From Polymyxa betae A26-41 (lineage: Eukaryota; Protista; Endomyxa: Phytomyxea): a stretch of DNA of 32,481 bases. The notes below the pieces were generated by a model that was given only the letters and a program-made list of their open reading frames with translations, was not told the DNA's origin and did no database searches. Below are positions 1-32,481 of the stretch, piece after piece. The translations under genes and the position numbers were made by a program. Numbering within the stretch: position 1 is the first letter of the stretch; each line of letters begins with the position of its first letter. The stretch covers positions 1-32,481 of the forward strand of contig RBZT01000315.1 of NCBI GenBank assembly GCA_003693705.1, in the 5' to 3' direction.

Positions 1-222
1 TGTCATGCCCCGACGTTCGCGTACCCGATCTGGTTGCCATTTAGGTGTACCTGTTTGCTCACTGATCTTCCTCATATAGGTATATAGAAATACAATTGTT
101 GATGTGTACCTTTGGAGATCATACTTTTATCATTATTATTCATGTTTCGTTTCGAACAATACACGGCCTTAGTTCCGCTCTGTTTATGTCTCATACCCTA
201 GTAGTCATTCTCTGGCATTACA
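1..222 (+). mobile_element. LTR of an LTR retrotransposon (element A, probable 5' LTR)
   Basis: Begins TGTCATGCC and ends GGCATTACA (8/9 inverted termini, TG...CA). Contains an internal TATA-like tract (~74-92) and AATACA. Followed by tctttTGGAGCGCG (PBS-like position) and an ATG at 248. Confidence 0.7.
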
Positions 223-247
223 TCTTTTTGGAGCGCGCGAGTTCATT

Positions 248-446
248 ATGGCTTCGGAAGATAATAACTCCTCGGTGCAGGATCCGTCCTCACCTCATTC
301 TTCGGCGAATGCCAGACTCGAGGCGTCTCTTCGGGAACTTGTTCAAAAGAATCCAGTCCGAACAGCAACGCCTAGCCTCAGTATCGGATCGGCTTTCTGA
401 GCCTCTTCAAAATTGTCATGAAGAACGATCTCACTTGGCCCAACGC
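248..446 (+). pseudogene. Truncated gag-like 5' fragment of element A
   Basis: ATG just downstream of the LTR/PBS reads MASEDNNSSVQDPSSPHSSANARLEASLRELVQK..., then a stop/frameshift and LFKIVMKNDLTWPNA. Assignment is from position rather than a diagnostic motif. Confidence 0.4.
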
Positions 447-499
447 AATTACGACTAAACAGTCGACGAGTTGGCGCCCAGCAAATCCTTCGAATCGAT

Positions 500-1520
500 C
501 GGTATATGGCGACTCTGGTCATGATTCCAACCGCCTTCGAAGTATATCTTCCGCACCACTTTGCCTCTCGAAGAAAACACTTACAACGTGCAGCATTGAG
601 TTTCAGGCGAAACTGGCGACCTAATTGCAAAATTGTTCGAAGAATGTGAAGCAAAGAACCCGGGTCCGGAGCGTGACCCAAGAGATCATTGATACAAATC
701 ACCAATTAACGGCACGACAAAGATGGCCGAAAAATTGTCCAAAACGTGTTGAAAAATAAAAACTGAATTAAAGTTACCCTGAGGAAAACGACTGGAAGAA
801 GATGGATTTAAAAAATCCGTAATCAAACTGAGCCAATTGCGAAAAAAGTTCCGATAAGATATCACGGTAGAGAGGAGGCATAGTGCGCGCACCACAAAGT
901 GTAGGTTTAGCGTCTGGGAGCAACTGAAGAACTGCAGGCTCAACAGCTACCGGAGGATCGGGGCCTAACTTAACGCGAAAAACATCGATGTAGTCGAAAT
1001 GCAGAATATTCAGTTCCTGAATAAAAGAAGGTGGAGCATGTAATGAGGCTGCAGCGACAGCGTCTTTCAAAGCATCCGACACTTCTGACTGGTCGAAGTC
1101 CCCGAAATGGAGATGTTCGGTATCACGGTCATCGAATGGTTGCGCAGCAGGAACGTTATCTGGTCTCACAGCAAGATCACACAGCTGCTGCTCGACGTCG
1201 ATACCCAGTGACAAGAATAACGGCCGACCAAGTAGGATATCAGGTAAAGTGATGTCAGCAATATACACTTGCTGACCCCGGACCAGCCGATGCATGAAGA
1301 TGCATATCGACGGAAGCAACGCGTGCTGCTACGGCCGGAGAACAGTCAGCTAGCTTGAAGGCCATTTCAACAGGCTCGGTGATGAGGCCGGAATCTGCAA
1401 TAGATTCCCAGACGTTGGATCCCATTAGAGTGATGTCGGCGCCGTCATCAAATGCGGCCGAAAACTCTAAAATCTTGGAATTGATCTCGAGTTGAACCGA
1501 TTGTAAACGCGCACCGTTAT
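500..1520 (-). pseudogene. Gypsy pol remnant: aspartic protease and internally deleted reverse transcriptase
   Basis: Protease motif EFSAAFDDGADITLMG and ILLGRPLFLSLGIDV. RT pieces DVFRVKLGPDPPVAVEP, RFPQGNFNSVFIFQ, CINDLLGHA (degenerate YxDD) and LKLNAARCKCFLREAKWCGR. Multiple frameshifts. Confidence 0.85.
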
Positions 1521-2769
1521 TTTCTCCATTCCGAATAATACAATCCCGAGAAACGTGATTGACGCGGGGAACGTCGGCTGTATGCGGATCAAAGGGAGAA
1601 TTCAGCGGAGTACTCGGGAACTTGAGGCTTATTCCAGTAGTCTTCAGAGGGTGATGAAGAAATATGCGAATCGGCGGAGACGCGATTAACGCGGGCACCA
1701 GTCGTGCTGATCCCGCTGGAGAAAGCGGTACCAGAGGCAGAATGGGACGAGTTCCCTGACGGAGACAGTAAGGGAGGCCGCGCCGAGGCCATGGAGGCAT
1801 GCGTAGGCGATGTAAAAGACCGATGCTGAGCAGTGCCCAGAGATGGGGTCACCGGAGCGGGGCCTGCGGATGAAGGTCCGGATCTCGAGCCCGGAGAAGA
1901 GACTGTAGAGCGGATGCGCGCAGTGAAATCACTCATAAGGCGCGCGGCCTCGTCCGGGATACAAGACGGGCAATCCCTGACGTGATGAGACTCCTTGCAG
2001 TGGAACAGCGTAACTGACGCGGTTCCCGGACAACAGGCGACGTAGACGGCCGAGTCGTGCCAAAGTGTGAAATCGCAGGAGGTGTCTCAGAGGTCGGGAC
2101 AGGATTAAAAATACGGAAGCTTCTTAGCGTCTCAATCCAAGTTTAGGCGGTTGCGGAGAGAGTTACGCAAAACTTCCGGATGCACAGCAGAACAACAGCG
2201 TCAATCTGTTTTGTCCGAAGGTCTGAGTGCGCCTCGAAGAGAGACGCCAGCCCATAGGAATCGATGATTGAGCGACACTGACCGAAAATGTCATGGACCG
2301 CATTGGATCATCATAATGAACAAAACGAAGAGATTTGAACAGCTGTTTGGAATCAACCCGTACAGCAACAGCTCCATCAACTTGCGACTTCAGAGATGAA
2401 TTTGCAGTTCATCATCAGGAACTACCGTATATTACGGCTGCTTATACCCCCAAGATGTACAAAGAGAGGCCACGGCTAGTATGGAAGGCGTATATACTGC
2501 TGATAATTTTGCCGAGGCAATTCAACTGCTCGAAATAAGCACGATTACGGCCTTCTTCGTTTCGAGACGAGTCGATCTATATATAGATTGTTATAAGTGG
2601 GGTAGAGTGTGGCGGCACCAAATGCTCTCGAAAGTCCTGTGGGCGTCGGGCGCCGTTAACGGGCGACTCTGTCCCGCTTAACAGGGCCATATGTAATGCC
2701 GACACCCTCGTTCGGCCAAGGTCGGTTGTGCGTCCGCCGTTTCGGCCTCATTCTGACTTTCGTGCCACC

Positions 2770-4074
2770 ATGGCTCGGGGAAAGATTCGCTAAACGATGG
2801 CTCAGAAGCTGCGAATTGTGCAGCAAGCGTATTCTGCCCCGTCCAGTACCAAGCGAACTGCTCGCGAATACAAGATACAGCCAACTCAGATTCGTAAATT
2901 AAAGCAAACGCAGGCTTCAATCAACGACAGCTAAATGGGCCGTTTCGTTAACCGCCCGGAGGGGAGCCAAGCCCAGCTACCTGATGTTTATTCTCATTTA
3001 ACCGAATTCTCTGATCAAATGAGATCGTAAGACCGGCCAGTTTCAGTCTCCATGTTGTGCCGGGAGGCTAAAGGTACCAACCACTGAACTGGTTTAGCAT
3101 GTTCTAATCGGTATCCAGATTCAGCGCCGAATTCGCTGCTGTAAACGACATGGCAGCCCGCCAGAGAATCTACCGCTTTGTCGCTCGAGAAACGATTGTC
3201 CAGCGCAGACGTACACACGTGGCCCAGAATACTCACCACTGCTCCATAATCATTGATGATTTCGTCAATTGTGTGAATGAGCACATCGACACAATGAAGG
3301 TACGTTATAAACCTGTATTATACCATGTCGTTGCTAAACCTTTGTTTTTGTCAGGTGAAGGCCTGCGCCTTTGTACTATTGACGAGACGAACGTCGATTT
3401 CGACTTGCCATCAACAATAACTCTCAGTCGTCGGGGAGAGCGTTCTGTCGGAATTGTCGGAAGTGGTAACAGCCAGCGGGCGACAGTTCTGCTTGGAGTT
3501 TCGCTATCTGGGGAGAAGTTGCCGCCGTTTATTGTCTTTGCTGGCAGGCTAAATGGGCGTGTTATCAGGGTGGTGACCGGTGACGTCGTCGGTCGCGGTA
3601 TCCAGCCGAAGTCGTCATGAGCGCTCAACCAAAAGCGTGAATCGATGAGCAGCTAATGTTGGAGTGGGTGGAGAGGGTTTGGCAGCCATGGATCATGCAG
3701 CGCCATCATCCGTATTCAATCTTGGTTATGGATAACTATAAGGCTAACCATATTTTTTGTTATTAACGACATTGCAACGCATGTATTTACAGGTTCATGT
3801 GATGTCGTCGGTTGTTAACAGACTCGCTGCTTTGGGAACCCATTCTGAATTCTTTGTCCCCGGCTATACGTCAAAGCTGCAAGTCCTCGATGTCGGAATC
3901 AATCGCCCGTTTAAAATATATATCGCCAACGAATTCACCGAGCACATGGTCCACAGCAATAACAGGCCGACACGGGCTATCGTCGCTCAATGGACTAAGA
4001 AGTCATCGGAGGCAATCATCATCGAAACCATCCTCAATACGTCGAGACATATAGGGATAAGATCCCACTTTTAG
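2770..4074 (+). pseudogene. pogo-type DD35D transposase (HTH + CENP-B-like HTH + DDE_1), inactivated
   Basis: N-terminal HTH TMAQKLRIVQQAY...TAREYKIQPTQIRK, then RPVSVSMLCREAK, QRRRTHVAQ, catalytic region TIDETNVDFD, RATVLLGVSLSGEKLPPFIVFAG and LVMDNYK|intron 3743-3792|VH...PGYTSKLQVLDVGINRPFK. There are 35 residues between the last two Asp after splicing. Several in-frame stops and frameshifts. Confidence 0.92.
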
Positions 4075-4083
4075 ATTACAGTT

Positions 4084-4521
4084 TTATTCCAAAATTGTAA
4101 TTTCATCCAATAAAACACATATAGCCATTCCAGAATTGCGATGGTTCAACTGTCTCTTGTGAGAGCTTTCACTGAGCGCGTACATTAAAACAACTTGTGC
4201 CTCCGATTGACGAAACTGTATTCAAGGCGAACGACACTACGGGGAAGGAACCCGACTCGACATCCTTCATTTCCGGCGTTGATAACATGCGCCGCAAACG
4301 CCTCTTCTGGAATGTTGTCGGGCCCTTGAACAAAACGTAGTGATTATGGCAAAACAATAGATGTGACGATATTTAAAGGATTGCTTACCATCAACGACAG
4401 CGAGTTTAAATCTCAATAGCGACCCTATTCCGACCTGCTCACCACAAACATCATGACGTTCACAACTGCGACCTTTCGATGATGCTGCTAGCCCGACGAC
4501 GAAAAGATCACCCACAGCCAT
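4084..4521 (-). pseudogene. Transposon-borne small protein, HIRAN-like with CxxHxxC cluster (one intron, one frameshift)
   Basis: Exon 1 is 4521-4389, a GTAAG...AG intron is 4388-4325, and exon 2 starts at 4324. Product: MAVGDLFVVGLAASSKGRSCERHDVCGEQVGIGSLLRFKLAVVDGPDNIPEEAFAAHVINAGNEGCRVGFLPRSVVRLEYSFVNR, frameshift near 4200, AQVVLMYALSESSHKRQLNHRNSGMAICVLLDEITILE*. The HIRAN call rests on the A.AV/H...VGFLPR motif only. Confidence 0.7.
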
Positions 4522-4960
4522 GATCAGTTAGCGATCAGATTATTGGGATGGCGATCGAGAGCTTCGATTACAGGCTCGAAAACTGCGCTCACGGATGTAC
4601 GAAAAATGGGTATGTATTGCCAAGGGGTTTATAAAGGCGTAAAATACGGTACTGAAACCTTCTTTTCGGCAAGTCCCATCTCATACACGCATAAAGTATA
4701 TTGGAGCGATGGTTCAATGCAATCGCGCATTGGGACGGCCGAATATTGGACCGAAGTCTCATTGGAAAGAGACGAATTAAGACGAGCAACGTCGGACTTG
4801 TACTGACTCCAGTCTTGAAGAAACGAGATGATAGACAGCCGATCATAAATAGAAAGCTTTAGTGGGGTGACGAGAGAAAACTGGAAAGGATTCATGTTGA
4901 GTAAAACAACAAAATTCACTGCTGAGTAATAAAAAGGAAAAACTCAAAAGACTGAAGTGA

Positions 4961-5091
4961 AGCAGAATTACGTTACACGTACCAGTAACGGAACCAAAAA
5001 ATGCGCGATGAAAGCAATGACCAAGCAAGAAGCTCAGTACTGCAGAATTATAGAAGACTTACATTACACGTAGCGGTATAACGGAACCAAA
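4961..5091. repeat. Imperfect tandem duplication in the Gypsy leader
   Basis: gcagaatta...ttacacgta...taacggaaccaaaa occurs at ~4962-5000 and ~5042-5092. Confidence 0.6.
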
Positions 5092-5177
5092 AGTGAAAAC
5101 AATAAACGAAAACGATGATGTGTTTTTGTCAAACAACAAAAACGGACGCCTCTGGAAGGAAACGTCGTATAGGCATA

Positions 5178-5455
5178 TGTGACAACTTTCCAGTTGACGT
5201 CGGGACGACGACACGAACCGCCAACTGCGGCTGTTCGGACGACGATAGAGACGAGAAGGAAAATACAGAGAGAATGGAAATTGAATGTATTATTGCGTAA
5301 AGGCCGTGGCGGCACCGTGGAATCAAGGAGACCGATGATTAGTGGGACCGCGATAGAACTCGTCAGAAGAACAAAATATAGAAAGATTTAAAGAAACGTT
5401 AGGAAGGGGATACGCAGTTTCACGAGCAGTAGGACGCAGTAAAATATGCGTCACA
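5178..5455 (-). mobile_element. Probable 5' LTR of Gypsy element B (278 bp)
   Basis: Perfect 6-bp inverted termini TGTGAC...GTCACA. AT-rich TATA-like tract and AATACA on the - strand. Lies ~280 bp upstream of the gag ATG. No canonical TGG PBS was seen. Confidence 0.55.
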
Positions 5456-5847
5456 TCTTCTCAAACATACAGTGCGACTCATCTTAATTCTACACGGTTG
5501 ATAGGCAGCCACAGAAATTTCATCTCCTGTTCCAAAAATTGTTCGACCTCACTAAACCCTCTGTAATTCAATAGATCTCGGCGTCCCCATCATCGAGACA
5601 GAAAGATTGTTTTTGTAATCGAAATCCCTACTCCAAGTCCCTTTTTAAATTTGTATGAGACTGGCAGCATTTGAAGTTTGTAAGGGAGGAAATGGAAGGT
5701 GCACAAAACTGCGCCACGCACTTTTACTTTTGAATAGCGCGAAAGTATTTTACAGTTGCGCAGTTTGTGAAACTCAATTGTCCGTAAAGCAGTTCTCTGG
5801 ATCGCATCGTTTCTTGATCCAAATCCAGAAGCTTGCAGGCTTTCACA

Positions 5848-6169
5848 AGAAAAAACTGCACATACTTACTCTTTCCAGGATCTGCAAAAGGACGTTCCCG
5901 TGGCGTTGAAAAGTGTTCCTGTACAGGAAATCCAAAAATTTGCTCGGAAGTGTTATCGCTACATGGACGCATATCGCGTCTGCGATGCAGGAGGGAATAA
6001 GTTAACTCCAGATCAAGTGGAGAAAGCCGTTAAGAAGTATCGGAGTCATCGCCGAATTCCAGTGCGAATTTTGAATGAGATCTTATTCTTCGCAAATTTG
6101 ATAATTGTAATAAAAAAGAATTTTTGTGAAATCGACGTATATTGTCCGGTAAAAATGCCAAATTTCTAA
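5848..6169 (+). pseudogene. C-terminal remnant of an IS630/Tc1/mariner-type transposase
   Basis: RKNCTY/SFQDLQKDVPVALKSVPVQEIQKFARKCYRYMDAYR...AVKKYRSHRRIP resembles, from recall, the conserved post-catalytic tail (R.MDAY...KKY.SHR) of a widespread eukaryotic Tc1-like transposase family. The catalytic part is absent. Confidence 0.7.
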
Positions 6170-6409
6170 AAGTGCGTACGCACTTTATTTGAAATCGAAT
6201 TGAAACAATTAGGGTTGGCCGTAAATTGGCCTGAAGTAGGATGAAACTGGTATGAACTGGTTGACACTAAAAACTCCGCGCACATTTTCATCCTGCTTTG
6301 ATATCAAAGTTGTTTAGCTGTAAAAACCAGGATGAAAGTTTTCGTCCCAGTTTCTCACGGAAAAAATTGTTCATACGTTTTGTTTTGCTTCTGCTTGTCG
6401 TTGCAATCG

Positions 6410-7171
6410 ATGGTTGTTCCCAAAGAGCAGGCGTCCGAAGCTGGCACCGGCCGGACTCTGATTACCAACATCATGGTATCGGAAATGACAAGATCGTATC
6501 GTTTTCACTTCGCCGCTTACTCGAAAGGTCGCAAGAAGGTTGTTCAACGCTTACCAAGACAAGTATGGGATGCAGTTTTCAAGGACGTTGCAGAACTAGA
6601 CGGCTTCCTGTTATGTAAAAGAGGATTCGTTGAAGAAACAACTCAAGGCCACACTCGGCGACATCGGCACCGGAGATGCTGACGATGGCAATAATGACCA
6701 AGCAGTTCTGCAAGATGACAACATTGTGGAGAAGCTGAAACAATCTGATAGTTACGCTTCACGAAACGTTCTGAACTTACGCGAGGATATTCTGTCAGGA
6801 ATGGCTAAAGCAAAGGCGACGTTCCCAAGAGCTCCATATAAAGCTGTTCTCGATCAACTCCCACAAAGTCGGATGCGTACTCTGCTGTACAGTCAATTGC
6901 CGACACTATGGAATTAATGCTTGCAGACAGAGTCCGCTTCTCCGAAAATTTTGAAGCTCTTCAGAAAAGGAAATTGGAAATCACAGAGCAGTCACTAGAT
7001 CTTAAACAAAAACGTTTGAAGTTCGATTGCGAATCGTTACAGTTGCGACTTGAGGTGGATCGCCAACGATTGAGCCTGGATCGAGATAAAGCGAAAGCAG
7101 AGCAGTTAATTCAACTGCACAACGCAGGCATCTTATCGAAAGATGAATTACTACAGAAAATGCATATTTAG
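6410..7171 (+). pseudogene. Harbinger accessory ORF (putative Myb/SANT-like DNA-binding N-terminus plus coiled-coil C-terminus), frameshifted
   Basis: Three overlapping frame segments: MVVPKEQ...RLPRQVWDAVFKDV, KKQLKATLGDIG... and MELMLADRVRF...QKRKLEITEQSLDLKQKRLKF...HNAGILSKDELLQKMHI*. It lies within the TIRs opposite the transposase, as expected for a Harbinger accessory gene. Confidence 0.7.
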
Positions 7172-7191
7172 CAGTTAAATAAAGTTTCATA

Positions 7192-8364
7192 TTATCCCCA
7201 GTTGAATGCGTATCCGTCTTCTTCGTTTTGTGGAAGCAACCCGAGCTCAGCGATATCGAAATCTTGGCGTCTCCGATGGATAAAATTTGTTAGTATCGCC
7301 GCCGCTGTAAACATGATCGAGAATTTCTTTTGCCTGTTGGGAGTGATTCCCAAGAACTTCTGATATCGATTCTTAAGTCCACCTATACCCCATTCAACTT
7401 GGATCCGAATACCTGCATGATGCTTGTTAAACGCTTCAATAACCTGGTTGGGAGGGTTGATCGCATTCTGTTCACGTCGATCTACTCGTCTGAGGATGTA
7501 CATATCGACTCCTAAATAACCTGGGTCGCCCAGCAGATATTCAAAGTAGTCGCCGTCGGCTGTCTGCGCTCGCGTAAATTTTTGACGCCAAGTACGATGT
7601 AATTCAGAATTTCTGAGACAGCGTCATGAAAGCTGCCGGCGTAGCCAGGATCAACGTAGATGAAAAGACCATCGTGATCAATCACAACGATATTGTTGAA
7701 AAAGTAGCCTCTCTTCCTTCGATTATAATAAAGTCCATGGTCATGACGTTCTGGACGACGGATTCTGCATAACGTTCCGTCCACGAACCCGATGCATCCA
7801 GGCATGGATGGTACTCTCAAGCCCAGCTCTCCTCTTCGTTCCGGATTGGGCCATTGAATTTCGTCTTTGAGGACTTGACTGATAGTACTTAGAACAAAAA
7901 ATGTGTCGTCAAATATTCCTGTGCGACTGTAATTCCAATGAATGGATTCATCACGCCCTTTTGAATTGTGATCAAGTAAAAAATTGCTGCAAGAACTCGT
8001 TCAGGACTTGAAAGTGTCGGAGGGCGTCCAGCACCACTTCTTCTCATTTCCCCAGTAGAACGTGCACACATTTCCAGAACAGGGCAAACGGAGGAGCACA
8101 GTTCTTCGAATTCGGCTAAAGAAAAGCCAACGTTCATACGAAAAACGCTTGCATGGGCACTTAACAGCGATCCCAACCGATCGGTCTTGGGGCGGTTCGG
8201 ATTGACGGAATAGTCAGCTCCCCGGCTTCAAAAATATTCACTACTGAAAGCGATGCTGCCAGAGCAGCACGAACGATCAGAAGATCGTATTCTTCCAGGG
8301 CGTCGACTAGGAAGAAATCGTCTTCAGAATCGGATGAGGAACTAGAATCCATTGCAAAATCCAT
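7192..8364 (-). pseudogene. Harbinger/HARBI1-like DDE transposase, frameshifted
   Basis: FRMNVGFSLAEFEEL, GRPPTLSSPERVL, GCIGFVDGT (D1), YYNRRKRGY, GYAGSFHD, YLLGDPGY (D2) and FNKHHAGIRIQVEWGIGGLKNRY (E). At least three frameshifts. Confidence 0.93.
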
Positions 8365-8631
8365 GAATTTTACGTATTTTATTTGCGAAGTGGGATGAAC
8401 CACAGAACTAGGACGAATAATTTGCGGTCAAACTTTTTCACGGAAACGGGACGAATTTGTGCGTAAAGCAGGATGAATTTACGGCCAACCCTATTGTGTG
8501 GAACTTTTTGAAAATTTTGATGAGGCGCCGTGGCGCCCGCGCGATGAGCACCGAGGACACGATTATTTATTTTCTATTATTCACGAGAAATTCAAGGACA
8601 CAAACACAGAGGGCACCCAATACCCCAAGAG

Positions 8632-8688
8632 AAACGCCTCATTCAATATAGGACTTAGTATTGGGACTTAGTATTGAATGGGGCGTTT
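8632..8688. repeat. 17-bp inverted repeat enclosing a 13-bp tandem repeat
   Basis: aaacgcctcattcaata (8632-8648) pairs with tattgaatggggcgttt (8672-8688) with 1 mismatch. ggacttagtattg occurs twice (8651-8676). Confidence 0.75.
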
Positions 8689-9908
8689 TACTCCCATGCT
8701 TTTTTATTGATAGATTCAGGTATCAAGCCCAGGAGGATTTCAAAATCACCCTCTGGCGTTTCTCAGTCGCTCTCGTCCGCTTTTTTTTACAGGACCTGCC
8801 TTCAGCAGGACTGTTCTCATGTCTCCGCCGGCTGAATTACATCACCTGCTTCTGAGAACATCAAGATGTCCAAAGCCATTGATTTCAGTGATGATGCATT
8901 AGCGTGGGTCCCAGCTTTTATTGTCTGTGTCCATCGTTTGTGAGACATGACCGACGAGAGAGACGGATCAAGCAGATCAGCCTCCAACCAACATCAGTAT
9001 GCTGTTCGTCGTTTTGATTATCTTCTTAGTTACACATTTATGTGCGATAAAACAAAGCTCAATACATATTATCAACTTCCTTTAGTTACGCGACGTTTTA
9101 CGGTTTGGTCGTTTTATCGATCACTGGTCGATCTACCTAGGGATTGCAGCCAAGCGTCGACATAACCTTCGGGGGCGCCGCCAACTCTATTTGATCGGTT
9201 TCGCACCAAGAGCCCGTGGAGACTTCTGCAGTCTTTTGCTTCAACTGGGAGCTTCGCCTAATCATTTAAGTCTAGAAAAACAAGACGGATCTTAAGTCGA
9301 GAGTGATGACAAAATTAGCTGCTTTTCAGCAGGTACCGGTGGAAATCGGGGCCGTGCTGCACCGGGACGCCCAGCCCATGCAATGCAAACTGTACATTCA
9401 ATTTTAGCTGTGAGTAGCAACAATCGGTCAGCTGTCTATGTGCAAATGCTGATATCGAGCTGTTACCATGTCATCTTTGCAATGGAATTTTTTAAAAAGA
9501 TTCTGGTCCGCTCGTCAATGATAGCAGCATACTTCACCAGCTGGGCTGGGCATCTCAACATCAGGCATCCGAATGCTTCATGGCAAATGAAACAGCAATA
9601 CTTTCTTGCGAAAATTCGAACAGTTCAAAAGTAACAATACCGGTATGAATATAGACGCTTGCAAACAACAGGCTCTCCAAAAAGGTTATCCTTCTCAAAC
9701 CGCTTTCATAAAAATACATTGTCTTTAAATAATGCTATCCCGATTTCTGATTCGCTTGGAGAAGGTCTACCTACTTACCAGAGTAGGAATGTTGAGGGCT
9801 GCGGCGTCTCATGACTGTCTTTCCAATGAGTATCGTTAATGACCATGAGCTCTGCTGGGCTCCGCTCTTTCCTTCATTTTAATACTCGTCTATCTGTCTG
9901 GCCTTGTC

Positions 9909-11163
9909 ATGGACCCAACCGCTATCATCTCTGAGATTGAGACGATCCGCTTGAACGACTTCCAAGGTAGCCGAGCTCGCCTGCGTCTCTTGACCTATTG
10001 AACACCTTGCTGTAGTATGTCAGAGGATCAACTTGATTGAGACCCAGATCAATAGGCTGAAACGCCCTGAACGAGAGACGATTATCGACACAGGTTGTCC
10101 ATCGCTATCTGCGAGATTGGTTCTATGCTTGAATGTAACTTTGCAGATAGCACACTCCGATTTCGTATTGAAGCAGAGAACGATCATCTATCTATGCGAC
10201 AGCAGCAGATTATCGGTTTTACAAAAAGCTTATGGTATGCCGAGTTCCTGTAATCCGAAATGTTATAATTTGTGTTAGTTTGAGGTTCGATTCTGAGATT
10301 CAGAAGCTTAATGAAGCATGTGAGAGGCAAACGAAGCGAATACGACAACAGCTTGGCTACGATGAGACTCAAGAAAAGGTTACACATGCTCATGGTAATC
10401 GCTCAACTTTATCATAATGCGTATTCATTTCGCGGCCATAGAGCGCCTGGCTCAAGCTCGAGAGGAGCTTGCATTGTTGAGAACCGAGCAAACCCATCTC
10501 ACACACCAAATCGAAGCTGAGCGTCAGCTGCAGAAAGCCCATGAATCCGCCATTGCTGAAATGCAGAATTTCCTGAAATTTGGCAAAGCATTACGTCAAT
10601 CTGTTACTCGGCTACATGTTAGCCAAAAGCAATTACAGGCCCTGGACAAACGTATAGCTGTGATGAGGGCAAAGAGTACAGCAAGGCCAAATCGAACGCC
10701 TCCTACTACTGGAGGCGGTCGAATACCTCAATCATTTCAGGATGTTAGTGGAATTTCTAGACGTTCAGGCCAGCATGCCAGTGGTGCTACCCCTTCAGCT
10801 GGGGCTGTACTCCAAACTAATGCCTCTTCAATGCCACCTCCTGTAGCAAGGATTCAAGCTCGTGAGGCTCCTGCCGCTCCATCTCCGGCCGCTCTAAAGC
10901 AAGCGCGTAATTCTACAATTGTAAAAGGAAAGCAGGCTCGCCATCCGATCGGTGGTTCCGTAAATATTAGCAAGACATCCTCAAAGCAAACAGAGCCGCC
11001 AGCTGTGACACCCAATGAAGCGAACAATTTCTACGAATCTGTATGGGCCGACGATTTCGATTATCTCGAAGCCCCATGCAATCAACTGAACCAAATGCCG
11101 CCGCAGCGACAAGTTTATTCGCTGAGCGGATCCGATGACGACAGCGCCATATATATCGATTGA
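9909..11163 (+). CDS. Hypothetical coiled-coil protein with disordered C-terminus (about 5 exons)
   Basis: Four short GT-AG introns splice into a continuous frame: MDPTAIISEIETIRLNDFQVCQRINLIETQ...HERLAQAREELALLRTEQ...DDDSAIYID*. Confidence 0.75.
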
Positions 11164-11195
11164 AGATTAAATCTGCAGAAAACCATCATCGATCA

Positions 11196-12690
11196 TCACT
11201 TCTTCTTTTTCTTGCCTTTCTTGCTGCCCTTCTTGCCTTTCTTTCCAGAAATCAGATTTGGCATCTCCCAGGCCTTCAGAGCCACGATGAACGTATTCGG
11301 CATCGATTTAACCAACGCAGGTCCGTTAGGAAGATGTAAACTAACATCGATTTAACACTTACTACCAGAAAAAATTCCTGCAATTCGAAATCTTTACGAG
11401 TAAAGGTGCAATTTTGCAATTGCAGAAATCAAAATGAAAAAAACGCATTCTTCGAGAAGAGAGTTTGCAACGTGCAATTTTGAAATTGCAAAAATCAAAT
11501 GGGGAAAATGCAGTTTTCGAGAAGAAAGTTTGCAAATCTCCAAAAATGAAAGAGAGTTAGCAACATAGAAAGGCAACGTACTGTTTGGCCCGATCTCGAA
11601 TCTTCTCAAGATTGCCCACCAACACGTCCAAAATCGGGTGCGAAATCGGCAGGAACTTTCTCCCGATATCGAACGCGACCGAAAGGAACACGAACGCCTC
11701 ATCGGGACGCGACCGATTCCCGAGACATGCGGCGACGTTATTCAACGTTGTCACCTGGTCGGGAAACGACGAGTCGCCGGTGACGGCGTCGACGAATTGC
11801 ATGCGCATTTCCAAGGCGGCGTAATGGCATTTGAGGGCGATGTCGACCCAGCCGCAATAGTACGCCGACGTCCCGATCGCGCTGTGAATCAGAGAGTTGA
11901 CCGGATGGGCGGTGTTCACCGTATTATACTCTTCCACGAGGATGGCGTTCATCAGTTCTCGCGCTTTCCAGGCCGCCATCAGGCCCAGATCGTCCTCTTT
12001 CAAAAAGCTACGAAGGCGATTTTCGTAGAGCAGAATGTAGATTCGGGCGTTGGCTCGCTGCCGCTTCGTCAGAATCGGCTCTGGCGTCTTGTGCGCTTCT
12101 GGAGGCTCGACGCCGTCTTCGTGCGTTGGGCTGAAAGGCGGATTTGCTGCTGCAATCGCCTGTTCGTCTTGCTGGTCAAGATAGCGCCACACGCTCTGAA
12201 TTCGTTGAAGAGCGTCGCGATATTGCCTCCTCGAGCATCGAATCCGTAATTCATCCAGCGCTCGAGCGATTTCCGGATCTCGATCGAGATCGGCGGGCGC
12301 CACGAAATCATCGCGAATGAACTGAAGCGGGTCGCCGGGGATATGCAGCCCCGAAGCCATCATGGTCTCCGACGAGACCAGATTCTGTAGGGCGATTTGC
12401 AGGGAGCGGATCTCGTCATTGGCGCCGTTGTCTTCGTTATCGGACGATTCCAGGTCGTCGTCGACCTCATACGAATCCCACGTCTTCTTCTTAAGGCGGG
12501 CGGTCGGCCTCGATTTCGGAATGTGAAGGAAATCGGGGAGATTCTTGAGACGGGCGTAGATGGCGATCAGCTCGCGGTAGTGGTCCTGGCTGGATTCGGG
12601 CAAGTACGGCCGGTCGCTGTCATCGTCGGCGACCGCTTCGTTCAGGACCGCCTTGACCAGCGCCGCTGTCGACGAGGTCGACAGGAACAT
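11196..12690 (-). CDS. TPR-like repeat protein with C-terminal poly-lysine tail (2 exons)
   Basis: 377-aa ORF with TPR-like helices (AIGTSAYYCGWVDIALKCHYAALEMR; TTLNNVAACL). Intron 11581-11341 (GTACGT...TAG) joins in frame to LHLPNGP...ISGKKGKKGSKKGKKKKK*. Confidence 0.8.
11406..11536. repeat. ~66-bp imperfect tandem duplication inside the intron
   Basis: gtgcaatttt g.aattgca.aaatcaaa...tcgagaaga.agtttgcaa occurs at 11406-11471 and 11472-11536. Confidence 0.75.
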
Positions 12691-13152
12691 TGTGCCTCGC
12701 AGACGATGTCATAAGGCACGCGCCAATATCGATCGATGTGAGAGAATGGTTTCGGGTCGGCGCTTTCAAACCGACTATGAACGAATGAGCAGAGAAATTG
12801 ACGCCGATCTATGAAATTTTCTATCATTTCCCGATTCCCCGTTTTCAAAAGGATGTTTCCGAATTGTTCAAATCCATCTCATCCGATTCACATACCACTC
12901 TTCAAATTGAAATTCAGTTGAAAGTTACGGTGAGAGGAAGAACGAACAAAACGGCCCTATCACTAACTATAACAGAATCGAAATTCTAGAGTTCGCTTTA
13001 TAAAACTTTACGAATGGATCAAACATTGAATACATTGCAAAAGAGGAACAATTTGTGAAGTTTATTCAATCGTTTGAAAATCCTCAAACATGGCCATTCC
13101 AAACCGCATAATTCCATTTTCAAATTGAACCATATAACAGCTGTATCACGAA

Positions 13153-13431
13153 TCAAGACGGTGTCTCCCGAATTTTATAGACTGCAAGGGCGAAAAAGCC
13201 CACCCCGATGGCCATGACGATTAGACCAATTCTATGACGTTGATCATATCTCTAAAACATTCATACGATTACTTACGAGCGAGTAATTGGGCGGCTGGGT
13301 TCTATGTAGAAGTCGCCTACAATGACGGTGGCAATCCCAAGAACGACGAGAATGATCCCGATTGTTCCAATTATGATCAGAACGCACGAGAGCGTCTTTA
13401 GAAGTGGCGGTTGTCGATGAGCATTCATCAT
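13153..13431 (-). CDS. Small two-transmembrane hypothetical protein (2 exons)
   Basis: MMNAHRQPPLLKTLSCVLIIIGTIGIILVVLGIATVIVGDF...TRS, a GTAAGT...TAG intron, then IGLIVMAIGVGFFALAVYKIRETPS*. The start is uncertain. Confidence 0.55.
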
Positions 13432-14480
13432 TTTCAGAGCGATTCGTGAACGCTGCACCCTCAGGAATACTGTCTGTAGCAGGTTTGAGGTTTCGGCGTC
13501 GTACCGGAAGGCAGGTTGCTACAAGAATAATGATATTATTTCATTATTCTGCTACTGTAGTAATCAAAACCGAACCAATGGAAATTCACCGTCTTTTGAG
13601 GAAAAAGAATGCAAAATTGAAGATAAAATTTGCGATTTTTTGTACGTATTAAAGTACTGTGCTTATTTTGGCTTTGTAATGTTTAAACGTGTGATGATTG
13701 TGTAACGTTGTGGCTCTATACGATACAAGTAACGGTAACGTATCAGATTTAATCAGATACGAAACAGAAAGAATGGAGAATGCATAGAGAAGAACAAGAA
13801 AAAAATAGATTTATTCAGCAGAGTATGAGACATTTTGGACTTGGAAAATGATGGAGATTTTTCGTTGTGTTTTAGTTGCCAAATGGAAAACTTGTTGGAT
13901 TTGGATGATATTCGAAAAAAAGAATTGGAAAATGACAAAAAAACAATTCGGGTGAAAATCGACAGCTCCTTTCAACAGAGTATGAGCGGCATTAATACGA
14001 GGAAAGCACTCAGTTAAACAATTCTTTGGACATTTTTATAATTGAAACAAAATCATTCTTTAAATAATCCTCCCAGATAAGACGCTCTGAAAAATCTTCA
14101 CCATAAATCCCGGAAGATATATCAAGAGGAGGGCATTGGTAAGCATCACACGGAAGGAGTCGTATTGCAATCGATATCCAGATACAATAAATAGAAGCTG
14201 TACATGCTGTTTAATTCCATCTTTATCCAAACGATTAAGAACTTTTATGCAGCAGCCATGATCTTGAAAATTGCGATGTGTAATCTACCGCAAAAATGAT
14301 GATTTAAGCAGATCTTCAAAACTGTTTGTCATAAATATCAGACCAAGAATGAAGAAGCTTCAAATTCAACAAAAATTCATACGAATCAGCTCTTAGATAG
14401 GACGTATAGCGTCCCATTCGGGCTTTTTCCAGCGAGAAATTCACGAGCTAATTCCAGTACGAGCCGCTTTCGATTCCGTC

Positions 14481-15511
14481 TCAAGAAAACCGTCTCCGGT
14501 ACCGATGTTCGTCGATCTTCTGCTTCAGCAGCTGCAATGTGAGCTCGGCATCGGCCCGCTCATATGGATCCAGCCGGTCGCTGATCCTCAGATGCCGGAT
14601 CAGCTCCAGAGCGAACTTCAGGATGCCGCCGGCGATGAATCGCGCGTCCAGCATCCACTCGCGCAGATGACGCATCCGCTCCAAGCTCGGAATCTCCACG
14701 AAGAAATCCTCCCGATGAACCTTCACGAAAAGCTGCTCTGCAGTAATATCATACAGCTCGGCATCAACACGGGCCATACTAAAATCCTCTCAGAAAATGA
14801 CAAAAACAACACAAAAAACAAAGAAAAACAAAAACAAAAACAAACAGAAACGACCCACCTATAGAGGGCCAGTACGGGATCATACTGGAACGTCGGCGTG
14901 AACGCCAACTTGAGGTCGTCGAGCGACACGCCGAACCGGGATTCGGCGGCGGGGCCGTACTGGACCACGGCCTGGCTGATGCTGGAGCCGCACAGCTCCG
15001 AGAGGCGATGGCGTTTGGCGAAGACGAACAGGTCGTAGCCGAGGGTGCGGTCGCGGCGGCACCGGATCGTCAGCATCTTGTCGCATTCGCGCTGGACGCG
15101 CTCGGCCCGGACGAGGCTGGCCAGTACGGCGAACGCGGCAAGGTCCGGGGTCGGGATCGCCCGCAGCTCGTTGGTGATGACGTTGAGTTCGAAGGCGGCG
15201 TCGGCTTTTCGACGTTTGCGCTCGCTGGAGAGGTCGAGGATCGTCTGCAGCAACCGGAGAAGGCGCTCGAACAGCTTGACGATATTCACGGGATGGCGTT
15301 CTGGATTTAGAACGCCAACGAGCTCGACGGTTGGGAGCTGAACTCGATAAGTCGATGAGAATCGGTTGGCGGAAGACGGGTGGATCTGGCTTAGGAATTC
15401 GCCTTGGAATATCAGCGGGTTGACGACGAATTGCTGGGCGCCGGTATCGATGGTGATTGGGACGACCTGGGGATCCACCGTCCAAAGACACCAACATGCA
15501 ACAGGTTGCAT
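14481..15511 (-). CDS. Hypothetical protein (2 exons), GC-rich
   Basis: Long GC-rich ORF from MQPVACWCLW to PVLALY, a T-rich GTGGGT...TAG intron (~14858-14779), then MARVDAELYDITAEQ...HRYRRRFS*. No recognised domain. Confidence 0.7.
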
Positions 15512-15512
15512 A

Positions 15513-15800
15513 TTTTCTGTCCTTTGGTTAAGAAACTTTCGAACGCATTTATTCAACGTTCATTTATTTTCCAGGCATGTTCTCTGGAAATCATCTTTAA
15601 TTCTGTAAAATCGACATTCTTTTCTTTACTGTCTGCGCGCATATTTCGACTCACGCAGTTTGTTTGTCTTAACGATTTTCATACGCATTAAAGTGATTAA
15701 ACGTTCATTTTTTTTGTCTTAACAATTTTCGGACGCATTTTACTCTCTTGTGCAGATGTGCTTTGAAAAACATCTTTCTGTAAAAATCGACGCTCTTTTC
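15513..15800. repeat. Imperfect repeats in the divergent intergenic region
   Basis: ttaa.a..tt(t)c..acgcatt occurs three times. aacgttcattt and catcttt..ctgtaaaa(a)tcgac..tcttttc each occur twice. Confidence 0.55.
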
Positions 15801-15925
15801 GTCATGGTCAAAAAGCATATCTCAAAACACACGCAGTTTTATTTCTCGACGATTTTATAAAATCGCGTAACTATTTGCGCAAAAAATGTGCCAGCTTTCT
15901 GCGAAGGCCATGTCGCTGACCTGAA

Positions 15926-17982
15926 ATGTCGTCATGCGATTTCCGAGATCGATTGGCCATGGAGCGTTTTTCACAGCGGAAATCGCAAGTTCTCGGTGCG
16001 CTAGCACAAGGGTCCGATGACAGGTCGCCCAAGGGCTCTGTGGATGCCCCGATCGTCGACCTATTAGACGCTATTAATGACCATTCTTTCTACTTCACAA
16101 CGAGCTCTTGCTCAGGGCGGGTCGCTATCTGCTACGTCTCTCCAGATCGCTTTAATCGCTGGCTACTCGTATCGCACGATCCGATTGTCGTCGACGATAT
16201 CTCGAAAGCTCTTTGCCAGTATTCGCCTGATAGCGATCAAGATTCTCTCAAGATTGTATTCGAAGCGTTTATTCTTTGCATTGAATGTTGCGATCTCAAA
16301 TCAGCATCGAAGCTATGGCAAGCTGCTGTCTCTGCTGGCTGTCGCGAATCCGGAATTCAAACGAATAACGCTCGCAATGGCCGAATTCACGTCTCGGTCC
16401 GCTGTAGCGTTCGTCTGGAAGTTCCCATCGCTGATGGATTCGCCATTCTCATCGATGATCGCTACACGAAGCATTTAGTTGATGTCATCAATCACAAATT
16501 CGCGTTGAATCAAGCAAAGATCGACTCGTTTTCGCAAGCGTTCGCGAATTTATCTTCAAAACCGGAGTCGGCGTCCCGAGGCCTTTCTAGCATCGTTGTC
16601 GAGCGATGTTTCGTTGATCAGGTCGTTAGGAATCTCAAACAGATGGGAGATGGCTTGCTAGATACAAAATCGGGCAGAAGGATTCAAGCTCTATCGGGGT
16701 CGAAGCTGGCCGTTCCTATTTCGGAGTCAGCTCGGGAACGAATCGATGAGATCATCGAGTTGCTCCCGTTTGACGTCGAGCTCCAATCGGACGACAACGA
16801 AGGGCTGATTGCGAAGACGTCGGAATCGCCACTGCAACGTTTAAGGCGGCTGATATCGGCGCTGAATCCGCCTCAGCATCTGCTCGAGAAGCTCCCAACG
16901 CGCTGGGAGCAGCTGGGCGATCTGATCCTGCTTCCATCGTCGGCGTTGACGGAGCCGGAATGGGCCAGTATCGATTCGGCCGAGTTATTCGGCACCATCG
17001 CCAAAGCGCTGAGCGTGCGTCGAATCGGACGCCAGTCTGCGATCGATCCTTCCGCGAAAAGGGAGAGCCATGATGTTGTTCTATATGGAGATGATGGCTG
17101 GGTTCGTCATAAAGAGAACGGCATCATTTACGAATTCGATGTCACCAAAAGTTGTTAACAATTGTTCAATTTGAAATTTTGATGTTTTATTTCGAATTCT
17201 TCAAAGTTTTTTAAAAGTTATCAATTGTAGTTGTAGTTTATCTTTCTCGCCAATTTTATTCGCTTCTCGTTGTTACTTTTGCTTTAGCTTCGTTTTTCGT
17301 TTCGTAACTTCTGGTCAAACTTCGCTTTTAAATTATGTCAATTTCCATTATCTTGTGTCGTTTACTGATCTTTCGGTTAGCAATGTTCTCTTCTGGGAAT
17401 GGGACCGAGAGAAAGAGAATAGGAGACGTTGTCCAACCTGGAGAAGTAATCGCAGATTTGGTAAGCGTTCACCTTCCTCTATTACAGTAGTTGAGTCCTA
17501 ACTTCCACTAGTTCTGTGGTATTGGATACTTTTCCATTCCCGCTCTAATTCACGGCAAGGCTTCGTTTGCTTATCTTTGCGAATGGAACGAGAACACGGA
17601 AGCTGCATTGCGTCGGTCGTTAAAAGCTAATCATATCAAGGCGGATCGTTTTCAGATATATGCCGGAGATAACCGAGAGGCTGGTCTTGATAGCGTCGCT
17701 GATCGCGTTCTGCTGGGTCTCATCCCGACTTCAGAAATGAGCTGGAGGACTGCACTTGTAGCGTTGAAGGATTGTGGCGGCTGGCTTCACATTCATGAAA
17801 ACGTTGCTGCCAGAGCTGAAGATGAGTTCGTCGCTGGCTTAACTGCTAAGCTCGACGGTCTTATTTCCGGTCTGCCATCCGAACGAAAACGTCGGTGGAA
17901 AGCTGCTGTCAGACACGTTGAGATTGTCAAGTCATATGCTCCTAAGATCAATCATTGCGTTTTTGATGTGTTCCTTGAATGA
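15926..17982 (+). CDS. TYW3-TYW2: tRNA wybutosine-synthesizing TYW3-TYW2 fusion protein (3 exons: 15926-17150, 17381-17460, 17512-17982)
   Basis: TYW3 motifs DRSPKGSVDAPI, FTTSSCSGR, WLLVSH and AGCRESG. TYW2/Trm12 motifs WEQLGDLILLP, ENGIIYEFDVTKTMFSSGNGTER, DLFCGIGYF, CEWN, ADRVLLGLIPTS, GGWLHIHENV and VKSYAPKINH. Confidence 0.93.
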
Positions 17983-18412
17983 AGCGTTTAATAACTTATT
18001 TGTCTATATGATACCTCGATTTCGCTTCTTTCAGTCTCCAGCTCTTCGAGGATACATGCTGTTATTAATGACACTTTTTAATGGGTTTTTACGACAGAAA
18101 CCCCTTTCAACTCGATATCTCGTTTTGCTTCTTTCAGCTGGCCACAGTGCCGTTTTTATGATAATGTTGAGCATGAAATGCTTTCGGCTCCGACCGGTGT
18201 CAAGCTGATTAAACAATATCGTTTACGTTCTGCTACATAGAGATAGCGAAATCGTAGCATCAAAGAATAGCAACAGCTATAAGTATATTACCCCTATCAC
18301 TACAGATACTCAGCGAAGCTGCACTTGTAACAAGTTCTTGCAACAGAAAGATCCAGATGAAGGCGACATCACGATCACGATAACGAGTTCAAGAGTGGAA
18401 TTTGGTCCGGTG

Positions 18413-19564
18413 TTAAAACCAGAAGGTCATGGTCTTTTTAGCTTGTGCTCCACAATGACACATCTTTCCAATGGGCGTCGATTCAAGGTGGCCCAGACAG
18501 ACTCCCTCGAATTGGGGATGGTCGGTCGCGAAGCTTTTCTCGCCGCGTTCGTGACGTTCCTGCAATGCGTGCCAGCATTTCCGAATCAAATCTTGTAAAT
18601 CCTTCGGATCTCTATGCAGAAGAATGTCAGCGCGTTTGAACAAATCCGCCAGATCTCGTGCACGATCCTGTCGGTTCGGTTCGCGGCCCAGTACGACCTG
18701 CATTACTAAGGGATAGCTAACGAGCTGAGTCTTGTATGTACCTTGACGAGCGTGGTTAGGTTAAATGTGTATCCTGGAGGAATCTTATCTGTCTCATGCA
18801 GCCGATCGGTCTTGAAGACTTCTCCGAGAGACAGAAACGAAAAGAAATGAACGCCTTTGACCAACCTGATGCTGGTTCAATATTTAACGACATCTGAAAC
18901 CGTTTCGGCAAACAGACCCGATCTCGCTTAAGAGAGGTTCCACAACATGCCAATCCGCTTGGCAAACGACGGTCGCATCAATCGGGACGAACTTGATGAG
19001 ACGTGCCGTCAGCAGATCCAGACTCTGTTTCATTCCATGCTTAAAGTCTTCCCGTGAGATACCGGTGATGGGAGTTAGGAGCGATTTGAATTCGATTTTG
19101 GGAGAGAGCGACGTTGTCCCCGTGATGAAGGTGGAAATTTCTATCCGCAAATCAGCCTTAAATCATCCCAAAGCTCAATTAAACGTGATATTTTTAAGCA
19201 AACACAAAAAAAACGCAAATTAACGTGATAGCTTAAAAGCAAGCACAAAACGGTGAAAAGGTTATATCATCTCAAAGCGCAATCTAACGGAATAGCATAA
19301 ATGCAAACTCATTGTTAGATCATCTCAAAGCTCAATTTAACGTGATAGCTTAAAAGCAAACACAAAAAAGTGAAAGTATGTTAGAAATAACCAAAATCAA
19401 CAGATACCCCTCTTTTCCTCGAAGGAGCCCCACTCGCCGAGCCGGTCGCGAACCAGCTTGATGGCTTGGACACGTACTGGAAAACGGTCTGTGCACCGGG
19501 GCCCGGTCGCCCCGCTTTGGATATCGATGACGACATAATTCTGACACTTCTTCGTGAGAGACAT
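18413..19564 (-). CDS. Divergent DEDDh/REX-type exonuclease-like protein, catalytic residues apparently degenerate (about 4 exons)
   Basis: YVVIDIQSGATG (ExoI-like, E replaced by Q), LLTPITGISREDFKHG, DATVVCQ and a C-terminal SFATDHPQFEGVCLG...CHCGA. Intron 19407-19141 splices in frame (KRE|IST). Confidence 0.6.
19160..19378. repeat. Imperfect repeats filling a 267-nt intron
   Basis: atcatc.caaagc.caat occurs three times and aacgtgata...aagcaa.cacaaaa occurs three times. Confidence 0.7.
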
Positions 19565-20122
19565 ATCAGCCTTGATTGTGCAAATCTGAAAAGCGGTCAC
19601 TGGTTGAGATTCCACCGCGGTACGGCTTCATTCAAAGCCATTCATTGCCGGCCATGATGCTCTCGAGGACTTGAATTTAGCTTCGCATTACGCCTGGACA
19701 TCTGAAGTTTTCTTTCCCAAGCTTAGAAGATTTGACGGCCTCCGAGGATCATGGAGACCAGTATCCTTCAACACTCTCGAGCTTAGCTGTTAACGAAGAC
19801 CGGCAGTAGAAGACCTGCTTGTCCCAGGCTCTTCAATGGCAAAGCATTTTCGGAATGTCGGCATAGTTGACGGGACTTGTCCTATTGGAGGAATTGCTAT
19901 TATCAGGTTTCGAGGTCTATAGGCTGAAGCTTCAAGACGTTTCGAAATTTATATTTTGATAAAAGCAAGCAAACTTTTGAGAAATTTTGTTACAAGGGCG
20001 CGCGGCCTTCGCTTACAGTCGCAGGTTGGAATTCAAAAGGGCGCGCGTTTCTAGGCATCACTGAAGCTTGGCTCAGTGAAGTTGTTAAAACATGGCGATG
20101 GTATAGAGATCTCACAAACGAG

Positions 20123-21157
20123 ATGACTGAACTGATCAAAAATGGCATCTGGACGCGGCCGCGTCGAGCGTTGTCTAACATCACCAATAATCCGTTGCAA
20201 AGAGATGGCAAGAAGACAGTTAGGACCCAGAAACCGGCCGCTAGGAAAACTGTCACCGTTCCTCGCTTGGAGGTCGATGATGCCTACGAAAATATGAGGT
20301 TGTTATCGAATCCATTGACGTCCTTTCGATGTTGCCTGAGCGATGTTATAGAAAGAACGAGATGAAATATTACGCCTGTGAAGATTACATATTTTCTCTG
20401 AAACAGACTGCTGTTACTCATAAAATGAGAACCATTCTGATGTCTTGGCTGACTGAGGTCGCTACTCTTTTCAATTGAGGTCGAGATATTCATCTTTGAA
20501 AAAGGTTGCTGACGTGTACGACCTATGCTGCCAAACTATACACTTGGCTGTGTATTTGGTTGATGCTTTTCTTACGAGACAGCACAACATACCGAGAGCT
20601 GATCTACAGCTGGTCGGTGTCACAAGCATGTTGATTGCGGCGAAATATGGTAATGTCAGAATACGATCGATGTTGGTTGAAAGTTTCAAACTGTTTGCTT
20701 AGAGGAAATGCATCCGCCTTCACCACAGGATTGCTCTTACATAACTGACTACACCTATACAGCAAAGCAGGTCCTGGAAATGGAGAAGATTATTCTAGTA
20801 ACACTTCAATTCAAGATCAGTGCTGTCACCAGCCTCGAATTTAGGGGACACTTCCAATGCGAGCATCCTTTGGTTGATTACCTACTTGAATTGGCGTTGC
20901 TGCATCCTGTTTGTCTGTGCTATAAGCCATCGCAACTAGCTGCTGCAGCTTGTGCCTATACTAGAGCTGCGCTTGGCGAAAAGATCTGGACTGACGCCAT
21001 GACAGCCAGGTCGTGCTACAAATTCGAGGACATTAGGCCCGTGATTGTTCATATTCAGAATTTGCACCGGAAGAGCGCCGGTCGGTCCAATCATCGGCAC
21101 AAGAAAGCGATTGACGGTTTTGGAGAGCCTCTGAAGCGAATTCCGACGTCTATCTAG
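20123..21157 (+). CDS. A/B-type mitotic cyclin (4 exons)
   Basis: D-box RRALSNITN. Cyclin box MRTILMSWLTE|VADVY...LAVYLVDAFL...LQLVGVTSMLIAAKY|EEMHPP...YITDYTY...MEKIIL and YLLELALL...YKPSQLAAAA. Confidence 0.93.
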
Positions 21158-21455
21158 AGCAATGTATAATATGTTAAATGATCTCTAACTCCCTATCTAT
21201 TTGATTCTCGCTACATAATCATTCTTAGTTCTTTTCAGTCTTATGGCCCGCGTATCTTCACCAGCTGTCTTATCATTCCAGTCACTCATTGCTGTCCATC
21301 TTTCAATCTTGTTTGATTTCATTTTTAATTCTGATATCAGGCAATTGCATTTAGAGAGTTTTCTTCCCATTTTTTCGTTAGCTAAGTAAGGTAGGCGATT
21401 TTCTACGAGATATGCGCCTTCTTTATGCCTGAATGCATTTCTTATAGTGATAGTG

Positions 21456-23296
21456 ATGTGTGACATAGCATTCCGATATGATGTCGACCATACTTCGGCT
21501 GGACTCATTTCTTCTTTCTGCAATCACTATGAGGATCGCATTCGCCATCTAATCCAGGACAGAGCCCAGCCCTGGAGGCCTTCGCTTCGGGAAGATCCTG
21601 AATTATTAGCGATTAGGTGTGGATTTCTTCTAAGACCATCTAAAGAAGTCATTAGTGCTCAGAGATAATGAAGATTGGAAGGTAGCGTCTAGCAACGCTT
21701 CAGACCCAGCATGTAATCGAATCAAGAACTCTTTGAAAGTACATGTTGTGGTGTCTGCCGATGACGAAATTGGATTAGACAAGGCTCTGCATAGCAGGGC
21801 CCCTGGTTTACAGGTTTTTTGTGTTTCCAATCATCCTTTTTGTACTGCTCATGTTCATGCCTTCTATGTTTGTGGTTTCGTTTAAGAGCATATTATGACA
21901 GAATGAGTTTGGGCTGTTAACATCGAAATTTTCTAAGCTCGAGCATAGATCGATTTAGACGATGCACATTGTCCATCTTGGAGTAACACGATCAGGGTTC
22001 AGAACCAGTTGAAGGCTTTTTGCCATAGTGAGGGCTTTCAGACATCGAGCCCAGTTCTGGGATTTCGTCCTCGTTCTCTTCACATTCCCGAGAATTCTCT
22101 GATATACCGGGGTCAGCCAATAAGCGGTGCTCTGGTTGACATTGCTCTTTTCATTGCTAACAATTCTTCGGTCTTTGCCGACAACCGGTTCGTTTGCGGT
22201 CCTGTTTTCTATCTGCCCAAGGTGCATTATTCGCTGAAACGTGCCATTCAATCTAAAACGTTTTTAGGTGGAATGCTATGAAGAGGCTGTACTATGGGCT
22301 GATATTATCCGCTCTGTTGAAGAATACTTTCCTGTGATGAAAGGAAATATCAAGTCTATTGCGATGTTGGAGAACATCAAGGCCGCATTTCAGATGGAGG
22401 AGATTCTGTATGCTTTAAGAGAATCGATTGTTGCCTTAAACCTGGGTAAATTCGATTACTTATTCTCCTTCATCAAGAAGTTCCCAGATAAGATTCTTCC
22501 ACCACGATCCAAGGCTTGTTGCACATTCATGTTTATTGGAATATCGCCAGTATTCATTCCACATTAGATGACAACCCAGCCTTTTATGCAAAGCTGCTTG
22601 GCAAGAATGGTGTGGACATGCTGCAAGCGTGGTGCTGTCCCAACGACTGGGATGATTTCTTCATTGTCGCCTAACCCTTCGAACCTTAAAGCGGTCTGCA
22701 TCTTTGCTTTATCTATTTTGTGGCTCTTTTTGGCTGATTACTTTTAGGCATACGATGCTAAAAGAATTGAGGCTTCCCAAGGGAGTCAGGGTGCGCTTGT
22801 AGCCCATCTAGATTTCGTGGACGTTGTTCGCGATGCGTTTTCTGAAATCGGACAGCCTCAAGCACCCTCTGTCGAATCGCTTTTGGAGATAACACCCTAT
22901 GAAGGTGGAATCTCGACAAGCGACGTCATCCAAGCTGTTCGAGTCAGTCTGCATTTATGCCAATCGTGGATTAACGGCCGTGGTATCGCGATTGTCGATG
23001 GCTGTATGGAAGATCTCGCTACTGCTGAAGTTTGCAGGGTAAACAGCCTTTTAAAATTTGAAGCTAGTTCGGGTTTTAATGTTGCTTATTAGTCCCTTGT
23101 CTGGCAGTGGTGCAAAGCCAAGACTTTCAGTTTAGAAAGTGCAATCGATATTGTAAAGGATCTAAGCGTAAAAGAAAGTTGCTCAGATGCTGCCGGTATT
23201 GTTATAGCCGGTATTCAGCAAGAGCATATCGTTCCTTATTTAACCGATTTCTTAATCCCGATTGTTCAAGCAACTAAATCAACAGCTTTATGCTGA
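21456..23296 (+). CDS. Malate synthase-like protein (divergent, multi-exon)
   Basis: DLDDAHCPSWSN, FRPRSLH (catalytic Arg), GPVFYLPK|VECYEEAVLW, MLENIKAAFQMEEILYALR, LNLGKFDYLFSFIK, KRGA, MEDLATAEVCR (catalytic Asp) and VWQW. The start codon is uncertain. Confidence 0.88.
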
Positions 23297-23322
23297 CAAC
23301 GAACGAATGATTGTGATTATGA

Positions 23323-23602
23323 AATGACAAGAATGATTATCGCACATCTTCCCAATCCAAAGTAGTAGAAGCATTTGGAGCTTCGAAGTTTGCACTGACA
23401 ATAGATTGTATTCACAATATTCAGTCATATTTATTTAGATAGAAACAGTATATTTGTCCGTTGGAATGACAAGAATGATCATTGCACATCTTTCCAAACC
23501 AAAGTAGTAGAAGCATTTGGAGCTTCGAGCTTTGCACTGACAATAAAGCGTATTCACAATTCAGTCATATTTATTTAGATAGAAACAGTATTTATTTGTC
23601 GG
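23323..23602. repeat. ~142-bp tandem duplication downstream of malate synthase
   Basis: aatgacaagaatgat...caaagtagtagaagcatttggagcttcga...cagtcatatttatttagatagaaacagta starts at 23323 and again at 23465. Confidence 0.92.
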
Positions 23603-23772
23603 TAAATCCGTCATGAATTGTATTGATAGATGGTAAGCAGTGATCCCAGAAGGGTTCCCCTACCAGTCGTCGATTTTTCCACTGTTGATGTCTCACATCC
23701 CTGTCAGGGAGCCACTATATATGTCACATTGGACTTAGGCGGAGTCCCGTTTCATTCTACATTTTCTACATA

Positions 23773-24739
23773 ATGAATGCAACTAGCACGAATCTGTCGA
23801 CAGACGACATCCGTAAGCGATGGGATGCCTTCGCTGAGGATTTCGCCCTGGTCGACCCGATCATGAGGCAGTCGTGGCAGGCCATGCTGGATCGGCTTTC
23901 GCTGTCGACGGCGACGGCCGTCCTAGAGGTCGGTTGTGGTCGAGGGGCTTGCGCTCTGGCAATCTCCAAGGCAACCCCAGCGTTTTGTCGGGTTAGTTGG
24001 TTGTTTTGTTTCGTTTGCTTTGGCTGACAATTGAGTTCAGTTAATTGCTACTGATTTATCCCCCAACATGATTGCAATCGCCAAGACTGTGTTGCCTATC
24101 ACCGCTGTCGTTCAAGTTGCAGACGGTTGTAACCTCGTGCATATACCTGACGCTTCTGTCGATCGCTACATTTCCAACATGGCCTTGCAAATCGTCCCCG
24201 ATCCCGACTCAATGCTTCGTGAAGCTCGACGCGTTCTAATGCCAGATGGAATCGCGGCCTTTAGGTCAGGACTGTCTTACGTTGTTGTTGCTCATATCTG
24301 AATGTAATTGCAGCGTTTGGGGAGATCCTGACAACAGCGTTATGTTTAGCGGCAAACCCGGAAATCAACATCATGAGAATTTCAAGATTGGAGCGGATGT
24401 TGCCTTGCTTAGAAAACGATTCCTGGCAGCTGGATTTTCAAAAGTCGTCATGTTCCGTCAGCCCTGTATTCTGGAGCTATGGGATGCCGAGCGAGCGACA
24501 TGGTGGTGGGCGAAAATCGACCATAAGTCAATGCCCGAAGATGAGGCTTGGTTCCAAGCCATGAACCAAAGCTTTAAGGTACGATAATTGATTTGCGTGG
24601 AAACATTGCATGCTTAACACTGGATAGAACGCATTAGATGATGGGAAACCGATTAGGTAATTGGCGCTTTTTCAAACGTTTCTTTCTTAGTAATTCATGC
24701 AACAGTCTTGAGGCTCTGATAATATTTGCCTTACCATGA
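23773..24739 (+). CDS. Class I SAM-dependent methyltransferase (Methyltransf_11/UbiE-like, 5 exons)
   Basis: Motif I VLEVGCGRG, then ATDLSPNMI, VADGCNL, DASVDRYISNMALQIVPDPDSMLREARRVL.P.G and SVWG. Short GT-AG introns. Confidence 0.9.
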
Positions 24740-25047
24740 TGATCGTTGAGAACAGACCGTTTTTGAAGCGAGATTTACCAATTTATTGTACCCTTGCTGA
24801 ATGCATCCCTCTATTGTTATAGCTTGAATTTTTTTATGAAATACAAAGAGTTTGATTTTTTAGGGTGAAAATATTCTTCGAACATCCTAACAGCTGCTAA
24901 ATTCTTTTGCATTTTGAATGCCAAACCTTGAGGCCAAGCTCTGCTAATCGGCTAGCTTTATAGATTTGGGCTTTATTGAGAGGTCATACAATGAGATTGA
25001 ATATTTATGATTACGATGAATGAGAGATTGATAGAAAGTGAGAACAT

Positions 25048-25632
25048 TTACGCCAGAATCTTGAAATCGCCACCAACTTTTGCTATTCGAATTCGCTTCG
25101 AATGCTTTTCTGACAGATTCTGGCGCAGAACTCGTGCAGTATACTCGATTACAAAACCGAGGTGATCACGAACAAGCTTCTCAACCCAATCAGTACGATA
25201 GCGCTCCTTCTTAAGCCGCGTTCCGAAATCTCTGGTCAGCCGCTGCATCACACCAGCTTCGACCTTCTCACCAAGAAAAGCAGAGTAGCTTCTGCACCAA
25301 TCCACGATCACGTCCTTGTAATAATACGGACGCAACATCAGCTCCAACACAACATCGTCGGCTGGGATTAGCTCGAGGTCGGCAAGAGCGACGTCTCGAT
25401 ATCGGAAAACGGATCGTATGAGACGACGTTGTTCTAAATATTCACGGCATCGTTCAGGTGGATGTTCATGGGCGTCGTTGGCGAGCGCGCGCAGGCGGTC
25501 GCATTGTCGAAGAGCGCTTGGCCTAGACAGGATGGCGACAACGATCAGCATGACAACGCCAGCAGCGACCATCGCGAATCGGGTTCGGCACTTGGACAAC
25601 GCCGGGCGGACAGCTGGGGTGGCGGTCTCCAT
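25048..25632 (-). CDS. Hypothetical protein with N-terminal membrane anchor
   Basis: Intronless ORF from METATPAV with hydrophobic FAMVAAGVVMLIVVAIL. No recognised domain. Confidence 0.65.
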   Translation of the reverse strand: METATPAVRPALSKCRTRFAMVAAGVVMLIVVAILSRPSALRQCDRLRALANDAHEHPPERCREYLEQRRLIRSVFRYRDVALADLELIPADDVVLELMLRPYYYKDVIVDWCRSYSAFLGEKVEAGVMQRLTRDFGTRLKKERYRTDWVEKLVRDHLGFVIEYTARVLRQNLSEKHSKRIRIAKVGGDFKILA

Positions 25633-26687
25633 GGCGTCAACGACGGATCGACTTCGAATCCGTGATGGACGAGTAGAACCACGGCGCCGCCGACAGATCA
25701 CATTGTTGGCTTTCGTGACCTTTTGCGCTTTATCGCAGAGAATTTTGTTGCTCAAGTCTCTGATCAAAACAACAGCTCCGGTTGTTCTGTGGCAAGACGC
25801 AGCCTTTGTAAGCAATGTTTAGTCCTTCTAATCATCTAATGCTGGAAATGAGCTATACTGTATTGATGAGCTGAAAAGACAATTTTTCGAAAAAACGCGA
25901 AAGTGAACTGACAGTTTGTTTATTACAATGTTAGAAATTAGAAGTTGCCAACAGCAGAAGATACGAGTGCGGAAATGTACAAACGACGTCTTGCTAACAG
26001 CAATGCCATAGAGAAGGCAGCGCCGAATAGAGAAGAGCCAGATTGAGTTGATATTGCATAGTCCCGCCAGAAGGTCATAGACAGAGCTCACTGCTGGTTG
26101 AAACGTACTATGCCAATTACATAGACAACGACACCTATCTAATCATAGACAAATGTCGTTGATCAAGAATGGAGGCGAAACCGACGCCTTTCGTTCTGAA
26201 TACGAATTTACGGGAAGCGGTCTCCGTGGCGGACCCCGAGAAATGGCATATTAGCGGCTCCTGCATAACTCTGAAAGAATCGAAACTGGCTCGAAATAGC
26301 CAGAAACTCGAACTCGCTTCTCATGTCGAGAGCAGCCTCATCCTGCGCAACCCGCTTTCCGAACCGACTTACGAAGCAAACCCGTCCGTGTCCTCGCCTG
26401 AGCTGCCGCCCTGCAGCGGAAAAAGAGCTCCTACCAGGAACCACTGTTTAGGCTTTAACTCCAGGTACCCTTGATTCATCTGACAATTGATACTTTATAT
26501 AAACTACCGATTTCTTCGAGTCAGTCACCATTAGAAATGGCGTTACAGTCAACAGAAACGGAAAGTTTATGAATGACGATTGAATGCGAAGTGCGACGAC
26601 GAATCGACGATGATCTCAAATTTGGCAACGATCTGAGATGTTAGGACAGAGTGAATTTGGCTAGCCCAAGGCGGATATTAGGTTGAT

Positions 26688-26694
26688 AAAAAAA
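26688..26694 (-). terminator. RNA polymerase III terminator (T7) of tRNA-Tyr
   Basis: Seven T on the - strand, 3 nt after the discriminator base. Confidence 0.8.
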
Positions 26695-26697
26695 GAA

Positions 26698-26780
26698 TCC
26701 CCCCTACCCGGATCGAACGGGTGACCTGAGCATTACAGTACTTCTACAGTGCCCCGCTCTTCCAGCTGAGCTAAGAGGGG
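26698..26780 (-). tRNA. tRNA-Tyr (GTA) with 10-nt canonical intron
   Basis: CCCCTCT TAGCTCAGCTGGAAGAGC G GGGCA CT GTA G [AAGTACTGTA] A TGCTC AGGTC ACCCG TTCGATC CGGGT AGGGGGG A. Full cloverleaf with C1-G72 and A73. Confidence 0.95.
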
Positions 26781-28706
26781 AAATCCGTGAAACCGTACTT
26801 TCGGGCATTTATGGCACGTTTCAAGAGTAGATCATGCGCAACTGCAAATTCTGTAATCTTTGATAAGAGCAAGTAGAATGGCTTCCCATAATACCTGTTA
26901 GGATAAACGCCGTCGTTTCGACCGAGTAGTTGATCTGAAGAACGCTATTTATCGAAGTGTTGGATCCATTGTGCGTGTTTCTGTGTCTGGCTGATTCAGC
27001 GCCTAATTCTGTGTTTCAAAACTTCAATATATGACTCAGGGATTGCGGACCGATGACATGTAAGTCAACGGAATTGAAAATTAGGCAATAAAACGCGCGC
27101 AAGCTGCATGAAAGAAGCTAAAACCGAAAATGGCAAACTACTTGTCGATTCCATTCTCATTTTTTGAATGAAAAATTCAATCCATTGGAAAAACTCTCCT
27201 TCTCTGTCTTTGTTCTAAGAGCTCTGTGGATGTTGCTTCTGCTTTGTAAACTGACAGCGACAGAGCAGCTCACTTCAGATCGTTTCCTTCTATAGTCCAA
27301 AGTATTGCATCAGTATAGCATACGCGGACCATAGATGGCATCCCGATCGTCAGCACGGAACAATCAGGCGAATGGCGCTGGCGATGGTGAAGTACGACAA
27401 TGCTTGAGTGAAGAAGGTAATGCTGTCGAATCGAATCCGAACGATGGGAGGCGTCGCATTAAAAGCGATCAAACTTCGGACACATTAAGGGATAACGAGA
27501 CCGCCGATACAGCCGATACAGCCAGTTTGGTTCAGATCAACCATGTCGAGCTGCGCTGGGGTTCGACCGATATCGTCACCGAAATGGAGCTGGTGTTTTG
27601 GTGAACTGTTTCAAGAACGCATGGAATGGAGTATCACTATTTGAATGCGGATCTGGCTCCCTGTAATTTGGCCTTAAAATGGCCTTATCGGGCCAAATGG
27701 CATAACGTTGGCTTCATGTAAAAAGTGAGTCTCAGCCCTAATAAGCTAACCCCACACAATTCGAAGCCGGTTTTCATCGACACGTGGGTTGGATCAATCA
27801 ATTGAAAAACGATCTTCTGTCTGTTTGGAGTTGGCAGGCGAACTGCATCGAAATTCCACCTGGGAGTATAAGTTGCCACAGTATAAATTTGAAAACATAA
27901 CAAAAGGCAGTCAGCTGTCAGGCATATTTCTAAAAAAATCTCAGTAGCTAACTATGTTTTAACATTTTTTCAAAACTTCCCGAGTTAATTACTACGATCG
28001 CTGTTTGCTTTCTTTTTTGTATTCCTGCTTTCGGAATAGAAGTAACACATCTTCTTGGCAGCACATCGCAGAGATTAGGCCATTTTTAGGCCACATTTCA
28101 TTATCCAGCGGATTTCATTTCGAAGTTCGGAGAGCAATTCGTGATGACGAAATATCTTTGTATGCTGTCTATGAGGGGAATTTATTAACGTAAACCATTA
28201 GAAAGAGGAAACGAGCGGCAAAATCAGCATGCTGGACAGCATGGGCGGACTCGCTATTGGAAGCCTAACGATGAACAGGCAGATCTTCGTCACTGCATTT
28301 GAAGGTGTCGGCAATCACATTCAGGTTGTTCGTAAAACTGAGAGGTCCGTAAGACGATATTTGCAAACAGTGGTGATAAAATGCATTGAAAAACGATCAT
28401 GAATTGATGAAGAATTCGCGGTTAGAAGCTCTCATAATTGAAAGTCCAAAAGAGAAAAGAATTTCGATCATAATAGTACTGGAATTCTACCGATTACATA
28501 TAAATAAACATTTTGTATTAATGTGTATTGTTTTAAAGGTAAGCGGGTCAGAGGAGGCTCAATTATTGGGTTGAGCCAGATGCGGAAACTTTTCCGAAAT
28601 TTTCTCCCGCAGAAGACGAATAACTTCTGGTGACCCGTTATTGTCAGAGAATGGCGTGTTACGCACGATGTCTAATTCATTCGAGGTGTGCTCTACAGTC
28701 CAACAG

Positions 28707-29255
28707 TTAACAGCGAACAAACGACGACCAATTCCACGGACCTCCCAACAGCTTTAGATCACAGATCAAATTGACCTTATTGATGTCAGTTGTGAAAGCC
28801 ACGAGATGTTGGACGATGCTGGGAGCTGTAACGAACAGGGCGCGGGCGAAGTAACGCAGAAAGCCGAAATTCGAGGACTCCAGAATGTTGCCGAGTTCCA
28901 CGTCGTGAATGAGAGCCAGTACGGCCAGGTGATTGACGTTGTCAAAGCCGAACAGCTCCGGTGAGTGACCGAGAATGTCGCCGTAGAAGAGCCGTTTGCT
29001 GTTGCAGAGCGGTGAGAGAGCGAACGACGAAATTCGTTGCAGCAGCGCTTTCGGTAAAGCGTGCTGTGGCAAGCAACGCTTCACGACCTGGAAGATGTCG
29101 GCGAGCGTGTTGTCCTCGGCGCGTACGACCAGAGCGACGAAATGCGCGATGAGACCGGCATCGTCGTACCGATTTCGGCGGAAAAGAGATCAGAGAAGGT
29201 TTCTGATCAGGCTGTGAACATTGGACGAGGTCGACACCTTCTCTCCGAGCTTTCT
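28707..29255 (-). pseudogene. Coding remnant of unknown helical protein with in-frame TGA
   Basis: GC-rich frame KLGEKVSTSSNVHSLIRNLL*SLFRRNRYDDAGLIAHF...FVRC* with a single TGA at 29192-29190, preceded by a splice-acceptor-like tract. Confidence 0.45.
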
Positions 29256-30279
29256 TAAATCGCTGACAACAATATAAGCCGACTGTTAAACAGATAAAAA
29301 GTAGAATTTTCAGAAAACTACAATAAAAGCCGAATTAAAAATATCATCCGTAAGAAAAGCAAAATTGCGAAAAAATGGACAATCACAAAATGAAGAGAAT
29401 AGTCAGTAGAAGACTCACTGTTGGAGAATTAAACTCCACATAAGTGCGAGTTCATGAGGAGTGGCATCTGTAACATTACATTCTACCGTTTCAGCCCACT
29501 CCTCATTAGACGCCTGACGCATAATATAGGAAGATATCCGAGCTAATACCAAGTTGATATCGTACGGACATGACGGCTGCCGGTGATACCTCAACCTACA
29601 TATGTATATGTTACCAATGGATCAGATATACGATACAACAGACCATTGCGGGAATCAATGATAATGTGAACTTGACCATTTCAAGCTGTCAAGATTTGTA
29701 TATGCAATGATAATGTGAACTTGTTCAGCTTGAATCTGTCTTGTTCATAATGAAAGTCGTCGGCTGCGAACAGTGCAGAAAGCAGATGGCATTGCTGTTA
29801 CATCTTTTTTTAAATTGATATTAGTTCCTCAGTTCGTCTCTTCGCAAATAGACACAATCCAGACAGGATTCCCATCGTCGTTCTTCTACAATGAAATATT
29901 CGTTCGAGATCGCTCGCAGCCGGATTCTCTGGCTGATTCAAATCGGATGATTGTCGCTGTGGACAGCGACAATCAGCTTTCAGGTACTGAAGTCGTCTGC
30001 GGAACGGCACGTTACAATGAATGAAGCCTCGAATCAGGGGTCGTACTAGCCCCAATTAATGTCTCAGTATCGCTTATATTGTATGTGAATGAGAAGATGC
30101 CCATCTTAAAAAACCGATGCTAATTTTTTGCTCAAAATTTAGAGCACGAAGAATGTTGAGCTAATCAGCGGAAAGCGAATCCCGTTCCTGTGTGGTATCG
30201 AAAGGGCCGAACATGAAAGATTCTTCAAAGAATGGGTGAATACTTTTAGCACGGAAAACGGCTGAGGTCGTTGTGATCC

Positions 30280-30960
30280 AGATTTAGACAGACTACTATT
30301 CCTGGGAAATCAGCGTCTGTTTTCCGATCCCGCCGTCGTGCTGGCTCTACTACGCTACGGGATCCGTTTCCTCTTAAAGGATTTTTTCAGACTTGTGAAC
30401 TTTACAAAACCCATACCCGTATCAGTAACACGGCATCAAATTCCGAACATTGTTCTGCTTCTAGACCAGACAGCTGTGGAGCTTGCCCTTTTTTATTATG
30501 CTTCTCAAAACGCGCGACTAGGAACCCGCTCTTGCCATGCTCCGGATTCCGATGGCGCAGTGTCTAATCAGTCAGGATTTCTTCCGCTTCACGCTGAATC
30601 AGCTTCGTGATCACCATCCAGAAGGTGGTTACACCATAGATTTATTGAAATTCCTCACCAAGATGCCCTTCTTCCCCGAATTCGCAAAATTTTCCGAGAG
30701 TGATGGAAGCACTCTATTGAGCGTTCTGATCTATCAGTGGAAGACGGGGGATTATAAAAAAATATTCCAATAGTTAGAGAAGCACTCGATTGAGCGCTTA
30801 TATCGATATTTGGAAGAAGGAGGATCATTATAGGGTTGGTGCTAACCGCTTCTTTCAGATTCTATTCGATATTCTACGTCCTCATATCCCTGATTTTGAA
30901 CTTCAATTCAATCACTGCACAGAGTCCCTCTCTGTCTTGTTCCGGACGGAGACATTATGA
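30280..30960 (+). pseudogene. Degraded coding remnant, unknown family
   Basis: Protein-like frames LALLRYGIRFLLKDFF... and MLRIPMAQCLISQDFFRF...YKKIFQ*LEKHSIERLYRYLEE are linked by a frameshift and an in-frame stop. Confidence 0.4.
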
Positions 30961-32481
30961 AGGGAAAGGTCCGAATTGAAGAGAAGCCCGCCTTGTCCGA
31001 CTGATTCAAGTTTCAAATGGAATAAAGATCAGAACGAGCGATTATTTCCGCAATGTACGGTCGCGGCAATCTTAAACCGACAGCTTTAGTATGGGTCCAT
31101 AGTTAAGGCATTATTAGCAGGGTCCAATGATCGATCAAGGATACTGAACTCTTCGTAAATTATTCAGAACTTAAGAGAATAGAAAAAAAGTATGAAAAAA
31201 TATTGCGGAATCTCATTTGAACATTAAAAAGGGGAAAGTGCGGAGCCTCCCGATGGGCCTTTGCGCAGCCTTCTGCGCAGCCCAGAGAATCAAGCGTCAA
31301 CGTCATCTGAAACATCTACAAGAGCAGAAGCGACGCGATCGTGAAGTAGCGTTGCTGTGATCGCAGATTCAACTCTCAAGAGGAGACTTCCCACTGACAA
31401 TGTTTTGTTGAACGATTGATGAAACCCGATTCAGATTTCGTTGACAAAAGTTTTTGAAGGATTTAATTAATGGAGAGAAAAGTGTTTGAAGGATTTAATC
31501 AAATGGAAGTTTGGAGCTGGAACCCATTTTCGAAATTGTTATCAATCCCATAATGGATTCCGATAAGTTTATGGCAACGATGTCGATATAATCGTTATCC
31601 GACTTTGTGATGGCATTACACGATCTAGGGGAACTTATCCCAGAGCAAAACAACCCATTTGACAAGCTAAAATTAAAAGTTGCGAATTTGATGAAGAGCG
31701 AAAGGTGGCTTTTTGTTTAGACTTTTTTAAAGCAAATACTCAAAAGTATTTTTCAACCATCGATACTGACTGTCTCACAGCTACAAACATGGAAAGGCGT
31801 TCAAACCGTCAAACCAAGATTGCTGACACGACGGCATTGGTGTTCGTGACGGACAGAGGCGCGAATTTGTAGATCCGTTGCCTAGCAATGAGGATCGATT
31901 ATACCGAGCAGAGACGCCATTTCCGGTAATCTGATCAACAGACGAGTTTGCGATATTGCTCTATCTGTCTCCCATCACTATCAATTCCATACTGTAACAT
32001 CAATTGATCAAGCATGAAACATTTCATGTAAATGAAGATATTATCTGGCGGTTTTAATCAAAATACAAAAAAAACTGTGTTCGCGAAGGCGTTTTTTTCT
32101 TGTCGATCGCCTAACGCTGATTTGATCATAATGTACATTTGCGGTGCACCTATACAGGCGAAGCTTTTGTAACGCTTTGTGTAATCATGGACGAATGGCT
32201 GAGATTAAGCGACGTAATACCAAGCTGATGCTTGGGCCAATCGAGCGCGGAAATGATTTTGAATTCGTAATATCTCCGTCGAAAATAATCCAGAAATTCA
32301 TTCGAATATGTTCGAGTTTGCATTGACAGCTGATGGACAGAATCGACGTCACGACCTCTGGCCAGATTGTTCGTCTGTGAGCGTTCGGATCCGCTAACTA
32401 CCTCACCTCCGAATCGTCGAGCTGCATCCATGGAACGAATTACGATAGGATATCGATAGATTTCTTGTATTGTCCACAAAA

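What the first reader, a model, noticed from the sequence alone, without database searches (positions are those of the whole stretch)
2425..4649. Two-gene pogo-type transposon: DD35D transposase plus a convergent HIRAN-like/Cys-His accessory gene
Seen: within the TIRs and TA duplication there is a second, spliced gene (4521-4084, - strand, ~123 aa) whose stop lies 9 nt from the transposase stop. It is invisible in the ORF track because of a 64-nt intron and one frameshift. The product has GRSCERHDVCG (CxxHxxC) and EEAFAAHVINAGNEGCRVGFLPR. Known: pogo/Fot/Tc2 elements normally encode only a transposase, and HIRAN domains (Rad5/HLTF) carry an A.AV...VG[YF]LPR-type motif and bind free 3'-OH DNA ends. 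Inference: this may be an undescribed two-component cut-and-paste family in which a HIRAN-like, possibly Zn-binding, helper binds cleaved 3'-OH ends or steers integration to stalled forks. The tight tail-to-tail packing argues for a dedicated element gene rather than a recently captured host fragment. I recall similar small uncharacterised proteins in diatom proteomes, but this is unverified.
Basis: partly seen in the sequence, partly recalled or inferred. Interest (0 to 1): 0.88.

Follow-up and report, generated by a model that had tools for sequence, protein, structure and literature searches.

The report
Two-gene pogo transposon with HIRAN-fold helper
A widespread lineage of cut-and-paste jumping genes in single-celled eukaryotes carries, facing its transposase, a second small gene that has evolved in lockstep with it and is predicted to fold like the HIRAN DNA-binding domain of replication-fork repair proteins, although transposons of this kind are described as needing only one protein.

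Summary
Confirmed and widened. Window 2425-4649 is a decayed Passer-type pogo transposon (TA duplication, CCGTA-starting ~26-bp TIRs, DD35D), almost certainly in Polymyxa betae. Its convergent second gene (4521-4084, one intron, one frameshift) is real. The protein family has 705 clusters at 50% identity, no Pfam match, and near-invariant CxxHxxC plus a fourth Cys. A convergent DDE_1 transposase lies beside it in 42 of 47 testable metagenome loci and all five further diatom-type loci; 3 of 3 outside and 11 of 12 own-genome transposase-first loci carry it. Twenty-five elements show both genes inside paired TIRs. The two gene trees match (25 of 38 splits; shuffles at most 2), and dN/dS (0.05-0.15) equals the transposase's. 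Two AlphaFold models (pLDDT 92-93) match only HIRAN structures (Z 5.6-8.0, next 4.3). HLTF's 3'-OH pocket residues do not appear conserved, so 3'-OH binding is unsupported. Best reading: a trans-acting DNA-binding cofactor of transposition (about 50%). No description was found in the paper library; Repbase could not be checked. First-stage readers noted the same pair on other contigs of this genome, unchecked. RNA confirmation was unavailable.

The parts
2423..2424 (.). Left TA target-site duplication
2425..2452 (+). Left TIR (CCGTA start, ends in a C-run, followed by an ATGTAC-like motif seen at the transposase end of most relatives)
2770..4074 (+). Decayed Passer-like DD35D transposase gene: N-terminal HTH region plus DDE_1; at least 4 internal stops and 1 frameshift; start codon inferred
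   Evidence: intact relatives
3074..3118 (+). Probable transposase intron 1 (GT...AG), inferred from sequence and a gap in the homologue alignment only
   Evidence: inference
3300..3354 (+). Transposase intron (GT...AG), an insertion relative to intronless homologues
3381..3891 (+). Catalytic triad: D at 3381, D at 3731, D at 3889; 35 residues between the last two
3743..3792 (+). Transposase intron with GC donor and AG acceptor
4084..4324 (-). Accessory gene exon 2: fourth conserved Cys (4262-4260), VGFLPR motif, C-terminal basic helix; one-base frameshift near 4202-4201; stop 4086-4084
4325..4388 (-). Accessory gene intron, 64 nt, GT...AG; same position as unrelated GT...AG inserts in other own-genome subfamilies, absent from L072/L064 and from most outside homologues
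4389..4521 (-). Accessory gene exon 1: ATG 4521, VVGL strand and CxxHxxC (4464-4444)
4622..4649 (-). Right TIR
4650..4651 (.). Right TA target-site duplication

Best explanation
The element is a dead copy of a protist lineage of Passer-type pogo transposons that stably encodes two proteins. SHOWN: the DD35D transposase and a ~120-aa protein sit tail to tail inside TIRs, move together into TA sites, co-diverge, and are under equal purifying selection. PREDICTED: the small protein has a HIRAN beta-barrel with an added CxxHxxC...C site and a conserved basic patch. INFERRED: the transposase excises and integrates as in any pogo element; the small protein acts in trans as a zinc-stabilised, structure-selective DNA-binding cofactor that recognises single-stranded or branched DNA (replication forks, gaps, or the broken donor site) and so steers integration or donor repair to where a cut-and-paste element gains copies, in the manner of Tn7 TnsE. 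It probably does not use the HLTF dinucleotide/3'-OH pocket.
For: Linkage: 42/47 metagenome loci, 5/5 diatom-type loci, 17 own-genome loci besides the window; transposase-first 3/3 outside and 11/12 inside the genome. Inside paired TIRs in 25 elements, TA on both sides in 22. Trees: 25/38 shared splits versus shuffled mean 0.2, max 2; 14/15 well-supported accessory splits recur; Mantel rho 0.89. dN/dS in diverged sister pairs 0.05, 0.10, 0.11, 0.15 versus 0.09, 0.10, 0.14, 0.21 for the transposase. Fold: top three VIA matches are lp_0118, HLTF HIRAN and Rad5 for both models (Z 7.8/6.8/5.6 and 8.0/7.0/6.0; next 4.3 and 4.0); Atlas TM 0.57 to a PF08797 cluster. Four ligands kept together in 124/129 sequences; conserved basic residues R19, R73, R104, K106. 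HIRAN domains of HLTF and Rad5 bind DNA, Rad5's preferring ssDNA and overhangs without needing the 3'-OH (PMC4666394, PMC7804152). Trans action fits ~406-bp derivatives lacking the gene at four different TA sites.
Against: No function was tested. Z scores of 6-8 and Foldseek E-values of 0.05-0.1 are moderate, and there is no sequence-level HIRAN match (1 of 129 members at E 0.12; none; no PDB hit). HLTF pocket residues appear lost (register by motif, partly from memory). Median net charge is 0. Single-gene Passer elements are highly active without any helper (PMC9976928), and the transposases here keep their own HTH domains. Equal selection fits any role needed for spread, including regulation or anti-silencing. 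Expression was not shown.
Confidence: 0.5

Rival explanations
1. The small protein is a regulator or assembly factor: it binds the subterminal repeats of the TIR motif or the transposase itself, and controls expression, nuclear import or transpososome assembly, like the Myb/SANT partner of PIF/Harbinger or TnpA of En/Spm.
For: Same linkage, co-phylogeny and selection data. The accessory-side end repeats the TIR core motif in many elements. Loss of the HLTF pocket and neutral net charge suit a protein-binding or sequence-reading role. Two-protein eukaryotic transposons usually use the second protein this way (own knowledge).
Against: TIR internal sequences differ widely between families while the small protein stays highly conserved, which suits a sequence-independent ligand; the transposase has its own HTH domains for TIR binding.
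Confidence: 0.25
2. It is an anti-silencing or anti-defence factor, like VANC of VANDAL Mutator elements, that keeps the element expressed against host methylation or small RNA.
For: Retention of an intact accessory gene in a deletion derivative that lost the catalytic domain (L072); convergent transcription could itself generate antisense RNA; long C-terminal tails in the diatom group.
Against: Anti-silencing proteins tend to be host-lineage specific and fast-evolving (own knowledge); this one is as conserved as the transposase across Rhizaria, diatoms and unknown protists.
Confidence: 0.15
3. The fold call is wrong or incidental: the protein is a metal-binding barrel of another kind (for example related to LON substrate-binding/PUA-like domains) with a role unrelated to DNA.
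For: ESM feature search of P0006 gave plant clusters partly annotated LON_substr_bdg at 0.91 with 169 shared features; Z below about 8 can reflect a common arrangement.
Against: All chains with Z >= 5 are HIRAN in two independent models; PUA/ASCH-like chains reach only Z about 3; the VGL, AI-V and GFLPR motifs fall on the strands expected for HIRAN.
Confidence: 0.07
4. It is a captured host gene carried passively or for host benefit.
For: A few loci lack a detectable transposase downstream (5 of 47).
Against: No single-copy host version was seen; linkage, orientation, matching trees and matching dN/dS exclude passive carriage; the host's own Rad5/HLTF-like HIRAN gene is a separate, unrelated locus.
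Confidence: 0.03

Closest known systems
Passer (PS) family of the pogo superfamily (PMC7386202, PMC9976928)
   Same: DD35D DDE_1 transposase with BrkDBD/HTH_Tnp_Tc5-type DNA-binding region, TIRs under 30 bp starting CCGTA, TA duplication, 1.8-3.5 kb.
   Different: Passer is described with a single ORF; listed hosts are animals and oomycetes. This lineage has a second, convergent, co-evolving gene and occurs in plasmodiophorids, diatoms and unidentified aquatic eukaryotes. Placement inside Passer by a tree with reference sequences was not done.
HIRAN domain (PF08797; HLTF, Rad5, Lactobacillus lp_0118)
   Same: Predicted six-stranded barrel; the only structures with Z >= 5; similar VGL, AI-V and G(F/Y/H)LP motifs; stand-alone like bacterial HIRANs.
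   Different: No HMM match; inserted NGRSCxxHxxC segment and fourth Cys; long beta-hairpin where HLTF has the N90-N91-Y93 loop; no conserved Tyr clamp; extra C-terminal basic helix; encoded by a transposon.
Ciliate multi-ORF Tc1/mariner elements: TBE, Tec, Sardine/Thon/Anchois (PMC4724952, PMC3464196, PMC7325037)
   Same: ITm transposons with extra conserved ORFs of unknown function; the TBE 22-kD ORF is on the opposite strand and under purifying selection.
   Different: DD34E/DD35E Tc1/IS630-type transposases, 3-4 ORFs, ciliate-restricted, extra ORFs of about 190-210 aa. Homology to the present protein was not testable (no sequences in hand).
Tn7 TnsE target selector (PMC10293859)
   Same: Functional analogy only: a replication-fork DNA-binding fold (PriB-like) co-opted by a cut-and-paste transposon as a structure-specific target selector.
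   Different: Bacterial, unrelated fold, works through the TnsC ATPase, which has no counterpart here.
PIF/Harbinger Myb/SANT partner, MuDR MURB, En/Spm TnpA, VANDAL VANC (own knowledge)
   Same: Eukaryotic two-protein DNA transposons, often with convergent genes.
   Different: Other superfamilies, other folds and target duplications.

Membership tests
Passer (pogo) | DD35D catalytic triad in a DDE_1 domain | tested here: met
   Window exon-wise count; D exactly 36 residues before the third D in 27 of 29 scorable full-length relatives; PF03184
Passer (pogo) | Short TIRs (<30-40 bp) beginning CCGTA | tested here: met
   25 elements with paired ~26-bp arms; motif matches Table S1 of PMC7386202
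Passer (pogo) | TA target-site duplication | tested here: met
   TA/TA in 22 of 25 paired elements, different flanks among copies of one family
Passer (pogo) | BrkDBD and/or HTH_Tnp_Tc5 DNA-binding motifs | tested here: met
   BrkDBD over cut-off in P0339, HTH_Tnp_Tc5 over cut-off in P0385, weaker in others; CENP-B_N also scores
Passer (pogo) | Single ORF | tested here: not met
   Second conserved gene in nearly all loci; Passer described as single-ORF
Passer (pogo) | Falls inside the Passer clade of a transposase tree with reference elements | not testable with these tools
   Reference sequences in the paper supplement are cut short; no named references were returned by the protein search
HIRAN domain | PF08797 profile match | tested here: not met
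   1 of 129 members at E 0.12; 0 of 101 among the 25 families shown
HIRAN domain | Six-stranded HIRAN beta-barrel fold | tested here: met
   Predicted models only: Z 5.6-8.0, rmsd 2.6-3.6 A over 84-94 residues, clear gap to unrelated folds; Foldseek probability 0.9-0.98 but E 0.05-0.1
HIRAN domain (HLTF type) | Pocket residues Y72, N90/N91, Y93, H110 for the 3'-terminal dinucleotide | tested here: not met
   Columns after VGL are variable (top residue <= 33%); loop before AI-V has D/N 52%, G 66%, E 78%, no aromatic; H110 position is F 91%. Register by motif, HLTF numbering from PMC4666394 plus memory; no coordinates were available
HIRAN domain | Binds ssDNA or branched DNA | not testable with these tools
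   needs a binding assay
Zinc-binding protein | Four conserved Cys/His ligands meeting at one site | tested here: inconclusive
   C21, H24, C27, C66 kept together in 124 of 129 sequences; their spatial clustering could not be measured, as model coordinates are not returned
Fot/Fot-like (pogo) | TAA/TAAA duplication, 40-60 bp TIRs, HTH_psq | tested here: not met
   TA duplication, ~26-bp TIRs, no HTH_psq

The most novel reading that the evidence does not exclude
A eukaryotic Tc1/mariner/pogo-group transposon lineage has co-opted a HIRAN-fold domain from the replication-fork repair toolkit as a dedicated second transposition protein that selects targets or donor sites by DNA structure, making it a eukaryotic counterpart of Tn7 TnsE and a possible handle for steering Passer-type vectors.
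Probability: 0.3. Interest if true: 0.9.

Novelty: new variant of a known kind. Interest (0 to 1): 0.76.

Why it matters
Pogo and mariner elements are the textbook one-protein transposons, and Passer is now used as a gene-transfer vector. A deep, widespread branch that has kept a second protein under the same selection as its transposase shows an unrecognised step in the life cycle of these elements. It also assigns a large orphan family (at least 705 clusters, annotated only as hypothetical in diatoms and plasmodiophorids) to a transposon. If the HIRAN fold retains fork or ssDNA binding, it bears on the old question of how cut-and-paste elements couple to replication to gain copies, and intact natural copies in a culturable diatom make that directly testable.

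Tried and rejected
No DNA-level copy of the window element exists in the assembly, so no family consensus or within-family dN/dS was possible; relatives were compared at protein and codon level. Pfam, PDB-sequence and ESM-feature searches gave no HIRAN match. No relatives in viral contigs, bacterial/archaeal genomes or phages at the tools' sensitivity. An attempt to get a HIRAN sequence alignment through the host Rad5-like gene failed, so pocket mapping is by motif. The L150 TIR pair is spurious and was dropped; L083-L085 and L148/L149 are near-duplicates. Rejected: chance ORF, in-frame read-through of the intron as the true gene (loses the fourth Cys and GFLPR), recent host-gene capture, Fot membership, tight stop-to-stop packing as a family trait.

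Full report
Host and setting. The window is contig C923 of a 27,085,814-base, 1001-contig eukaryotic assembly. The Polymyxa betae draft has 1,001 contigs and 27,085,946 bp (PMC6328671), and the best database hit of the accessory protein is from Spongospora subterranea, so the host is almost certainly this plasmodiophorid.

The observation. The element runs 2425-4649 between TA dinucleotides, with arms identical at 20 of 28 positions. An intact metagenomic transposase aligns along 2794-4059 at 28-41% identity, piece by piece. The catalytic aspartates lie at 3381, 3731 and 3889, and with the intron 3743-3792 excluded there are 35 residues between the last two. The gene carries at least four stops and a frameshift. 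On the minus strand, intact intronless homologues align to exon 1 (4521-4389), skip the 64-nt GT...AG intron, align to 4324-4203, and continue in another frame from about 4200 to the stop at 4086-4084, nine bases from the transposase stop. Other subfamilies in the genome have unrelated GT...AG inserts at the same position and one subfamily has none, which supports the intron. RNA evidence could not be obtained.

It is a family, inside the TIRs. No DNA-level copy exists, but the accessory profile hits 26 contigs. Seventeen fetched loci besides the window show the same tail-to-tail pair. Starting from the transposase, 11 of 12 loci with a C-terminus and room downstream carry the gene; the exception is the most distant match. 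At least eleven stronger DDE_1 loci of other pogo families have no accessory hit on their contigs, so the gene is confined to one lineage. An intact intronless copy (L072) found 705 clusters at 50% identity. Of 47 outside loci with at least 500 bp downstream, 42 have a convergent DDE_1 transposase, as do all five loci of the diatom-type subgroup, including Fragilaria crotonensis. Three transposases chosen first, at 34-44% identity to the query, all had the gene. Twenty-five elements of 1.1-3.5 kb show paired ~26-bp CCGTA arms around both genes, 22 with TA on both sides, and copies of one family have different flanks. Nothing was found in prokaryotes, phages or viral contigs.

It evolves with the transposase. 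For 43 pairs, the two trees share 25 of 38 splits against at most 2 in 1000 shuffles, 14 of 15 well-supported accessory splits recur, and patristic distances correlate at rho 0.89. Some rows are near-duplicates, but the deep splits also match. Polymyxa elements fall in three separate branches, one next to the diatom group, so the pairing is older than those branches or has been passed between hosts as a unit; the trees are unrooted and do not decide this. In diverged sister pairs dN/dS is 0.05-0.15 for the accessory and 0.09-0.21 for the transposase; among close, decaying copies within Polymyxa both rise to 0.2-1.0. That is the usual pattern of a gene selected when an element founds a new family and neutral afterwards (inference from established transposon biology).

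The protein. C21, H24, C27 and C66 are kept together in 124 of 129 sequences, with conserved G11, G18, R19, F70, R73, Y95, R104 and G112. No Pfam family or solved sequence matches. AlphaFold models of the Polymyxa and Fragilaria proteins are confident (pLDDT 93 and 92). Among 48,161 chains the only three with Z >= 5 are, both times, Lactobacillus lp_0118, HLTF HIRAN and Rad5 (Z 7.8/6.8/5.6 and 8.0/7.0/6.0), with the next at 4.3 and 4.0; Foldseek ranks HIRAN chains first but with E 0.05-0.1; the Atlas gives TM 0.57 to a PF08797 cluster and 0.67 to an unnamed diatom cluster. I rate the HIRAN fold about 0.8 likely. HLTF clamps a terminal dinucleotide between Y72 and Y93 and needs N90/N91 (PMC4666394). 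By motif register these positions are variable here, the first is replaced by the Cys/His insert and the second loop by a long hairpin (the register rests partly on memory of the HLTF sequence). Rad5 HIRAN also lacks most of those residues and binds ssDNA and overhangs without 3'-OH preference (PMC7804152). DNA binding is therefore plausible, 3'-OH reading is not supported, and zinc binding is likely but unmeasured. An ESM-feature hit to LON_substr_bdg-like plant clusters is unexplained and not backed by the fold searches.

Mechanism. Shown: co-transposition, co-evolution, equal constraint. Predicted: fold. Inferred: function. The transposase keeps its own HTH domains, so the small protein does not replace TIR binding. 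About 406-bp derivatives without the gene sit at four different TA sites, so it is not needed in cis. TIR interiors differ widely while the protein is conserved, which points to a sequence-independent ligand. I favour a structure-selective DNA-binding cofactor acting at the target or at the broken donor site (0.5), analogous to TnsE, whose PriB-like fold was probably taken from the fork machinery (PMC10293859). Rivals are a regulator or assembly factor (0.25), anti-silencing (0.15), a wrong fold call (0.07) and passive cargo (0.03).

Comparison with what is known. TA duplication, short CCGTA TIRs, DD35D and Brk/Tc5-type HTH match Passer (PMC7386202), but Passer is described as single-ORF (PMC9976928), and no reference tree could be made, so I call it Passer-like. 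Extra conserved ORFs are known in ciliate Tc1-type elements (PMC7325037, PMC4724952, PMC3464196), which lowers the surprise; those have other transposases and longer ORFs, and homology was not testable. No paper in the library holds pogo, transposon and HIRAN together, and related searches found no description. First-stage notes on other contigs of this genome describe the same pair; they are not independent support.

Verdict. A real, apparently undescribed two-gene variant of Passer-type pogo transposons with a new HIRAN-fold, Cys/His protein family. Architecture is well established; function is open and directly testable. Interest 0.76.

Noticed in passing
L072:3201-4327 (G000:C503): 1123-bp deletion derivative with perfect TIRs that keeps an intact intronless accessory ORF but only the 5' end of the transposase.
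   Followed up: partly
L069, L070, L074, L076: About 406-bp MITE-like derivatives of the L064/L072 family at four different sites, 94-96% identical, holding only the first part of the accessory gene.
   Followed up: partly
flanks of 22 elements: Target preference beyond TA: A at -4 (31/45), C at -3 (27/45), G at -6 (23/45), strongest as GTAC|TA|GTAC in the lake and diatom groups.
   Followed up: partly
accessory-side ends, e.g. L061, L068, L144: The core of the TIR is repeated one or more times just inside the accessory-side end, while the transposase-side end is followed by an AATGT(A/G)CA-like motif in most families.
   Followed up: no
P0099, P0143, P0115, P0050, P0019: Some family members carry long low-complexity N- or C-terminal extensions (up to 425 aa) with no Pfam match.
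   Followed up: no
L065:689-1669 (-): A PIF/Harbinger-like DDE ORF (by motif only) lies next to one copy of the element.
   Followed up: no
L117: One metagenome locus has transposase fragments upstream on the same strand as the accessory gene, the only non-convergent arrangement seen; it may be an adjacent second copy.
   Followed up: no
window:15926-17158 (+): Host TYW3 methyltransferase with a TYW2 N-terminal domain.
   Followed up: no
window:20708-21157 (+): Host cyclin gene fragment.
   Followed up: no
L143 (G000:C846:58020-58298): The host's own Rad5/HLTF-like gene has a weak PF08797 match and shows no sequence similarity to the transposon protein.
   Followed up: partly
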